Shown one piece after another: positions 1 through 64,000 of a stretch of 64,000 nt of DNA. The notes beneath the pieces were generated by a model that was not told the DNA's origin, did not search any database, and saw only the letters and a list, made by a program, of their open reading frames with translations. The stretch's first letter is position 1. The number at the start of each line of letters is the position of its first letter. The stretch is from Dehalococcoidia bacterium (GTDB lineage: Bacteria > Chloroflexota > Dehalococcoidia > Lucifugimonadales > UBA3495), in the NCBI GenBank assembly GCA_965204905.1, contig OZ242042.1, positions 1,282,778 to 1,346,777 of the forward strand, in the 5' to 3' direction. The translations under genes were made by a program, and so were the position numbers.

Positions 1-967
1 GGTTGGCGACGATAGCATTATCCAAGTTACCAATGGTGAAGTGAAAGTCGTCATTGGCACCATCGATATCGCCATTTTTCCATTTGGCGACGCCCCGGTT
101 AGCGTAGGCCAGCGCATGCTGGGGGTTGAGCGTGATGGCGCGGTCGTAATCGGCGATGGCGCCGGCATGGTCGCCCTGATCGCTTTTGGCAATGCCCCGG
201 TTGTAATAGGCCAGAGCGTAGTCGGGGTTGAGTGCGATGGCTTGGTCGTAATCGGCGATGGCGCCGGCATGATCGCCCTGATCGCCTTTGGCAATGCCCC
301 GGTTGTTGTAGGCCAGAGCGTAGTCGGGGTTGAGTGCGATGGCTTGATCGTAATCGGCGATGGCGTCAGGTAGGTCGCCCTGATCGCTTTTGGCGATGCC
401 CCGGTTGTTGAACACCGTAGCATGGTCGGGATTGAGTGCGATGGCGTGGTCGAAATCGGCGATGGCGCCGGCATGGTCGCCCTGCTGTCGTTTGGCGTTG
501 CCCCGATTGTTGTACGCCGTAACATGGTCAGGGTTGAGTGCGATGGCGTGGTCGAAATCGGCGATGGCGCCGGCATGGTCGCCCTGCTGTCGTTTGGCGT
601 TGCCCCGATTGTTGTACGCCGTAACATGGTCAGGGTTGAGTGCGATGGCGTGGTCGAAATCGGCGATGGCGTCGGGTAGGTTGCCCTGCTGTCGTTTGGC
701 GTTGCCCCGGTTGTAGTAGGCTAGAGCGTAGTCGGGGTTGAGGGCGATGGCTTGGTCGAAATCGGCGATGGCGTCGGGTAGGTCGCCCTGCTGTCGTTTG
801 GCGTTGCCCCGGTGTGAGTAGGCCGGCGCGTATTCAGGATCGAGCGCGATGGCTTGGTCGTAATCGGCAATGGCGCCAGCGTAGTCGTCCTCGTCGGCTT
901 TGGCATAGCCTTGGTTCACCAAGCGTTCGACTTGTTGCTGAATTTCTGACTGATTCTGATCTGGCAT
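1..967 (-). CDS. TPR (tetratricopeptide) repeat protein, partial; C-terminus runs off the left edge of the window
   Basis: Absent from the ORF track because no stop is reached. Own translation from ATG 967..965 (GGAGG 8 nt upstream) gives MPDQNQSEIQQQVERLVNQGYAKADEDDYAGAIADYDQAIALDPEYAPAYSHRGNAK..., then at least 8 units of 34 aa (AIADxDxAIALNPDxAxAYxNRGxAKxxQGD), open to nt 1. Confidence 0.85.
   Translation of the reverse strand, partial: MPDQNQSEIQQQVERLVNQGYAKADEDDYAGAIADYDQAIALDPEYAPAYSHRGNAKRQQGDLPDAIADFDQAIALNPDYALAYYNRGNAKRQQGNLPDAIADFDHAIALNPDHVTAYNNRGNAKRQQGDHAGAIADFDHAIALNPDHVTAYNNRGNAKRQQGDHAGAIADFDHAIALNPDHATVFNNRGIAKSDQGDLPDAIADYDQAIALNPDYALAYNNRGIAKGDQGDHAGAIADYDQAIALNPDYALAYYNRGIAKSDQGDHAGAIADYDRAITLNPQHALAYANRGVAKWKNGDIDGANDDFHFTIGNLDNAIVAN
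434..637. repeat. perfect 102-bp tandem duplication (2 copies, identity continues about 33 nt into a third) inside the TPR gene
   Basis: 434-535 is identical to 536-637. The unit length equals one 34-aa TPR unit. Confidence 0.9.
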
Positions 968-1065
968 AGTCGCCTCCGTTCATAGCGCTGCATAGCTACC
1001 TAACTCAGCCTATTGCAGGGTATCAATGCAGCGGCGGGACATTGGCATAGCCTAAGTCCTCTCGA

Positions 1066-2310
1066 CTACCCCATCGCATTAACGTTCGCCATCCCCAGCC
1101 GGAACTGCCCCAAGTTGTCGTAGGCGCTGGTGTTGACCATGAAGTGTTGCGCGGCGGCGTTGATGTCCCTCATGCACCGTTGCAGGACGCGGTCGTTGTA
1201 AATCGCGCTGCCACCGCCGTATCGAAACGCCGTCGTCGTAACCTGGCATGCCACGTCCGTGGCGTACACGCATGCGCCCCGCAGCCTCAACTGCCGCTCC
1301 AGGTCCGGCCGTTCCTCGCGCAGGCAGAACTCCCATGCGTCCTCCAACGCCTCCCGGCACAGCGCTCGGGCCGCTCTGAGTTGCTGGTCGCATTTGCCCA
1401 GATCATGCTGTAGCGCGCCCCGCAGGCCGATTGGCGATGCCAGGTAGCCTCGCTGGTACGATCCTGCCTGTAGCGCAATCTCGTCCAGCGCCCGCCTCGC
1501 CACGCCCAGCGCGAAAGCCGCGTGGTCGGGCGTAACAAACCCGGGCCTCCCCATCCAGAACATCGGCCCTCCCTTTCGTGGGTCGGTGGTCGGCAGGTCG
1601 AACGCCAACTCCTCTGGAACGAAATAGTCCGTTAGCACGAAGTCGCGACTACCCGTGCCTTGCAGCCCCATCACCTGCCAGTTGTTCAGAAATTGAACAT
1701 CCTCCACCGGGCAGGCCATAATCATGTGCTCCGGCCCCGGTTCGTCGTCCCGCACAATGCGAAACCCGGCTAGCAGCCAGGAGGAATGCGCGGAACCGCT
1801 GGCGAACGGCCACCGTCCACTGACCCTCCACCCGCCTTCCACCGGCGTCGCCAGACCTCGGGGTATCAGCGCCCCCGATGCTATGGGCATCCGGTCGCCT
1901 GGGAATATCCGCTCCACGCCTGCGTCGGGAATAAATGCCCCGCACAGGGCGGTGCTGGTGCTGTTGATGAACGCGCACCATCCCGCCGAAGTGTTGATGT
2001 ACGAAAGCTCGTCGATCAGCTCCAGGTACAGGAGCGGGTCCACTTCCGGCCCACCCAATTCCCGTGGCACCTTCAACGACAGCAACCCCTCGCGATACAG
2101 CGCTTCCACCGACGACCACTCCAGCGTTTCGCCGGTATCGTTGGCCTCGGCGTCGGCTTCCAATACGGGCCGGATGCGGGCAATGGCATCCAGCAGGTCG
2201 CGGCGTAGCTCTTCCCGTTCGGCGGGCAACTGCGGGATGCCGAGCTCTTCCAGCGCAGTTACATCAAACGGATGGATCGCCTCCGTGGAGTCGGGGACAG
2301 CGGCGGTCAT
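1066..2310 (-). CDS. acyl-CoA dehydrogenase-fold flavoprotein (ACAD family / group D flavin monooxygenase-like)
   Basis: 414-aa ORF. It has an ACAD-like N-terminal domain (LYREGLLSLKVPRELGG), a beta-domain motif GLQGTGSRDF and a helical C-terminal domain. Its start overlaps the upstream gene stop by 4 nt. Confidence 0.75.
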   Translation of the reverse strand: MTAAVPDSTEAIHPFDVTALEELGIPQLPAEREELRRDLLDAIARIRPVLEADAEANDTGETLEWSSVEALYREGLLSLKVPRELGGPEVDPLLYLELIDELSYINTSAGWCAFINSTSTALCGAFIPDAGVERIFPGDRMPIASGALIPRGLATPVEGGWRVSGRWPFASGSAHSSWLLAGFRIVRDDEPGPEHMIMACPVEDVQFLNNWQVMGLQGTGSRDFVLTDYFVPEELAFDLPTTDPRKGGPMFWMGRPGFVTPDHAAFALGVARRALDEIALQAGSYQRGYLASPIGLRGALQHDLGKCDQQLRAARALCREALEDAWEFCLREERPDLERQLRLRGACVYATDVACQVTTTAFRYGGGSAIYNDRVLQRCMRDINAAAQHFMVNTSAYDNLGQFRLGMANVNAMG

Positions 2311-2510
2311 GCAGCGGCCTCTTTGCTTCTTAGGGCTTGGATTTCATCGTCGGTGAGACCAAGCTGGTCTCGGAGTATCCGCAGTGCGATGCGACGGTCT
2401 TCATCATTGCCATCAAGGAGTTCGATTGCTGTTTCCTGCCGTAGGCGGGCAAACTCGGGATCTCGGTTTGCCCTATCTCTAACATAATCATCATGTCTGA
2501 TAAGGGCCAT
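2307..2510 (-). CDS. short antitoxin-like protein (N-terminal DPEF-type region of HigA/antidote family, no HTH domain)
   Basis: 67-aa ORF with a strong SD (AAGGAGGG) 12 nt after the toxin remnant. IRHDDYVRDRANRDPEFARL resembles the N-terminus of addiction-module antidote proteins, but the XRE-type HTH is missing. Confidence 0.45.
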   Translation of the reverse strand: MALIRHDDYVRDRANRDPEFARLRQETAIELLDGNDEDRRIALRILRDQLGLTDDEIQALRSKEAAA

Positions 2511-2522
2511 GGTTTCCCTCCT

Positions 2523-2824
2523 TTATGCGTAGCGTTCATAGAGGCGCCGTGCTCTGGAGATGTCCGAACGTTGTTGGGTGGACTTGTCTCCGGCAGTCAA
2601 GAGCAACACTAGCCTATTGCCCTGCCGACAGAAATACAGTCTGATGCCCGGCCCCTGCCCATCAAACGACGCTCGAATACTCCCGGTACGCCGGCAACAG
2701 GTTTGTAGTCTCCCCAATTCCCTTCTGCCATACGGTCAATCACGCTGAGGACTCGGTTAGCGGTAGTTGAATCCAGCCCGTCCAGCCACTCGCTGAATTC
2801 GGGTGTTTGCTGAATCTCATACAT
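2523..2824 (-). pseudogene. frameshifted addiction-module killer protein (RelE/ParE superfamily, TIGR02683-like)
   Basis: The N-terminal half (MYEIQQTPEFSEWLDGLD...GDYKPVAGVPGVFE) is in one frame (ORF 2609..2824). The C-terminal half (FDGQGPGIRLYFCRQGNRLVLLLTAGDKSTQQRSDISRARRLYERY) is in another (ORF 2523..2717). The switch lies at about 2667-2671. The intact paralog at 60590..60883 shows the expected colinear sequence. Confidence 0.7.
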
Positions 2825-2829
2825 CGCGG

Positions 2830-3972
2830 CTAGACGCCCGTGGGCGTCTTCTCTATCTCCTCCATCAGCGCGTCCAGCATCTCGGCCTCTGCCACCACGC
2901 GCACCTTCTCCCCCTTGCGGAAGATAATGGCCCGGCCCGCGCCGGCGGCGATCCCCACGTCCGCGTCCTTGGCCTCACCCGGCCCGTTGACCTCGCAGCC
3001 CATCACGGCGACCTTGACGTTCTTGTCCGTCCCTTTCAGCAGCGCGTCCACGTCGTTGGCCAGCTTGCGTATGTCCACGTCCGCGCGGCCACAACTGGGG
3101 CAGGCCACCATTACCGCGCCCTTGTCCCGCAGGTTCAACGATTTCAGAATCTCGTACCCCGCGATCACTTCCTCCACGCTGTCATCGCTCAACGACACCC
3201 TGATGGTATCGCCGATCCCCTCGTACAGCAGCACACCCAGGCCCACGGCAGTACGGATCGAACCGGACTTGGCGGTGCCCGCCTCGGTAATGCCCAGATG
3301 CAGCGGGTACGGGACCATCTCGCTGAGCTGCCGATAGGCTTCCACGGTGGTCGGGACGTCAAAGGCTTTCATGGAGATTTTGATCTGCTCAAAGTCCTGC
3401 TCTTCCAGCAGGCTGATTTCCCACAGCGCGGTCGCGACCATGTGGTCAACCACGCTGTAATCGCCTTCCTGGGCCTCGCCCGCCTTGGGCAACTGGTTCA
3501 CCAGGTCCATGTGCCGCGAGAACCCTCGCGTCCGACCGATGCCTCCCACCGGCGGCAGGCTGCCGAAGTTCACGCCGATCCTGATGGGGATGTTCCGCTC
3601 TTTGGCCGTCTTCACCACCTCGCGCACCTGGTCCTCGTTCCGCAGGTTCCCTGGATTCAGACGCAGGCAATCCACTCCGCCGGCCGCGCACTCCAAAGCC
3701 AGTTGATAGTGGAAGTGTATGTCGGCAATCAGCGGGATGTTGATCTGCTTCTTGATTTCCGCCATCGCCTTGGCGGCTTCCATGTCCGGCACTGCCGAGC
3801 GGATGATCTCGCAGCCCGCCTCTTCCAGCTCGTGAATCTGCCGCACCGTGGCCCTGACGTCGCGGGTGTCCGTCTTGGTCATCGACTGCACCGTGATGTC
3901 GGCTCCGCCGCCGACCTTGACGCCGCCTACGTACACCGGCTTGGTAACGCGCCGCTTGGTCATCGTCATCAT
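2830..3972 (-). CDS. ispG: 4-hydroxy-3-methylbut-2-en-1-yl diphosphate synthase (flavodoxin), MEP pathway
   Basis: 380-aa ORF with a typical GcpE sequence (VYVGGVKVGGGADITVQSMTKTDTRDV, CPSCGR). Confidence 0.95.
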   Translation of the reverse strand: MMTMTKRRVTKPVYVGGVKVGGGADITVQSMTKTDTRDVRATVRQIHELEEAGCEIIRSAVPDMEAAKAMAEIKKQINIPLIADIHFHYQLALECAAGGVDCLRLNPGNLRNEDQVREVVKTAKERNIPIRIGVNFGSLPPVGGIGRTRGFSRHMDLVNQLPKAGEAQEGDYSVVDHMVATALWEISLLEEQDFEQIKISMKAFDVPTTVEAYRQLSEMVPYPLHLGITEAGTAKSGSIRTAVGLGVLLYEGIGDTIRVSLSDDSVEEVIAGYEILKSLNLRDKGAVMVACPSCGRADVDIRKLANDVDALLKGTDKNVKVAVMGCEVNGPGEAKDADVGIAAGAGRAIIFRKGEKVRVVAEAEMLDALMEEIEKTPTGV

Positions 3973-4432
3973 CGCACCGCCATTCGGGGTTGTGGGACGC
4001 TATCGTTGCTATTGTCCGCAATCATACATGATAGCCCGTTCCCCTTACCACCAGGCCGCCGCTCATCACAGCGCAATCTTGCCTTGACACGGACAATTAT
4101 TACCCGTGGTTGCCAGTTCTTGCGGTAATATATGTCCTTCATACCTCGTAGCGGCGATTGCGCCTCCCACACGCTTGGCTTCCAATCCTGAGAATCTCCT
4201 GATACGGCAAATCTTGAGCGGACGAGCCGGTTACAGGCCCATGCAACCGTTACAGCCGCAGTAGAAACCATGCCCGATTTATATGGTTGGCGATGGTGCT
4301 GGCCCGGTGCCGGCCCGTCGCTATCCTACACGCCCGAGTATTCGGAAGTGCGTGGGTGCACAGCGCGCGAAAGTACACGGCTATGCGTTCGTGCGCGGTG
4401 ACATGCGGGTGTCCGGTGATGTAAGCGGCTCA

Positions 4433-4729
4433 ATGAGCATACGTCGTTTCATCATTTTCTTGACGGCGTTGGCCCTCGTGCTAGGAGTATCGCTGTGGTG
4501 CTTCGACTATTGCGATAGACACAGATGGGAGGATCCACCGACAGACTCCGATGACATCATCTGTGGGCGAATGCCGGTCGCGGGACTGGACTACCTGAGC
4601 TGTAAAAATCCGGAAACCGGTGAGTGGGAGGATTACCTGCCGAAAACGCCTTTGCCAGATTGGGCTAGCCATTGCCGAGAAGAAGTTCGACAGGACGGGA
4701 ATATTTGCTATAAATCCGGTTCCCGGTAG
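4433..4729 (+). CDS. hypothetical small Cys-rich membrane-anchored or secreted protein
   Basis: Internal ATG of ORF 4283..4729 followed by a signal-anchor (MSIRRFIIFLTALALVLGVSLW) and 6 further Cys. No family recognised and the SD is weak. Confidence 0.3.
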   Translation: MSIRRFIIFLTALALVLGVSLWCFDYCDRHRWEDPPTDSDDIICGRMPVAGLDYLSCKNPETGEWEDYLPKTPLPDWASHCREEVRQDGNICYKSGSR

Positions 4730-4874
4730 GCTCCCCTTTCTCCCTCAGAGTGGGGCAAGGAGAGTTCACTTTGGCGCGAGTCGTGATCCGTCGGTGGCAA
4801 TTCCAGCGAAAAATACTAACCGCATGGAGTTGCAGCGTGCCCGGGGCCTTTCGGTTTTCAAAACCCTACCCGCC

Positions 4875-4932
4875 ATCCCCGCGCGGGAAAAGCCTGCCCC
4901 GCGCTCGATACGGGGTCCGGAATAACGGGAAT
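4875..4932. repeat. composite palindromic element (CCCGCG..GGGAA + AGCCTGCCCCGCGCTCGATACGGGG + CCGGAAT..GGGAAT)
   Basis: Shares the 25-nt core AGCCTGCCCCGYGCTCGAYACGGGG with 9113-9137 and arm motifs with the ATTCCSGC family. Confidence 0.7.
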
Positions 4933-5193
4933 AATCAAAAATCCCCCAACTACTGACACCCTCCCCTTGCAATACCGCACGCACGTTCTCTACACTGTAC
5001 TCCACATCGGTCGCCAAGCCCCTGGCCAGGGCCCAACGCCCGACACCGGCCAAATCCAAAATCGGGTCATCAGAGGTTCAGGATTCACGTTGCGCCCCCG
5101 GCGCAACACCACGGTCAAACCAAGTCGGATTTACATGCAACGCCGGCTCGCGCCTGAGGACGACCTATTCATCGTCATGGCCGAGACCGGTAC

Positions 5194-5223
5194 GGCGGGT
5201 GTCACCACCGCTCCGCGAGGGCC
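5194..5223. repeat. 30-nt repeat module GGCGGGTGTCACCACCGCYCCRCGAGGGCC
   Basis: 28/30 identical to the reverse complement of 59969-59998. Here it is fused directly to the CCCTCTCCC hairpin module. Confidence 0.8.
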
Positions 5224-5230
5224 GCAAGTC

Positions 5231-5265
5231 CCCTCTCCCCTGGCGGGAGAGGGTTAGGGTGAGGG
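5231..5265. repeat. hairpin repeat CCCTCTCCC-loop-GGGAGAGG-nTnGGGTGAGGG
   Basis: Stem 5232-5239 / 5245-5252. Same architecture in inverse orientation at 15984-16018. Confidence 0.8.
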
Positions 5266-5607
5266 GGAAATCCCTCATCGACCAATACGGTCAGCACGCG
5301 GAAGTCTAGGACGCAATATCGCATACCACGCTCTGGCCGTAGCGCCGACGATTCTGAACCTCGCCGACCCGAATCAATCATCAATAATCCAGCAACTAGG
5401 AGAACCCAGAAAAAAGAAAACCGCGCAACCGTCAAACCAGGAGCGTTAATCCACAATGGGGACCGTCCCGTACCATCGCCACAAGGCCGACGAGCTTCTG
5501 AACCGTGCCGACTGCGCCATCGCCTTGCGCGATCCGCTCATCCTGAGCTCGTCGAAGGAGGCCGTCTCCGCACCCGGCTTTTTTGCACTCTCAAACCGGC
5601 ATTGGAG

Positions 5608-5613
5608 TATAAT
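5608..5613 (+). promoter_or_regulatory. candidate -10 box (TATAAT) upstream of the xdhC-like gene
   Basis: Perfect TATAAT 45 nt upstream of the GTG start at 5659. The -35 is only weak (TTGCAC at 19-nt spacing). Confidence 0.35.
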
Positions 5614-5658
5614 GGTATGTGTTAGCCCCGCCGAATCAGGTTTCAGGCAGGTGATGTC

Positions 5659-6795
5659 GTGCGTGAAGTAATCCAGGAAGCCGTTAATCAACTGGACTCG
5701 GGGAGCCCTTGCGTCCTCGCTACTGTGGTTCGCACCAAGGGGTCAACCCCCCAAAAGGCCGGCGCAATGCTCCTCGTGCGCGAGGACGGCACTGCCGTGG
5801 GCACGCTGGGTGGCGGCTGTGTCGAAGGCGACATCTGGTTTGCCGCTCGCGAAATCCTGCGCAACCACGGCGAGCCGGAGTTCAAGGACTACTACCTCAA
5901 CGAGGACATTGCCGCCCGCGATGGCTTGGTCTGTGGCGGCACCATGTACTTCTACCTGGAACCCTTCTGGGACACCGATGACTTTACCGACATCGGCAAC
6001 GAACTCATCGGAGCCTACGACGGCGCAGAGCCGGCCGCCCTGGCTACTATCGTAAGGTCCGACGGCGATACCGCTGCGTTGGGAGCCAAGTTGCTGCTCC
6101 GCTCTGACGGCTCCATCGTCGGCGGCATCGGAACCGCCGAACTCGATGAAATGGCTCTTGAAGTCGCCTCCCGTGTCGCCGCCGTCGGCGCCAACGAATC
6201 GGTCGCCATCGACGACCAAACCGAGCTGTTTGTGGAGGGTTTCACCACTCCGCCCACCCTGGTCATGGTCGGTGGCGGGCATGTTGGCAAAGCCACCGCT
6301 GATCTCGCCCATCGCCTCGGGTACCGGGTGTACATAATCGACGACCGCGAGGATTTCTCCAACTCCGAGCGTTTTCCCTACGCCGAGGAAACCATCGTCA
6401 CTCCCTACACCAACTGGGCCGAACACCTGGACATCAACGTCAACAGCTTTATCGTTGTCGCGTCCCGCGGCCACTGGTTCGACGACGTGGCCCTGGAATC
6501 GGCCCTGACTACTCGCGCCCGCTACATCGGCCTGCTGGGTAGCCGCCGCAAGACCCTGATGATCTACCAGCGTCTGCTCCAGGAAGGCCTCCCCCGTGAA
6601 CGACTCGCCGAGGTGCGCGCCCCCATCGGCCTCGACATCGGCGCTCTCGAACCCGAGGAACTGGCCGTCAGCATCATGTCCGAGATCATCATGGCTCGTC
6701 GCGGCGGCAAGGGCAGCCCCATGACCATGGATGATTGGTACTTGGAACGCGCCGAGCGCCGGGCTAACCGTGCCATGGGACTGCCGGCAGACTGA
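5659..6795 (+). CDS. XdhC/CoxI-family molybdenum-enzyme maturation chaperone
   Basis: 378-aa ORF. N-terminal XdhC_CoxI motif (LATVVRTKGSTPQKAGAMLLVREDGTAVGTLGGGCVE) and a C-terminal Rossmann domain (LVMVGGGHVGKA). Confidence 0.85.
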   Translation: MREVIQEAVNQLDSGSPCVLATVVRTKGSTPQKAGAMLLVREDGTAVGTLGGGCVEGDIWFAAREILRNHGEPEFKDYYLNEDIAARDGLVCGGTMYFYLEPFWDTDDFTDIGNELIGAYDGAEPAALATIVRSDGDTAALGAKLLLRSDGSIVGGIGTAELDEMALEVASRVAAVGANESVAIDDQTELFVEGFTTPPTLVMVGGGHVGKATADLAHRLGYRVYIIDDREDFSNSERFPYAEETIVTPYTNWAEHLDINVNSFIVVASRGHWFDDVALESALTTRARYIGLLGSRRKTLMIYQRLLQEGLPRERLAEVRAPIGLDIGALEPEELAVSIMSEIIMARRGGKGSPMTMDDWYLERAERRANRAMGLPAD

Positions 6796-6837
6796 CCCTC
6801 AGTTTGGGTTAGCTAACGCGACTATTAGTTTCACCTC

Positions 6838-7110
6838 ATGGATCCGCAGGACGAATACGCCGAAATGCCCGAGGACATGCAGGAGTTTCTGCGTGAGTTG
6901 AGGGAGGACCCGGACGCGCTTTCCCTGATGCGGTCCCTCTGCATCATACCCGACGTCCGGGACCTGAGCTACGATCTCCGACGCGCGAACCTGTCCCCCG
7001 ATTCGATGGTGCAACGGATCATTTACGACGTCATTGACGATGTAACCTTTCGCGACCAGTTCGTGGATCTGCTGTTTCGCGACTACATCCCTCCGGAACC
7101 CGAGTCCTGA
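6838..7110 (+). CDS. hypothetical small acidic protein
   Basis: 90-aa ORF between xdhC-like and mocA-like genes on the same strand. Third codon positions are GC-rich. No SD and no family recognised. Confidence 0.4.
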   Translation: MDPQDEYAEMPEDMQEFLRELREDPDALSLMRSLCIIPDVRDLSYDLRRANLSPDSMVQRIIYDVIDDVTFRDQFVDLLFRDYIPPEPES

Positions 7111-7148
7111 CTAGAGCGCCCGTTTGCGAAAGCCAACCGGGCCCGCCA

Positions 7149-7835
7149 GTGCTGGAACATCCGATAATGCCGACGCGCGAACTCGTGGGAAACTCCAACG
7201 AACCGCAATTCACGTCCGCCATACTCCTCGCCGCCGGAGTATCCCGCCGCATGGGGACGCTGAAAGCGCTCCTGGATTGGCAGGGCCGTCCCCTCATCAT
7301 GCACCAAATCGTCGCTCTCCGCGAGGCCGGCGCAGACGAGGTAGTCGTGGTGCTGGGCCACCGCGCCGACGAGCTTCAGGCCCGCATCGGGGCCAACCGC
7401 GACGTGTATTCCGTAGGCAACGTGCGGTGCGTCGTCAACTCGCACTATGCTGAGGGCAAAACCACGTCAATCAAAACCGGGTTGCGAGGCATTTCGACCG
7501 ACCCGGACCACCGGGGCCCAATCCTCATGCTCAACGTGGATCAACCCCGCAGCGCAACCGTGATCCGGCAAGTTCTCGCAGCCCATGGCGAAGGCGACGC
7601 TCTGATTACTATCCCCACCTGTGGCGGAAAAGGGGGACACCCCATCGTAGTCAGTAGAAGCTTGCATGGGGAAATGCTTGAAATCAGCGAGGCCACCCAG
7701 GGTATGCGCGCGGTTACTCAACGCCACCAGGGAGAGACGCAGCGCGTGGAACTGGAGGCCCCGGAACTGCTTTGGGACGTCAACACGCCCGAACAGTATC
7801 AAGCGGCGCTGGCCGAATCCAGGTCGGTCAAGTAG
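7149..7835 (+). CDS. MobA-like NTP transferase (molybdenum cofactor cytidylyl/guanylyltransferase, MocA-like)
   Basis: 228-aa ORF with the AILLAAGVSRRMGTLKALL glycine-rich NTP-transferase motif, in XdhC context. Confidence 0.8.
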   Translation: MLEHPIMPTRELVGNSNEPQFTSAILLAAGVSRRMGTLKALLDWQGRPLIMHQIVALREAGADEVVVVLGHRADELQARIGANRDVYSVGNVRCVVNSHYAEGKTTSIKTGLRGISTDPDHRGPILMLNVDQPRSATVIRQVLAAHGEGDALITIPTCGGKGGHPIVVSRSLHGEMLEISEATQGMRAVTQRHQGETQRVELEAPELLWDVNTPEQYQAALAESRSVK

Positions 7836-7861
7836 TCCGGCTTTCCCCACCGCACAAAGTT

Positions 7862-7910
7862 AGAGGCCGGAACCCGATAAACAGTCGGTGTTCCGGCCTC
7901 TCTTTTCTCC
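7862..7910 (+). terminator. rho-independent terminator after the mocA-like gene
   Basis: 12-bp perfect stem AGAGGCCGGAAC / GTTCCGGCCTCT (7862-7873 / 7890-7901) with 4 extra inner pairs, followed by CTTTTCTCC. Confidence 0.75.
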
Positions 7911-8227
7911 CATCGATGTTGCCGCTGGATCCGTCTGTGCCCGGTCCCTTCCGCCTTTTTCGGGAGCGCCTTGGCTGCGCTGCTTTCCGGCGGTTTGGCG
8001 TTGTCAGCGCCAATTGCGGCCCGCTCGATGCGGTTCCGCCCCTGTTGGCGGTGCCGCGGTGTCGTCACACTGCGTCGGCTCCGCCAACGGGGCGGTTACA
8101 AGGGAATTGCCAACTATGGTTCAGCGTTATCAGCGAAACCACTTCTAACCTCCTGTGATGACGACGGCGGTTTGCCATCGGGTTTCCGGTGTGTGGGGGT
8201 TCCCTGCAACCCCAGCACCTTGAATAC

Positions 8228-8256
8228 ATACTATAACGTATCGTGATGCTTGTCAA
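8228..8256 (-). promoter_or_regulatory. sigma70-like promoter on the minus strand with no obvious gene behind it
   Basis: Minus strand reads TTGACA (8256-8251), 17 nt, TAGTAT (8233-8228). TATAGT is also possible at 15-nt spacing. Confidence 0.4.
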
Positions 8257-8602
8257 CACCCATTGACGTGCAATTTTCAGGCGAATTTGCCGAAGCCATA
8301 ACCGCGCTCTTTTCACCCTTCTGTGACACCCTCCTCCTTGCCCCCACGCGCCACCTGTCCATACCATATTTAACTATCTAACCGTCCTACTCCATCACGA
8401 TTAACCCATCCGCCCGCGCATGTAGCCTGCCGCCCGCTCATGGTGCGAAACGTCCGCCTTTGGAGGAAGCCTATCGAACCACTAGCCCGTCCAGTACCCG
8501 CCCCCAAAACCTCCCACCGGCCCGCCAAAACCGTCATTTTCATTCTCAAAACCGCCCAATCCGCCCCCATTCTGCCCCCATCACCGGCTCCCGGCCCTAC
8601 TC

Positions 8603-8630
8603 AAATGACCAGAAATGAGCGGAAATGAGC
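8603..8630 (+). promoter_or_regulatory. three direct repeats AAATGA(C/G)C phased at exactly 10 nt
   Basis: AAATGACC 8603-8610, AAATGAGC 8613-8620, AAATGAGC 8623-8630, about 100 nt upstream of the ATG at 8733. Confidence 0.35.
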
Positions 8631-8668
8631 GGGATTCCGCCAAATTCGCCACCATCCCGCCCCTCGCC

Positions 8669-8713
8669 GTCATTCCCGCACCCCCACCGTCATTCCCGCG
8701 AAAGCGGGAATCC
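8669..8713. repeat. ATTCCCGC-GAAA-GCGGGAAT palindromic element plus an upstream half-copy
   Basis: Half-site GTCATTCCCGC 8669-8679. Full hairpin 8692-8711. Confidence 0.8.
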
Positions 8714-8732
8714 AGACCTCAGAGGCAACCCT

Positions 8733-9056
8733 ATGACCATCTCCCAAATCCGCAGCCGCATCAACGCCCTCAAGCGCAAGTTCGCCCCCGAACTGGCCAT
8801 CCTCAAGCTCCGACGCATCGCCGAAGCCGTCTCCGAAGACTGGGACCCCTCCGAACCCCCGGAACCCGCCGAAGTCATCGGGCGTATCGCCGATGCCGGC
8901 TTCCGACTCCCTAGATTTATGTGGCTTCGCCGCTACCTCGATGACATCCGACGCCAGGAGGACGTCCCCGAGCCTGAATCAATCGTCCTCCAACTGCTCC
9001 CCTGGGCCGACCACAAACGCTACCGCGCCTTGCTCCTCCAGGAGCTGCCCGCCTAA
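8733..9056 (+). CDS. hypothetical protein
   Basis: Internal ATG of ORF 8625..9056. The longer form would translate the palindromic repeat (SFPRKRESG). No family recognised. Repeat elements flank it on both sides. Confidence 0.4.
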   Translation: MTISQIRSRINALKRKFAPELAILKLRRIAEAVSEDWDPSEPPEPAEVIGRIADAGFRLPRFMWLRRYLDDIRRQEDVPEPESIVLQLLPWADHKRYRALLLQELPA

Positions 9057-9096
9057 CGCGGTAGGCCACGCCCGTCATACCACCCATCCATATGCC

Positions 9097-9166
9097 ATTC
9101 CCGCGAAAGAACAGCCTGCCCCGTGCTCGACACGGGGCCACCCCGTACATGATACGGGGCGGGAAT
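9097..9166. repeat. composite palindromic element: ATTCCCGC arms enclosing two CCCCG..CGGGG hairpins
   Basis: Arms 9097-9104 / 9159-9166. Inner core AGCCTGCCCCGTGCTCGACACGGGG 9113-9137 and CCCCGTACATGATACGGGG 9141-9159. Confidence 0.75.
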
Positions 9167-9196
9167 CCGGAACGCCTTTGGTGTAAAGTATTCTAG

Positions 9197-9217
9197 ATTC
9201 CGGCTCAAAGCCGGAAC
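9197..9217. repeat. ATTCCGGC-loop-GCCGGAA(C) palindromic element (G-subfamily)
   Basis: ATTCCGGCTCAAAGCCGGAAC. Confidence 0.65.
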
Positions 9218-9261
9218 GACCGCATGGGCCTATAGCGTTTGAAACAGGAGAAGCCGTAGCC

Positions 9262-10461
9262 ATGAGCGAAATCACCGGCAACGGAACTGCGCCAACCCCG
9301 ACGGTTCCCAGCGTGTACGGCGACGACGGAGTGACCATCATCGGCATGATCGGTGTGGTGCGTGAAGCCGCCGCCAACCAGGGCGCGACCCTCAGCCTCT
9401 TCGGAGGAGGCATCAATCCCGGGGCCGAAGTCCCCTCCGGCGTTGATCCCGACTACATACTCGATTTCGCCCGGACCCACGAAGACGCCGGGTTCGATAT
9501 GGTGTTGACCGGCTACTCATCGTCAACCCCCGACGGTTTTGAAGTCGCCGGCTACGCCGCCGCGCACACCGACCGACTGGGCTACCTGATCGCCCACCGG
9601 CCCGGCTTCGTCGCGCCGACGCTGGCCGCCCGCAAAGCCGCCACTTTGGACCAGCTAACCAACGGACGTATCGCGCTGCACATCATCACCGGCGGCAACG
9701 ACGTTGAGCAGCGGCAGGATGGCGACTGGCTCGACCACGATGCCCGCTACCGCCGCACTGACGAGTACCTGTCAGTAATGCGCCGCATCTGGACCGAACA
9801 CGAGCCCTTCGACCATGAGGGTGAGTTCTACCGTTTTCAGGACGCCTACAGCCAGGCGAGGTGTCGCCAGCAACCCCACGTCCCTCTGTTTTTCGGCGGC
9901 GCTTCCGACATCGCGCTGGACGTTGCCAGCCGCCGCGCGGATCTTTTCGCGCTGTGGGGAGAACCTCGCGCTTCCATTGCACAACGCATCGCAGACGTTA
10001 AAAGCCGCGTTGCTGCCGCCGGCCGGGATCCGTCTGAAATTCGATTCAGCCTGTCGGCCCGTCCTATCCTGGCTGACACCGAGGAAAGGGCCTGGGAACG
10101 CGCGGACCGCATCCTGGCCAGCATCAAGCAAGCCACCGCCGGCCGAATCACGCCGGGCGTACCCACGCGCCCGCAGTCCGAAGGGGCGTGGCGTCTGCTG
10201 CGCTTTGCCGCAGAGGGCAATGTCCACGACGAACGGCTCTGGATGCCGATAGCCGCTGCCAGCGGCGCATCCGGCAGCACCACTTGCCTGGTCGGTACGC
10301 CTCGCCAGGTCGCCGATTCGTTGCTGGCGTACTACGATCTCGGCTGCACCGCGTTCATCATCCGCGGATTTGATCCCCTTGCCGACGCCGCCGATTATGG
10401 CGGAGAGCTCATCCCCCTCGTCCGCGAAGGAGTCGCGGCGCGGCGCAAGAGGTGGGTATGA
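9262..10461 (+). CDS. LLM-class (luciferase-like) flavin-dependent oxidoreductase
   Basis: 399-aa ORF. TIM-barrel LLM signature region (RLGYLIAHRPGFVAPTLAARKAATLDQLTNGRIALHIITGG, RYRRTDEYLSVMRRIWT). Confidence 0.85.
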   Translation: MSEITGNGTAPTPTVPSVYGDDGVTIIGMIGVVREAAANQGATLSLFGGGINPGAEVPSGVDPDYILDFARTHEDAGFDMVLTGYSSSTPDGFEVAGYAAAHTDRLGYLIAHRPGFVAPTLAARKAATLDQLTNGRIALHIITGGNDVEQRQDGDWLDHDARYRRTDEYLSVMRRIWTEHEPFDHEGEFYRFQDAYSQARCRQQPHVPLFFGGASDIALDVASRRADLFALWGEPRASIAQRIADVKSRVAAAGRDPSEIRFSLSARPILADTEERAWERADRILASIKQATAGRITPGVPTRPQSEGAWRLLRFAAEGNVHDERLWMPIAAASGASGSTTCLVGTPRQVADSLLAYYDLGCTAFIIRGFDPLADAADYGGELIPLVREGVAARRKRWV

Positions 10462-10946
10462 CCGACGAATCGCCGCTGTCGGTCTTATGGGACTTGGCGG
10501 AGATCCTGTGGCTGCCGTTGCTCGTCGGGTTGGTTGTAGCAGGCGTAACCTGGCTGATCTGGTACTATACGTCTATACCGTGTGCGCCTGAATTGGCTGG
10601 ATCGCATTACTGCAACCCGTCGCCAGTTGCGAAGTACATCAACGCGGAAATTTGGACGCGGTGTTTGACGCTGGGGACGCTGTCTGGCGGGCTCATCGGA
10701 GGAGGTGTGAATTACGCGATGTTTAGCAGAGAGCGAGCGGCACGTATCGCCGCTGAAACCATTGCCGCGGAAGAGCGCAAGCTACGCGAAGAAGAACGCA
10801 AGCTACGCGAAGCAGACCGTCAACGCATCGACCAATTGGTCGTACAATTTGGCGAAACGCAGCAGGCAATGCTATCTGCCATCACTGCATTAACCGCGGA
10901 AGTGTCGGAACTCCGCCGTCAGCGCAACGGTGAAAGCGGTCATTAA
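10458..10946 (+). CDS. hypothetical membrane-anchored coiled-coil protein
   Basis: ATG overlaps the LLM stop (ATGA). An N-terminal TM segment is followed by a charged coiled coil with a near-perfect 21-nt tandem repeat (10773-10814, ERKLREE x2). Confidence 0.5.
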   Translation: MTDESPLSVLWDLAEILWLPLLVGLVVAGVTWLIWYYTSIPCAPELAGSHYCNPSPVAKYINAEIWTRCLTLGTLSGGLIGGGVNYAMFSRERAARIAAETIAAEERKLREEERKLREADRQRIDQLVVQFGETQQAMLSAITALTAEVSELRRQRNGESGH

Positions 10947-10963
10947 CCAGTCGAGGTTCACAC

Positions 10964-12175
10964 ATGGTCGATTATGCATCCCTATTCTCCAACAACCTTC
11001 CCCGCTCGGTGTCAACGCCCGAGGGAAGCAACGCCCAGGTGAAGTACATCTTTTCCATCACCAACGCGGTGCCCGAAGTCATCAACGCGCAGAATTATCT
11101 TGACGCGATCCGCGCCGGACTCGAATCCGGCGGTCCCAACTCGTTGGCGGCATACCCTCCGCCCACGGGACATAACGGCCTGCGCGAACTGGTGGCGGAG
11201 CGGCTGGCTGCCAATCGTGGGTTCAGTGCCTCGCCCGATGATGTCTTCATCTCAGACGGAGCCGGCGGAGCCATCAACATCATACTGGACTCGTTCATCA
11301 ATCCTGGCGACGCAATACTGGTGGAGGAATTTACCTACATGGGTAGCCTCCGCATGATGCTGGAGCGCGGCGCGGAACCCATCCACGTCCTCTGCGACGA
11401 GGACGGTATGCTGCCCGATGCCCTGGAAGATGCCTTGGCTTCCCTGGCCAGCGTTGGGCGCAAGCCCAAGTTCGTATGGATGATTCCGGTGTACCAGAAC
11501 CCGTTGGGATTTACGCCACCTGAATCCCGCCGCCGCGCGTTGCTGGACATCGCGCAGCGGTACAACGTCCCGGTCCTGGAGAACGAGTCCTACGCCGACT
11601 TCCGCATCGATGGTGATCCGCTGCCAACCGCCTTCTCCGGCCTCAGCGACCAGGGCGACATCATGTACGTGTCGTCCTTCACCAAGCTCTTGGGCTGCGG
11701 GCTGCGTGTGGGATTTGGGGTGCTGCCGCCTGCCGTCCGCGCGGCTCTGCCGCAGGTCAATGCCGAAAACCTTCCGCGCCGGGGTGTCAGCCATCTCGCC
11801 ACAATGATGGTGTACGAATACCTGCGCGAGCATGAAGCCGAGCACATCGAAACCGTCCGAAGCGCTCTGCAAGTCCGCCGCGACGCCATGTTGGATGCTT
11901 TGCAACAGAACTTCCCGGCGTTCTGCGAATGGACCCATCCGCAGGGAGGGATGCTGGTGTTCGTGCGCCTGCCGGAGGGGGCTGACACCTGGGCCACGCT
12001 GAAAAAAGCCACGGAGCGCGATGTGAAATACAACCCCGGCGGAGTCTTCCGGGCCGACCGGGATCGTAACAACTACCTGCGGCTTACCTACAGCCACAAC
12101 TCCCCGGATGAGATCCGTGAGGGAGTTGCCCGTCTGGCGGAGTTGTTCCGAGAGGAAGGTTACTTCGAAGGTTAG
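10964..12175 (+). CDS. PLP-dependent aminotransferase, class I/II fold (LysN/2-aminoadipate aminotransferase-like)
   Basis: 403-aa ORF. YPPPTGHNGLRE, NPGDAILVEEFTY, NPLGFT, and the PLP-lysine motif SSFTKLLGCGLRVGF. Confidence 0.85.
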   Translation: MVDYASLFSNNLPRSVSTPEGSNAQVKYIFSITNAVPEVINAQNYLDAIRAGLESGGPNSLAAYPPPTGHNGLRELVAERLAANRGFSASPDDVFISDGAGGAINIILDSFINPGDAILVEEFTYMGSLRMMLERGAEPIHVLCDEDGMLPDALEDALASLASVGRKPKFVWMIPVYQNPLGFTPPESRRRALLDIAQRYNVPVLENESYADFRIDGDPLPTAFSGLSDQGDIMYVSSFTKLLGCGLRVGFGVLPPAVRAALPQVNAENLPRRGVSHLATMMVYEYLREHEAEHIETVRSALQVRRDAMLDALQQNFPAFCEWTHPQGGMLVFVRLPEGADTWATLKKATERDVKYNPGGVFRADRDRNNYLRLTYSHNSPDEIREGVARLAELFREEGYFEG

Positions 12176-12187
12176 GGTAACCGGGCG

Positions 12188-12676
12188 TTAGCCTCTCAGG
12201 CGCGCCCGTTCTCTTCCCTCAATGAAATGAATTGCCTCATCCGCATTTATCCGTCCCACGGGACCACTCGCGTACATGGCGCCTAGCACAGTCCCACCGC
12301 GTCCCAGCAGGAATTCAGTGGGCTGAATGTAGCCGCCGCGATCTTCGGACCACCAGGAACCCAATAGATCCGCGTCTTCTCTAGTAACGCCATACGCCAT
12401 GGGGAAAGACACCCCGGACTTTTCGGCCATCTCCTGAACGACTTCCTTCGGTTCGACGCTGGCGCCGATCATAGTGAGCCCCATCTCGGCCAGCGCATCC
12501 TTCTGCGATTCCCAAGCGGCTAACTGCCGCGAGCAATAGGGTCACCACACTCCACGGTAGAACATCACTGCCAAATACCGTGAGGACATGTCCCCCGGCA
12601 GCTCCAGCGTGTTCCCGTCAATCAGGTTGAGCGTAATCGGCGGCAGTCGGTCGCCTTGTTGCAGTTTCTCGCCCAT
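12188..12676 (-). CDS. peroxiredoxin-like (AhpC/TSA, Prx-like2) thiol oxidoreductase, probable selenoprotein with a U-x-x-C redox motif
   Basis: The ORF track shows only the last 98 aa. Own translation from ATG 12676 (SD AAGGGAG) gives MGEKLQQGDRLPPITLNLIDGNTLELPGDMSSRYLAVMFYRGVW-TGA-PYCSRQLAAWESQKDALAEMGLTMIGAS..., in frame with ORF 12188..12484. The TGA (12542-12544) replaces the first Cys of the family FYRGxWCPYC motif. Confidence 0.75.
12504..12535 (-). promoter_or_regulatory. candidate bacterial SECIS hairpin downstream of UGA 12544-12542
   Basis: The mRNA reads UGACCCUAUUGCUCGCGGCAGUUAGCCGCUUGGGAAUCGCAG. Apical stem GCGGC/GCCGC with loop AGUUA, 11 nt after the UGA, extendable by UGC/GCA across an internal loop. 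Confidence 0.35.
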
Positions 12677-12700
12677 AGCGATGCTCCCTTCGTCGGCCTG

Positions 12701-13183
12701 TCAACTCTGCGGACGTTCCGGCCAGAACAGTTCGTAAAGACGCTCCGATAGTTCCTCGCACAGTTCCAGCCCGTCGGTAACTTCTTCAGTGGACTGTTCA
12801 TCCTCGTAGAAGTTGCTATGCAAAACGCGGGCGATATTGAAGGAATTGTTAATCCATCTGCGCGTGTTGATGTCGCCAGACTCGTCCACCAGTCCGGACA
12901 ACTGCCGAACCACCTCCCAAATGGAACGGTGCTGGTGAATGATGCCGCCGTGCCGCGCGCTGACCGCCTTTACGGTTTCGGCTACCATACCCCACGCCTT
13001 GTTGGACGCCTGCGGCAAGTCGCCGTCCTCTCGCAAGTGCCTCCACGCGCTGGCGCGGAAGTTCCGGCTGAGACTGGCGTATTTTTCCGGCGTCCGGCCG
13101 GCATCGTCGGGCTGAGCGCGATCACGGGCGGCGTCCAGCCCTCGGGCTACGGCGGCGGCGATGGCGTCATCGGCGAATGTCAC
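12701..13183 (-). CDS. PaREP1-like / HEPN-superfamily helical protein
   Basis: GTG start 2 nt after the upstream LLM stop (the track's longer form would overlap by 52 nt). ASNKAWGMVAETVKAVSARHGGIIHQHRSIWEVVRQL resembles the PaREP1 family core. This is recall-based. Confidence 0.5.
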   Translation of the reverse strand: MTFADDAIAAAVARGLDAARDRAQPDDAGRTPEKYASLSRNFRASAWRHLREDGDLPQASNKAWGMVAETVKAVSARHGGIIHQHRSIWEVVRQLSGLVDESGDINTRRWINNSFNIARVLHSNFYEDEQSTEEVTDGLELCEELSERLYELFWPERPQS

Positions 13184-13185
13184 GG

Positions 13186-14409
13186 CTAATTCCCAACCGC
13201 TTCCGCGGTTTCGGACTTGAGCTTCTCCGGCCACCACGGGTCATCGTATTCGTTGAACAGACCCTTCATGTGGGGCATAACCTCGTTGGCGAACAGGTCT
13301 GTGTTCTTCTTGACCAGTTCCGGCGGCATACTGCCGATTTGCAGCAGCACCATCAGGTGGCCGATCCGCAGCAACTCGCAGGCTTCGGTAAGCTTGCGCC
13401 GTACGGTTTCGGGGCTGCCGCCGATAACGTGTCCCTGCTCGATGTAGTCTTTCCAGCTGTTTTCCTTGGCCGTCCGCTGGGCCTCTTCGCCCATCTGGGG
13501 CCGCAACGACTTGCGGATGGAATCCAGCGAACGATAACCAGGGGATTCGGCGAATGGCGGGTACACGCGCAACATCTTTTCGTAGAAGTACTTGACGTGT
13601 TCCTCGTAGTCCTGCTCCGCCTGCTCGTCGGTCTCTGAAACGCAGACCAGTTGTAGGAATCCTAAGCGGTGCGGGTTGTCGTCAATGCCCCGCTCGGCGA
13701 CCCGTTCCCAGTAGCCCTTCACGATGTTGTGCCCGCGCAGGTAACCGTAGTAGGACAGGTAGCAGTACACGTAGTCCCGGTCCAGCACCCAGTCCCACGT
13801 CTCCAGGCTGCCGGATCCGGGCACCCAAACCGGCGGGTGCGGCTCCTGCATGGGCCGTGGCCAGATACTGATGTAGCGCAGCTTGTTGTATTTGCCGTTG
13901 AAAATCGTGGGATGGTGCTGTGTCCAGGCTTGCATGACCACATCATGAGCCTCGGTGTGCCGGTCGCGCAGTGTGATCGGAACCTGACCGTATGAGAACG
14001 TCGTGTCCATGGACGTCCCCACCGGGAACCCGGCTACTAGTCGTCCGCCCGAGATAACGTCAATCATCGCCATCTCTTCGGCGACACGGACCGGAGGGTT
14101 GTAGAGCGCCAGGCTGTTGCCCAGCACGATCACGGCGCCGTTGTTGGTGCTGTTGGCCAGTACCGAGGCGATGAGGTTGGGCGACGGCATGATGCCGTAG
14201 GCGTTGTTGTGGTGCTCGTTGACGCAAATTCCATCGAAACCCACCTCGTCGGCGTACCGCAACTGGTCGATGTATTGAGCGTAATACTCGTTGCCTTTGG
14301 CGGGATCGAAATTCTCGTTAGGCAGATCAACCCAGGCGGAATGATGCTGCTCGGCGAAATCGTCGGGCAGGTCCTGGTAGGGCATCAGGTGGAAAAAGGA
14401 AACTTTCAT
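13186..14409 (-). CDS. LLM-class flavin-dependent oxidoreductase
   Basis: 407-aa ORF. MKVSFFHLMPY..., EVGFDGICVNEHHNNAYG and GGRLVAGFPVG are typical of the luciferase-like monooxygenase family. Confidence 0.9.
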   Translation of the reverse strand: MKVSFFHLMPYQDLPDDFAEQHHSAWVDLPNENFDPAKGNEYYAQYIDQLRYADEVGFDGICVNEHHNNAYGIMPSPNLIASVLANSTNNGAVIVLGNSLALYNPPVRVAEEMAMIDVISGGRLVAGFPVGTSMDTTFSYGQVPITLRDRHTEAHDVVMQAWTQHHPTIFNGKYNKLRYISIWPRPMQEPHPPVWVPGSGSLETWDWVLDRDYVYCYLSYYGYLRGHNIVKGYWERVAERGIDDNPHRLGFLQLVCVSETDEQAEQDYEEHVKYFYEKMLRVYPPFAESPGYRSLDSIRKSLRPQMGEEAQRTAKENSWKDYIEQGHVIGGSPETVRRKLTEACELLRIGHLMVLLQIGSMPPELVKKNTDLFANEVMPHMKGLFNEYDDPWWPEKLKSETAEAVGN

Positions 14410-14478
14410 AATTGCGAATCCTCGGCGGCAACGGCGTACTGGTCAGGGATTTTTGGATTGTAGCATAGCCTGATGGAG

Positions 14479-15069
14479 CTACTGCGCCGGGCTGGCCGGC
14501 GGGGGGAAGAGATCGGTCACCGGGCAGGCGAAACCGGGCAATACGGGTTCTGCGGTGACGGTATCGCTGTAGCGGAACACCGTGGCCCGATCGGGCCACA
14601 GCGCAATGATAGTGCGATGTGGGGGGATTACCAGCCAAACCAGTTGCACTCCAGCCGCGAAGTATTCCTCCACCTTGTCCCAAACGTCCAGCGTCATATT
14701 GTTGGGAGAGATGACTTCCACCGCCATTATGGGCACCAGAGCCAGGATTGCTTCCGGGCCCGTAGGAAGATCGCCTTCTAAGACCGCCAAGTCAGGACGT
14801 CGAGTGCGGTTACGGTTTGCGCCTACGTCGAACAGAGCTTCCGCGAAAACTCTAATCGGAAGGCGATTTTCCGTCCGCTGTTCCAAAGCCCGCCATATAA
14901 GACGAACCACCTCGGCGTGAATGAGCATCTCCGGTGTCATGCCCATTTCATCACCATCCCACACGTGCTTTTTGACGATGCGGCCATCAAGCAACTCGCA
15001 GCCTCGGGTAATGTCTCTGGGCAGGGCAACGAATTCTTCCCAAGAGTACAGCTGTTCGGTGGTAGTCAT
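14479..15069 (-). CDS. Uma2-family (DUF820) PD-(D/E)xK nuclease-fold protein
   Basis: MTTTEQLYSWEEFVALP...CELLDGRIV...RPDLAV...AVEVISPNN...KVEEYFAAGVQLVWLV...LPGFACPVTDLF. A TTG at 15114 is an alternative start. Confidence 0.8.
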   Translation of the reverse strand: MTTTEQLYSWEEFVALPRDITRGCELLDGRIVKKHVWDGDEMGMTPEMLIHAEVVRLIWRALEQRTENRLPIRVFAEALFDVGANRNRTRRPDLAVLEGDLPTGPEAILALVPIMAVEVISPNNMTLDVWDKVEEYFAAGVQLVWLVIPPHRTIIALWPDRATVFRYSDTVTAEPVLPGFACPVTDLFPPPASPAQ

Positions 15070-15110
15070 CTGAACGCCCCGAATATTAGCGTGTGCCGGC
15101 GAAGCAGAGA

Positions 15111-15953
15111 TCAACCCGCGAGCCAGTTCTTGACCGCCGCGATGAAGTCAGCGGGGTTGTCCTCGAAGACCATGTGCCCGGCTCGCTCGATTTCCACCAG
15201 AGTGCCCTGCGCCAGCGTGTCGATCATCTGCCGCGCCGTTTCTTCGGTCAGCAGGTCGGTTTCCGTGCCGCGTACCACCAGCGTCGGGCAGACGATGCGT
15301 TCCAGGGCCGGCCATAGATCCGCCGCTGGCGCCGCCGTGCCGTTGATGCGCTGTTCTCGGATGGCCGGATCAAATTTCCAACCGATTTTGCCGTCGGAGG
15401 TTTCGTAAGTCTGCCCGCCCAGGCGTCGCCGCATAACCGATTCGGACGCGAACCGGTTGCCGGTCTGGACGTGGGCCAGGGCGTCCTCGAAGTTGTCGAA
15501 CTGGGGCGGCAAGCTCCGCAGTTCCTCGGTGATCCGGTTCCCGCCCGCCGGTTCGATGCGCGGGCCAATGTCCACAATGCAGAGACGCTCCAGTCGTTCC
15601 GGATTTTCGCCGGCGAAGGCCATGCTGTTCCGGCCGCCCATGGAATGGCCAAATAGGATGAACTTGTCCAGCCCTATGGCGTCCACGAATCCAGCGAGGT
15701 CTGCGACAAAGGCGTCGGTGGAATAGTCGCCGCCCGGAGCGTGGTCAGTGTCGCCCCGGCCTCGCTGGTCAAGAGCATACACGTGGTAGTCGCCGCATAG
15801 CGCTTCTGCCACGTCTTCCCAAACTCGGGCGTGGCCGCGCAGTCCGTGCAATAGCACTAGGGGCGGAGCGCCCTCTGCGCCCCATTCCAGGTAGTGAATG
15901 TTGATTCCGTTGGCGGTCAGAGTTTTGCTGCTGGGTTGTACCTGTGTGGTCAT
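15111..15953 (-). CDS. alpha/beta-fold hydrolase
   Basis: 280-aa ORF. HGLRGHARVW, nucleophile elbow GHSMGG, C-terminal GHMVFEDNP. Confidence 0.85.
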   Translation of the reverse strand: MTTQVQPSSKTLTANGINIHYLEWGAEGAPPLVLLHGLRGHARVWEDVAEALCGDYHVYALDQRGRGDTDHAPGGDYSTDAFVADLAGFVDAIGLDKFILFGHSMGGRNSMAFAGENPERLERLCIVDIGPRIEPAGGNRITEELRSLPPQFDNFEDALAHVQTGNRFASESVMRRRLGGQTYETSDGKIGWKFDPAIREQRINGTAAPAADLWPALERIVCPTLVVRGTETDLLTEETARQMIDTLAQGTLVEIERAGHMVFEDNPADFIAAVKNWLAG

Positions 15954-15983
15954 GGCGACTTCTCCTTGTCCGTAGTGTGTTCA

Positions 15984-16018
15984 CCCTCACCCAAGCCTCT
16001 CCCATCATAGGGAGAGGG
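15984..16018. repeat. hairpin repeat CCCTCACCC-n-CCTCTCCC-loop-GGGAGAGG (inverse copy of 5231-5265)
   Basis: Stem 15996-16003 / 16010-16017. Lies between the crotonase stop and the hydrolase start. Confidence 0.8.
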
Positions 16019-16019
16019 A

Positions 16020-16808
16020 TTACTTCAGTTGCCAATTGGGCCGGCGCTTCTCCGCAAACGCGCGTGGCCCTTCCTTGCTGTCTTCCGTGGTCAAAATGTA
16101 GTCGTAGGCCACATAGGTCTTGGCGCTGACTTCGGCGATGGACATGTCCAGGCTGCTGTACGCCAGCTCTTTGATGGTTCGGACTGCCAGCGGCGCATTC
16201 TGCGCGATGCTTTCCGCCATCCTGATTGCTTCCGGCACCAGTTCGTCGGCAGGAACCACCTTGTTCAGGAAGCCCATCTCCTTAACGCGCTCTGCGGGCA
16301 ACAGGTCGGCGGTCATCACCAACTCCAATACGTTGGAGATTCCGATCATCTTGGTCAGCTCTACCGCAAAGGGCGGCATCAGGCTCCACTTGGTTTCGGT
16401 GATGCCCAAGCGCGCGTTGTCGGCGGCGAGACGAACGTCGCACATCTGGGCGATAGACCATCCGCCGGCGGCGGCGGCCCCGTTGACGGCAGCCACCAGC
16501 GGTTTCGTAGGGCGTTCCCACATGTGCGGCTTGTTAGGCGACATGCTGTTTTCGGCGCGGGCCTGTACGCCTTCGGCGTTATCCGCCGCGCGCTCCTTCA
16601 GGTCGCGCCCAGCGCAGAAATTGCGGCCGGATCCCGTGACGACCGCCACCCAAGCCTCGTCATCCTCGTTGTCGAAGTGGTTGATGACTTCCTGGAGTTC
16701 CCGCCGGAGCTGGCGATTGATCGCGTTGGAAGCTTCGGGCCGGTTCAATGTGATGACGGCGACGTGGTTATCCGTCCCGGTCTTTTCGTAGAGTATGGTT
16801 TCAGGCAT
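16020..16808 (-). CDS. enoyl-CoA hydratase/isomerase (crotonase) family protein
   Basis: Start moved to ATG 16808 (SD AAGGAG). HVAVITLNRPEASNAIN and VAAVNGAAAAGGWSIAQMCD are crotonase signatures. Confidence 0.85.
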   Translation of the reverse strand: MPETILYEKTGTDNHVAVITLNRPEASNAINRQLRRELQEVINHFDNEDDEAWVAVVTGSGRNFCAGRDLKERAADNAEGVQARAENSMSPNKPHMWERPTKPLVAAVNGAAAAGGWSIAQMCDVRLAADNARLGITETKWSLMPPFAVELTKMIGISNVLELVMTADLLPAERVKEMGFLNKVVPADELVPEAIRMAESIAQNAPLAVRTIKELAYSSLDMSIAEVSAKTYVAYDYILTTEDSKEGPRAFAEKRRPNWQLK

Positions 16809-16860
16809 TGTAGTTTGGTCTCCTTGATCAAACTGGTCGTGGTGATAATCCCTGCCGGCG

Positions 16861-17220
16861 TCAGGCATAATGGCCCAGGTATTGACCGCCGATGACGTGC
16901 AGATGACCGTGGGATTGACTTTGCAATCCATCATAGCCGAAATTGGACAGGATACGAAAACCGTTGGGGCAATACATGCAACCAAGGGTGGTTGCCACGT
17001 CCCCGATCCTGGTCAAAATACCGCTGCTCCACAGTTCCAGCTGGCTCATGTGCCGCCTGGGCATTACCAACAGCATGATAGGCACCCACGTCAGTCGGTT
17101 GACTATGGCGATGATGTCATTGTCCAGATACCTGATTCTAGCCGGCTCACGGCCGGCCACTATCTCGCAGAATACGCAATAGGGTGTGGTTGGTGATGGG
17201 GTGGAGTTGCTGTTGGTCAT
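16861..17220 (-). CDS. HIT (histidine triad) family nucleotide hydrolase/transferase
   Basis: CVFCEIVAG near the N-terminus and the histidine triad HGHLHVIGG near the C-terminus. The start at 17220 (MTNSNS) is uncertain; the track form starts at 17286. Confidence 0.8.
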   Translation of the reverse strand: MTNSNSTPSPTTPYCVFCEIVAGREPARIRYLDNDIIAIVNRLTWVPIMLLVMPRRHMSQLELWSSGILTRIGDVATTLGCMYCPNGFRILSNFGYDGLQSQSHGHLHVIGGQYLGHYA

Positions 17221-17405
17221 TTTGCTTCTTGTTAACCTTCGGTCGATGCGTAAGTAGTAAGTATCGTCTGCCTGATTGTAACGCATTTCGAGGCGTCAGC
17301 ATTGACGATAATCTGCGGACACTACACGCACTGGCGCAAGTGTGGGGACGTTATAATGTTGACGAGAGCATGATTCACCGTCGCAACTATCCATAACCAT
17401 GAAAA

Positions 17406-18464
17406 ATGAAACTGCGCATTGATAATCCATTCGCCGGCCTCGGTGCATCGACTATATCCCGGCTGGCTGTCTTTCTTGGAGTAATAGCGTGCGGCGCAGT
17501 AGCCGCCGGCTGCTTCGTCGGCCAGTGGTTCGGTGGAGGGGATCTGCCGCAAATCGCCTATATCTCTTCCGACGGGCAGCAAACCCAGGCGTGGATCAGC
17601 GAACCCGGCGGGGATGATCCCGTCAGCATTTCTCCTCCCAACGCTGTCGCTAAGTTCATTCGCTGGTCCCCGGAACAACGTTACGTCGCTTGGGTAGCCG
17701 GCGGAGATGTCGCGCTGTTGATGCTGTACGATGTCGAAACGAAAGAAACTCAGTTACTGGTTTCCGGTGTGGACGAATCCCAGCCCCCGGTCTGGGCGCC
17801 GGAAGCCGACCGCATTGCCTACGTGTCCGACGCTGCGGACTCTCCGGACATATACATGGTGGAGTTGGCAACCGGCGAACAAACCCGGCTCACCTTCAGC
17901 GATGAAAGGGAAAAGGTCGGAAGCTGGTCCCCGGACGGTCAATGGCTGGTCTTCACCCAGGAAGGTCGCAAGGGACTTTTGCTGCGCAATCCTACAGGTG
18001 TAAACCTCATCGAACTGACCGACAGCGAGGACGGCAATCCGGTGTGGTCGCCTAAGGGAGACCGTATCGCCTTTTTGCGCGATACCGATGATGGGCGGGA
18101 TATCTACGTTCTCCGTCCCACTAAAGACGATTGGGCCGACGACACCGACGAGTTGGCGGTCGCTGACACTGAGTATGACGAAACCGATCCCTCTTGGTCG
18201 GCGGACGGCCGCCGGCTGGCCTTCGTAGTCAATTTCGATGACCAATCCGAGATATTCACCGTCTTGGTGGACGGCTCCGAACGGAAGCAACTAACCTACA
18301 ACACCGCCGACGATCTGATGCCGGATTGGTCTCAATCCGGAGATAAAATCGTGTTTGTATCTTTCGCGTATGGCAACTCCGAGATTCTGTACATGAACCG
18401 CGATGGCACGGAACAAACGCGATTGACTACCAACGAAGGCACGGATACTCAGCCGGATTGGTAG
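17406..18464 (+). CDS. TolB-like periplasmic beta-propeller (PD40/WD40-like repeat) protein
   Basis: 352-aa ORF with a signal-anchor, then repeated units such as SPDGQWLVF, SPKGDRIAFL, SADGRRLAFV, SQSGDKIVFVS. Confidence 0.75.
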   Translation: MKLRIDNPFAGLGASTISRLAVFLGVIACGAVAAGCFVGQWFGGGDLPQIAYISSDGQQTQAWISEPGGDDPVSISPPNAVAKFIRWSPEQRYVAWVAGGDVALLMLYDVETKETQLLVSGVDESQPPVWAPEADRIAYVSDAADSPDIYMVELATGEQTRLTFSDEREKVGSWSPDGQWLVFTQEGRKGLLLRNPTGVNLIELTDSEDGNPVWSPKGDRIAFLRDTDDGRDIYVLRPTKDDWADDTDELAVADTEYDETDPSWSADGRRLAFVVNFDDQSEIFTVLVDGSERKQLTYNTADDLMPDWSQSGDKIVFVSFAYGNSEILYMNRDGTEQTRLTTNEGTDTQPDW

Positions 18465-18501
18465 CGGATACCTCTCGCTGACCACTGCGCGCCCGACTTC
18501 T

Positions 18502-19119
18502 TTGATGCTCACGCCTGCCCCAGATATTGACCCTGCCGATTGCGGGCCCATGCTCGCGGGGTTGAGCGCTCCTTTGGCGGCTGTGTCAGTCCGTTCAGGC
18601 GACATCGTAAATGCGCAGATCGCGGTGGCAATCACCGCCGCATCTATCGTTATTCAGCGCCCCCGGTTGATCGTTCAGATCTACCATACCAATTACACGC
18701 ATGATCTCATCGCCGCCAGCGGAGTTCTCGCCGTCAACTTCCTGAACCAGGGACAACTGCCGCTGATCTGGGAGTTGGGGATGCGGTCAGGGCGTGATTC
18801 CGATAAGCTCGAGGATGTTCCGTACACAACCGGAGTAACCGGCAGTCCTCTGCTGGAAGGTTGTTTTGGCTATCTCGACTGCAGCGTCGTTAACGCCATG
18901 GATGGTGGCGATATGACTGCGTTCCTGGTGGAAGCGCTGCTGGCCGAAACCATTGGTGGAGAACGCATGACGTGGCGGGATGCGCGCCCGCGACTGCCTC
19001 AGCGATGGGCTGAAGAGTGGGACCGCAAAATCGCGGGCGAAATGGACGTTTCGTTGGCGAACATGGGCCAGATTGACCCAGCGGCGTGGGCCAGCCTGAC
19101 CAGTACCCTGCCCCGCTAG
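18502..19119 (+). CDS. flavin reductase-like (FMN-binding split-barrel) protein
   Basis: 205-aa ORF. SGVLAVNFL...SGRDSDKL...SPLLEGCFGYLDCSVV matches the Flavin_Reduct domain pattern. Confidence 0.7.
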   Translation: MMLTPAPDIDPADCGPMLAGLSAPLAAVSVRSGDIVNAQIAVAITAASIVIQRPRLIVQIYHTNYTHDLIAASGVLAVNFLNQGQLPLIWELGMRSGRDSDKLEDVPYTTGVTGSPLLEGCFGYLDCSVVNAMDGGDMTAFLVEALLAETIGGERMTWRDARPRLPQRWAEEWDRKIAGEMDVSLANMGQIDPAAWASLTSTLPR

Positions 19120-19167
19120 GGATGCTACAATTGTGATGCCGTTGGCCGGCCCTTTTCGGATTTCATA

Positions 19168-20337
19168 ATGAGCAATCACTCTGTTGACACAGTTATGGAC
19201 GACGCTATTGCCGGTGTCGTGGCGCGCATTCACGATACGCCGGAACAATCCGTTCTGGCCGTTGCGGGGGCCGGCAACTATGCCATTGCCTGGTTGCTCG
19301 GCGTTGGCGGCGCGTCGCGCACTGTTTTGGAAACTCGAGTGCCCTACGGGTACCTTGCCATGACCGATTTTCTTGGCGGGTATGCCCCTGACCAGACCGT
19401 CTCGGCCGATACCGCCCGCCGCATGGCCCGCTCCGCCTGGAAGCGAGGACTGGCCTTGCGGGAGTACGATGCGCCCATCGTCGGTTTGGGCTGCACCGCG
19501 ACCATCGCCACTGACCGCACCAAGCGCGGCGACCACCGAGCCTTCATTGCCACTTGGGACGACGCCGGCATCGTAACCGATGCTGTGATCCTGGAAAAAG
19601 GTCTGCGAGACCGGGCCGGCGAAGAAGACGTCGTAAGCCGGTTGGTAATCGCCGCTTTAGCCCGTGCGTGTGGCATTGACGCAGAAATTGACCTCCGCTT
19701 GGCGCCCGGAGAAAGCGTGTCCACGCAGAGGAGCGCCCATGCGGGTTCCATCCAACAGCTATTAGACGGTGAAGTCGAATGGGTGACTGTACGTCCCGAT
19801 GGCAGCATAGGCGCGGAGGACGAACCGCCTGTCGCCTTGCTGCCCGGTTCGTTCAACCCACTGCATCGCGGACACAAGGAGTTGGCTTCGGCTGCGTCCC
19901 AGGCATTAGGCGTTCCGGTATCCTACGAGCTATCGGTGGTCAACGTGGATAAGCCACCGCTGGAATTGGCTGAGGTTCAACGCCGGGTGGCCCAGTTCCA
20001 AGATGCTGGTACGGTGGTGTTGACCAGGGCTGAAACCTTCCACAAAAAAGCGCAACTTTTCCCGGGTTGCAGGTTCATACTAGGTTGGGACACCGCTGCT
20101 CGGTTGATCCAACCCCGATACTACGATGACTCTGAGTCGGCAATGCTTACCGCGCTGGCGGAAATGTGGGGTTTGGGCTGCCGGTTTTCCGTGGCTGGCA
20201 GAGTAGATGGTGCGGGCGTGTTTCGCACACTGGCAGACGTAAACCTGCCCACAGGTTTCCACCCCCTGTTCTCAGACATACCGGAAAGCGCCTTCCGGTC
20301 AGACTTATCATCCACCGCCATCCGCGACGCTGGGTAA
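19168..20337 (+). CDS. fusion protein: CinA/PncC-like (NMN deamidase fold) domain + NadD-like nucleotidyltransferase domain
   Basis: The N-terminus (VLAVAGAGNYAIAWLLGVGGASRTVLETRVPYGY...IVGLGCTATIATD) resembles the CinA C-terminal domain. The C-terminus has GSFNPLHRGH (HxGH) and LSSTAIR (ISSTxxR) motifs of NaMN/NMN adenylyltransferases. Confidence 0.6.
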   Translation: MSNHSVDTVMDDAIAGVVARIHDTPEQSVLAVAGAGNYAIAWLLGVGGASRTVLETRVPYGYLAMTDFLGGYAPDQTVSADTARRMARSAWKRGLALREYDAPIVGLGCTATIATDRTKRGDHRAFIATWDDAGIVTDAVILEKGLRDRAGEEDVVSRLVIAALARACGIDAEIDLRLAPGESVSTQRSAHAGSIQQLLDGEVEWVTVRPDGSIGAEDEPPVALLPGSFNPLHRGHKELASAASQALGVPVSYELSVVNVDKPPLELAEVQRRVAQFQDAGTVVLTRAETFHKKAQLFPGCRFILGWDTAARLIQPRYYDDSESAMLTALAEMWGLGCRFSVAGRVDGAGVFRTLADVNLPTGFHPLFSDIPESAFRSDLSSTAIRDAG

Positions 20338-20346
20338 CCGGGTGAT

Positions 20347-20375
20347 TTGACACCCTAAACGGGCGTTGGTAGGAT
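20347..20375 (+). promoter_or_regulatory. sigma70-like promoter of the nuo operon
   Basis: TTGACA (20347-20352), 17 nt, TAGGAT (20370-20375), 36 nt upstream of the nuoA ATG. Confidence 0.55.
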
Positions 20376-20411
20376 TTCGCCGTTTGAGCCTCCATTTCTG
20401 TACGGCCTAGA

Positions 20412-20834
20412 ATGTTGATCCCGACAAACATCCCAATCCTCCAGGCCTTCAACCCGACCGCCTACGCGGGCAACTGGTTGGCGGTGGTTATAGCCGTCCT
20501 TATTGCTCTGGCCGCTATTGGGGCTATGTTCGCGGGATCACAGCTTCTTTCTGCCCGGCGGCGTTCCGCTGAGAAACTGACCACCTATGAATGTGGAATT
20601 CCCCCCACTCCGTTCGCTTGGTCCAACATCAATATCCGTTTTTACATCTTTGCTATCCTGTTCCTCATATTTGACGTGGAGGCGGTGTTCCTGTTCCCGT
20701 GGGCGGTGGTGTTCATTAAGGAACAGGCAGCCGGCAACCCGATTCCGTTCTACGCCATGATCCTCTTCCTGGCGATGTTGTTCTTCGCGGTGATCTACGG
20801 GTGGCGCAAGGGGGTGCTCGATTGGCAGAAGTGA
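20412..20834 (+). CDS. nuoA: NADH-quinone oxidoreductase subunit A
   Basis: 140-aa ORF. YECGIPP...[23 protein letters not shown]. Confidence 0.93.
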
Positions 20835-21424
20835 CTTCACAGTCTGGCGAGACCCCATCGCCGTTGGCTCTGCCGCCGCAGCCAACCGAGATTATCCTCG
20901 GCTCCGGCAACCGACCCGGTCCCAGCCTGCTCAATCAGGCCGCCGAGGGACGAGTGCCCGGTGTTATCACTACCACCACAGAACAGCTATTTGCCATGGC
21001 GCGCAAATCATCCCTGTGGACGCTAAGCTTTGGGTTGGCCTGCTGCGCTATCGAGATGATCTCCACCTACATGGCGCACCACGACTTTGACCGTTTTGGC
21101 GTGGTAACCTGGCCCTCTCCTCGCCAATCTGATGTGATGATCGTGGCCGGTACTGTGGTCAAGAAGATGGCCGAGCCCATTCGCCTGCTGTACGAACAGA
21201 TGCCGGAACCGAAATGGGTGATCGCCATGGGCAGTTGCGCCACCAACGGCGGCCCCTACTACCGTTCCTACTCGGTGGTGATGGGCGTGGATCACATAAT
21301 TCCGGTGGACGTGTACGTGCCGGGGTGCCCGCCGCGTCCCGAGGCTTTACTGTACGGCATCCTCAAACTCCAGGAAAAGATCATGGCCGACGCAGGAGAT
21401 CGCAGTGCCTCGACCGAGACGTAA
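20831..21424 (+). CDS. nuoB: NADH-quinone oxidoreductase subunit B
   Basis: [36 protein letters not shown]. The GTG at 20831 overlaps the nuoA stop (GTGA). The track form starts at 20801. Confidence 0.9.
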
Positions 21425-21935
21425 CGCTCCTGACACCGAAGCGGAACCACCTCCCGATCCCGTCGAACTCTTGTCGGCGGACCGACGTGCTACTCTCGAC
21501 CACGCCATGCGCGTTTTGGGTGCCTGGGCGCCTGCTCCCGGCGCCCTCAGCGATTTGCCCCAGGTCACCGTTCCTGCCGATTCTATAGAGTCGGTTTGTC
21601 AGGCTTGTCGGGAGGATCCTGAACTGGACTCTCAGATGCTCCATTGCCTGGCGTGCGTGGATTATCAGGAACGGTTTGAGTTGGTGTACTTCCTGCAATC
21701 GCTAGCACGAGAGTGCTCGTTGGTCATCAAAACCTCGGTGCCCTATGATGCTCCCGAGTTGCCGTCGGTCTCCGCCGTCTGGCCCGCTGCAGATTGGTAC
21801 GAACGGGAAGCTCACGACCTGTTCGGAGTTTCCTTCGTAGGCAACCCTGATCTCTCTCCGTTGCTGCTCTACCCGGAGTTTGAAGGTTTCCCGGGCCGGA
21901 AAGAGTACGACTTTTACGACTACCGGGAGTTTTAG
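21405..21935 (+). CDS. nuoC: NADH-quinone oxidoreductase subunit C
   Basis: 176-aa [27 protein letters not shown] and EGFPGRKEY are typical of the 30-kDa subunit. Confidence 0.9.
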
Positions 21936-21936
21936 T

Positions 21937-22239
21937 TTGACCGTGGCCAGCGAAAATAACTCCGAGCAGGCGGATGTACCTGTACAGTTAACGGCCCGTG
22001 TAGCGCGCGACGGCCATCGTTTCATCGCCACCGTGGACGGCCTTGACTTGGAGGGCAAAGGCAACACCCCTGATGCCGCCCAGGAGTCCCTGGTGCAGAC
22101 GATGCGCAGTTGGCTTGAGCGACTCGACACCACAGGCAAGTTGGGCGATGCTCTTGGGGTTGACGGTTTGAGCGAAGATACCGAAATCGTCTTGCACTTT
22201 GCCGCCGGTAACGAAGAGAATCGGGCGGCTTCCCAATAG
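21937..22239 (+). CDS. HicB-like / UPF0150-fold small protein (no HicA partner)
   Basis: TTG start 1 nt after the nuoC stop, GGGAG SD. ARVARDGHRFIATVDGLDLEGKGNTPDAAQESLVQTMRSWLE follows the HicB N-domain pattern (x-DG-x-F-x-A-x-V-P-x-L-x-G-x-G-x-T-x-EEA-x-YLE). Confidence 0.5.
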   Translation: MTVASENNSEQADVPVQLTARVARDGHRFIATVDGLDLEGKGNTPDAAQESLVQTMRSWLERLDTTGKLGDALGVDGLSEDTEIVLHFAAGNEENRAASQ

Positions 22240-22242
22240 GCC

Positions 22243-22533
22243 ATGGATCGCATCGTGTACCAAATTGAAGAGTCGCGGGCCGGGTTGGGCTGGTCAGCCC
22301 ATTGTCCTGAACTTGAAGTGTCCGCTTTTGGGGACAGTCGCGACGAGGCCCGAATCGCGCTGCGCCGTCAAGTGGGTGATTATCTGGAGGATTGCGAAGA
22401 ATTGGGCATACTGGAGGATACGTTGATTGAGGCCGGGTTCTACGATAACGGAGAGGTGTGGATGAGCAGTCTGGTGGAACCACCCGAGCCAAGCATCAGA
22501 TTCATCGGCTCCCCTTTCCCTACCGGCGAATAA
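22243..22533 (+). CDS. HicB-like / UPF0150-fold small protein
   Basis: IVYQIEESRAGLGWSAHCPELEVSAFGDSRDEARIALRRQVGDYLEDCEELG matches the HicB-family pattern. Starts 3 nt after the previous stop. Confidence 0.55.
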   Translation: MDRIVYQIEESRAGLGWSAHCPELEVSAFGDSRDEARIALRRQVGDYLEDCEELGILEDTLIEAGFYDNGEVWMSSLVEPPEPSIRFIGSPFPTGE

Positions 22534-22567
22534 CGTATTCCTGAACTCTGCCCGGTTACCTGTTCTC

Positions 22568-23713
22568 ATGCTTGAACCAACTACTGCACAAGGAGCGCTC
22601 GCTGAACGCGCTGATGCGCAGCCGGTGGAGATGCTGCTCAACATGGGCCCGCAGCATCCCTCAACCCACGGCGTATTCCGGATGGTCCTATGGGTGGACG
22701 GCGAAAAGGTCGTGGATGTGGAACCCCATATCGGGTACCTCCACCGGGGATCAGAGAAACTCTGTGAGGGCGAACAGTACCACCAGATCGTCACCCTGTT
22801 CGACCGGATGGACTACATCGGAAACTTCAACAACGAACTGGCTTATTGCATGGCCGTAGAGAAGTTGATGGGTTTGGAAGTCCCCGAACGCGCCGAGTAC
22901 ATCCGCGTCATTCTGTGTGAGCTGAACCGTGTCGCCAGCCACCTGCTCTACGTTGGCACCATGGGGCTGGACGCCGGCGCTATGACCCCCGTGATGTTTT
23001 CCTTCCGGGGGCGGGAACGGGTCCAGGCTCTATTTGAAGCGGTGTCCGGCGCGCGAATGATGCACAACTACTTCCGCATCGGTGGATTGAAGGAAGACGT
23101 GCCCGACAATTTCGTTGAGTTGATGAACGAGCTGATGCCAATTCTCCGGGAGGACGTTGAACAGAGCGATCGGATTCTAACCTTCAACGAAATTTTCCTG
23201 TCCCGGCTCAAGGACGTCAGCCCGATCACGGCCGACGAGGCCATCGCGTTCGGTTTGACCGGGCCGATGCTGCGCGCTTGCGGCTACGAATACGACGTGC
23301 GTAAGGCGCAGCCCTATTCCGTCTATGATCGCTTCGACTTCGAGGTTCCGGTTGGACTGGACGGCGACTGCTGGGATCGGCATTGGGTGCGGGTCCAAGA
23401 GATGTACCAGTCGTTGCGGATAGTGGAACAGGCTATGGAACAACTTCCGGAGGGTCCCGTAGCATCGCCTTTGGGTCGGCGTCTCATCCGCCCGCCGGCC
23501 GGGGAATCTTACATCCGCGCCGAAAATCCCCGTGGTGAAATCGGGGTCTATCTCGTAAGCGATGGCACCGACAAGCCCTACCGCCTCAAGGTGCGGCCCC
23601 CGTCGTTCTGCAATTTATCCGCCCTGCGCCGCCTGCTGGTCGATACCTGGCTGGCCGACAGTGTAGTTGTGCTGGGTTCGCTGGACATCGTGCTCGGCGA
23701 GGTTGACCGGTGA
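22568..23713 (+). CDS. nuoD: NADH-quinone oxidoreductase subunit D
   Basis: 381-aa ORF. NMGPQHPSTHGVFR, HIGYLHRGSEKL, C-terminal LGSLDIVLGEVDR. Confidence 0.95.
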   Translation: MLEPTTAQGALAERADAQPVEMLLNMGPQHPSTHGVFRMVLWVDGEKVVDVEPHIGYLHRGSEKLCEGEQYHQIVTLFDRMDYIGNFNNELAYCMAVEKLMGLEVPERAEYIRVILCELNRVASHLLYVGTMGLDAGAMTPVMFSFRGRERVQALFEAVSGARMMHNYFRIGGLKEDVPDNFVELMNELMPILREDVEQSDRILTFNEIFLSRLKDVSPITADEAIAFGLTGPMLRACGYEYDVRKAQPYSVYDRFDFEVPVGLDGDCWDRHWVRVQEMYQSLRIVEQAMEQLPEGPVASPLGRRLIRPPAGESYIRAENPRGEIGVYLVSDGTDKPYRLKVRPPSFCNLSALRRLLVDTWLADSVVVLGSLDIVLGEVDR

Positions 23714-24822
23714 GTTTCCTGATCAGCATCGGTTGGAGCGCGCTCGGCTTGGCGGTCATGTTCGCCGTGCTGTCGGTGGTGGTGCTCTCGATGGTTTGGC
23801 TTGAGAGAAAGGCGCTGGGCCGGCTCCAGCTACGCTACGGCCCGACCCGCACCGGAAAGTTCGGCCTGCTCCAGCCCATCGCCGATGCCATCAAGCTGAT
23901 CGTCAAAGAGGACATAATCCCCAACGATTCGGAAAAAGCCATATTCTGGGTCGCGCCGGTCATTGTGGTGGTGTCCGCCTTCGTCATTTGGGTGACCATA
24001 CCCGGCGGCGACGGGGTGGTCATCAAGAACCTGCCCCTCGGTCTGTTCTATATCATCGCGTTTGCAGTGATCGGCATCCTGGGCCTGGTATTGGCGGGTT
24101 GGGGATCGGCCAACAAGTACGGCATCATGGGCGGATTGCGGTCTGCGGCCCAGTTGATTTCCTACGAGATCCCGGTTGTCCTGGTGGCGGCTGCGGTTGC
24201 AATCCTCGCCCAATCGCTTGATATGCGGGAAATCGTCGCAGCCCAGACTTCTTACCCGTACCTTGTGGTGCTGCCCCTGGGCCTGGTGATCTTTTTCATC
24301 GCCGGTTTGGCAGAGGTTGGGCGGACGCCGTTCGACATCTATCACGCCGAGAGCGAGGTCGTGGGCGGCCCGTTCGTGGAGTATAGCGGCGCGCACTGGT
24401 CGGTGTTCTTCCTGGCCGAATACATCAACACTTTCGCCATTGCCGCACTGACGGCGCTGCTGTTCCTGGGCGGTTGGGGCGGCCCTGCCTTGCCCGACGT
24501 GGTGTGGTTCCTGTTCAAGACTTACGCGGTGGTGCTGGTCGTATTCTGGGTGCGCGGCACGTTCCCACGCCTCCGCATCGACCAACTGATGGCTTTCGCC
24601 TGGAAAGTGATGGTTCCCCTGTCCTTCTACACCGTCATTATCGCCGCCGTTTACCGTTTCTATGGTCTGCCGTGGTGGAGCCTGACCATCCTCTCGCTGG
24701 CTGGCCTAGCGGTGGCGGGCTGGATCATCTACCGTCGCATGACGGCGCCGGCTCGGCGGGTAATCCAGATACGGGAACGTCTGGCGGCACAGCAGCGCGC
24801 TGCGCGGTCGTCAAGCACGTGA
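23710..24822 (+). CDS. nuoH: NADH-quinone oxidoreductase subunit H
   Basis: 370-aa polytopic ORF. ERKALGRLQLRYGPTRTGKFGLLQPIADAIKL, EVGRTPFD, EYSG. Confidence 0.95.
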   Translation: MSFLISIGWSALGLAVMFAVLSVVVLSMVWLERKALGRLQLRYGPTRTGKFGLLQPIADAIKLIVKEDIIPNDSEKAIFWVAPVIVVVSAFVIWVTIPGGDGVVIKNLPLGLFYIIAFAVIGILGLVLAGWGSANKYGIMGGLRSAAQLISYEIPVVLVAAAVAILAQSLDMREIVAAQTSYPYLVVLPLGLVIFFIAGLAEVGRTPFDIYHAESEVVGGPFVEYSGAHWSVFFLAEYINTFAIAALTALLFLGGWGGPALPDVVWFLFKTYAVVLVVFWVRGTFPRLRIDQLMAFAWKVMVPLSFYTVIIAAVYRFYGLPWWSLTILSLAGLAVAGWIIYRRMTAPARRVIQIRERLAAQQRAARSSST

Positions 24823-24869
24823 ACGATGATACTGGTATGATATTGGCAGATTGTTGAGACGCCGAAGCC

Positions 24870-25457
24870 ATGACTACCCAAACGCGCAAAATTACCGTGG
24901 ATGAGTTCTGGGAGATGGCCGCCGACCCCGGCCATCGCTACGAACTGGTCGATGGAGAACTGGTTGACATGGATGGCGCTCCCAGACACGGCAGGATGAC
25001 AGGCCACATATTCGTATTGGTTAACAGCCACATTACGCTGAACGATTTGCCGCTGGACGCTGGTGTCACTACGGGTTTCCAGATGGACCCTTATACCTTG
25101 AGAGTCCCGGATGTTCATGTCACCCGGTGGGACCGGATGGCAGAATATGACGAGGATGCTGGCGGCTGGCCTCGATTCGCGCCCGATGTGGCGATTGAAG
25201 TGGTGTCCCCCAGCAACACGCCGGCTGAGCTGGCCCGCAAAACCGAGGAATATTTCGCCAACGGGGCGCAGGCCGTTTGGATTGCTGACCCGGTTCCCCG
25301 TACCGTGGCGATCCGCCGCCCCGTTGCGCCGGAGCAGGTTTTCGGCGTTGGTGATGTCTTGACCGGCGAACCGGAAATACCCGGATTTACTTGTGATGTC
25401 GCCGAAATTTTCGCTATCCTGGACCGGATGCCAAAGCCCGGCGCAGAAGGTAACTGA
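24870..25457 (+). CDS. Uma2-family (DUF820) PD-(D/E)xK nuclease-fold protein embedded in the nuo operon
   Basis: ITVDEFWEM...YELVDGELV...VPDVHV...APDVAIEVVSPSN...KTEEYFANGAQAVWIAD...IPGFTCDVAEIF. Lies 47 nt after nuoH and 2 nt before nuoI. Confidence 0.8.
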   Translation: MTTQTRKITVDEFWEMAADPGHRYELVDGELVDMDGAPRHGRMTGHIFVLVNSHITLNDLPLDAGVTTGFQMDPYTLRVPDVHVTRWDRMAEYDEDAGGWPRFAPDVAIEVVSPSNTPAELARKTEEYFANGAQAVWIADPVPRTVAIRRPVAPEQVFGVGDVLTGEPEIPGFTCDVAEIFAILDRMPKPGAEGN

Positions 25458-25459
25458 CC

Positions 25460-25999
25460 ATGCTGGAAAGCCTGAAAGGAATGATGCTCACGTTGGCGTC
25501 CACGGTCACCGGTTTCCGCCGGCCGGTGACTCAGCAGTACCCGACGCAGCCCACGCCGGTCAAGCCGCGCTTTATGGGCTTTCCGGCGCTGACGTGGGAC
25601 GGCAACGTGAGCGAGCCCTACTGCACCGGCTGCATGGTTTGCATTCGCAACTGCCCCACGCAGTGCATGTCGGCCAGCATGATGGACAACCCCAAACACG
25701 CCGACGGGGACAGCAGCCGGCGCAAGATCGTCGATTACTTTGAAATCAACCTCAACCGTTGTATATTGTGCGGAATTTGCGTCGAGTACTGCAATTTCGA
25801 CGCAATCGTGATGAGCCATGAGCACGAGATGAGCACTTACGCTCGCAACGGGGATCGAGTGGATCTGCCTGCGTTGCTGGAAATCGGCAAGAAATACCAG
25901 GACGCTACCGACTGGATTCCCCCAACCGTGTTAGCCAAACAGAAAGCCGATGCCGCCAAAGCCGCTTCGGGGGAACCTGCTGAGGAGTCCGACGGCTAA
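25460..25999 (+). CDS. nuoI: NADH-quinone oxidoreductase subunit I (2x[4Fe-4S] ferredoxin)
   Basis: CTGCMVCIRNCP and CILCGICVEYCNFDAI cluster motifs. Confidence 0.93.
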   Translation: MLESLKGMMLTLASTVTGFRRPVTQQYPTQPTPVKPRFMGFPALTWDGNVSEPYCTGCMVCIRNCPTQCMSASMMDNPKHADGDSSRRKIVDYFEINLNRCILCGICVEYCNFDAIVMSHEHEMSTYARNGDRVDLPALLEIGKKYQDATDWIPPTVLAKQKADAAKAASGEPAEESDG

Positions 26000-26031
26000 G
26001 CCGCTGCCCTACCCGCCCACCGAGGATCAAA

Positions 26032-26337
26032 GTGCCCAGAGAAGACGAACGTTACCGTAACCTGTCGCCCCGGCACCCGCAGTACTGCACCTGCGTCGAG
26101 TGCGTGGAGAAGAGGCTGCAGGGGAAGGACGATGGCCCGGTGGCGCGCGTCGGTGGATTGGTCGGCAAAATCGCCGGCAAGGCTGCCAAAGCGGGCAAGA
26201 TTGGCAAGGGCAAGAAACGCGGCAAGTCCGGAGGTTCCGGCAAAGCGCGTGGCCGCTCGCGCGCTGTGGGCGAACCGGTTCGCAAGCATAAAGCCGATTG
26301 CGAATGCGCAACCTGTACGCTCCTGAAGTCCATCTAA
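26032..26337 (+). CDS. hypothetical small basic protein with two CxCxxC motifs
   Basis: GTG start with a GAGGA SD. CTCVEC at the N-terminus, CECATC at the C-terminus, and a Lys/Gly/Arg-rich centre. No family recognised. Confidence 0.45.
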   Translation: MPREDERYRNLSPRHPQYCTCVECVEKRLQGKDDGPVARVGGLVGKIAGKAAKAGKIGKGKKRGKSGGSGKARGRSRAVGEPVRKHKADCECATCTLLKSI

Positions 26338-26458
26338 CCGTCTGAGCCGCGAATCCGTTCTGGTTCTCCCGCCTATCCAGCAATGCCGAAACTGTATTCA
26401 ACGCCACAGCACCGGAGCCGCCGACGGGGCGGCTCATACTTTGGCATCGCGTTTCTGG

Positions 26459-26478
26459 ATTCCCGCTTTCGCGGGAAT
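26459..26478. repeat. ATTCCCGC-TTTC-GCGGGAAT palindromic element
   Basis: Perfect 8-bp stem with GGATTCCC...GGGAATGACGG flanks as in the other copies. Lies between the small Cys protein and nuoJ. Confidence 0.8.
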
Positions 26479-26528
26479 GACGGAGAAGTGCGCGGGGATG
26501 ACGAGGGTAAGTTGAAGGACGATTAGCG

Positions 26529-27047
26529 ATGCAGCTTGCCCTGTTCATTATCGTGGCAATCTTCACTATCGGCGGCGCGTTGGGCGTGGTGGCTACTCGC
26601 AACGTAGTCCACGCCGCCCTGTTCCTGCTGCTTTCCCTGTTGGGAGCCGCCGGCGCCTATCTGCTGTTGTTCGCCGAATTCCTGGCTCTGGTGCAGGTAT
26701 TGATTTATGGCGGCGCGATCACCATCGTCGTGCTGTTTGCCGTGATGCTGACCCGTTCGTCTGAGTACCCACGCATCACCGACAACAAGCAGTGGCCACT
26801 GGCTTTGCTCACGGCGGCGGCGCTGTCCGGGGTGCTGGGAGCAGCGTTCTGGCTCGCCCCTGAGGTTGTTGCCGAACCACAGGCGCCCGTCTTTAGCGAA
26901 CTGGCGGCATCGTTGTTCACCAAGTGGGCCTTGCCTTTTGAGATAGCCTCGCTGGTGCTGCTGGTCGCCTTGATCGGAGCAATCATCATCGCCCGCGCCC
27001 AGAACGTTGACGCACCCACCGATGCGTCATCGGATGGCGAGGGTTAG
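26529..27047 (+). CDS. nuoJ: NADH-quinone oxidoreductase subunit J
   Basis: 172-aa hydrophobic ORF (NVVHAALFLLLSLLGAAGAYLLLFAEFLALVQVLIYGGAI). Confidence 0.9.
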   Translation: MQLALFIIVAIFTIGGALGVVATRNVVHAALFLLLSLLGAAGAYLLLFAEFLALVQVLIYGGAITIVVLFAVMLTRSSEYPRITDNKQWPLALLTAAALSGVLGAAFWLAPEVVAEPQAPVFSELAASLFTKWALPFEIASLVLLVALIGAIIIARAQNVDAPTDASSDGEG

Positions 27048-27054
27048 CCGGGCC

Positions 27055-27375
27055 ATGGTTCCGCTGCTGTATTTCCAGCTCCTGGGAGCGGCCCTGTTTG
27101 GCATTGGCCTTTATGGGGTTCTGGCGCGCCGCAGCGCGGTCCTGATTGTCCTGTCCATCGAGTTGATGCTGAACGCGGTCAACATCAACCTGATTGCCGC
27201 CGCTTCCTACCTAAATGGCATTGGTCGATTCGATGCGTTTGACGGCCAGATAATCGCCATCTTCGTCATCACCGTGGCGGCTGCGGAGGTCGGCCTGGCC
27301 TTCGCCATTATCCTTCGGATGTACCGGAACCGCGGCACTGTCAACGTTGACGAAATCAACATTCTGAAGTGGTGA
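27055..27375 (+). CDS. nuoK: NADH-quinone oxidoreductase subunit K
   Basis: Start moved to ATG 27055 (GAGGG SD, 7 nt after the nuoJ stop). LGAALFGIGLYGVLARRSAVLIVLSIELMLNAVNIN. Confidence 0.9.
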   Translation: MVPLLYFQLLGAALFGIGLYGVLARRSAVLIVLSIELMLNAVNINLIAAASYLNGIGRFDAFDGQIIAIFVITVAAAEVGLAFAIILRMYRNRGTVNVDEINILKW

Positions 27376-27376
27376 T

Positions 27377-29308
27377 ATGCCGCTGGCCTTTCTGATTCCC
27401 GTATTTTCGTTCGTCGCCTGTCCGCTGATCATCCTGTTCCAGCGCTGGCTGCCCGGGCGCGGCGCGCCTTTGGCCATCCTGGCGATTGGCGGCGGATTCG
27501 TCGTATGGGCGCTGGCCACTATCGGATTCCTGGGCGCATCACCGGATAACCCGGCTTGCGACGTGAGCACCATCACCGGCGCGCTGACCTGCCATTTCAG
27601 CACCGATTGGTTCACGGCGGGAGTGCCTGGCGAGCAAATCACAGATGTGATCCATCTCGATTGGGGTATCCTGATTGACCCGCTGACCATCGTACTGCTG
27701 GGCCTGATTACCTTCGTTGCCCTGGGCGTGCAGCTCTATTCGCTGGAGTACATGAAGGGTGATCCGCGGTTCGGCTGGTACTACGCTTGGCAGGCGCTGT
27801 TCGTGGCCGCGATGTTGACGCTGGCGTTGGCCGACAATTTCCTCTTGTTATACATCGCCTGGGAACTGGTGGGCCTGTGCTCGTACCTGCTCATCGGGTT
27901 CTGGTTTGAGCAGCCGGGGCCGCGGGAGGCGGCGAAAAAAGCCTTCGTGGTGACGCGCATCGGCGACGTGGGCTTGCTGGTTGGCATCCTGCTGCTGTGG
28001 CTCAACGTGGGCAGCTTCAGCATGACCGAGGCTTTTGCGGCGGTGGAGTCTGGGGCGATAGGCTCCGGGACGACCACGGCCATCGCTATCCTGCTGCTGC
28101 TGGGCGCGATGGGCAAATCGGCGCAGTTTCCGTTCCACGTGTGGCTGCCGGACGCCATGGAGGGGCCTACGCCGGTTAGCGCGTTGATCCACGCCGCCAC
28201 CATGGTCATTGCCGGCGTGTACCTGGTGGCGCGCGCCTATCCCATATTCGCCGCGTCTCCCGAAGCATTGCTGATTATCGCAATCATCGGAATCATCACC
28301 GCCCTGGGCGCGGCCACCATCGCCCTGGTGTCCACCGACCTCAAGCGCATCCTGGCCTATTCCACGGTGTCCCATCTGGGCCTGATGATGCTGTCGCTGG
28401 GCGCGCTGGGCTGGACGGCGGCGGTGTTCCATCTGATGGCACATGGCTTCGCCAAGGCCCTGCTGTTCCTGGGGGCGGGCAGCGTGATGCACGGCGTGGG
28501 CGCGCACGGCGACGTGGACATCCGCAGGGTTGGCGGACTGCGCCGGGCCATGCCGTTGACGGCGACGGTGTTCAGCATCGGCGCGCTGTCGCTGGGAGGC
28601 ATACCGATACTGTCCGGCTTCTGGAGCAAGGACGAGATCCTGCTGTCCGTCTCTCACCACCTGCCGGCCATCTTCATCGTGCTGGCGTTTTTGACGGCGT
28701 TCCTGAGCGCGCTTTACATGGCTCGGGCCATGTTCGTCGTGTTCTTCGGAGCGGAAGGAGAGGACAGCCACCACGCCCACGAGTCGCCGATTTTGATGAC
28801 CGGGGTGCTGTCCGTGCTGGCGGTGCTGGCAGTGGGGTTTGGCTGGATCGCCTTCAACTGGCCGGGGGCATTCGGCGGGTTCGGCAGCTTTGTATTTTAC
28901 GACCATGCCGAGGGGTTCCACTTTAATCCCTTGATCGCCGCGCTGTCCGTTGTGCTTGCCGTTGCCGCATTTGCGCTGGCCTGGCTGGTGTACGTGCGGC
29001 GAGGCTGGTCGCACGAATCGGTGCGGGCCAGGTTAGCCCCGGTTTTGTGTGTCGTGGAGAACCGCTACTACATTGATGAGACGTACCAGTGGGTCATTGA
29101 CCGGGTGGTGCTCACGGTGTCGGCGGCGTTGGCGTTCTTCGACCGGGCGGTGGTCAACGACGTGGGAATCAACGGCCCGGGCGATGTGGTGCGCAGAGTC
29201 GGTGTAGCCCTGCGGCTGCACGTTACCGGCCACGTGTATTCGTATGCGCTGGTGGTTGCCCTCGGCGTCATCGCGCTGGCGATTTTCTGGTGGCTGCGGT
29301 CGGTATAG
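27377..29308 (+). CDS. nuoL: NADH-quinone oxidoreductase subunit L
   Basis: 643-aa antiporter-like subunit (GKSAQFPFHVWLPDAMEGPTPVSALIHAATMV). Confidence 0.95.
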   Translation: MPLAFLIPVFSFVACPLIILFQRWLPGRGAPLAILAIGGGFVVWALATIGFLGASPDNPACDVSTITGALTCHFSTDWFTAGVPGEQITDVIHLDWGILIDPLTIVLLGLITFVALGVQLYSLEYMKGDPRFGWYYAWQALFVAAMLTLALADNFLLLYIAWELVGLCSYLLIGFWFEQPGPREAAKKAFVVTRIGDVGLLVGILLLWLNVGSFSMTEAFAAVESGAIGSGTTTAIAILLLLGAMGKSAQFPFHVWLPDAMEGPTPVSALIHAATMVIAGVYLVARAYPIFAASPEALLIIAIIGIITALGAATIALVSTDLKRILAYSTVSHLGLMMLSLGALGWTAAVFHLMAHGFAKALLFLGAGSVMHGVGAHGDVDIRRVGGLRRAMPLTATVFSIGALSLGGIPILSGFWSKDEILLSVSHHLPAIFIVLAFLTAFLSALYMARAMFVVFFGAEGEDSHHAHESPILMTGVLSVLAVLAVGFGWIAFNWPGAFGGFGSFVFYDHAEGFHFNPLIAALSVVLAVAAFALAWLVYVRRGWSHESVRARLAPVLCVVENRYYIDETYQWVIDRVVLTVSAALAFFDRAVVNDVGINGPGDVVRRVGVALRLHVTGHVYSYALVVALGVIALAIFWWLRSV

Positions 29309-29326
29309 GCCAGAACGATTCTGCGT

Positions 29327-30844
29327 ATGTGGACCAACTTCGATCAGGTATCGCTGCTGCTGCTCGTCCTCGTGCCGCTGGCCGGGGCAGTGCTGGCGAT
29401 GTTCTTGCCCAAGGACCGGCCCCGGGACGCCTGGCAGTTCGCCATATTCGTCGCAGCAATATCCTTCGTGCTGTCCGTCGTCGTGTTTCTCCGGTATGAC
29501 TATGCCATGGGTGGGGTTCAGTTCCAGCGCGCCTACGACTGGATTGACGAACCACTGAACATCAGCCTGCACTTCGGGCTGAACGGGATCGGCGCGCCGC
29601 TGGTGCTGCTCAACGGTATTGTGTTGCTGGGGGCGGTGCTGATCAGCCAGACCATCACCCGACGGACGCGGGATTTCTTCGTACTGCTGCTGGCGTTGGG
29701 ATCCGGCGTGTTCGGCGTGTTCATCGTCCGCGACCTATTTTTCCTGTTCTTCTTCTACGAGTTGGCCGTGCTTCCCATGTACCTGCTCATCGGGGTTTGG
29801 GGGAGCAGCACCGATTTCGGCACGTTCCTGCGCACGAAAGAGTACGGCGCGATGAAGCTGATGCTGGTGCTGGTGGCGGGCAGCGTGCTCATCTGGATCG
29901 GGATACTGGCGTTGTACGTGGCGTCGTCCCAAGCCGGCAGCCCCACGTTCAACATCGACACGCTGGCGGAACTGCGGGAGGGCGGCGCGTTTTCGCGTAC
30001 CCTGGAGCTGTGGGTGTTCCCGCTGTTCGCCGTGGGGTTCGGCATCCTGGCCGGCCTGTGGCCCTTCCACACCTGGTCGCCCGACGGACATGTCGCCGCG
30101 CCCACCGGGGTCAGTATGCTCCACGCCGGGGTGCTGATGAAGCTGGGCGCGTTCGGCATCATCCAGGTGGGGATGATCCTGACGCCCGTGGGCGCGGAGA
30201 TGTGGATGCCGGTGCTGATTGGCCTGGGAACCGTCAACGTAATCTACGGGGCTATATCCGCGCTGTCGCAGAATGACCTGAAGTACGTTATCGGCTATTC
30301 CAGCGTGAGCCACATGGGTTACGTGCTGATGGGCATCGCGACGCTGCACCCGGTGGGTCTGGCCGGCGCGGTGTTGCAGATGTTCTCCCACGGCATCATG
30401 ACGGCTCTCATGTTCGCCATGGTCGGGGCGATTTACGAGCGGGCGCACATCCGCGATTCGATGATCCTCAACGGTTTGATCAAGCGCATGGGCGTGACCA
30501 CGTTCTTCTTCGCCATCGCCGGCCTGGCATCGCTGGGCCTGCCCGGGCTGAGCGGATTCATCGCCGAGTTTATGGTATTTACTGGGGCGTTCCGCACCTA
30601 TCTGCCGCTGGCCGTGCTGGGGGTCATCGGCGCGGCCATCACCGCCGTGTATATCCTGCGCCTGCTGGCCCGCTCGTTCTTTGGGGAGGCTGATCCGCAG
30701 TGGGATCACCTGACCGACGCCAGCCCGATTGAGAAGGGAGTGGGCGCGGCCTTCGTCATCATCCTGATTGCCGTGGGCGTCTGGCCGGCCCCGTTGCTCA
30801 ACGTCATCAACACCGGCGTCGAAAGCGCCCTGTCCGTGTTCTAA
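29327..30844 (+). CDS. nuoM: NADH-quinone oxidoreductase subunit M
   Basis: 505-aa antiporter-like subunit (LWPFHTWSPDGHVAAPTGVSMLHAGVLMKLG). Confidence 0.95.
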   Translation: MWTNFDQVSLLLLVLVPLAGAVLAMFLPKDRPRDAWQFAIFVAAISFVLSVVVFLRYDYAMGGVQFQRAYDWIDEPLNISLHFGLNGIGAPLVLLNGIVLLGAVLISQTITRRTRDFFVLLLALGSGVFGVFIVRDLFFLFFFYELAVLPMYLLIGVWGSSTDFGTFLRTKEYGAMKLMLVLVAGSVLIWIGILALYVASSQAGSPTFNIDTLAELREGGAFSRTLELWVFPLFAVGFGILAGLWPFHTWSPDGHVAAPTGVSMLHAGVLMKLGAFGIIQVGMILTPVGAEMWMPVLIGLGTVNVIYGAISALSQNDLKYVIGYSSVSHMGYVLMGIATLHPVGLAGAVLQMFSHGIMTALMFAMVGAIYERAHIRDSMILNGLIKRMGVTTFFFAIAGLASLGLPGLSGFIAEFMVFTGAFRTYLPLAVLGVIGAAITAVYILRLLARSFFGEADPQWDHLTDASPIEKGVGAAFVIILIAVGVWPAPLLNVINTGVESALSVF

Positions 30845-30849
30845 CTACT

Positions 30850-32406
30850 ATGCCCACCGAACTGACTTCAAACCTGCATTTGCTGGCGCCGGAGTTTGCG
30901 CTGACGGCGCTGGCCTTCCTGGTGTTCACGGTGGATTTGTTCCTGCCGGAGCGCAGCAAGGAATGGCTGGCCGGGCTGTCGGTGGTCAGCCTGGTGGCGG
31001 TGATGGTGGTCGCGCTGGTGATGCGGCCGGCCGGTAGCGTGGAGCTATACGGCGGCCTGATTGTGGTGGACGACTTCGGGCTGTTCTTCAAGATCTTCTT
31101 CCTGGGGATCGGAGTGGGCATCATTGCCCTGTCGTGGGAGTACGCGCGGGACCGGTTGCAGCACCGGGGCGAGTTCTATGGGCTGCTGCTGTTCAGTATC
31201 CTGGGCATGAACCTGCTGGCGATGTCCCGTGAGTTGCTGACCGCGTATATCTCGCTGGAACTGCTCTCGTTCAGCCTGTACGTGATGGTGGCCTACGGAC
31301 TGCGAGAGGCGCGCTCGAACGAGGCCGGCATCAAGTACATCATCATCGGCGCGCTGTCGTCGGCGATCATGCTGTACGGGTTGAGCAATATCTACGCTGC
31401 CCTGGGAACGACCTACTTCTCAGGCATTGCCGCTGAACTCGCGTCGCCGGGTGCTGCGAGCCCGGTGCTGTGGGTGGGCGTGGCCCTGCTGGTGGTTGGG
31501 TTGGGGTTCAAGCTGTCCGCTGTGCCCTTCCACATGTGGGCGCCCGATGCCTACGAGGGCGCGCCGCTGCCGGTGACGGCGTATCTGGCGATAGGCTCCA
31601 AGGCGGCGGCGTTCGCGCTGACTCTGCGGCTGTTTGCCGAGGCCATCATTCCGGCGGTCAACCTGTGGGGCGAGTGGCAGTTGGTGATCGCGGTGCTGGC
31701 GGCCATTACCATGCTGCTGGGCAACCTGGTGGCGTTGGCGCAGCGCAACTTGAAACGGCTGATGGCGTACAGCAGTATCGGGCACGTGGGCTACGCGCTG
31801 GCCGGCGTCGCCGTGCTGGGCAGCGACTTCGCGCTGGCGGCCAAGGGCGTGATTTTCTACCTGGTGGTGTACGCGGTGACCAACCTGGTGGTGTTCGCGG
31901 GCATCACGGCCTACTACAACCGGGAGGGCAAGGACGACATCGCTGACCTGGCCGGCCTGGCGGACCGGCAGCCGTTCACGGCGGCGGCCATCGCCATCGG
32001 GCTATTCTCGCTGGCCGGGCTGCCGATATTTGCCGGGTTCACGGCCAAGTTCTACCTGTTCGCGGCGGTAGCCGACGGCGGGATGCTGTGGCTGGCCGGC
32101 GTCGCCATCTTCACCAGCCTGGTGTCGCTGTACTATTACCTCCAGGTGATGCGGCAGATGTACATCGAGTCGCCGGCGCATGATGCCCACGACGCGGCGG
32201 CTCACCAGGCCCATGACGAGCACGACGGCATCCACCAGCACGCCGCCCACGAAGAGCCGCCGGCGCCTCCCATGCCGCGCCCGTCGTGGCTGCTGGCCGG
32301 TACCATGGGCGTCGGGCTGCTGGTGGTGACGTGGCTGGGGGTTTATCCGAGGCCGCTGCTGGGGTTGATTGAGATGGCGAGCGCGGCGATAGTGCCGTTG
32401 GGGTAG
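30850..32406 (+). CDS. nuoN: NADH-quinone oxidoreductase subunit N
   Basis: 518-aa antiporter-like subunit (FKLSAVPFHMWAPDAYEGAPLPVTAYLAIGSKAA) with a His/Ala/Asp-rich C-terminal insertion. Confidence 0.93.
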   Translation: MPTELTSNLHLLAPEFALTALAFLVFTVDLFLPERSKEWLAGLSVVSLVAVMVVALVMRPAGSVELYGGLIVVDDFGLFFKIFFLGIGVGIIALSWEYARDRLQHRGEFYGLLLFSILGMNLLAMSRELLTAYISLELLSFSLYVMVAYGLREARSNEAGIKYIIIGALSSAIMLYGLSNIYAALGTTYFSGIAAELASPGAASPVLWVGVALLVVGLGFKLSAVPFHMWAPDAYEGAPLPVTAYLAIGSKAAAFALTLRLFAEAIIPAVNLWGEWQLVIAVLAAITMLLGNLVALAQRNLKRLMAYSSIGHVGYALAGVAVLGSDFALAAKGVIFYLVVYAVTNLVVFAGITAYYNREGKDDIADLAGLADRQPFTAAAIAIGLFSLAGLPIFAGFTAKFYLFAAVADGGMLWLAGVAIFTSLVSLYYYLQVMRQMYIESPAHDAHDAAAHQAHDEHDGIHQHAAHEEPPAPPMPRPSWLLAGTMGVGLLVVTWLGVYPRPLLGLIEMASAAIVPLG

Positions 32407-32928
32407 GTCGGGTCCGGCGGCGAGCGGTAGTTTGGGTTCATAGGCGGCTGCTCCTTTGAGGCGGTGGTTTCAATTCGGGTATCCAGTCTGCCAGAGGTGA
32501 GGGTTGCCAGGGGTTCGGGCGTTGTCAGCCCCACGGCCGCGGGGTTACGCAACTATTTGACCTACTTTTTCGTGTACTCGGTACGCCAAAGGCGTACTTG
32601 CGCGCGGGCTCGGATGGACCCGGGGACACCAGTGGGGCACGCGCCGGTGGGGAGTCAGGTCTTTGAGCGGCGTTGGCCACCTGGGCCGGTTGCGATTTAG
32701 GGTTCTGACGGGGTGGCCGTGTACGACCGGACGGATGGCTGGTTTCACCTCTGGCTGGCTGATGACTGGATTTGAAGTGCTGCACGAGGTTATGATAGCA
32801 CGGATGTTTCTATTGGTGTCAAGCGGCATTAGGCCGTGATTTTGGGATTGGCGTGATCGACAGATATTCATGGGCGGGATAGTTTCGACCTTGTGCCGTG
32901 CGCGTTGTTTGAGTATCGTCACGATGGT

Positions 32929-32957
32929 GGTGAACGCCGCGTTCACCCTTTTCTTTT
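32929..32957 (+). terminator. rho-independent terminator about 520 nt downstream of nuoN
   Basis: GGTGAAC-GCCGC-GTTCACC (32929-32947) followed by CTTTTCTTTT. Confidence 0.6.
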
Positions 32958-33083
32958 GTGAAGGTTGTTGACATGGCTACGGATATAGTCGCAAGAGGCG
33001 GGACCGCCGTTGATCCGGGGCCATACCTGGTCGGATCAAGGTGGTTGGCGAGGGCTTGACCGTGGTGATGGAGGCGGTTAGGA

Positions 33084-33113
33084 GCAAATTATTATTCGCC
33101 CCTACGCTTTGCC
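33084..33113. repeat. degenerate copy of the AGGGGCGAATAATCATTTGCCCCTACGC element
   Basis: GCAAATTATTATTCGCCCCTACGCTTTGCC; compare 44827-44856. Confidence 0.55.
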
Positions 33114-33151
33114 CGGTGATATAATTGCGGAGACCGGGAGTTGACGGGGTT

Positions 33152-33556
33152 ATGACTGTTGAAGTGCCGTTCTCATTTATCATCGCGCTGGCTGCGATTA
33201 ACAGCGGCGCGGTAGTTGCCTTAGTGGGCGTCGTGGTGTATCTGGCGCTGCGAGTGGGCCGTTTGCCGACACGCCAGGAGCACAACGAGCTTCGCAATGA
33301 GTTCAAGGGAGACTTGGTTCAGCTCCGTGAAGAGTTGAAGGCGGACAATGCCCAGCTCCGCGAAGAGTTGAAGGCGGACAATGCCCAGCTCAGGGCGGAC
33401 ATGAGGGAGGATATGGCCCAACTCCGTGAGGAATTTCGCCGCAGCCACCAGCAGATTATGCTGGCTCTGGCGAATCACTCTCACCGCGAGGACGGCCAAG
33501 CGGTGTTCACTCTGCCGCCGGAAGTTGAAACCATACCCGCTCCCGCTGATAACTAG
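33152..33556 (+). CDS. hypothetical membrane-anchored coiled-coil protein
   Basis: Internal ATG of ORF 33125..33556. A TM segment is followed by a coiled coil with a 33-nt tandem duplication (33323-33388, LREELKADNAQ x2) and a SHQQIMLALANHSH tail. TGaTATAAT (33114-33122) lies about 30 nt upstream. Confidence 0.5.
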   Translation: MTVEVPFSFIIALAAINSGAVVALVGVVVYLALRVGRLPTRQEHNELRNEFKGDLVQLREELKADNAQLREELKADNAQLRADMREDMAQLREEFRRSHQQIMLALANHSHREDGQAVFTLPPEVETIPAPADN

Positions 33557-33698
33557 GAACGCGGTTCCGAACATCTAGCTGGGCATCCGCCACCGTGTCC
33601 GCGGTGATTATCTCGCGCCGGCCGTTCAGGGGTGTCGCGCTGCGGGATTCGGCGGCCCATCATAACGACCACTTTCCATTTTCCGAGGTGATACCACG

Positions 33699-34229
33699 AT
33701 GATCATTGCAGTTATTGGGAATTTTGACCCGCCGCCGCATGTGTATGGCCTGGCGGAACAGGTCGGTAGAGAGCTGGCGCGGCGGGGCATCACCGTGGTT
33801 TGCGGAGGGCTTACCGGGGTGATGGAGGCGGTTTGCAAGGGGGCGAAGTCGGAGGGTGGGACTACCATTGGGATTCTGCCCAGCGGGTCGCCGCATACGG
33901 CCAATGAGTACGTGGATATTCCCGTCGCCACCAACATGGGCTACGCGCGGAACGTGGCGGTGGTCAGCACGGGGCGCGCAGCCATCGCCGTGGGTGGCGC
34001 TTTCGGCACGCTGTCGGAAATCGCTTACGCGCTGAGCTACGGCATTCCGGTGGTGTCGCTGAACAGCTGGCCGCTGACCCTGCGAGGCGACGGCCTGCCC
34101 GTGGGCGACGGCTATATCATCGCCGCCGACCCGGTGGACGCCGTGGACAAGGCCATCGCCGCCGCCGAAGCCCGCACCGAACCCACCGGTACCGTCGTGT
34201 TCTCGCAACCCATCAGCGGAGAAGCCTGA
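33699..34229 (+). CDS. TIGR00725-family (LOG/SLOG-like Rossmann) protein
   Basis: MIIAVIG...[31 protein letters not shown]...[16 protein letters not shown]. Confidence 0.8.
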
Positions 34230-35527
34230 TGCCTGAAACCACCATCTCATCCATCGTTGCCCGCGAAGCTTTGGACTCTCGCGGCAATCCCACCGTTGAG
34301 GCTGGAGTCGCCCTGTCTGATGGCAGCGTGGGGCTGGCTCTGGTTCCATCCGGCGCCAGCACCGGCAGCTACGAAGCGCTGGAGTTGCGGGACGGCGACG
34401 CGGCCCGATTCGGCGGCAGCGGGACGCTCACCGCCGTCGCCAACGTGAACGACCGCATCGCGCCGGCGCTGGCCGGAGTGTCGACCTTTGAGCAGGCCGA
34501 CGTTGACCGGCGGCTCAACGAACTGGACGGTACGGACGACAAGAGCGGCCTGGGGGCCAACGCCGTGCTGGCGGTGTCGATGGCCGTGGCGCGGGCCGCA
34601 GCGGTATCGGCGCATGGCGGTTCGCTGTGGCGGCATCTGTCGGCTGGCGGAGACGTTAGCCTGCCCGTGCCGCTATTGAACATCCTCAACGGGGGACGGC
34701 ACGCCTCCAACTCCGCGGACGTGCAGGAGTTCATGGTCGCGCCGGCTGGTTTTGACCGTTTCGCCGACGCGCTACGGGCCGGCGTGGAGATTTACCAGTC
34801 GCTGAAATCCATACTGCGCCAGGGTGGGCACAACCTGAACGTGGGCGATGAGGGCGGCTTCGCTCCGTCGCTGCCGTCCAACCGGGACGCCATTGAGGTA
34901 GTTTTGCAGGCCATCGAGACCGCCGGCTATCGGCCCGGGGAGCAGGTGTACATCGCGCTGGACGTGGCGGCGTCGGAACTGTGGAACGGCGACGCCGGAC
35001 GCTACGACCTGGAGCGGGAAGGCGTGTCGCTGACGGCCGGCGAGTTGGTGGACCTGTACGCCGGGTGGTGTAGAGAATATCCCATCATCAGCATTGAGGA
35101 CGGGCTAGACGAGGACGATTGGGACGGCTGGGCGGCCATGACCCGGCGGCTGGGCGACTCCGCGCAACTGGTGGGCGACGACCTGCTGGTGACCAACATC
35201 GGGCGGTTGCAGCGGGGCATCGCGGAGTCTGCTGGCAACGCCATCCTGCTGAAGCCCAACCAGATTGGCACGCTATCGGAGACTCGCGCCGCGCTGGATC
35301 TGGCTCGCAGCGCCGGCTGGACCGCCGTGATGAGCCACCGCTCTGGCGAAACGGAGGACACCACCATCGCCGACCTGGCGGTGGCGTGGAACGTGGGACA
35401 GATCAAGACGGGGGCGCCGGCGCGCTCGGAGCGGGTGGCCAAGTACAACCGGCTGCTGCGGATCGAGGCGGAGCTGGGTAGCGCGGCGCGGTACGCAGGG
35501 GAGGAGATGTACGCCGGGTTAGGGTGA
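34229..35527 (+). CDS. eno: enolase (phosphopyruvate hydratase)
   Basis: 432-aa [51 protein letters not shown]. The start shares 1 nt with the upstream stop. Confidence 0.97.
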
Positions 35528-35576
35528 TGCCAACGGATTGACTACTTTGCCAAACCGTCCCGCCCGGCTGTTGCGG

Positions 35577-35585
35577 TGGTATAAT
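35577..35585 (+). promoter_or_regulatory. extended -10 promoter element (TGgTATAAT) upstream of gap
   Basis: TGGTATAAT at 35577-35585, 77 nt upstream of the gap ATG. It sits in the loop of the inverted repeat GCGGTGG/CCACCGC. Confidence 0.45.
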
Positions 35586-35662
35586 CGCCACCGCCAGGCG
35601 CGCTGCGTTTCGCCTGTCCACTAGCAATTGGCCATTACTGAACTGACGGGAGGCACACCGAG

Positions 35663-36673
35663 ATGGCGACGCGCATCGGTATCAACGGCTTTGGCCGCAT
35701 CGGGCGGCTGGTGGCACGCGCGGCCCTTTCCGACACTTACCGAGACCGGCTGGACCTGGTGGCGGTCAACGGCACGGGCGACACCGATACCGCCGCCCAT
35801 CTGTTCAAGTACGACAGCACCTACGGTCCGTATGCGGGAACCGTCGGAACCGATAATGGGAACCTGGTTTTTGACGGCAAAACCGTTCGCAAATTCCAGC
35901 AACCAGACCCCGCCAACATTCCCTGGTCGGAGATGGATGTTGACATCGTGGTGGAATGCACCGGGGTTTTCACCGATGCCGCCAAAGCCGCCGCGCACAT
36001 TGACAGTGGCGGCGCCAAAAAGGTGATCATCTCGGCGCCGGCCCGGGGGGCGGACGCGACCATTGTCCTGGGCGTCAACGACGAGGTGTACCAGGGCGAC
36101 GAGCATCGCATCATTTCCAACGCCTCCTGCACCACCAACTGCTTCGCGCCGATGGTGAAGGTGCTGCACGACGCGTTCGGCATCGAGCGCGGATTGATGT
36201 CCACCATCCACGCCTACACCAACGACCAGAGCATCCTGGACCGCAACCACCGGGACTTGCGACGCGCCCGCGCCGCCGCCCAGAACATCGTCCCCACCAG
36301 CACTGGGGCGGCCCGCTCCGTGGGCGTGGTTCTTCCTGAGTTGGAGGGCAAGCTGCACGGCATCGCCTACCGAATCCCCACCTCCGTGGGATCGGTGACC
36401 GACTTCGTGGCCGACCTGAAGCAGAACGTCACAAAGGATGACATCAACGCCGCGTTCAAGACGGCGTCGGAAGGCTCCCTGAAAGGCATCCTGGAGTACA
36501 CGGAAGACCCCATCGTCAGCTCGGATATTCGCGGCAATACCCACAGCTGCATTTTCGACGGGTTGAGCACCATGGTGCTGGACGACAACATGGTCAAGGT
36601 GATGGGTTGGTACGATAACGAGTGGGGTTATTCCTGCCGCACCGCCGACTTGTGTTGCATGGTGGGCGGATAG
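35663..36673 (+). CDS. gap: type I glyceraldehyde-3-phosphate dehydrogenase
   Basis: 336-aa ORF. INGFGRIGR, active site SNASCTTNC, WYDNEWGYS. Confidence 0.97.
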   Translation: MATRIGINGFGRIGRLVARAALSDTYRDRLDLVAVNGTGDTDTAAHLFKYDSTYGPYAGTVGTDNGNLVFDGKTVRKFQQPDPANIPWSEMDVDIVVECTGVFTDAAKAAAHIDSGGAKKVIISAPARGADATIVLGVNDEVYQGDEHRIISNASCTTNCFAPMVKVLHDAFGIERGLMSTIHAYTNDQSILDRNHRDLRRARAAAQNIVPTSTGAARSVGVVLPELEGKLHGIAYRIPTSVGSVTDFVADLKQNVTKDDINAAFKTASEGSLKGILEYTEDPIVSSDIRGNTHSCIFDGLSTMVLDDNMVKVMGWYDNEWGYSCRTADLCCMVGG

Positions 36674-36697
36674 GCTATACCGCCCGGGGTAATCGTA

Positions 36698-39600
36698 TTG
36701 AACGCGCTCCGGTTCCGCATACCTGGCCCCCTGCGTCATTTGTGGGGGGCTAATTTTTTGCTGGTGGCGCTGCTGGCAGTTGCGTTGGCGTTGCGCCTTT
36801 ACGGGATCGACTGGGACCAGGGCCACGGGTTCCATCCCGATGAGCGGTCGTTCTATATGCGGGCCGGGGATATGCTGTGCCTGCTCACGGCCGGCCCGGA
36901 TACTGACGGCCCCTATTGCTCGGCGGCGCACCTCCGCTCTCTGCTGGCCGGCGATCAATTCCAGGGGATAGAGCCGGGGCTGCCCGATCTCCGAACTGCA
37001 CTGTCCGCCGAGCGCAGCCCGCTGAATCCCCGCTGGTTCCCCCTGGGCAGCGCGCTGATCTACGCTCTCGTCCTGCTGCGTACGTTGCTGGAACCGTTCG
37101 TAGATTGGGGCGTGATGGAGCTCAGATTCGCGGGGCGCACGCTGGCGGCGCTGGCCGACGTGGGTTCGGTGTGGCTGCTCTACCTCTTAGGCCGGCGCAT
37201 GTATGGGCCGTGGACGGGCATTTTGGCCGCTGCCTTCACCACCTTTGCGGTTATTCACATTCAGCACGCCCACTTTTACCGCCCTGAGCCATTTACGGTG
37301 TTGGCATCACTGGGTGCGTTGTGGGCTATGCTCCGTTTCATCGACTCAGGGCGGGCCCGCGACGCCGCGTTGTTGGGCGCGCTGGTGGGCCTGGCGATGG
37401 CGCCCAAGGTATCGGTCGCGCCGATTCTGGCGCCGCTTGTGCTCACGTTCCTGTGGGTGGCCAAGGACCGCGCCCAACGGGAGTGGACGCAGTTGAGGCC
37501 CGGCGACATCGCGCGTGTTGTCCCGGTGGCCGCGTTGGCTGGCGTGGCGGCCCTGGGGACGTTCTTCATCACCACGCCCTACGCTTTCCTGGACTTCGCC
37601 AATTTCATCGGCGACATACGCGAGCAGGCCGGCATGGCCGGCGAGGCCGGGCGGTTCCCGTTCACCTGGCAGTATGCTGACACGCCGGCTTTCCTGTACC
37701 AGATTCGTCAGACGGCGGTTTGGGGACTTGGTCTTCCGTTGGGCATAGCCGCGTGGGTGGCGGCTCCGGTGACTGCGTGGTTCGCCTGGCGCGGCGGCAT
37801 CACCCAACGCTCCGATCTGCTGCTTTTGGCATGGGCGGTGCCGGCTTTTGTGTTCCTGGAGTTGTTCGAGGTCAAGTTCCTGCGCTACGTGTTTCCGCTA
37901 ATGCCGTTCTACATCCTGATGGCGGCGCGGGTGCTGGTGGCTTTTGTGGCTTGGGCCAGAACTCGCCGGCTGCTGGTTGACGGGAGTCGTGAACCCCTGC
38001 CCGACGATGCGCCGTTCTCGGAGGAGTGGCACGCCACGCCGCCCACTGTGGGTGACGACCTGATCTTCGACGAACCGCTGTTTGGCGATGAACCCTTCGG
38101 CGACGCTCCCTTTTCGGAAGAGTGGCACGCTACTCCGCCGCTCGCCGGAGCATCGGTGTCTGCCGCGCCTATCGTGCCTGCTCCCCTTTCGCCGCCTGCT
38201 TACCGGCCTGGGCTCGCCGGGTTAATCGACCGTTGGGCCCTCCCAGCAGCGCTGACCACCCTGGTGCTTGTGCTCGCCGTGACCTTCCTCTACGCCGTGG
38301 CGTTTGTCGGTGTCTATGGCCGCACTCACACGGCCGTTGCTGCCTCGGATTGGATCAACGACAACGTTTCCCGCAATGCGTCCATCATCAACGGCGGTTC
38401 GTACTGGGATGAGCAGATACCCAACCTGCGCGGTTACGATCTCTGGACGTTCCCCGCCTATCACCCCGATCACGATCCCAACAAGATTCCCGAGTTGATT
38501 GAACGGCTGGCCGACTCCGACTATGTGATTTTCTACTCCAACCGCGCTTATGGTTCGGTGGCGCGTCTGCCCGATGAGTTTCCGCAGAGTTCCGCGTTCT
38601 ACCGGCTGTTGTTCTCGGGCGAACTGGGCTACCAACTGGAGCGGGCGTTTACGTCATACTCATCGTTGGCTGGCGTTCAGCTGCGGGACGATCCCTACGG
38701 GCGGGCCGGGCTGGCAACGCCACCCATCGCGTCGGGCGGCAACGACGGACAGCCGGACGGCATCGTAATCAACCTGGGGTACGCCGATGAGAACGTCATC
38801 GGGTACGACCATCCGCAAGTGTTGATATTTCGGAACGTGGAGCAGCTAGCGGAGCGGCAGATACGGAACAGTATCAACGCGGCAGCGGAGGCCGCTGCAT
38901 CAACCGACGCTCCCCTGATGCTGTCTCCGCCCGCGCTGGAGGCGCAGCGGTCGGGCGGGACCTGGTCGGAACTTTTCAACCGGGACGGTTGGGCCAATCG
39001 TGCGCCCTGGCTATCGTGGCTGTTGGTGATCGAGCTGATCTGCCTGGTTGCCTTCCCGTTCACCTGGTGGCTGATGCGACCGCTGCCCGACCGGGGCATC
39101 CTGTTCGCCCGGGTGTTGGGCTTGCTGCTGGTGGCCTGGGTGGCCTGGATGCTGGTGAACGTCGGCGTGTTGCGCTTTTCGGCGGGTACGGTGTGGGTGG
39201 CGATGTTCGTCGTTGCGATACCGTCCGCCGTTGTCCTCTGGCGACAATGGCGACCGATGGTTGATTGGCTGCGTGAAAAATGGCGGTTGGCACTCACTGC
39301 CGAGGCGTTATTTCTGCTGGCCTATCTCGCGTTCGTGCTGGTGCGCGCCGCCAACCCCGATCTGTGGCACCCGTGGCGCGGCGGCGAAAAGCCCATGGAG
39401 CTGGCTTACTTCACTGCGGTCGCGCGTTCTTCCGTGCTGCCGCCATACGATCCTTGGTTCAGTGGCGGTTATCTGAACTACTACTATTGGGGATATTTCA
39501 TCCTCTCGGTTCCCGTGCGGCTCACGGGCATCCCGCCGGCCACCGCGTTTAATGTTGCCGTGCCGCTGCTGTTTGCGCTGACGGCGACGGGGGTCGGTTC

Positions 39601-41485
39601 GCTGGTGTATAACCTGGTCGCCGCGGCACGCCGCCGTCAATCATCGGCTCCTTTCCCGCAATCGTTCTCCCCCGGCGGCGCTTGGATTCCGGCTTTCGCC
39701 GGAATGACGGTGAGGAGGATGGTCCGATGGTTTCCCGGCGGCGCAGCCGTCGCCGGACTTGCTGCTGCCCTCATGGCCACTGTGTCGGGCAATCTCGACG
39801 GCGTTGCGCAACTCGGCGAAATGGCGCAACGAAAATTGGACGGAATGGCCGCTCCACTGTCGAGTTTCGATTTCTGGCGCAGCAGCCGCGCAATCCCTGA
39901 AGTGCCCGAATTCGAGCCGTCCAGGCTCACGCCATGGCTCGAATCCGACAATTTAGTAGAAACGGCGTTTCACATCACAGAGTTCCCATTCTTCACCTTC
40001 CTCTTCGCCGACCTGCATGCCCACATGATGACCATGCCCTTTGCCGTACTTTCATTGGCGTTGGGATTCGCCTTGATTGCTGGTTTGAGCCGGGTGTCGT
40101 TGCGCGCCTTATGGCCCTGGGTTGTCGTTGTGATGCTTGCGCTGGCGGTGGGAAGTCTGTGGGCGATCAATTCGTGGGAGTACCCGGCCTACGCTCTGTT
40201 GATGCTCGGATGCGTCGTCGGCGCCGCGTGGATAATGCCGGGCCGGATCAGGATACGCCTGGCCGTCGCAGTCGCGTTGAGCCTGCTGACACTGGTGGTG
40301 AGCTATCTCGCTTTTCAACCGTTCCACGCCTCCAACGAGACCTTCGGAACCGGCATCGAACCCACCCGTTGGCGCACGCCCGTATACAACTACCTACTGA
40401 TCCACGCCTTGCCGCTGCTTGCGGCTGTGTGCCTGCTGTCCGCCACTTTGCCCCGCGCCATCGCTCCGGTCCTGGCGCGCGTGAAACGGCGCGAACCGCC
40501 GGTGGTTCTGGATCAATGGCTGTTGGTCGGCGCGGCCCTGGGTCTGATTCTGGTCTGCTACTTCTGGGCGGCAGGGTTTATCACCGTCGGATTCCTTGCC
40601 GTCGCGCTCACGCTAACGGCGTGGGCATTGCTCGCATCTCTGGCAGCCGAAGAATATCCCCAGCGTCGTGCCGACCTGATGGCGTTGGCGATGCTGGCAA
40701 TGGCCCTCGCTATCGGCATTGGCGTTGACCTGATTCGCGTCGAGGGCGACATCGCGCGGATGAACACGCTGTTCAAGTATTACCTGGTGGCGTGGCTGTT
40801 GTTCGCAGCGTCCGGCGCCTATGGGCTGTGGCGCGGCTGGACGTTCGCCAATAACGTGGGGGGGTTCGCGCGCAACACGCTCAGGTGGATGGCGGCTGGC
40901 GTCGTTCTGGCCATCTTTGCGGGAACTTTAGTCTATCCCGCGCTGGCTACTCCGGTTCGCATCGCCGACCGATTCAACCCCTTGCCGCCGACGCTGGACG
41001 GGGAAGTGTGGATGCCGGCCGCGGTGTATCATCCCCCGGACTGGTGCGCCGAACGGCCCCTGGAACCCATCGAACTGAAATGGGATTACGAGGCGATGCG
41101 TTGGCTTCAGGATAACGTCTCTGGGACGCCGGTCGTGCTGGAGGGACACGGCACTCAATACTGCTGGAACAGCCGCGTTGCGCAGTACACGGGTCTGCCC
41201 ACCGTTCTGGGCTGGCCCTGGCACCAGCAGCAGCAGCGCGGCGACGGCGAAATCGTACGCCGGCGCGCCCGGGACATAGAGACCATGTACAGCACGCCCA
41301 GCCACGACCGGGCGCTGGAGTTGCTGGAGGAATACGACGTTGAGTACATCGTCGTCGGGGCTTTGGAACGCGGCTACTACGGCGAGCGAGGAATCGCCAA
41401 GTTCGATGCCATGGTCGAAAAAGGTTCGTTGACCCTGGCCTACGGCAACGATGGCACGCGGGTCTATCAGGTTGCGGGCCGTTGA
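36698..41485 (+). CDS. giant polytopic membrane protein: GT-C/PMT-like N-terminal domain + DUF2298 (Chlor_Arch_YYY) domain
   Basis: 1595-aa ORF. GIDWDQGHGFHPDERSFYM near the N-terminus, dozens of TM segments, the signature GGYLNYYYWGYF (about 39466-39500), and a C-terminal soluble domain (LEEYDVEYIVVG). Confidence 0.85.
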   Translation: MNALRFRIPGPLRHLWGANFLLVALLAVALALRLYGIDWDQGHGFHPDERSFYMRAGDMLCLLTAGPDTDGPYCSAAHLRSLLAGDQFQGIEPGLPDLRTALSAERSPLNPRWFPLGSALIYALVLLRTLLEPFVDWGVMELRFAGRTLAALADVGSVWLLYLLGRRMYGPWTGILAAAFTTFAVIHIQHAHFYRPEPFTVLASLGALWAMLRFIDSGRARDAALLGALVGLAMAPKVSVAPILAPLVLTFLWVAKDRAQREWTQLRPGDIARVVPVAALAGVAALGTFFITTPYAFLDFANFIGDIREQAGMAGEAGRFPFTWQYADTPAFLYQIRQTAVWGLGLPLGIAAWVAAPVTAWFAWRGGITQRSDLLLLAWAVPAFVFLELFEVKFLRYVFPLMPFYILMAARVLVAFVAWARTRRLLVDGSREPLPDDAPFSEEWHATPPTVGDDLIFDEPLFGDEPFGDAPFSEEWHATPPLAGASVSAAPIVPAPLSPPAYRPGLAGLIDRWALPAALTTLVLVLAVTFLYAVAFVGVYGRTHTAVAASDWINDNVSRNASIINGGSYWDEQIPNLRGYDLWTFPAYHPDHDPNKIPELIERLADSDYVIFYSNRAYGSVARLPDEFPQSSAFYRLLFSGELGYQLERAFTSYSSLAGVQLRDDPYGRAGLATPPIASGGNDGQPDGIVINLGYADENVIGYDHPQVLIFRNVEQLAERQIRNSINAAAEAAASTDAPLMLSPPALEAQRSGGTWSELFNRDGWANRAPWLSWLLVIELICLVAFPFTWWLMRPLPDRGILFARVLGLLLVAWVAWMLVNVGVLRFSAGTVWVAMFVVAIPSAVVLWRQWRPMVDWLREKWRLALTAEALFLLAYLAFVLVRAANPDLWHPWRGGEKPMELAYFTAVARSSVLPPYDPWFSGGYLNYYYWGYFILSVPVRLTGIPPATAFNVAVPLLFALTATGVGSLVYNLVAAARRRQSSAPFPQSFSPGGAWIPAFAGMTVRRMVRWFPGGAAVAGLAAALMATVSGNLDGVAQLGEMAQRKLDGMAAPLSSFDFWRSSRAIPEVPEFEPSRLTPWLESDNLVETAFHITEFPFFTFLFADLHAHMMTMPFAVLSLALGFALIAGLSRVSLRALWPWVVVVMLALAVGSLWAINSWEYPAYALLMLGCVVGAAWIMPGRIRIRLAVAVALSLLTLVVSYLAFQPFHASNETFGTGIEPTRWRTPVYNYLLIHALPLLAAVCLLSATLPRAIAPVLARVKRREPPVVLDQWLLVGAALGLILVCYFWAAGFITVGFLAVALTLTAWALLASLAAEEYPQRRADLMALAMLAMALAIGIGVDLIRVEGDIARMNTLFKYYLVAWLLFAASGAYGLWRGWTFANNVGGFARNTLRWMAAGVVLAIFAGTLVYPALATPVRIADRFNPLPPTLDGEVWMPAAVYHPPDWCAERPLEPIELKWDYEAMRWLQDNVSGTPVVLEGHGTQYCWNSRVAQYTGLPTVLGWPWHQQQQRGDGEIVRRRARDIETMYSTPSHDRALELLEEYDVEYIVVGALERGYYGERGIAKFDAMVEKGSLTLAYGNDGTRVYQVAGR
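39686..39705. repeat. ATTCCGGC-TTTC-GCCGGAAT palindromic element lying in frame inside the DUF2298 CDS
   Basis: CTTGGATTCCGGCTTTCGCCGGAATGACGGTGAGG matches the intergenic copies at 26459 and 41547, with compensatory C/G stem changes. It is translated as AWIPAFAGMTVR. Confidence 0.75.
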
Positions 41486-41497
41486 CTAGCAGTAGTT

Positions 41498-41517
41498 ATT
41501 CCGACGAAAGCCGGAAT
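41498..41517. repeat. ATTCCGAC-GAAA-GCCGGAAT palindromic element
   Basis: First of two tandem copies just after the DUF2298 stop. Confidence 0.7.
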
Positions 41518-41546
41518 GCAGCGTTCATGTTGCGATGGCGTTCTGG

Positions 41547-41566
41547 ATTCCCGCGAAAGCGGGAAT
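41547..41566. repeat. ATTCCCGC-GAAA-GCGGGAAT palindromic element
   Basis: Perfect 8-bp stem, GNRA-type loop, GGATTCCC...GGGAATGACGG flanks. Confidence 0.8.
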
Positions 41567-41600
41567 GACGGGGTGGGTTAGGGAATGGCAGGATGAGTTT

Positions 41601-41629
41601 TTGACCGGCCCCAACCCTTACCCTATAAT
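41601..41629 (+). promoter_or_regulatory. near-consensus sigma70 promoter of the Gfo/Idh/MocA gene
   Basis: TTGACC (41601-41606), 17 nt, TATAAT (41624-41629). The GTG start at 41681 has a GGAGG SD. Confidence 0.6.
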
Positions 41630-41680
41630 CGCGTTCGCTGCGCCGTTGCTGACAACCCTGCCGGCGCTGGAGGTACAACT

Positions 41681-42715
41681 GTGGCAATCGAATCCGTCCG
41701 CGTCGGCCTGATCGGCGCCGGCCGCAACACCCGAGACCGGCACATTCCCGGCTTCAACGACACTCCCGGCGTTGAGATTGGCGCCGTTGCCAACCGCTCC
41801 CGCGAGTCCGGCCAGCAGGTCGCTGACGCTTTCAACATCCCCACCGTCTATGACAATTGGGAAGAACTGCTGGAAGACGAGAGCCTGGACGCGGTTTGCA
41901 TCGGCACGTGGCCGTATATGCACCGCACGTTGACGACTGCCGCGCTGGCCGCCGGCAAGCACGTCCTTTGCGAAGCGCGTATGGCCATGAATGCGGCCGA
42001 GGCCCACGAGATGTTGGCCGTATCTCAGCAGACCCCCGGATTGGTGGCCCAGATTGTGCCGTCGCCCATGAGTTTCGGCATTGATGACCTGCTCATCCGG
42101 CTCATATCCGAGGGATTCCTGGGCGAGTTGGTGTCGGTGGACGTGCAGTCCCAGACGGGTTTTGCCGACCGTGATTCGACCATGCACTGGCGGCAGGACC
42201 GAGACCTCAGCGGGTTCAACATCCTCAACATGGGGATCTGGTACGAGGCGATGATCCGCTGGGTGGGACGCGCTACCCAAGTCATGGCCATGAGCAAGAT
42301 TTCGGTGCCCCACCGCAGGGACGACGATGCCAACTGGCGTTCCGTCACGATCCCCGACACGGTGGACATCCTGTGCCGCCTCGCCAATGGGGCCAATGCC
42401 CACCTGCGGTTCAGCGCCTGCGCCGGCCTGTCGCCCGGAAACTCGGTGTGGCTGTACGGCACCGACGGGACCATCCACGTGGACAACCGGATGCGGGTGT
42501 TCGGCGGCAAGCGCGGCGACTCCGAGTTGCAGGAAATCGCCAACCCGCCGGAAAGCCGCTATGCGTGGGCAGTGGAGCAGGAGTTCATCGCCTCCATCCG
42601 GGATGGCGCGCCCGTGATGCGCACCCCGTTCAACATCGGCGTCCACTACATGGAGTGGACGGAGGCCGTGACCGTCAGCGCCCAAACCGGCGAGGCGGTG
42701 TATTTGCCGCTGTAA
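41681..42715 (+). CDS. Gfo/Idh/MocA-family NAD(P)-dependent oxidoreductase
   Basis: 344-aa ORF. VRVGLIGAGRNTRDRHIPGF, GKHVLCEARMA. Confidence 0.9.
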   Translation: MAIESVRVGLIGAGRNTRDRHIPGFNDTPGVEIGAVANRSRESGQQVADAFNIPTVYDNWEELLEDESLDAVCIGTWPYMHRTLTTAALAAGKHVLCEARMAMNAAEAHEMLAVSQQTPGLVAQIVPSPMSFGIDDLLIRLISEGFLGELVSVDVQSQTGFADRDSTMHWRQDRDLSGFNILNMGIWYEAMIRWVGRATQVMAMSKISVPHRRDDDANWRSVTIPDTVDILCRLANGANAHLRFSACAGLSPGNSVWLYGTDGTIHVDNRMRVFGGKRGDSELQEIANPPESRYAWAVEQEFIASIRDGAPVMRTPFNIGVHYMEWTEAVTVSAQTGEAVYLPL

Positions 42716-42738
42716 ATCCACAGGAACAATCACGAAAC

Positions 42739-42767
42739 GTAGGGGCGGGTTTCAAACCCGCCCCTAC
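42739..42767. repeat. 29-nt perfect hairpin GTAGGGGCGGG-TTTCAAA-CCCGCCCCTAC between convergent genes
   Basis: 11-bp stem. A sister copy lies at 56700-56728 (GTAGGGGCAGG-TTTCAAA-CCTGCCCCTAC, compensatory change). Confidence 0.85.
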
Positions 42768-42792
42768 GAATTGGGCCAATCGTCGGCGTCGT

Positions 42793-43335
42793 TTACCTAT
42801 CCACCAGACACGCAATCGCCTGTGGCGCGGCCGTTGCCGCGCGTTCCGACAGTTCGGAGTCGTTGAGGGTGACGATGGGGTGCTCTACGATGGCCAAGCC
42901 GTACTCCGGGTCGCCGCGCATCCGGGACATGGCGTGCGCCTGGCTGATGAACGGACGGGTGGTCAGCACGGTTGAGGGGATGCCCAGCAGTTCGGTTTCC
43001 ATTGCGTCGTGCACACTGCACGCGGTGCAGGACCCTCATTCAGCCGTGGCGTGTATCGCTACGTCAATGCTCTTGGCGGTGCGTTGCAGGTCCTCAATGC
43101 GGGCCGGCCACTGCCAGCCGCCCTTGTTGTGCTCAACGGTGCCGGCGATGTCGTAACGCTCGCCGATGATGGCGGCGATACGTCGCAGCAGGTCTTCCGA
43201 GTGGGGCTTGTTGTTGGCGAACAAGCCGATTACCTTGCCGTCCAGAGTCGCCGGCCGTTGCGCCAGGCGCGCCGGAGCCTGCGGCCCGTCGTCGCGGGGG
43301 TCCAGCGTCACGATTGGTGAGTTCTGCATTGTCAT
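42793..43335 (-). CDS. UGSC-family protein, probable selenoprotein (Sec at the in-frame TGA 43036-43038)
   Basis: ORFs 43036..43380 and 42793..43014 are in the same frame, separated only by a TGA. Read-through gives ...SIDVAIHATAE-U-GSCTACSVHDAMETELLGIPSTVLTTRPF..., that is the U-G-S-C motif. Likely start MTMQNSP at 43335 (GAGGAG SD). Confidence 0.75.
43006..43033 (-). promoter_or_regulatory. candidate bacterial SECIS hairpin immediately 3' of UGA 43038-43036
   Basis: The mRNA reads UGAGG-GUCCUGCAC-CGCGUGCAGU-GUGCACGAC. Eight base pairs with one C.C mismatch and a 10-nt loop containing GU. Confidence 0.35.
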
Positions 43336-43392
43336 AGCATTTTCTCCTCGACGTGTAGTGACAATCCTGTTGCTCAGCATTTTTCCGGCCGC

Positions 43393-43689
43393 TCAATCCG
43401 CAACCGTTTCTTCGACCGCTCCTTGTTGCGACGGCTCTATGCCATGCTGTCGTAAAATGGCGTCCACGAAAGGCTTGAGCGCTCCTTGGGCGCCAATTAT
43501 GTGCATCCCAACGGCTAATGCGCCTGCACTGCCGGGGTCCTGATCATAGAACATCGCCACACCGTTGGCGATTGAATCGCCAAAAGCAGTATCCTCGCCA
43601 TTGGTGATGAACAGCACGTCTGCATCCGTGTCGTAGGTTACAGCGATATTTGGCAGGCCGGACTCCGGTTTCACTGATTTTGCGGCCAT
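43393..43689 (-). CDS. small DUF2283-like protein
   Basis: Start moved to ATG 43689 (GGAGG SD). IAVTYDTDADVLFITNG resembles the DUF2283 YDxExDxLYI motif. This is recall-based. Confidence 0.45.
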   Translation of the reverse strand: MAAKSVKPESGLPNIAVTYDTDADVLFITNGEDTAFGDSIANGVAMFYDQDPGSAGALAVGMHIIGAQGALKPFVDAILRQHGIEPSQQGAVEETVAD

Positions 43690-43767
43690 GGTCGTCCTCC
43701 AAATCGGTAGCCGGTCAAAAGCTCGCCGCAATCGCCCATTCTCGTCGCTGTGTTGGCTCATTTTACG

Positions 43768-44769
43768 CTAGCTCGGCACGTTCACCCGCCGAGTTACTGA
43801 CCGGCTGCTGCCCCAGGTGCTGATGAGGCTGACGAATCCGCCGGCCATGCCGCCGCCCGGCAGGACGGTGATGCGGTCGGCGTCGGCTACCACTGGGACC
43901 ATGCGGTCGTGGTCCAACTCGTGGCCCATGCGATGCCAGCGCATCCACTCGGCTACCGGGAGCTGGGCCTTTTCGTGCAGGAACTCCGCCACTCGCTGCC
44001 GCGACCAACCCGCCTCAGCGATGTGCAGCATGGCCTCCGGGCTAATGACGCAGATTACCTCCGGCATTCCGGGGCCGAAGGCCAGCATCGAGTGGGCCAC
44101 GGTGGTCAGAAAGTCCGCGGGATCCCGGTCGCCGTGCAGAGTGACCTGCAAGGGCCCCAAGGTGGCGTAGGCGGTCACTATCGTCGCGTCGTCGCCGTAG
44201 CCCAGTTCCGAGGCCAGCGACGGCCAGGGGCTGATCGCCAGGTTCTCGGGGAAGCAGAACGTGATCTTGCCGGGATGTCCGAAGGTGCTGTTGTCCATCA
44301 CCACCGGAACCGACCCGTAGAAGTTGGCCTTGAACAGGTTGACCGCCCGGCCGATAGCGGCGTTGGCCCGGCTGCCGTTGCCCATCATCTCGACACCACC
44401 GTTCATGCCGATGGCGTCGGCGTAGGGGCCGCTGACCACTGTCAGCACCGTTACGCCGTTGGTGGACGTGCTGCTGGCGTGCAGGTTGAACGAGCGGTCG
44501 GCGATGGCGGACAGGGATGCCAGCACCACCGGAAAGTGCTCGGGAGTGCAGCCGGCCATCACTGCGTTGACCGCCGCCTTGCCGGCCGTGAACCGCTTTT
44601 GCCGAATTACCTCGGTGCCCAGGTCGTGCTCGGCGGACACGCCGGCGTAGTCCAGCATCGCCTGCACCCGATCCTGGGTCGGCGGTACGATGGGCAGGCC
44701 GTCGGTGAGGCCGTTGTCAAAGTAGTAGTCCTGAGCGGCGCTCCAGTCGTCGAAACTATGTGTGGTCAT
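43768..44769 (-). CDS. conserved-looking hypothetical protein, family not recognised
   Basis: About 333 aa from MTTHSFDDWS. Globular and non-repetitive (GLTDGLPIVPPTQDRVQAMLDY, AVNAVMAGCTPEHFPVV, GNGSRANAAIGRAVNLF). First gene of the cassette ending in the UGSC gene. Confidence 0.6.
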   Translation of the reverse strand: MTTHSFDDWSAAQDYYFDNGLTDGLPIVPPTQDRVQAMLDYAGVSAEHDLGTEVIRQKRFTAGKAAVNAVMAGCTPEHFPVVLASLSAIADRSFNLHASSTSTNGVTVLTVVSGPYADAIGMNGGVEMMGNGSRANAAIGRAVNLFKANFYGSVPVVMDNSTFGHPGKITFCFPENLAISPWPSLASELGYGDDATIVTAYATLGPLQVTLHGDRDPADFLTTVAHSMLAFGPGMPEVICVISPEAMLHIAEAGWSRQRVAEFLHEKAQLPVAEWMRWHRMGHELDHDRMVPVVADADRITVLPGGGMAGGFVSLISTWGSSRSVTRRVNVPS

Positions 44770-44826
44770 AAAGTAAAGCTCTCTCAAAATGGATTGGCGG
44801 TTCAGATTATGCCAGCATTTGGTTGC

Positions 44827-44856
44827 AGGGGCGAATAATCATTTGCCCCTACGCAT
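44827..44856. repeat. AGGGGC-GAATAATCATTT-GCCCCT(ACGC) hairpin element overlapping the 3' end of the DnaC-like CDS
   Basis: Stem 44827-44832 / 44845-44850. The DnaC-like stop (44839-44841) lies in the loop, and the last residues (MRRGK) are encoded by the element. Confidence 0.7.
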
Positions 44857-46254
44857 TGCGCCGCCCTGCCGGTAATCGGGCGCTTCTATCGGCCACTCGG
44901 TCACTACCAGAGGGTCTTGCAGGCGGGACGCGATGCGTGGGCGGGTGGCAGCGATGTCCTCGATCCTGTGGGAGGTTGTGATGATGGTCGGGAGCCGTTC
45001 CTCGTATCGATAGCCTACTATCTGGAACAGTTTGTCCTCGGCGAAAGGAGTGCTGCGTTCGGCTCCCATGTCGTCCAGCACCAAGACGTTGGCGGTCCTG
45101 ATACGATCCAGCAGGTCCTCGTGGGCTATTGGACTATCCGGGGCGAAAGCGGCACGCAAGTAATCGAGCAAATCCGCCACGGTCGCAAAAAATACTTCGT
45201 CGCCCCGGTCTTCGCGCTCGGCGGCGGCGGCCACCGCCAGGTGGGTTTTCCCTACACCAAACGGCCCGTGCAGGCTCAGCCATCCGTTGGGTTGGTTAGC
45301 CCAACGCTGCACGTAGGATTTTGCCGAGCTAAGGCTGCGTATTTCGTGCGCCGCCAGATCACCGTTGCCTTCCGGGTTGAAAGCCTCAAACGTCATACGC
45401 TGTCGCATACTAGTTGGAATCATTCCCATCGTGCGTCCGATAGCGCTGTTGACGCGGCCCAGGCGGTAAATGCGCCCGAAACCGTCGGCAGATTCCATGC
45501 GCGTCAGCAAGAACTCGTCAAGGCGATTCGGATCTCCTCGTAGTGTGATCACCGTCGGCAATCTTTGTGAATGGCGCCACGCTAACAGCTGGAACAGCCG
45601 CTCTTGTCCCCACGGACTGGCAGGACGGGCCGGCAAGTCGTCCAATACCAGCAAATCGGCCTGACGCACCTGCTCGAAAAGGTCGATGAATCCTAACTCC
45701 GAGTCATCGTCAAAACCACCGCGCAGATAGTCCAGCAGGTCAGTGGAGGTTATGAACAGCGCAGCCTTGCCGTTGTCGATGCGCCGGTTGACGATGGCGG
45801 CGGCCAGGTACGTTTTTCCGCTGCCGCTGGGCCCGACGAAAGTTATCCAGCCTTGTGGATCTGCGGCGAATTCGCGCGCCGCCTGAAACGCGCTGACAAA
45901 CGCGGCCCGGTTGGCTGATTCGTTATTCGGGCCGTTGGGATCGCTGTTGGCAAAGGTCCATTGGCGCAGGGCTCCCAGGTTGCTGTACCGTTCCAACGCC
46001 GCCACGCGCCTGGCCCGGTCAGTATCGGACTCCTGGCACTGGCACGGAACCGCTTTGCCAAAATCGGGATGCTCAACCGGCGTTCTCGACGCGAGCCAGC
46101 CGGCGCCGCCGCATACGTTGCAACTGTCAGCCGCCGTTTCCGTCCGGGACGTTGTCAGGCTCCCAAGGTAGCCGTCCGTATCGGCGTCGATAGCTCTCCA
46201 GGTACCCTGTGCGGCGATCCGGCGCAGTATCGTGCCCAAGCTCTCCATCGTCAT
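44839..46254 (-). CDS. DnaC/DnaI/IstB-like helicase-loader ATPase with two tandem AAA+ modules and an N-terminal Cys4 motif
   Basis: 471-aa ORF. CNVCGGAGW...VPCQC; Walker A GPSGSGKTYLAAAI plus Walker B LLVLDDL; then a second Walker A GPFGVGKTHLAVAA plus Walker B VLVLDDMG. Confidence 0.75.
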   Translation of the reverse strand: MTMESLGTILRRIAAQGTWRAIDADTDGYLGSLTTSRTETAADSCNVCGGAGWLASRTPVEHPDFGKAVPCQCQESDTDRARRVAALERYSNLGALRQWTFANSDPNGPNNESANRAAFVSAFQAAREFAADPQGWITFVGPSGSGKTYLAAAIVNRRIDNGKAALFITSTDLLDYLRGGFDDDSELGFIDLFEQVRQADLLVLDDLPARPASPWGQERLFQLLAWRHSQRLPTVITLRGDPNRLDEFLLTRMESADGFGRIYRLGRVNSAIGRTMGMIPTSMRQRMTFEAFNPEGNGDLAAHEIRSLSSAKSYVQRWANQPNGWLSLHGPFGVGKTHLAVAAAAEREDRGDEVFFATVADLLDYLRAAFAPDSPIAHEDLLDRIRTANVLVLDDMGAERSTPFAEDKLFQIVGYRYEERLPTIITTSHRIEDIAATRPRIASRLQDPLVVTEWPIEAPDYRQGGAMRRGK

Positions 46255-46954
46255 GGCGTCTTTCTCTTGGCTGCGCCACTATCTCAGGTGAGGCGCTGGG
46301 TTTGCCTTCTTGCAGCCACCGCCGCAGGATAGCATGAACGTAACCCCAGCTACGCACGTTTTGGTTGTTGGCAATCTCAAAAGCTTCTTCAATCCAGCTG
46401 GCCGGATATTCTTCTTCGGCGGCCTTGAGCTGTTCCGCCGCGCCGTGTCCGAACGTGCCGATGTGCTGCTCGTACAGGGAGAATATATTAGCACGGGACG
46501 CGCTGCGTTTCGCCGGCTTGACGAACTCGGAATCCGTTGCTTCGTTTGCGTCTGCCACGCCAATGTCGGATGCTTTCAGCGGCGCTAATCCCGTCTTAAC
46601 CAGGTATTCCTGTACCCGTTCGTCGTTACTCAGCAACCGCACGTCGCCAGCCACCCTGACGGCGACCAGCGTTTCCCGCCGCAACGCTCCGGCCAACGCC
46701 CTCCGGATGTTATCGTCGCTGCCCAACCCGGCCGCCCGTCGCAGCGTCCCGTCGTCCAGCAAGGCATCAAGTGACAGCGACGGCGGCAGCCCCCTTCGCG
46801 TGGGCTCTGCCGCAAGTAACCCAACCGTGCGCAGCGTTACCTTCAGTTCGCCGGGATCGTCTATCTCCGCCAGCCATTGGTCCAGGGCGGCGGCCGGCAC
46901 CGGTATCCGCCGGGCTTCTCTCGGCAGTGGTGGCCTGCGCCCGGGCTGCGTCAT
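46127..46954 (-). CDS. DnaD-domain (DnaB_2) replication initiation/primosome protein
   Basis: 275-aa ORF. FSLYEQHIGTFGHGAAEQLKAAEEEYPASWIEEAFEIANNQNVRSWGYVHAILRRWLQEG is a DnaD C-terminal domain pattern. The start abuts the dnaB stop. Confidence 0.65.
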   Translation of the reverse strand: MTQPGRRPPLPREARRIPVPAAALDQWLAEIDDPGELKVTLRTVGLLAAEPTRRGLPPSLSLDALLDDGTLRRAAGLGSDDNIRRALAGALRRETLVAVRVAGDVRLLSNDERVQEYLVKTGLAPLKASDIGVADANEATDSEFVKPAKRSASRANIFSLYEQHIGTFGHGAAEQLKAAEEEYPASWIEEAFEIANNQNVRSWGYVHAILRRWLQEGKPSASPEIVAQPRERRHDDGELGHDTAPDRRTGYLESYRRRYGRLPWEPDNVPDGNGG

Positions 46955-48340
46955 CTACGCCACCGATTCTTCGTAGCGCATCAACTCGTCAAATCGCATC
47001 AGGGTGTCGCGGAAGTACAGGTGGAGGCTGCCAGTTGGGCCGTGCCGGTGCTTGGCTACGATAAGTTCCGCGATGTTGCGGGGGTACGGACGACCCGGGG
47101 CGTGCTGCTCCCATTCGTCCTCCGTGAAGTTTCGGTCTTCCCGGTAGATGAACATAACCACGTCGGCGTCTTGCTCGATGCTGCCGCTGTCGCGCAGGTC
47201 GGACAATTGCGGGCGATGGCCCGGCCGGTTCTCCACCACGCGGCTCAGCTGGGAGCAGGTGAAAACCGGAACTTCCAGGTCCCTGGCCACGGCCTTTAGC
47301 GACCGCGAAATCTCGCTGATTTCCTGGACCCGGTTTTCGCCGTATCCGCGCCGGCTGCCCTGTCCCTGCGCCAGTTGGAGGTAGTCCACCACCAGGAAGT
47401 CCAAGCCGTGCTCCAGTTTCAGCCGCTGCGCCTTGCTGCGCATTTCCATGGCAGTCTGGAACGGGGTGTCGTCAATAAAGATGGGCAGGCCGGAAAGCAC
47501 ACCCACCGCGTTGGCGATGACGCTCTCTTCCTGCTCCGACAGCAAGCCCAGGCGCAGCCGGTGGGAATCCACGCCCGACTCGGCCACCAATATGCGCATC
47601 GCCACCTGTTCCCGGCTCATCTCCAGGCTGAAAATCCCGCACACCTGACCGCTCTTGGCGGCGTTCACGCAGATGTTCAACGCCAGGCTGCTTTTGCCGA
47701 GGCCGGGCCTCGCGCCCACGATCAGCAGATCCGACCGTTGCATCCCGCCCAGCAGGCTGTCCAGGTCGCTGTAGCCGCTTTGCAGGGGCGGCATGTCGGT
47801 CAGTGAAACGTCGCCGATGTCCCCCTGGAGGTACACGTCCAGTACCGAGCTCAACGGAATGAAGCCCCGCTCGGTGTTCGCCGGCTGCACGCTGAACAGG
47901 ACGTCCACCGCTTGCCGCATAGCGTCCTCGGCATCGTCCGAGTCCTCGAATCCGATCTCGGCAATTCGATTGCCGGCCGCAATGATGCGCCGCTTGGCGG
48001 CGGTGTCGGCCACGATGCCGGCGTAATACTCCACGTTGACCGACGTGGGGGTATCGGCGATCAACTGCCCCAAGTAAGGCAGGCCACCCACCTCTTCCAG
48101 CCGGTTCCGTTGCTGCAACTCCCGCGCTACCGTGATCTGGTCAACGGCCTCGCCTCTTTGGGACACCGAGACGCAGGCGTCAAAGCAGAACTGATTGCGC
48201 GCCCGGTGAAAATCCTCCGCCTTGATCAGGGGCAGCACCCGGTGCAGGGCCTCGCCGTCAATCAGCAATCCCCCTAGAACCGCCGCCTCTGCGTCGAGGT
48301 CGTGCGGAGGTTGTCGCTCGATGTACTGGGCGACGACCAC
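46955..48340 (-). CDS. dnaB: replicative DNA helicase
   Basis: 461-aa ORF. PPHDLDAEAAVLGGLL, Walker A GARPGLGKSS, FLVVDYLQL, SQLSR. No intein. Confidence 0.96.
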   Translation of the reverse strand: MVVAQYIERQPPHDLDAEAAVLGGLLIDGEALHRVLPLIKAEDFHRARNQFCFDACVSVSQRGEAVDQITVARELQQRNRLEEVGGLPYLGQLIADTPTSVNVEYYAGIVADTAAKRRIIAAGNRIAEIGFEDSDDAEDAMRQAVDVLFSVQPANTERGFIPLSSVLDVYLQGDIGDVSLTDMPPLQSGYSDLDSLLGGMQRSDLLIVGARPGLGKSSLALNICVNAAKSGQVCGIFSLEMSREQVAMRILVAESGVDSHRLRLGLLSEQEESVIANAVGVLSGLPIFIDDTPFQTAMEMRSKAQRLKLEHGLDFLVVDYLQLAQGQGSRRGYGENRVQEISEISRSLKAVARDLEVPVFTCSQLSRVVENRPGHRPQLSDLRDSGSIEQDADVVMFIYREDRNFTEDEWEQHAPGRPYPRNIAELIVAKHRHGPTGSLHLYFRDTLMRFDELMRYEESVA

Positions 48341-48346
48341 GGGTGT

Positions 48347-48802
48347 TTACTCCTCGATGGACGCGATCACGTTCACCGTGGCCCTGATTTCGCTGGACAG
48401 GTTGAGGACCACTTCGTACTCGCCCGGCTCGCGGATCGGCTCCACCGAGTTGGTGATCCTGCGGTCGATATCGCGGTCAAGCAGTTCGCCCAGGGCATCG
48501 GCGATGCGAATGCCGCTGATCGCGCCGTAGTACCGGCCGGTGGGCGTAACCCGGCCCTCGATGGTCACGGTGAGGTTGTCCAGAGCCTCTGCCAGTTCTT
48601 CGACCACCTGGGTGTCCCGCGCCCGTTCTGCATCCCCGGCCGCCTTCACCTTGTCCAGGCGTTTCATGGTTTCGTCGGTGGCGATTTCAGCCAACCCCTT
48701 GGGCAGCAGGTAGTTACGGGCGTATCCCCGGGAAACCCGTCGCACCTCGCCGGCGCGGGCCTTGTCGGGAACGTCCTTCAAAAACAACATCATCATAGTC
48801 AT
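48347..48802 (-). CDS. rplI: 50S ribosomal protein L9
   Basis: Start moved to ATG 48802 (GAGAGG SD). MTMMMLFLKDVPDKARAGEVRRVSRGYARNYLLPKGLA is a typical L9 N-domain. Confidence 0.9.
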   Translation of the reverse strand: MTMMMLFLKDVPDKARAGEVRRVSRGYARNYLLPKGLAEIATDETMKRLDKVKAAGDAERARDTQVVEELAEALDNLTVTIEGRVTPTGRYYGAISGIRIADALGELLDRDIDRRITNSVEPIREPGEYEVVLNLSSEIRATVNVIASIEE

Positions 48803-48851
48803 TTGGAGCCTCTCGTTGCATCCGGCCCGGAGTTGCCAGCCGCCGGACTTT

Positions 48852-49046
48852 CTAATTTGTCGATAGTGGGTGTGGTCTGGATTCCGTAGCAGAATTCGCT
48901 GAGGCGATGGCTTGCAGTTTTGCCTCACCCGTCATGCCCGGATTGGCTAGAATCGCGGCGATGATTCGTTGTCTTTCACTGGCGCGACCATCCTCGAAGC
49001 CTTCGGCATACCATTTTCTCGGGTAGTGCAGGGCAAAATCCATCAT
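48852..49046 (-). CDS. hypothetical small protein, paralogous to the C-terminal half of 49067..49552
   Basis: MMDFALHYPRKWYAEGFEDGR...QRIIAAILANPGMTGEAKLQAI parallels MIDFALGRRREWREEGIEQGR...QRAIAAISADSELSDTAKLRAI. Confidence 0.35.
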   Translation of the reverse strand: MMDFALHYPRKWYAEGFEDGRASERQRIIAAILANPGMTGEAKLQAIASANSATESRPHPLSTN

Positions 49047-49066
49047 GCTGATGACGAAACCTACGG

Positions 49067-49552
49067 TTAATCGTCCTGGACAGAGTTTATGGCTACTATG
49101 GCCCTCAGCTTAGCGGTGTCAGATAGTTCGGAGTCGGCTGAAATTGCAGCGATGGCCCGTTGTTTTTCCTCGTACCGCGCTCTTTCTTCGTTGCGGCCCA
49201 TTTCGATGCCCTCGTTGCGGCCCATTTCGATGCCCTCAATGCGGCCCTGCTCAATGCCTTCTTCCCGCCACTCGCGGCGGCGGCCCAGGGCAAAATCTAT
49301 CATTGTCATGGTGACTCCAATAACAAACGGCACTGTTCCAATCGCAGCCTGCGCCGTTACTCCGCACACGAACAGCAGCAACGCCATTTTGAAGTAGGAT
49401 ACGCGCGTCAGCGCTTCTACAATCGTCTGTCCTTCCTTGATTCCGATTACGGTTTCGTTGATGATCAGAGCCGCCAAGAATAGCAGCGTTACCCAAATTC
49501 GCCAGCCGTTGATTGCTCGAGAAATGGCCTGTGGCAAATCCGCTAACCGCAT
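49067..49552 (-). CDS. hypothetical membrane protein with a charged EGxExGR-repeat tail
   Basis: 161-aa ORF. Two or three TM segments, then REEGIEQGRIEGIEMGRNEGIEMGRNE with a perfect 24-nt tandem repeat (49190-49237). Confidence 0.45.
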   Translation of the reverse strand: MRLADLPQAISRAINGWRIWVTLLFLAALIINETVIGIKEGQTIVEALTRVSYFKMALLLFVCGVTAQAAIGTVPFVIGVTMTMIDFALGRRREWREEGIEQGRIEGIEMGRNEGIEMGRNEERARYEEKQRAIAAISADSELSDTAKLRAIVAINSVQDD

Positions 49553-49572
49553 AATAGCACATACGGCCTATG

Positions 49573-50487
49573 TTAGACCATAAACACCGGCGCGTCGTCC
49601 CGATTGATGCGGTTTTCGCCGGCTATGCCCTCGCGGATGTGTCGGGGCAGCGTGAACATGGCGGCGTGGCTTTCGCCATCGTAATGGAAGAGCCGCTTGT
49701 CCACCCGTTTCGCCACCCGTCGGTCGATCTCTTCGGGGGTCAGTTGAGGTAGCGCCGAGTCGGACGCCATTGAGAATCCCCAAAGGGTAATAAATGACGG
49801 TACGTGCGCTTGATAGGTCAGGGAATGGGGAAAGATGCTGTGCAGCGTGTTGTAAATCGTGGTAAAGCACTCGTGCAGGCTCAGGTATCCCGCCGGCCCC
49901 GACTGTGTGACCAATATGCCGCCCGGTTTCAATCGGGCCCGGGCGATGTTGTAATACTCCTCGGTGTACAGGAGATACGCCGGGCCGCCCTCCAGAGGGT
50001 CCACCAGGTCCATGATCATCACGTCATATTGCTTGCTGTCGGTTTCGAGATACTTGCGCGCGTCGTCGTGGAGCAGCGTGGTGCGAGCGTCGTCAAAGGC
50101 TCCCTGGTGGTGCTGGGGCAGATGCTCGCGGCACAGTTCCACAACCTGCCGGTCAAGGTCAACCATCACCACGCTTTCCACCGTGTGATGAGCCAGGGTT
50201 TCCCGTAGCGTACCGCCTTCGCCGCCGCCGCCAATGAAAACTGTGCGCGGCTCGGGGTGCATCAGCATCGCCGGATGGACCAGCGACTCGTGGTAGATGT
50301 GCTCGTCCCGCTCCGTCGATTGTGTTTTGCCGTCGAGGAGCAGGCTGCGACCGTACACCTCCGAGTGAACCACTTCCACCCGTTGGTAGCCGGTGTGCCC
50401 GGAGAACAGCACATCATCAACCTTCAGCATGATCGCAAGATCCGGCATAACGGTTTCAATCACCCACTTGCCGGTGATTTCTTCCAT
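49573..50487 (-). CDS. speE: spermidine synthase (polyamine aminopropyltransferase)
   Basis: YQRVEVVHSEVYGRSLLLDGKTQSTERDEHIYHESLVHPAM, VFIGGGGEGGTLRE, VMVDLD. The start at MEEITGKW (50487) avoids overlap with speD; the track form starts at 50538. Confidence 0.9.
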   Translation of the reverse strand: MEEITGKWVIETVMPDLAIMLKVDDVLFSGHTGYQRVEVVHSEVYGRSLLLDGKTQSTERDEHIYHESLVHPAMLMHPEPRTVFIGGGGEGGTLRETLAHHTVESVVMVDLDRQVVELCREHLPQHHQGAFDDARTTLLHDDARKYLETDSKQYDVMIMDLVDPLEGGPAYLLYTEEYYNIARARLKPGGILVTQSGPAGYLSLHECFTTIYNTLHSIFPHSLTYQAHVPSFITLWGFSMASDSALPQLTPEEIDRRVAKRVDKRLFHYDGESHAAMFTLPRHIREGIAGENRINRDDAPVFMV

Positions 50488-50512
50488 TGGATAACTGGCC
50501 ACGAGTGAATCC

Positions 50513-50893
50513 CTAAAGGGTGGCCTGCAATTCAGCAACGCGGGCGCCGCTAAGACCGCGCCGGATCTGCGTAATTTGCGGGTCGCGGCACCGGAGCGCT
50601 GCGACTATCGATTCCGTGGCCCGATCCGGCATGGTCTGGTCGCCGCAAGTGAAGACATCCGCCGCCGCGTAACCGAGTTCCGGCCAGGTGTGTATGGAGA
50701 TGTGGGATTCGGCGATGGATAGAATGCCGGTCACTCCCTGGGGAGTGAACTGGTGAAACGATTCGCCCACTACCTGCGCGCCCACCTGCGCGGCCGCCGT
50801 CAGCAATTTCTCCCTGATGTACTCCAGATCGTCAAGTAATTCAGGATCGCAATCTCTGAGTTCCAACAGCACGTGCGTACCTAGTACATTCAA
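50513..50893 (-). CDS. speD: S-adenosylmethionine decarboxylase proenzyme (SpeH/class 1 type)
   Basis: 126-aa ORF with the self-processing site motif LSIAESHISIHTWPELGYAAADVFTCG. Confidence 0.9.
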   Translation of the reverse strand: MNVLGTHVLLELRDCDPELLDDLEYIREKLLTAAAQVGAQVVGESFHQFTPQGVTGILSIAESHISIHTWPELGYAAADVFTCGDQTMPDRATESIVAALRCRDPQITQIRRGLSGARVAELQATL

Positions 50894-51164
50894 TCACCCT
50901 CTCCTCCGTCTGAATTGGCCATGCCAAGGAGGCCGAATCAGGTTCCCCCTGAACTAAATGGCAGAGAGAGATTGTACTCAAACCCGCGCGCCGATTCAAG
51001 CACGACTTCCCTGACGCAAACGCGCCTGTGGATATATCATCGTAGCGCTCCTCAGGTGGATGTCCGTTTTCGTTAGCTGCAATTTTCTGGTCTATTTTCA
51101 AAATCTTCGAAAACGGGACTTTCAAAACCGAATCCAAAGGCTGCTTGCGACATTCCCCTTGTTG

Positions 51165-51170
51165 TATAAT
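51165..51170 (+). promoter_or_regulatory. candidate -10 box (TGTATAAT) for the radical SAM gene
   Basis: Perfect TATAAT in the AT-rich divergent intergenic region, about 90-115 nt upstream of the possible starts. Confidence 0.35.
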
Positions 51171-51259
51171 GATCCACACTAAGACAGCCCAGCATGAAGC
51201 CCCACTTGTCCCGCCAAATGCGTTCATCATCATCCTGAGCAGAATCCCGACCCCGCATA

Positions 51260-53128
51260 ATGGCATTTGGAGAATGTGAGCTTATGAGCGTTATACCTTT
51301 GCTCGACGAAAAATTCGACGGCACCCCGTCAACCGCATCGCCCGTCTCCATCCAACTCCAGGGCGACCGCACCCGCCGCGTAATGATGGTACAACCGGCC
51401 TCCGCCGGCGGCAATTTTGAGTACATCGCCATTCCCCGTCAGGGTATGTTGTTCCTGTCCGGAGCGCTTGCTCAGTGGGAAGGCCCCTACGTGTATGAGC
51501 GCGACATCTGGTTCGAGGACCGCCTGGGCCGCATGGACCCCGACCGGGACCTGGACGGCGTGGACATCCTGATGATCACATCCCTGATCAACGAGACGCC
51601 GCGCGCATACGAAATCGCCCGCCAGGCCCGCGAGTTCCACCCCGGTCTCGTCATCCTCGGCGGCGGCCCCCAGATGAGTCCCCTGGCTGAAGAAGCCTTT
51701 GCCCGGGGCGGTTTCGACGTTATCGTCAACCGCGAAGGCGAGGACATCATCGGGCAACTGTGCGACATACTCCTCACCTGGCGCGACGACCGCAAGTACC
51801 AATACCTGGAGCGCGTCGCCGGCATCTCATACATGCAGGACGGACACCTGGTCGTTACCCGTCGCAAGGGTCTGGTATCTCCGGACTTTGTGGAACTGCC
51901 CGATTTCCGCTCCATCCGAGGGCTTTCCCCGGGCAATCCTATGGCTGGGGCCGTGCTGGAAACCGTGCGCGGCTGCACTGAAAACTGTTCCTATTGCCAG
52001 GTTATCCAGCAATTCCTGGGCTATCGCCTCATCAGCCGGGAAACCGAGTTCAAGCGATTGGAGCAGCTGGAGGATCTGGCCGCCGATGGCCTGATTCACA
52101 CCGGGCGCAACGGCAAGTTCAACGTTTTCATTTCCGACGACCTGCATACGCCTCCCCTTCGGGCGGTCAAGTTCCGCAACGAGCGTCTGGAGCGACTCCA
52201 GGGTTGGCAGGGTAGAACCGACTCCATGAACATGATCTGTCAGGCCCGGGCGGAGATCGGACAGGATGACGAACTGGCCGACGCCCTGATGGCTGCCAAC
52301 ATCAAGATGCTCTACCTCGGCGTGGAATCCAATAACGCCGAAAGCCTGGCCGCCGTGCGCAAACGGCAGGAACCCGGTCAGATGGAACGAGACCTGGTTC
52401 ACCTCAACGAAAAGGGCTTTTCCGTAGTCGCCATGACCATCATCGGCCTGCCCTACGATACCGAGGAGTCCATTATGACCCTCGCCGACTGGGTGACCCA
52501 GCACAGTCGCTACCAAACGGCCAACCTGCTGACGCCTTTGCCGGCAACCTCCAACTGGAGCCTGAAGCCCCTGAACGGCGACGGCCAACCGTTGCAGGAA
52601 GGGGAAATGCGCCCCTACGAGCTCTACACTGGTCGCCAATTTGTCCACGAGGACGAACGTTGGAATATGGCCGAGAGCCGGGATCTGTTCGACAAGTACA
52701 ATTCCAAGCTCACTTCCATTGACGCTCTTTACGGGCGCATCTTCCGCATCCTGGGCAACTACCGAATGCGCCAGGCCCGCAGCGTGCAGGACCTGTCCGA
52801 GACCACCGAGACCATGCGTACCTGGTCGCACCAGGTTCAGCAGGCCGGCAAGGAGTTTGAGGAGAACATCCACGCCAAGGTCACCGAAATGTCCGATACT
52901 CTCCGCTCCGTGAGCCAGCCCCTTTCCAACATGGGAGCCGACTTCATGGACAACCTGCGGACGCGCATCAACGAGACTTCCGACGCTTTGCGCAACTACG
53001 CCGAACGCGCCGATACCGGCAGCAAGGACGTGGCCGCCGGGATCACCGTTCGGATCAGCGAAGTTACCGAAATGCTGAACGGAGTGCTCGACTCTCATCA
53101 GCGTCGCAACCCCAATCGGGCCGGTTAG
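51260..53128 (+). CDS. B12-binding-domain radical SAM protein with an amphipathic helical C-terminal extension
   Basis: 622-aa ORF. N-terminal cobalamin-binding-like Rossmann (VDILMITSLINETPRAYEIARQAREFHPGLVILGGGPQ), radical SAM cluster motif RGCTENCSYCQV, and about 130 aa of helical repeats at the C-terminus. An alternative start is ATG 51284. Confidence 0.85.
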   Translation: MAFGECELMSVIPLLDEKFDGTPSTASPVSIQLQGDRTRRVMMVQPASAGGNFEYIAIPRQGMLFLSGALAQWEGPYVYERDIWFEDRLGRMDPDRDLDGVDILMITSLINETPRAYEIARQAREFHPGLVILGGGPQMSPLAEEAFARGGFDVIVNREGEDIIGQLCDILLTWRDDRKYQYLERVAGISYMQDGHLVVTRRKGLVSPDFVELPDFRSIRGLSPGNPMAGAVLETVRGCTENCSYCQVIQQFLGYRLISRETEFKRLEQLEDLAADGLIHTGRNGKFNVFISDDLHTPPLRAVKFRNERLERLQGWQGRTDSMNMICQARAEIGQDDELADALMAANIKMLYLGVESNNAESLAAVRKRQEPGQMERDLVHLNEKGFSVVAMTIIGLPYDTEESIMTLADWVTQHSRYQTANLLTPLPATSNWSLKPLNGDGQPLQEGEMRPYELYTGRQFVHEDERWNMAESRDLFDKYNSKLTSIDALYGRIFRILGNYRMRQARSVQDLSETTETMRTWSHQVQQAGKEFEENIHAKVTEMSDTLRSVSQPLSNMGADFMDNLRTRINETSDALRNYAERADTGSKDVAAGITVRISEVTEMLNGVLDSHQRRNPNRAG

Positions 53129-53129
53129 G

Positions 53130-54389
53130 ATGACGGCCAACGGTTCTTCCGGTCAGCAGGTGGTGGTGACGGGCCTGGGTATGGTCAGCCCGTTGGGTCT
53201 CAACATTTCCGATAGTTGGGATGCCGTGGTTGGCGGCCAATCCGGCATCGACTACATCACCAGCTTCGACGCGGAAACGTTCGATACCCGTTTCGCTGCC
53301 GAGGTCAAGGGCTTTGACCCGGAAAACTACCTGGACCGGAAAGACGCCAGGCGTATGGATCGGTTCGCTCAGTTTGCCGCCGTGGCCGCGCAGGAAGCTT
53401 GCCGGCAGGCCGAACTGGAACCCCGCGAGATGGACCGATACAGCGTCCACGTCGTCATTGGCAGCGGTATTGGCGGCCTATCGACTCTAACCGAGCAGCA
53501 CCGGGTGTTGCTAGAGCGCGGGCCGCGGCGGGTCTCTCCCTTCCTCATCCCCATGATGCTGGCCGATATGGGTTCCGCGCAGGTTTCGATGGTGACCGGA
53601 GCGATGGGCGCGAACTACTGCATCACCTCGTCGTGCAGCAGCGGCGCCGACGCCATCGGCGCCGGTTGGGAACTCATCAGCAACGGCGGCGCCGACGTTG
53701 TACTCGCCGGTGGGGCCGAGGCGCCGATAACCCCCCTGGGCGTGGCGGGATTCAACGCCCTGCGCGCCCTGTCCCGCCAGAACGACCATCCCCAACGCGC
53801 CAGCCAACCCTTCAACCGGACCCGCGACGGTTTCGTGCTGGCCGAGGGCGCGGCGGTACTGGTCCTGGAAAGCGCCGACCACGCGGCTGCCAGAGGAGCC
53901 GAGCCGCTGGCCGAACTGCGCGGTTACGCCGCTACCAGCGACTCGCATCACCTCACTGAGCCGAACCCCACCGGCCAGAGCGCTGCCGCCGCCGTGACCG
54001 CCGCCCTGGACGCCGCGCAACTTTCGCCCGCCGACGTTGACTATCTCAATGCCCATGGCACCTCGACTCCCCTGAACGACTGGCACGAAACAAAGGCGTT
54101 GAAGCTGGCTTTGGGCGACCAGGCGTACCGCATCCCGGTCAGCAGCACCAAGAGCATGACCGGGCATCTGCTGGGAGCCGGTGGCGCGCTCGAAGCCGCC
54201 CTGTGCACCGTCGCCCTCGGCAACGGGATTATGCCCCCGACCATCAACCTGGACGATCCCGACGACGAATGCGATCTTGACTACGTGCCCAACGCCGCGC
54301 GTCCGGCCGATCTAAGCGTCGTGCTGAGCAACTCTTTCGGGTTCGGCGGGCACAATTCGGTGATAGTCCTGACGCGCGCCGGCTTGTGA
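53130..54389 (+). CDS. fabF: beta-ketoacyl-ACP synthase II
   Basis: 419-aa ORF. VVVTGLGMVSPLG, active-site ITSSCSSGADAIG, NAHGTSTPLND, SNSFGFGGHNS. Confidence 0.95.
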   Translation: MTANGSSGQQVVVTGLGMVSPLGLNISDSWDAVVGGQSGIDYITSFDAETFDTRFAAEVKGFDPENYLDRKDARRMDRFAQFAAVAAQEACRQAELEPREMDRYSVHVVIGSGIGGLSTLTEQHRVLLERGPRRVSPFLIPMMLADMGSAQVSMVTGAMGANYCITSSCSSGADAIGAGWELISNGGADVVLAGGAEAPITPLGVAGFNALRALSRQNDHPQRASQPFNRTRDGFVLAEGAAVLVLESADHAAARGAEPLAELRGYAATSDSHHLTEPNPTGQSAAAAVTAALDAAQLSPADVDYLNAHGTSTPLNDWHETKALKLALGDQAYRIPVSSTKSMTGHLLGAGGALEAALCTVALGNGIMPPTINLDDPDDECDLDYVPNAARPADLSVVLSNSFGFGGHNSVIVLTRAGL

Positions 54390-56083
54390 CAACGCAGCCG
54401 ACGAGTCCGCCTCCGAAACGGTGGCTCCCGCCCCCTCCGGCGGATGGGCACAGGTTGCCCCCCGACCTGCCCGCGCCCGCCGTTCAGTTGCTCCTGTCCC
54501 GCGGCATAGGAACGCGCCGCGCTCTTGAGCAATTTCTCGACCCGGCCGGGCTGCCGCACTCACCCAACTTGCTGGCCGGCATCGACGCGGCGCTGCCCCG
54601 GTTGGCCGCCGCCGCCCGTGCCGGCGAGACGGTAGCGGTGTTCGGTGACTTTGACGTTGACGGCATCACCGGAACCGCCATACTGACCGAGACCCTGAAC
54701 CGGCTCGGCGCGAACGTCATTCCGTATTTACCGCATCCGGTGAATGAAGGGCATGGGATGACGCCCACCGCTGTGGAGCGATTGGTTGGCCAGGGAGCGA
54801 CCCTCATCGTGACGGTTGATTGCGGAGTCAGCGACGCCGACGAAATCGCTAATGCCATGCGGTCCGGCTCCGACGTCATCATCACCGACCACCATACTCC
54901 GCCTGAACGCAAGCCTGATGCTCTGGCCATCGTGAACCCCCGGATGCCGGGCAACGTGTACCCTTTTCCCGAGCTTTGCGGAGCCGGCATCGCCTACAAG
55001 CTGGCTGGCGCCTTGCTCGATTACGTGGGTCAAGCCGGGGATCCGTCGCTGCTGGAGTTGGCCGCCCTCGGCACTGTGGCCGATCTGGTTCCCCTGCGGG
55101 ACGAGAATCGCTACCTCGTGCAGCGTGGATTGGAGACCCTGGGAGCAACCCGTCGACCCGGACTGCGCGCTCTGCTGCGGCGGGTCAACCTGGAAGGTCG
55201 CCAGGTCCGCGCCGAGGATGTCTCCTTTCGGATCGCTCCCCGCCTCAACGCATCGGGACGAATGGCTCACCCCGAAACCTCTCTGAAGTTGTTGCTGACT
55301 CAGGATGCGCGGGAAGCCGATACCCTCGTCGCGCAGCTCGAAACCTACAATACTCAACGGCGTGAACTCACGGAGCGCGCTTGCGAAATCGCTGTTGACC
55401 GGATCCTGCATGAGGATGCGATTCCGGCCATCATTATTTCCAGAGACGATGCATACACACCCGGCATCAACGGCCTGATCGCCGGACGGCTGGCCGAAAC
55501 CTTCAACCGTCCCGCCGTGGCCCTCGCCCGCGCCGATGCCGACTACCTGGTTGCCAGCGCCCGCAGTCCCGGCAACTTCAACCTCATCGAAGGCATATCA
55601 CAGTGCCGCGACCTCCTCGTCCGCTATGGTGGACACGCTGCTGCCGCCGGATTCACGGTTCGCAATGACCAATTCGAGCGGGTAGCCCAACGTCTTCGGG
55701 AGATCGCCAAATCCGATATGGGGTTGTTTGAACCTGAACCAGTGCTGGAAATCCACGCCGAGGGTGCCCTGGACGAGTTGCTGAGTCCGCAACTGGCTGC
55801 GCTATGCGCGCAGCTGGAACCCTTTGGCAAGGACAACCCCACTCCCGTTTTCCTGACTCGTCGCGCGCAGGTGCTGAACTGGGGATACGTGGGCGCTCAG
55901 GGTCAGCACCTCAAGTTGAATGTGTCCAGCGGTGGGCGCACCGTGGATGCTTTGTCGTGGAACCATGGGGCCGACTGGGGTGAGTATCACGCCGTGGACC
56001 TGGTATTCCAACTCGCCGAGGACAGGTATCGCGGTGAGAGCCGCACCTATCTCCGCATTGAGGATCTGCGGCCGGCGGTATAA
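54386..56083 (+). CDS. recJ: single-stranded-DNA-specific exonuclease RecJ
   Basis: 565-aa ORF. FGDFDVDGITG, DCGVSD, ITDHHTP, GGHAAAAGF. GTG start overlaps the fabF stop by 4 nt. Confidence 0.9.
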   Translation: MTTQPTSPPPKRWLPPPPADGHRLPPDLPAPAVQLLLSRGIGTRRALEQFLDPAGLPHSPNLLAGIDAALPRLAAAARAGETVAVFGDFDVDGITGTAILTETLNRLGANVIPYLPHPVNEGHGMTPTAVERLVGQGATLIVTVDCGVSDADEIANAMRSGSDVIITDHHTPPERKPDALAIVNPRMPGNVYPFPELCGAGIAYKLAGALLDYVGQAGDPSLLELAALGTVADLVPLRDENRYLVQRGLETLGATRRPGLRALLRRVNLEGRQVRAEDVSFRIAPRLNASGRMAHPETSLKLLLTQDAREADTLVAQLETYNTQRRELTERACEIAVDRILHEDAIPAIIISRDDAYTPGINGLIAGRLAETFNRPAVALARADADYLVASARSPGNFNLIEGISQCRDLLVRYGGHAAAAGFTVRNDQFERVAQRLREIAKSDMGLFEPEPVLEIHAEGALDELLSPQLAALCAQLEPFGKDNPTPVFLTRRAQVLNWGYVGAQGQHLKLNVSSGGRTVDALSWNHGADWGEYHAVDLVFQLAEDRYRGESRTYLRIEDLRPAV

Positions 56084-56118
56084 TTCGAGGCATCAGCGAG
56101 TAGCCGGAGGCGATCAAA

Positions 56119-56703
56119 ATGACGCAACCCAAAGCAAAGCCGCGTACCAAGTTGACCAACGCGGACTATATGGCGATGACGCCGCCGGCGAACACGGGGC
56201 CGCGCTACCAACTTATCAACGGGGAGCTGATTCAGATGGCCGGAGCTAGTGACGCTCATCAAGTGTTCCTGATGTGGTTGTGCTCGGCACTGATGTCGCA
56301 GGTGTATGCTTTGGTCATAGGCGAAATCCGCATTGCCGCATACGACGTACACGTTGACCCTTTCAACACTTTCCAGCCCGACCTGCTGTACGTGTCCAAC
56401 GAACGGCAACACATTTTCAACGTCGATGGCCGCGGCATTACCGGCGCGCCGGACGTGGTAGTGGAGATATTGTCTGAGTCCACCCGGCGGCGGGATCTCA
56501 GCGAGAAGTTGCCCGTTTATCTCAACGCCGGCGTCAAGGAAGTCTGGGTTGTCGATCTGGATGCCGCCACAGTGGCAATCCACTCTGGAGATGCCATGAC
56601 TCCTGTGGCTGTGTTTGCCGCTGAGGATACACTGACCTCGGATGCGATGCCCGGTGTTGCAATTGAGTTGGCGCCAATTTTCGCACGCGCAGTTGGCGTG
56701 TAG
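56119..56703 (+). CDS. Uma2-family (DUF820) PD-(D/E)xK nuclease-fold protein
   Basis: YQLINGELIQM...QPDLLYV...APDVVVEILSEST...KLPVYLNAGVKEVWVVD...MPGVAIELAPIF. Confidence 0.8.
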   Translation: MTQPKAKPRTKLTNADYMAMTPPANTGPRYQLINGELIQMAGASDAHQVFLMWLCSALMSQVYALVIGEIRIAAYDVHVDPFNTFQPDLLYVSNERQHIFNVDGRGITGAPDVVVEILSESTRRRDLSEKLPVYLNAGVKEVWVVDLDAATVAIHSGDAMTPVAVFAAEDTLTSDAMPGVAIELAPIFARAVGV

Positions 56704-56728
56704 GGGCAGGTTTCAAACCTGCCCCTAC
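56700..56728. repeat. 29-nt perfect hairpin GTAGGGGCAGG-TTTCAAA-CCTGCCCCTAC between convergent genes
   Basis: Overlaps the Uma2 stop codon and ends 2 nt before the lgt stop. Sister of 42739-42767. Confidence 0.85.
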
Positions 56729-56730
56729 GC

Positions 56731-57612
56731 TTAGTCCCGGCTCTGCGCAGGCCGCACCAGGCGCGCCCGGTAAATCAGCAGGGGAACCGTTACCAGCATT
56801 ATCACCAGCGCCACCAGTTGCGCCTCGTTGAACCCGAAGACGTAGGTGTTCTGTTCTTCGCGCAGGAACGATATGAAGAACCGTCCTGCGGAGTAGCCGG
56901 CGAAGAACAGGGCGAACAGCATTCCCCGGGGCCGGATACGGTCCCGCATCAGCCAGAGCACTCCCGCCCAGATCAGGCAGAAGATCAGCTCGTAGGCCAC
57001 CGCCGGATGCGAAGCGGGCCGGCCAAATCCGAAACTGTCCGGGTCCGTGTACACCCATCCCCACGGCAACTCCGTAAAACTAGACCAGTGCTCGCCGTTG
57101 ATGACGTCGCCGATGCGTCCGATGGCCAGCGCGATCAATAGGGCCGGGGACGCGATGTCGGCCAGGTGCGCTACGGAGGGGATTTGTGGGAATGGCCGAT
57201 GCAGCCCCGTCCACCGCAGCCCGCCGTTGTCGCAGATTCGATGCAGCCACACGGCGTTGCGCATGGTGATGTAGATGGCGCCGCCGGCGAACCCGCCGAG
57301 ATAAGCTCCGAAGATGGCGATGCCGCCGTTCCAGAACTGGACAATTCGCGCCGGATCGTACTGGTACACGTCGTCCCAGAAGTCGATCACGTGCAGCACG
57401 CGCGCGCCAATGATCCCGCCGATGATGCACCAGGTGGACACCGAGAGTATAGCATCGCCATCCAGGCCGTCCTTGCGGCCCCAGCGCCAGGTGAGATAGA
57501 CGGCGACGGCTACCGCGACGAAAGTAAAGAACCCGTGCCACGACAGTATGAATCCGGCGGTTCGGATGATGTCGGGGTCGAACGGTATGTTGATTACGGC
57601 GAGTATGTCCAT
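56731..57612 (-). CDS. lgt: prolipoprotein diacylglyceryl transferase
   Basis: 293-aa polytopic ORF. GGIAIFGAYLGG, GRIGDVINGEHWS, and the HPAVAYE region. Confidence 0.9.
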   Translation of the reverse strand: MDILAVINIPFDPDIIRTAGFILSWHGFFTFVAVAVAVYLTWRWGRKDGLDGDAILSVSTWCIIGGIIGARVLHVIDFWDDVYQYDPARIVQFWNGGIAIFGAYLGGFAGGAIYITMRNAVWLHRICDNGGLRWTGLHRPFPQIPSVAHLADIASPALLIALAIGRIGDVINGEHWSSFTELPWGWVYTDPDSFGFGRPASHPAVAYELIFCLIWAGVLWLMRDRIRPRGMLFALFFAGYSAGRFFISFLREEQNTYVFGFNEAQLVALVIMLVTVPLLIYRARLVRPAQSRD

Positions 57613-57646
57613 GAAATCCGGTTCCCGGTAAATTTTGGCTTCAACA

Positions 57647-58522
57647 TTATACGGCGTGCGCCGGGTTTATCGTTCGTATCAGGTACGCGGTTGCGCCGGT
57701 ATTCTGTAACGCTGCCGCAACTTTCACCTGTTCGGTTTCGTCTGACGGCATACAGAAAAACGCGGGCCCGGCTCCCGAGAGGCAAGGGGGGAACTTGGTT
57801 ACTGCCGCCACTCTTTCCCATACGTCGTTGAGACCCGGAAAGATCTCTAACGCCGCTCGCGTGAACACATTGCGGCAGGAGTTGCCGGTGAGGGTTGCAG
57901 TTGTAAGGACGGCTGAGTCGGCCAGCCGACGGGTTTGCGCTCCGTCGGAGTAGTCGTCCGGGGTCAACGCGCCATAGAGTGTCGGCGTTTTCCTGGAGAT
58001 TGTTCCACCGGGCGCTACCAGCAACAGGCGGGTGGTTGCTACCGCCGGCAGTTGCTTGAGTCGGTCGCCCCGGCCGGTTCCCAGCGCGGCCCCTCCCGCC
58101 AGCAGAAACGGCACGTCGGAGCCGAGGCTCGCTGCCACTGAAACCAGTTCCGCATCCGGCAGGTTCAATCCCCACAGTACATTCAGGCCGCGCAAGGCTG
58201 CCGCCGCGTCTGCCGAGCCGCCGCCAAGCCCGGCGGCCACCGGGATTCGTTTTTCAATCGTGATGTGGGCATTCGGCGCTATGCCCGCGTGCTTTGCCAA
58301 GGCAACGGCGGTATCCCAAACGATGTTGGCGTCCCCGGATAGCGTTGGGTCATCGCAGGTAACGGTCAAGCCGTCCGCCGGCCGCAGCGTTATCGTGTCG
58401 GCCAGGTCAACCGTCTGCAGGATGGTGGCTACTTCGTGATAGCCGTCATCCCGGCGCCCGATCACCTCCAGCGAAAGGTTGATCTTGGCGTATGCCGGCA
58501 TGGACAGCGTATCGGCTGCCAT
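57647..58522 (-). CDS. ispE: 4-(cytidine 5'-diphospho)-2-C-methyl-D-erythritol kinase
   Basis: AYAKINLSLEVIGRRDDGYHE and GLGGGSADAAAAL (GHMP kinase). The start at 58522 shares 1 nt with the rsmA stop. Confidence 0.9.
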   Translation of the reverse strand: MAADTLSMPAYAKINLSLEVIGRRDDGYHEVATILQTVDLADTITLRPADGLTVTCDDPTLSGDANIVWDTAVALAKHAGIAPNAHITIEKRIPVAAGLGGGSADAAAALRGLNVLWGLNLPDAELVSVAASLGSDVPFLLAGGAALGTGRGDRLKQLPAVATTRLLLVAPGGTISRKTPTLYGALTPDDYSDGAQTRRLADSAVLTTATLTGNSCRNVFTRAALEIFPGLNDVWERVAAVTKFPPCLSGAGPAFFCMPSDETEQVKVAAALQNTGATAYLIRTINPAHAV

Positions 58523-59364
58523 CAATTGGCCCTGCTGCGCGGCGCGTCCGGGGGCCAGACGGTATCGAGCTTGCCCCATTCGGCGATGGTAAGCGTCGCC
58601 GGCCGGCGCGTTTCGTCGATGCCGGCATTGTCCAGCGTCGCGCTCACCGCGTCTGCGGGCGCGCCCGTACCCTGGGCCAGCGAGTTGCGAAGCTGCTTGC
58701 GCGGCGCGGCGAACCCGGCCCGCACCAACGCGAAAAACCTTGACACATCCCCAACCGGAACCGCTGGCTTGTCGAGAACGCTCAGCTTCACTACCGTGGA
58801 CGCCACCTTGGGCGGTGGGCGAAAGGCGCGCGCCGGAACCTGCGCCACCACTGACGCTTTTGCGTAGAACTGCGTTGCCACCGACAGCAGCGTCATCGCT
58901 CCGGGCTTGGCGGTCATTGCCTCTCCAACCTCCCGCTGCACCATCACCACCATCAGCGTCGGCGGCGTATCCGATTCCAGGAACCGCCGCACTATGGGAG
59001 ACGCCGCATAGTAAGGCAGGTTGGCGACCACCTTGTACGGATTCCTCAAGCCCGCCAGATCAGCGATTGCAATCGTCCGCGCGTCGCCGTGATGAACTTC
59101 AAGGTTTTCGGGCATCCCCATCCGGGCCGGCAACTCCGCGGCCAATCGTTGGTCTAATTCAACTACCACCACGCGCCCGGCCCGCTCCACCAGCCGGCGG
59201 GTCAGCACGCCGTTGCCTGGCCCGATTTCCAACACCGTATCCCCAATCGCAAGGTCGGCCGCCGCCACTATGCGGTTGGCGACCCTGGGGTCAACCAGAA
59301 AATGCTGCCCCAGCGATTTTCGCGGCCGGCGTTTGTTGATCAGCGTTGTGGGTTGGGCAGACAT
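58522..59364 (-). CDS. rsmA: 16S rRNA (adenine1518-N6/adenine1519-N6)-dimethyltransferase
   Basis: RPRKSLGQHFLVD, VLEIGPGNGVLT, NLPYYAASPI. Start taken at MSAQPTT (59364); the track form starts at 59415. Confidence 0.92.
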   Translation of the reverse strand: MSAQPTTLINKRRPRKSLGQHFLVDPRVANRIVAAADLAIGDTVLEIGPGNGVLTRRLVERAGRVVVVELDQRLAAELPARMGMPENLEVHHGDARTIAIADLAGLRNPYKVVANLPYYAASPIVRRFLESDTPPTLMVVMVQREVGEAMTAKPGAMTLLSVATQFYAKASVVAQVPARAFRPPPKVASTVVKLSVLDKPAVPVGDVSRFFALVRAGFAAPRKQLRNSLAQGTGAPADAVSATLDNAGIDETRRPATLTIAEWGKLDTVWPPDAPRSRAN

Positions 59365-59931
59365 AGAACGGAAAAAGTGGCCGAGCACCTCCCGTTGACT
59401 ACAGCCTGGGGGCATATCGTCGGGACTGGCTCAGGCCAGGCGCTCCCACGGCGCCCGCGGGACATCGCTTACCGTTGCTGCCGTCAAGCCCTGGCGGAGT
59501 TCACGAGCCTGCGCCGCGTGGGACCCGGCCGTCAACGCCACTCCCTGGGAAATTGGCCCTTGCGCCTTGCCGAGGGGAGGAATTCCACCCCGCTGTGGCG
59601 GGTTGCGGGTATAGGGCACCGCCAGCTCCCCGTGTAGCACGACCACTGCAAACATGGTATGCGGGCATGGGCTGGGTGTCAAACGCCGGCGGCGCCGGGC
59701 GATTGTTCAGAGTTGGGGTACTCCGGTCACGGGGCAGACTGTTCTTGTGCGGAATGATGATTTGGGTCAGCGGGTGGTTTTGGGGTTCCTCCGATTTGAG
59801 CGATTGGGTTTTGGGATTTTTCGGTGTCAGGTTGGTGGTTCGGGTCGAGTGTCGGAGCACGGCCAACACTATTTTTTTGCAGAGTTTGCGTCCTAGATTT
59901 CCACGTGCTGGCCGTTGCCCCGCTCCGCCGG

Positions 59932-59952
59932 ATTCCGGATCACGTCCGGAAT
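59932..59952. repeat. ATTCCGGA-loop-TCCGGAAT palindromic element (G-subfamily)
   Basis: GGATTCCGGATCACGTCCGGAATGACGG, directly adjacent to the 30-nt module at 59969-59998. Confidence 0.7.
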
Positions 59953-59968
59953 GACGGTTTGAGGCGTT

Positions 59969-59998
59969 GGCCCTCGTGGGGCGGTGGTGACACCCGCC
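59969..59998. repeat. 30-nt repeat module (reverse complement of 5194-5223)
   Basis: 28/30 identity to GGCGGGTGTCACCACCGCTCCGCGAGGGCC. Confidence 0.8.
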
Positions 59999-60250
59999 GG
60001 GTCCGGGAGCTTGGCCGGGGAATAGACCGACTCTAGGCTCCTTGGGAACCATTTCTGCGATTTGTACCGACAGGCCGTTATCGACCCGAACCGTATGAAC
60101 ACCTCGCTATGTGTGTAGTTTGGCGAACGCCGCTGCATGCGATGCGGCGAACCTGACACAATCAGGATAGGACGTGGGTGCGTAGCGGCGAAATAGGCGG
60201 GGTGTCACAACCATTGTTCAAAGTTGGCGGGCGTTCCGGTACAGAGGCAG

Positions 60251-60583
60251 TCAGTGTGCGCTGTCGTCATGCAACGACGGTTCAATCAGCAGGCGCAGGT
60301 CCAGAGCGCGGGCGATTTTCAGCACAGTTGCGAAGGACGGGTTGCCTCCGGTCGAGAGAGCCTTGTACAGCTCTTCCGGGGTCGTGCCCGCCGCTTTGGC
60401 CAGGTGGGCCATGTTTCGTTCCTGAACCTGCGCGATGTCGCCCAGCGCGGCGCGGATCATGCTGCCGTCGCCAGTGTCTTCCGCGACGGCGGCTTCCAAG
60501 TAATAGTGGATGTCCTCAGGAGTCTTCAGATAGTCGGACAGATTCCAGCGTTTCAATTCCTTTCCGGTGAGTTCCTCAACCAT
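60251..60583 (-). CDS. addiction-module antidote protein (HigA-like, XRE-type HTH; TIGR02684-like)
   Basis: 110-aa ORF. SDYLKTPEDIHYYLEAAVAEDTGDGSMIRAALGDIAQ, then an HTH (MAHLAKAAGTTPEELYKALSTGGNPSFATVLKIARALDLRL). Confidence 0.8.
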   Translation of the reverse strand: MVEELTGKELKRWNLSDYLKTPEDIHYYLEAAVAEDTGDGSMIRAALGDIAQVQERNMAHLAKAAGTTPEELYKALSTGGNPSFATVLKIARALDLRLLIEPSLHDDSAH

Positions 60584-60589
60584 CGCGTA

Positions 60590-60883
60590 TCACCTCCATT
60601 CCTGCGCCAGTTCTTTGGCTCGGCTGATGTCGCGTTCCTGGCTGTCCTTGTCGCCCCCGTAGAGCATGACGATCATGGTGGGACCGCGTCGGAGGAAGTA
60701 GAGCCGATAGCCCGGCCCATAGTGGATACGCATTTCGGATACGCCGTCGCCCACTGGGGCAACATCGCCGAAGTTGCCTTCCGTGGCCCGCTGCAGACGA
60801 AACTGGATTCTGCCTACGGCCCGCCGGTCGCGCAGGCGACGCAACCACCGCTCGAATTCCGGGGTCACCTGGACTTCGATCAT
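60590..60883 (-). CDS. addiction-module killer protein (RelE/ParE superfamily; TIGR02683-like)
   Basis: 97-aa ORF. TPEFERWLRRLRDRRAVGRIQFRLQRATEGNFGDVAPVGDGVSEMRIHYGPGYRLYF...YGGDKDSQERDISRAKELA. Confidence 0.85.
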   Translation of the reverse strand: MIEVQVTPEFERWLRRLRDRRAVGRIQFRLQRATEGNFGDVAPVGDGVSEMRIHYGPGYRLYFLRRGPTMIVMLYGGDKDSQERDISRAKELAQEWR

Positions 60884-60920
60884 GCTGGCATTGTAGCTCT
60901 GTATCTACGGTTATGCCAGC
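60884..60920 (-). promoter_or_regulatory. candidate promoter/operator of the toxin-antitoxin pair (TACAAT -10, 8-bp inverted repeat; possibly leaderless)
   Basis: The minus strand reads GCTGGCAT-21 nt-ATGCCAGC immediately before the ATG. TACAAT (60895-60890) is only 6 nt upstream of the start codon, and there is no SD. Confidence 0.4.
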
Positions 60921-60962
60921 AGACCGCAATCGCGGATAAGGATGGTGCAGCAGTCCTTACGC

Positions 60963-62789
60963 TTACTGGCAAAACTCCAGGCCAAGCCGATGCAAGTCGT
61001 TCACCACTACCGTCTGTAATCCCGGCGGTACGCACCCCGTCAACTGGTTGCCTCCTAATTGCAGAAGCCACAGTTCCGAGAGGCTGCCCAGCTCTGCCGG
61101 AATCGCTCCGGTCAGCAGGTTGTCATACAGGAACAGCCGCTCTACGTTTGTGAGTTGACCCAGCTCTGCCGGGATCTCCCCGGTCAGAAGGTTTTTCGAA
61201 AGACTCATGAAGGCCAAGTTTGAGAGAGCGCTCAACTCCACCGGTATAGGTCCACTCAGTGCGTTCCTGCTCAGGGCAAGTTGTTCCAGGTTTGAAAGAT
61301 CTCCCAACGTGATAGGTATCACGCCATTCAGGCGGTTCCCATCGAGGTCCAGTCTTTTTAGGTTTGATAAATCGCCGAGCTCCGCCGGGATCGGTCCGTC
61401 CAATTGATTGTAATCCAACTCCAACCGCTCCAGATTGGAAAGATTCCCCAACTCAGAAGGTATCGCGTCGCTCAGCTGATTGCCACCGAGGTACAACTCT
61501 TCTAGGTTCGAAAGGTTGCCCAATTCCGCCGGAATCGCTCCGCTGAACTGGTTGAAACTGGCGTTGAGATACGTCAAACCGTCGAGCATCCCTAGTGCTG
61601 TTGGAATTTCTCCGCTCAATTGGTTGTCATACAGGCGCAACCGTTCCAAGTTGGCAAGATTACCTAACTGAGCAGGAATGGGGCCGCTCAGTTCGTTGCC
61701 AAAAAGACGCATATCCTGCAAGTTAGACAGGTCGCCCAGTTTAGCGGGAATCGGACCGTTCAACTGGTTATTGCCAAGACTCAAGTAGGTCAGACTGGCG
61801 AGGTTGCCTAGCTCTGCCGGGATCGGTCCGCTCAACTGGTTGCTGTATAGATCCAGCGATTCTAAGTTGGCTAGATTGCCCAACTCGATGGGGATCGTCC
61901 CGCTTAACCGGTTGTCATACAGGCTCAACTGTTCCAGGCTAATGAGGTTGCCCAGCTCTGCCGGTATCGGCCCGCTCAGCCGATTATCGTTTAGGCTCAG
62001 GCGGGTCAAGTTGGTGAGATTCCCCAGATCTCCCGGTATCGGCCCTTCTAACCGGTTTCCCCAGAGCCTGAGATTGGTCAAATCCGTCAGGTTGCCCAGT
62101 TCCGATGGTATGGGCCCGCTCAACTGGTTGGAGTTGAGGTCCAGGGAGGTCAAGTTAGCCAAGTCACCTAATGATGCTGGAATTTCACCTTCCAACCGGT
62201 TGCGATACAGGCCAAGCCAAGTTACGCAACCGTCTCTGCTGGCGCCTACCCCAACCCACGTGTCCACCGGGTAGTCGCTCAGCCAGTTGTCTTTCCTCAA
62301 CCAATCGTCTCCGTCAGTGGCGTTGTAAAGTTCCACCAGCACGTCCCGGTCTCCGGCGCACGCCTCGCTGACACCAACCGCAAATGGACCAAACCACGAC
62401 GGCGCCCATTGCGGTTCACTGTAGCGCGTCTCGCTGCTGGCTACTGTGAAATAGTAGGGTTCGCCCACCGTGAGGTTCTTCACCGTATAGGTAGTTTGAC
62501 CTAGATTCTCAACGCTAGCCATTTGCATGGCATCCCGCCAGTCCCGTCCTTCACTGACCACCGCTCGGACATTGTCCGCAGTGGCCCAAGCGATACGATA
62601 AAATCCGGCCTCAGGTACTGCGTTCCAACTAACGATTACCTCGCCAGGGTTGTCGCCGTTTTCCACCGTCGGAGTATCGGGGGCGGCGAGTCCGCCGCCG
62701 TCCTGTGCTGTAACCGACGTCGTGCTTCCGCCGGCGATGGACAACGCGACAACTAGTAAAAGGGCAACCGCTATAGCTGGGTATTTCAT
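60963..62789 (-). CDS. secreted leucine-rich repeat protein (signal peptide + FN3-like domain + about 17 plant-type 24-aa LRRs)
   Basis: 608-aa ORF. MKYPAIAVALLLVVALSIAGG, then repeated LxxLxxLxLxxNxLSGPIPAELGNLxN units (72-bp DNA periodicity). Confidence 0.85.
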   Translation of the reverse strand: MKYPAIAVALLLVVALSIAGGSTTSVTAQDGGGLAAPDTPTVENGDNPGEVIVSWNAVPEAGFYRIAWATADNVRAVVSEGRDWRDAMQMASVENLGQTTYTVKNLTVGEPYYFTVASSETRYSEPQWAPSWFGPFAVGVSEACAGDRDVLVELYNATDGDDWLRKDNWLSDYPVDTWVGVGASRDGCVTWLGLYRNRLEGEIPASLGDLANLTSLDLNSNQLSGPIPSELGNLTDLTNLRLWGNRLEGPIPGDLGNLTNLTRLSLNDNRLSGPIPAELGNLISLEQLSLYDNRLSGTIPIELGNLANLESLDLYSNQLSGPIPAELGNLASLTYLSLGNNQLNGPIPAKLGDLSNLQDMRLFGNELSGPIPAQLGNLANLERLRLYDNQLSGEIPTALGMLDGLTYLNASFNQFSGAIPAELGNLSNLEELYLGGNQLSDAIPSELGNLSNLERLELDYNQLDGPIPAELGDLSNLKRLDLDGNRLNGVIPITLGDLSNLEQLALSRNALSGPIPVELSALSNLAFMSLSKNLLTGEIPAELGQLTNVERLFLYDNLLTGAIPAELGSLSELWLLQLGGNQLTGCVPPGLQTVVVNDLHRLGLEFCQ

Positions 62790-62880
62790 CAGGTCCCTCC
62801 TTGGGTGATGAAATTACACAGTCTCCTTCACATAATTAGCCATAGCCTTTTGTCTATGCACTTGCAACGTTACCGGTGAT

Positions 62881-63840
62881 TCATGCCCGGAAATGGGGCA
62901 CGATGTCCTTGGCGATTACTTCCAGGTGGCGGCGGCGGTCTTCCCGGGGCGCCGCGATGCTGAAGACGATGTACCGCGCGCCGGCGTCGATGTATTCCTG
63001 CAACCGCTCGATGCACATTTTCGGGGTTCCCAGCAGGCAGTATCGCCGCACGATGCTGATGAATTCGCCGCCGTAGAGGTATTGATTTCCGAGGGCTTCC
63101 GCCGCCGTCCGCGCTGCCTGCTCTTCGGTGGGCGCGATGTTGATGTAGGGGAAGAACGCCCACTGGAACTCCGTGAGATCGCGCCCCGACTCGGCGGCGA
63201 ACTCGCCAATTTTGGCCACGCTGTCCCGGTATCGCTCCGGACTGTAAAAGTACGGGAGCCAGCCGTCGCCATAGCGCACGGCCCGTCGCATTGCGGCGTC
63301 CCGGCGGCCGGCCACCCAAACCGGCGGGTGGGGCTTTTGGGCCGGCTTGGGGTTGATGGCGGCTTCATCCAGCGTGTAGTGCCGGCCCCGCATGGTCACC
63401 CCGTCCTCCGTCCACAAGCGGCGCAGCCCGTCCAGGCATTCGTCCGTGCGCCGGCCCCGGCCTCGGGTGTCGATACCGGCGTTCTCGTACTCCATGGGGA
63501 ACTCGCCGCCCACGCCGACCCCCAGCGTCAGCCGTCCGCCGGATGCAATATCCAGCGTCGCCGTCATCCGCGCCAGCATCAGCGGATGATAGAACGGGGC
63601 CAAAACTACCGACGACAGGATACGCATCCGTTCCGTGGCGCCGGCGGCCACTGCCAGCAGAGGCAACGCCGCGTGGGTCGGTCCGGGAGGCCGGCCGCGC
63701 ATGAAATGCTCTCCCGCGCCCATGTACTCAAAGCCCAGGTCTTCCATCAACCTGGCTTGCTCAACCGTGCGGTCTGCTGGGAGCGCCATGCTGGCCCCAA
63801 AATGCAGATCATTGTTATTGACCGATGTATTTGATGGCAT
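62881..63840 (-). CDS. LLM-class (possibly F420-dependent) oxidoreductase
   Basis: 319-aa ORF. EDLGFEYMGAGEHF, SGGRLTLGVGVGGEF, and RYIVFS near the C-terminus. Confidence 0.85.
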   Translation of the reverse strand: MPSNTSVNNNDLHFGASMALPADRTVEQARLMEDLGFEYMGAGEHFMRGRPPGPTHAALPLLAVAAGATERMRILSSVVLAPFYHPLMLARMTATLDIASGGRLTLGVGVGGEFPMEYENAGIDTRGRGRRTDECLDGLRRLWTEDGVTMRGRHYTLDEAAINPKPAQKPHPPVWVAGRRDAAMRRAVRYGDGWLPYFYSPERYRDSVAKIGEFAAESGRDLTEFQWAFFPYINIAPTEEQAARTAAEALGNQYLYGGEFISIVRRYCLLGTPKMCIERLQEYIDAGARYIVFSIAAPREDRRRHLEVIAKDIVPHFRA

Positions 63841-63873
63841 GGTTTCCCTGGTTTCCTCCGGAGGTGTTCGATG

Positions 63874-63959
63874 GTCATTGCGAGGAGCGAAAGCGACGCG
63901 GCAATCTCGTCAGGTCGATGCAGTACGCAACGAGATTGCTACGCTGCGCCCGCAATGAC
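63874..63959. repeat. 86-nt nested long hairpin element (GTCATTGCG...GCAATCTCGT-loop-ACGAGATTGC...CGCAATGAC)
   Basis: Outer 9-bp stem 63874-63882 / 63951-63959. Inner perfect 10-bp stem 63901-63910 / 63930-63939. Only one copy occurs in the window. Confidence 0.6.
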
Positions 63960-64000
63960 AGCAGGATAATATGAACGCTACTATATCACCCGGCAAATCC

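What the first reader, a model, noticed from the sequence alone, without database searches (positions are those of the whole stretch)
42793..44787. Compact three-gene cassette: unassigned 333-aa protein, DUF2283-like protein, UGSC selenoprotein
Three co-directional genes are separated by 78 nt (43690-43767) and 57 nt (43336-43392) when the adjusted starts are used. With the longer ORF-track starts the gaps are only 6 nt and 12 nt. The cassette is bounded upstream by a hairpin repeat (44827-44856) and downstream by the 29-nt hairpin at 42739-42767. I cannot place the first protein (MTTHSFDDWSAAQDYYFDNGLTDGLPIVPPTQDRV...AVNAVMAGCTPEHFPVV...GNGSRANAAIGRAVNLF...) in any family I know. As far as I know the biochemical role of UGSC proteins is also unknown. 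Tight linkage of an unknown enzyme-sized protein to a Sec-containing redox protein suggests an undescribed redox or small-molecule-processing module. This is the best candidate for a novel system in the window.
Basis: inference. Interest (0 to 1): 0.7.

Follow-up and report, generated by a model that had tools for sequence, protein, structure and literature searches.

The report
UGSC selenoprotein with its obligate partner
The window carries a selenium-containing protein of long-unknown function (UGSC) next to an unnamed 333-residue protein that accompanies it, or is fused to it, in bacteria from many phyla, so the two almost certainly work as one redox enzyme, while the small gene between them is a recent insertion.

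Summary
Three minus-strand genes lie at the stated coordinates, and the third is a UGSC selenoprotein with an in-frame TGA. The functional unit, however, is two genes, not three.

- **UGSC to partner:** 78 of 80 UGSC loci in reference genomes have a homologue of the 333-aa protein ('A') just upstream.
- **Partner to UGSC:** 70 of 80 diverse metagenomic A loci have UGSC adjacent. Seven of the ten exceptions have under 600 nt of flank.
- **Fusions:** A and UGSC are fused in both orders. Some A proteins also carry an N-terminal CxxC redoxin domain.
- **No third partner:** no other neighbouring gene family recurs.
- **Middle gene:** it is found in only 2 of those 80 loci and is absent from the closest relative. 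It scores below the DUF2283 threshold. Its longer ORF start is a remnant of a deleted upstream gene.
- **Sec evidence:** TGA is present in about 154 of 155 copies, and a covarying SECIS hairpin follows it.
- **Family A:** at least 5,579 clusters, no Pfam or NCBIfam model, no convincing PDB structural neighbour, and two near-invariant cysteines.

My best reading is a self-contained two-subunit selenol/thiol oxidoreductase with an unknown substrate. UGSC is already catalogued, and a UGSC fusion to an unnamed domain was noted in 2008. This is therefore a typical member of a known but uncharacterised family.

The parts
43768..44769 (-). Gene A: 333-aa protein of an unnamed family, the conserved partner of UGSC. 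Key motifs are TDGLPxxPPT, MAGC (Cys74), the (S/T)T dyad in HASSTSTNG, RANAAIGRA, D-x-x-T-x-G-x-PGK-x-x-C (Cys172)-x-x-E, and a GGG loop.
   Evidence: ORF and translation. Exact sequence in the public collection. No Pfam, NCBIfam or PDB sequence hit. The family has 5,579 representatives at E<=1e-3. Conserved columns. AF2 model with pLDDT 83.
43705..43761 (-). The first ~19 codons (MSQHSDENGRLRRAFDRLP) of a ~106-aa ORF that is intact in relatives. Here an ~80-codon deletion fuses it in frame to the leader of gene B. It is the source of the 'longer ORF-track start'.
   Evidence: DNA alignment with L014 and L041. Intact ORF at L014 5345-5665 and fused 204-aa ORF in L041. The 122-aa form is not in the public collection.
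43393..43689 (-). Gene B: a 98-aa lineage-restricted small protein inserted into the A-UGSC spacer. It is not part of the conserved module and its resemblance to DUF2283 is only sub-threshold.
   Evidence: Pfam DUF2283 at 13.3 bits against a cut-off of 23. Present in 2/80 related loci. Absent from L008, L012 and L010. The 98-aa form is in the public collection.
42793..43335 (-). UGSC family selenoprotein, 180 residues including Sec100, with stop at 42793-42795.
   Evidence: Read-through translation. Pfam PF24696 at 143 bits. NCBIfam NF041046 at 109 bits. The frame is conserved past the TGA in homologues.
43036..43038 (-). In-frame TGA read as selenocysteine (AE-U-GSC).
   Evidence: TGA at this position in 85/85 close loci. 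It is also TGA in all but one (L158, TGC) of about 70 divergent loci.
43005..43025 (-). SECIS-type stem-loop, 14-34 nt from the U of UGA. The core stem is CGUGCA/UGCACG, and the apical triloop is GUG with invariant G and U.
   Evidence: Synonymous-site entropy is about 0 for codons +2 to +9. RNAalifold consensus over 132 distinct sequences. Covariation score 0.203 against 0.072 for shuffles (0/500), with compensatory CG<->GC at pair 21-27.
42738..42768 (.). Perfect palindrome with 15-nt arms, 25 nt after the UGSC stop. It is probably a transcript-end or REP-like element and marks the downstream boundary of the unit.
   Evidence: A second copy at 56700-56728 carries a compensatory change.
44827..44856 (-). 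Weak hairpin (AGGGGC...GCCCCU) that overlaps the stop codon of the upstream DnaC/IstB-like gene. It separates that gene from A.
   Evidence: Sequence read. Upstream gene annotated. Not returned by the repeat finder at a minimum of 8 nt.

Best explanation
**Proposal.** Genes A and UGSC encode the two subunits of one self-contained selenol/thiol-dependent oxidoreductase. In some lineages they are a single fused polypeptide.

**Roles of the parts.**
- A is the substrate-binding, catalytic subunit. Its fold has no close solved relative. Its pocket is built from the family's near-invariant residues: Asp23, Cys74, the (S/T)Thr103 dyad, Arg141, Asp159, Lys168, Cys172 and Glu175.
- UGSC is a flavodoxin-like alpha/beta domain. 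Its selenocysteine sits at the N-cap of a helix in a U-G-S-C motif.

**Catalytic cycle (inferred).** The selenolate delivers reducing equivalents to A's cysteine(s) or directly to the bound substrate. It is trapped as a Se-S bond with its own Cys103. A thioredoxin-type dithiol then re-reduces it; in some lineages that dithiol is a CxxC redoxin domain fused to A.

**Sec decoding.** UGA is decoded as Sec through a short SECIS hairpin 14-34 nt downstream.

**Gene B.** It is a recent passenger insertion, originally a two-gene insert whose first gene has been deleted here, and it plays no part.

**What is shown.** Obligate linkage and fusion, Sec decoding signals, fold class, the position of the motif, the conserved cysteines, and the absence of any conserved third partner.

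**What is inferred.** Physical complex formation for the unfused proteins, the direction of electron flow, and reductase chemistry. The substrate is unknown.
For: **Linkage.**
- 78/80 UGSC loci in GTDB representative genomes have A upstream on the same strand, 68 of them with a spacer of 160 nt or less.
- 70/80 diverse metagenomic A loci (38-55% identical to the query) have UGSC adjacent on the same strand. Seven of the ten exceptions have under 600 nt of downstream flank.
- 6/6 looked-up divergent A genes are followed by a UGSC gene split at the TGA, with unrelated flanking genes. They include MAGs labelled SAR202, Tectimicrobiota, Alphaproteobacteria and Dormibacteraeota.

**Fusions.**
- UGSC-A (P0171, P0184, P0192, P0247, P0260).
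- A-UGSC (P0141, and P0395-P0402 among others).
- Sec-interrupted fusions (P0142).

**Redox partner domains.**
- AhpC-TSA/Redoxin CxxC domains are fused to A (P0258 61 bits, P0215 46 bits).
- In L142, L154, L162 and L163 such a fusion is followed by a Sec-UGSC gene.

**No third partner.** In 129 nearest-neighbour ORFs, the commonest Pfam family appears only 5 times.

**Structure.**
- The fusion model has pLDDT 92.9 and pTM 0.93.
- The Sec-equivalent Cys107 lies between strand 99-105 and helix 108-123.
- The UGSC domain matches flavodoxin-like folds.

**Conserved cysteines in A.** Cys74 and Cys172 are at least 90% conserved in three independent alignments.

**Sec decoding.** TGA in 85/85 plus about 69/70 loci. 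Synonymous-site suppression and a covarying hairpin follow it.

**Gene B is dispensable**.
Against: - No biochemical data exist for either family, and the reviews list UGSC as uncharacterised (PMC13188914).
- I could not obtain model coordinates, so the distance between the U/C motif and A's cysteines is untested.
- Three UGSC-A fusions (P0171, P0184, P0247) have lost the U/CxxC motif yet keep both A cysteines. In those proteins the UGSC domain cannot be a redox donor.
- Sec is almost never replaced by Cys (about 154 of 155 here; 255 against 21 in GOS, PMC2398784). That is unusual for a simple disulfide-exchange partner. It fits better with Sec acting as the catalytic nucleophile or as a metal ligand.
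- Two UGSC loci (L044, L045) lack A within 6 kb, and three A loci with enough flank lack UGSC.
Confidence: 0.6

Rival explanations
1. This would be an enzyme of the glycine-reductase or D-proline-reductase type. Sec of UGSC would itself be the catalytic nucleophile. It would attack a carbon (or other electrophilic atom) of a substrate held and activated by A, form a Se-C adduct, and be resolved by the neighbouring Cys. That gives reductive C-N, C-S or C-O cleavage. A would play the role of GrdE/PrdA, and UGSC that of GrdB/PrdB.
For: - The two-subunit architecture pairs a UxxC selenoprotein with an 'enzyme-sized' partner.
- Sec is nearly obligatory, as it is in GrdA/GrdB/PrdB (255 Sec against 21 Cys in PMC2398784).
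- The only non-UGSC NCBIfam hit places the Sec region on the Sec region of GrdB (TIGR01917, residues 89-133 against 336-379).
- Some loci sit next to CoA-transferase, acyl-CoA synthetase and TRAP-transporter genes.
Against: - The GrdB hit is noise-level: 11.6 bits against a cut-off of 602, E = 0.09.
- There is no PF07355 or PF09338 hit.
- A shows no recognisable self-cleaving pyruvoyl site, and Cys74 sits between two helices in a confident region of the model.
- Fusions that lost the UxxC motif still exist.
- The neighbourhood is not consistently catabolic.
Confidence: 0.2
2. A metal or iron-sulfur centre would be shared between the subunits. The two conserved cysteines of A, plus Sec and Cys of UGSC, would ligate a metal or cluster at the interface. 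The enzyme would then be a metallo-(seleno)enzyme, for example a hydro-lyase or a redox enzyme, rather than a dithiol/selenol relay.
For: - Four conserved chalcogen ligands are available in total: 2 in A and U+C in UGSC.
- The consistent, though weak, top Foldseek group for A alone is class I (Fe-S) fumarate hydratase, with 10 of the top 14 hits.
- One UGSC (L087) carries a C-terminal NifU-like domain.
- Sec as a metal ligand is rarely replaceable by Cys. This is established for formate dehydrogenase and [NiFeSe] hydrogenase, and I cite it from general knowledge.
Against: - The Foldseek matches are not significant: E >= 5.5e-3, TM <= 0.36. They disappear with the better model.
- Fumarate-hydratase-type clusters need three Cys from one chain, and A has two.
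- CxxC redoxin domains fused to A point to thiol-disulfide chemistry.
Confidence: 0.1
3. The three genes A, B and UGSC would form one functional operon in which the small middle protein is a required component, such as an adaptor, chaperone or regulator.
For: - The three genes are co-directional and tightly spaced.
- B is conserved at 81-92% identity in L014 and L041 at the same position.
Against: - B is absent from 78 of the 80 related loci, from all 84 divergent loci, and from the nearest relative L008 (99% identical A, 46-nt spacer).
- Where B is present, it comes with a second ORF that has been deleted in the window.
- The A-UGSC spacer also carries other insertions of 438-3031 nt in other genomes.
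Confidence: 0.03

Closest known systems
UGSC-containing selenoprotein family (Pfam PF24696; NCBIfam NF041046; Zhang & Gladyshev, PMC2398784, PMC1976440)
   Same: The third gene is a bona fide member. It has a strong Pfam match, the U-G-S-C motif with in-frame TGA, and a SECIS hairpin. It also uses Sec almost exclusively, as reported for GOS (255 Sec against 21 Cys). A fusion of UGSC to an unnamed conserved domain ('Unknown_1') was reported in 2008 and is probably family A.
   Different: - The literature treats UGSC as a stand-alone protein, 'likely Trx-like fold', of unknown function. Here it appears as one half of a near-obligate two-gene or fused unit.
- Its predicted fold is flavodoxin-like, not thioredoxin-like.
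- I could not confirm that Unknown_1 is family A, because Figure S1A is held only as an image.
Glycine/sarcosine/betaine reductase protein B (GrdB+GrdE) and D-proline reductase (PrdB+PrdA)
   Same: - A UxxC selenoprotein subunit is paired with a larger substrate-binding subunit encoded next to it.
- Sec is rarely replaced by Cys.
- Re-reduction is by a thioredoxin-type system. That step is established for glycine reductase and only inferred here.
   Different: - There is no detectable homology: 11.6 bits against 602 for TIGR01917, and no PF07355 or PF09338 hit.
- There is no evidence of a pyruvoyl-forming cleavage in A.
- The module occurs mainly in aerobic or microaerobic environmental lineages (SAR202/Dehalococcoidia, NC10, Tectimicrobiota, soil and marine metagenomes) and not in Stickland fermenters.
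- There are no GrdA/C/D-like partners nearby.
Reductases with dedicated or fused thiol-disulfide partner domains (e.g. MsrA/MsrB-thioredoxin fusions, AhpC with the AhpF N-terminal domain, ArsC with glutaredoxin)
   Same: - A catalytic protein with conserved cysteines is recycled by a CxxC/UxxC domain.
- That domain may be encoded next to it or fused to it, in variable order.
- The genomic context is portable and independent of surrounding genes.
   Different: - The catalytic domain (A) belongs to no known reductase family and has no PDB structural neighbour.
- The recycling partner is a flavodoxin-like selenoprotein rather than a thioredoxin-fold protein.

Membership tests
UGSC family (Pfam PF24696 / NCBIfam NF041046) | Score above Pfam's gathering cut-off over the full-length model | tested here: met
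   143 bits against a cut-off of 25; residues 11-178 match model positions 3-171 of 172.
UGSC family (Pfam PF24696 / NCBIfam NF041046) | Score above the NCBIfam equivalog cut-off | tested here: inconclusive
   109 bits against a cut-off of 125, E = 2e-31, with full model coverage 1-146/147. Sec had to be written as Cys. This is a naming threshold and does not indicate lack of homology.
UGSC family (Pfam PF24696 / NCBIfam NF041046) | U-G-S-C motif with an in-frame TGA and a conserved reading frame beyond it | tested here: met
   AE-TGA-GSC at 43036-43038. TGA in 85/85 close loci. The C-terminal half is conserved in homologues.
Bacterial selenoprotein gene (SECIS-dependent UGA recoding) | Stem-loop just 3' of UGA with G/U in the apical loop, maintained at the RNA level | tested here: met
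   The hairpin spans positions 14-34 after the U of UGA, and loop positions G23 and U24 are invariant. Synonymous entropy is about 0 for codons +2 to +9. Covariation is 0.203 against 0.072 for shuffles (0/500), with CG<->GC swaps. No Rfam family reached its gathering score here.
Bacterial selenoprotein gene (SECIS-dependent UGA recoding) | Sec machinery (selA, selB, selD, tRNA-Sec) present in the genome | not testable with these tools
   No tRNA is found in the 64-kb window, and the rest of the genome is not available.
DUF2283 (PF10049), for gene B | Score above Pfam's gathering cut-off | tested here: not met
   13.3 bits against 23, E = 0.095, with only 18 of 49 model positions matched. The L014 orthologue gives no hit.
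GrdB/PrdB selenoprotein B family (PF07355, TIGR01917), for UGSC | Significant match to the family models | tested here: not met
   TIGR01917 scores 11.6 bits against 602. There is no PF07355 hit at E<=0.1.
Thioredoxin-fold oxidoreductases, for UGSC (the literature's suggestion) | Thioredoxin fold | tested here: not met
   The best Foldseek matches of the UGSC domain are flavodoxin-like alpha/beta sandwiches: the GH3 C-terminal domain at E = 4e-4, plus MdaB, flavorubredoxin and NQO1. No thioredoxin-fold protein is among the top 50. The match is on a homologue's model (P0192), not on the window protein itself.
Class I (Fe-S) fumarate hydratase / Fe-S hydro-lyase alpha domain, for A | Same fold, and three cluster-ligating cysteines | tested here: not met
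   The best Foldseek match has E = 5.5e-3 and TM 0.28-0.36, and it is absent with the higher-confidence model. Only two cysteines are conserved. No Pfam Fumerase hit.
Any curated protein family, for A | Match to Pfam-A, NCBIfam or a PDB sequence | tested here: not met
   The window protein was tested. Fifty-nine diverse members were tested. No family recurs.

The most novel reading that the evidence does not exclude
A plus UGSC would be a previously unrecognised class of selenoenzyme. Its catalytic subunit would have a new fold. Its chemistry would truly require selenium, which would explain why Sec is almost never replaced by Cys. It would carry out a so-far-unassigned reduction that is common in aerobic marine, freshwater and soil bacteria. 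That would finally give a function to one of the most abundant marine selenoprotein families.
Probability: 0.45. Interest if true: 0.8.

Novelty: new member of a known kind. Interest (0 to 1): 0.58.

Why it matters
UGSC-containing proteins make up about 8% of all selenoprotein genes in marine metagenomes (PMC9402790). They have been listed as 'function unknown' from 2007 to 2026 (PMC1976440, PMC13188914).

If UGSC is essentially always encoded with, or fused to, one specific unnamed protein family, the problem changes. An orphan small redox protein becomes a defined two-subunit enzyme that can be co-expressed, modelled and assayed.

Three further points follow:
- A large protein family (at least 5,579 clusters at 50% identity) has no Pfam or NCBIfam model and deserves one.
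- Gene callers split UGSC at the TGA and label both halves 'hypothetical' in every locus examined.
- The SECIS hairpin visibly constrains the protein sequence. Cys/His and Gly/Leu at codons +6 and +9 change together with the base pair.

Tried and rejected
**Family A against curated libraries.** Pfam and NCBIfam scans found nothing, for the window protein or for 59 diverse members at E<=1. An HMM profile search against PDB sequences returned only a chance hit.

**Structure searches for A.**
- Foldseek on the A-only model gave no hit below 1e-3. Weak matches to fumarate hydratase, Toblerone-fold amidohydrolases, IRG1 and SelD have TM <= 0.36.
- With the high-confidence fusion model, only the UGSC domain found neighbours.
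- I therefore dropped the SelD-like (selenium metabolism) and Fe-S hydro-lyase ideas as primary explanations.

**Search for a third conserved partner.** A Pfam census of 129 nearest neighbours found none.

**Identity of 'Unknown_1'.** I tried to confirm that the 2008 domain is family A. The figure is held only as an image, and motif searches of the stored supplements found nothing.

**Toxin-antitoxin idea for gene B.** I suspected that B and its upstream ORF in relatives form a DUF4258/DUF2283 toxin-antitoxin pair. Pfam gives no support for either protein, so this remains only a recollection-based lead.

**Single-sequence folding for the SECIS.** Folding the window's region alone was uninformative: z = +0.8 and competing hairpins. 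The comparative analysis was needed to see the signal.

**Promoter and terminator scans.** These found nothing above the shuffled expectation.

**Redoxin domain as a substitute for UGSC.** I first read the redoxin-A fusions as a non-homologous replacement of UGSC. I rejected this because such fusions still have a Sec-UGSC gene downstream.
Full report
**1. What is in the window**

Three genes lie on the minus strand between 42793 and 44787, exactly as described.
- Gene A runs from ATG 44769 to TAG 43768-43770 and encodes 333 aa.
- Gene B runs from ATG 43689 to 43393 and encodes 98 aa. A longer ORF starts at 43761.
- The third gene runs from ATG 43335 to 42793. It contains an in-frame TGA at 43036-43038, in the context ...HATAE-U-GSCTACSVHD....

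Read through the TGA, the third gene gives a 180-residue protein. It matches Pfam UGSC (PF24696) at 143 bits against a cut-off of 25. It matches NCBIfam NF041046 at 109 bits, just under that model's cut-off of 125.

The stated spacers of 78/57 nt and 6/12 nt are correct. The public protein collection holds the exact 333-aa A, the 98-aa B and the 99-aa N-terminal half of UGSC, but not the 122-aa B. The 'adjusted' starts are therefore the ones to use.

The surrounding genes are unrelated.
- Downstream and convergent is a GFO/IDH/MocA oxidoreductase.
- Upstream are a DnaC/IstB-like double ATPase, a DnaD-like protein, the DnaB helicase and ribosomal protein L9.

A perfect 15+15-nt palindrome follows the UGSC stop at 42738-42768. 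The closest relatives are Dehalococcoidia, SAR202 and other Chloroflexota MAGs, several of them from sponge metagenomes.

**2. The selenocysteine codon is real**

TGA occupies the motif position in the window and in all 84 loci I had fetched at that point. In about 70 much more divergent loci it is TGA in all but one; L158 has TGC. The reading frame stays conserved beyond it.

Across 82 distinct sequences, the synonymous-site entropy of codons +2 to +9 after the UGA is 0-0.17, with one codon at 0.9. Comparable codons elsewhere in the gene score about 1.0-1.8.

RNAalifold on 132 distinct sequences predicts one hairpin, at positions 17-22/26-31 after the U of UGA. I then tested a 9-pair helix (columns 14-22/26-34) on an alignment of 91 sequences.
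- 88.8% of cells are paired, against 80.8% in shuffles (0/500 shuffles reach this).
- The covariation score is 0.203, against 0.072 in shuffles (0/500) and 0.086 or less when the partners are slid.
- Pair 21-27 shows true compensatory swaps (CG in 76 sequences, GC in 12).
- Pair 19-29 switches between UA (63), GU (23), AU and CG.
- Loop positions G23 and U24 are invariant.

These RNA swaps change the protein. TGC...CAC (Cys...His) alternates with GGC...CTC (Gly...Leu), so the SECIS constrains the amino-acid sequence. In window coordinates the helix is 43005-43025 on the minus strand.

**3. The functional unit is two genes, A and UGSC**

A scan of one genome per GTDB species with a UGSC profile found 242 relatives, and the best 80 were kept. 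All are Dehalococcoidia, SAR202 or other Chloroflexota, 66-94% identical to the window's UGSC.
- 78 of the 80 have an A homologue upstream on the same strand.
- 68 of those have a spacer of 160 nt or less.

The reverse test used a profile of 59 divergent A proteins against metagenome contigs. It returned 80 loci from many environments, 38-55% identical to the query.
- 70 carry UGSC adjacent on the same strand: 56 downstream, 12 upstream and 2 on both sides.
- Seven of the ten negatives have under 600 nt of downstream flank.
- Only three (L123, L147, L156) have room and lack UGSC.

I also looked up six individual divergent A genes, among them MAGs labelled SAR202, Tectimicrobiota, Alphaproteobacteria and Dormibacteraeota. 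All six are followed at once by a UGSC gene that gene callers had split at the TGA. The flanking genes are completely different in each case.

A Pfam census of the 129 nearest flanking ORFs found no recurring family. The commonest, alpha/beta hydrolase, appears in 5 of 129.

**4. Fusions**

An exhaustive profile search found 5,579 cluster representatives of family A at E<=1e-3. Many are longer than 400 residues.
- UGSC-A fusions exist, for example P0171, P0184, P0192, P0247 and P0260.
- A-UGSC fusions exist that end at the Sec codon, for example P0141, and P0395-P0402 from NC10/Methylomirabilis-type bacteria.
- P0142 begins just after the Sec codon.
- Tandem A-A proteins of about 715-740 aa also occur, P0124 and P0131.

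Another set has an N-terminal AhpC-TSA/Redoxin-type CxxC domain fused to A: P0258 at 61 bits, P0215 at 46 bits, and P0185. In L142, L154, L162 and L163 such a redoxin-A fusion is itself followed by a Sec-UGSC gene. The redoxin domain is therefore an added third redox element and not a substitute for UGSC.

One UGSC (L087) carries a C-terminal NifU-like domain.

In L044, one of the two UGSC loci without A, UGSC lies about 1 kb downstream of a glutaredoxin-like plus thioredoxin-reductase-like ORF. I assigned those two domains by reading the sequence, not with a tool.

**5. What the proteins look like**

Family A has no Pfam or NCBIfam model. I tested the window protein and 59 diverse members. 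It has no relative among PDB sequences.

The AF2 model of the window protein is fair: pLDDT 83, pTM 0.85. Its two least confident loops coincide with the most conserved motifs, HASSTSTNG and MDNSTFGHPGK. Foldseek against the PDB finds nothing below E = 1e-3. The recurrent but weak top group is class I fumarate hydratase, with TM 0.28-0.36.

A model of the natural fusion P0192, built on 43 sequences, is very confident: pLDDT 92.9, pTM 0.93.
- Its only meaningful PDB neighbours cover the UGSC domain. They are flavodoxin-like alpha/beta sandwiches: the GH3 C-terminal domain at E = 4e-4, plus MdaB, flavorubredoxin, NQO1 and azoreductase.
- UGSC is therefore not thioredoxin-fold, as had been guessed in 2008.
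- The Sec-equivalent Cys107 sits between strand 99-105 and helix 108-123. That places it at the helix N-cap, with the second Cys one turn later, which is the classic geometry of a redox-active CxxC.

Across three alignments of increasing divergence, the near-invariant residues of A are as follows (window numbering):
- D23-G-L-P and P29/P30-T
- the A-G-C74 motif
- the (S/T)-T103 dyad
- G114-P
- R-A-N-A-x-I-G-R141-A
- D159, G164, P-G-K168
- C172-x-x-E175
- P-W182
- a C-terminal GGG loop

Both cysteines are at least 90% conserved everywhere.

**6. The middle gene**

B occurs at this position in only two of the 80 related loci, L014 and L041. It occurs in none of the 84 divergent loci. The closest relative, L008, has 99% identical A and only a 46-nt A-UGSC spacer.

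In L014 and L041, B is preceded by a 106-aa ORF. In the window that ORF has lost about 80 internal codons. Its first 19 codons (MSQHSDENGRLRRAFDRLP) are now fused in frame to B's leader. This is what creates the '122-aa ORF' and the apparent 6-nt spacer.

B scores 13.3 bits against DUF2283, below the cut-off of 23. Its former neighbour has no Pfam hit.

Other genomes carry unrelated insertions of 0.4-3 kb in the same spacer. B is therefore a passenger in an insertion-prone spacer and not part of the module.

**7. How it most likely works**

I commit to the following, at about 0.6 confidence. A and UGSC form one self-contained oxidoreductase.
- A binds the substrate and supplies the conserved Cys74/Cys172 pocket.
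- The UGSC selenolate reduces A or the bound substrate.
- It is captured as a selenenyl-sulfide with Cys103.
- A thioredoxin-type dithiol recycles it. In some lineages that dithiol is fused to A.

What is shown: the linkage, the fusions, the Sec decoding signals, the fold class, the position of the motif, the conserved cysteines, and the absence of a third partner. What is inferred: the complex between unfused subunits, the direction of electron flow, and the type of reaction. The substrate is unknown.

The variable genomic context fits a stand-alone repair or detoxification type of reductase at least as well as a step in a catabolic pathway.

Two observations sit uneasily with a mere 'recycling' role for UGSC.
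- Sec is almost never replaced by Cys.
- Some fusions (P0171, P0184, P0247) have lost the U/CxxC motif but keep A's cysteines.

The first of these favours the rival in which Sec is the catalytic nucleophile, as in glycine or proline reductase (about 0.2). It also allows the rival in which Sec is a metal ligand at the subunit interface (about 0.1).

**8. Comparison with what is known**

UGSC-containing protein is a catalogued selenoprotein family. It was first seen in Hyphomonas neptunium and in ocean metagenomes. It is among the five most abundant selenoprotein families in GOS, at 8.2% of selenoprotein genes. It has no assigned domain or function (PMC1976440, PMC2398784, PMC9402790, PMC9312934, PMC13188914).

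[quoted passage not shown] This is very probably family A, but I could not verify it. None of the eight or nine papers in the library that mention UGSC describes the systematic two-gene linkage.

The window's locus is thus a typical member of a known but uncharacterised family. What is new in this analysis is the strength and breadth of the A-UGSC coupling, the fold assignment, the SECIS definition, and the exclusion of the middle gene.

**9. Verdict**

For novelty I rate it a new member of a known kind. Interest is moderate to fairly high. The locus itself is ordinary for its clade, but the pairing makes a question that has been open for about 20 years directly testable: what does UGSC do?

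Noticed in passing
window 42738-42768 and 56700-56728: Two copies of a 29-31-nt perfect palindrome: GTAGGGGCGGGTTTCAAACCCGCCCCTAC and GTAGGGGCAGGTTTCAAACCTGCCCCTAC. They differ by a compensatory G/C to A/T change in the stem. This looks like a REP-like or terminator element family.
   Followed up: partly
window 43705-43761; L014 5345-5665; L041 2740-3354: The A-UGSC spacer is an insertion hotspot. In L014 and L041 it holds a two-ORF insert (a 106-aa ORF plus B), and in L041 the two are fused into one 204-aa ORF. In the window the first ORF is reduced to 19 codons. Other genomes have 0.4-3 kb of unrelated DNA there. I suspected a small toxin-antitoxin-like pair, but Pfam gives no support.
   Followed up: partly
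alignment A7 (codons +6 and +9 after the UGA), e.g. L086 6377-6436 against window 42976-43038: The SECIS stem forces amino-acid covariation in the protein. Cys...His (UGC...CAC) alternates with Gly...Leu (GGC...CUC), Trp...His (UGG...CAC paired with UCC) and others, each keeping the base pair.
   Followed up: yes
L087 6044-6919: A UGSC selenoprotein carries an extra C-terminal NifU-like domain with a CxxC motif (CMEC). It sits in a locus with CoA-transferase, TRAP transporter, IclR regulator and acyl-CoA dehydrogenase genes.
   Followed up: no
L044 3820-5043 and 6001-6540; L045: Two Dehalococcoidia genomes keep UGSC but have no A within 6 kb. In L044 the gene upstream of UGSC is a glutaredoxin-like (WCPDC) plus thioredoxin-reductase-like fusion. 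I assigned those domains by reading the sequence, not by a family search. The downstream GFO/IDH/MocA gene is the same as in the window.
   Followed up: partly
P0124 (717 aa), P0131 (741 aa), P0135, P0137, P0158, P0174: Proteins of about 710-740 aa consist of two tandem A domains and have no UGSC domain. Their neighbourhoods were not examined.
   Followed up: no
P0171, P0184, P0247: These UGSC-A fusion proteins have lost both redox residues of the UGSC motif (for example ...ADIGAAMSW...). The two conserved cysteines of the A domain are retained.
   Followed up: no
window 44839-46254 (-), 46127-46954 (-), 46955-48340 (-), 48347-48928 (-): A replication gene cluster sits upstream of the module. 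It has a 471-aa protein with two IstB/DnaC-like AAA+ domains and an N-terminal Cys-rich segment, then a DnaD/DnaB_2-like protein, the DnaB helicase and ribosomal protein L9. A duplicated helicase-loader ATPase is unusual.
   Followed up: no
window 36698-41485 (+): A 1,595-aa membrane protein combines PMT_2 (glycosyltransferase family 39-like) and DUF2298 domains.
   Followed up: no
window 59381-59642 (-): Bacterial large SRP RNA, 138 bits. It is the only Rfam family above its gathering score in the window. No tRNA genes are found in 64 kb.
   Followed up: no
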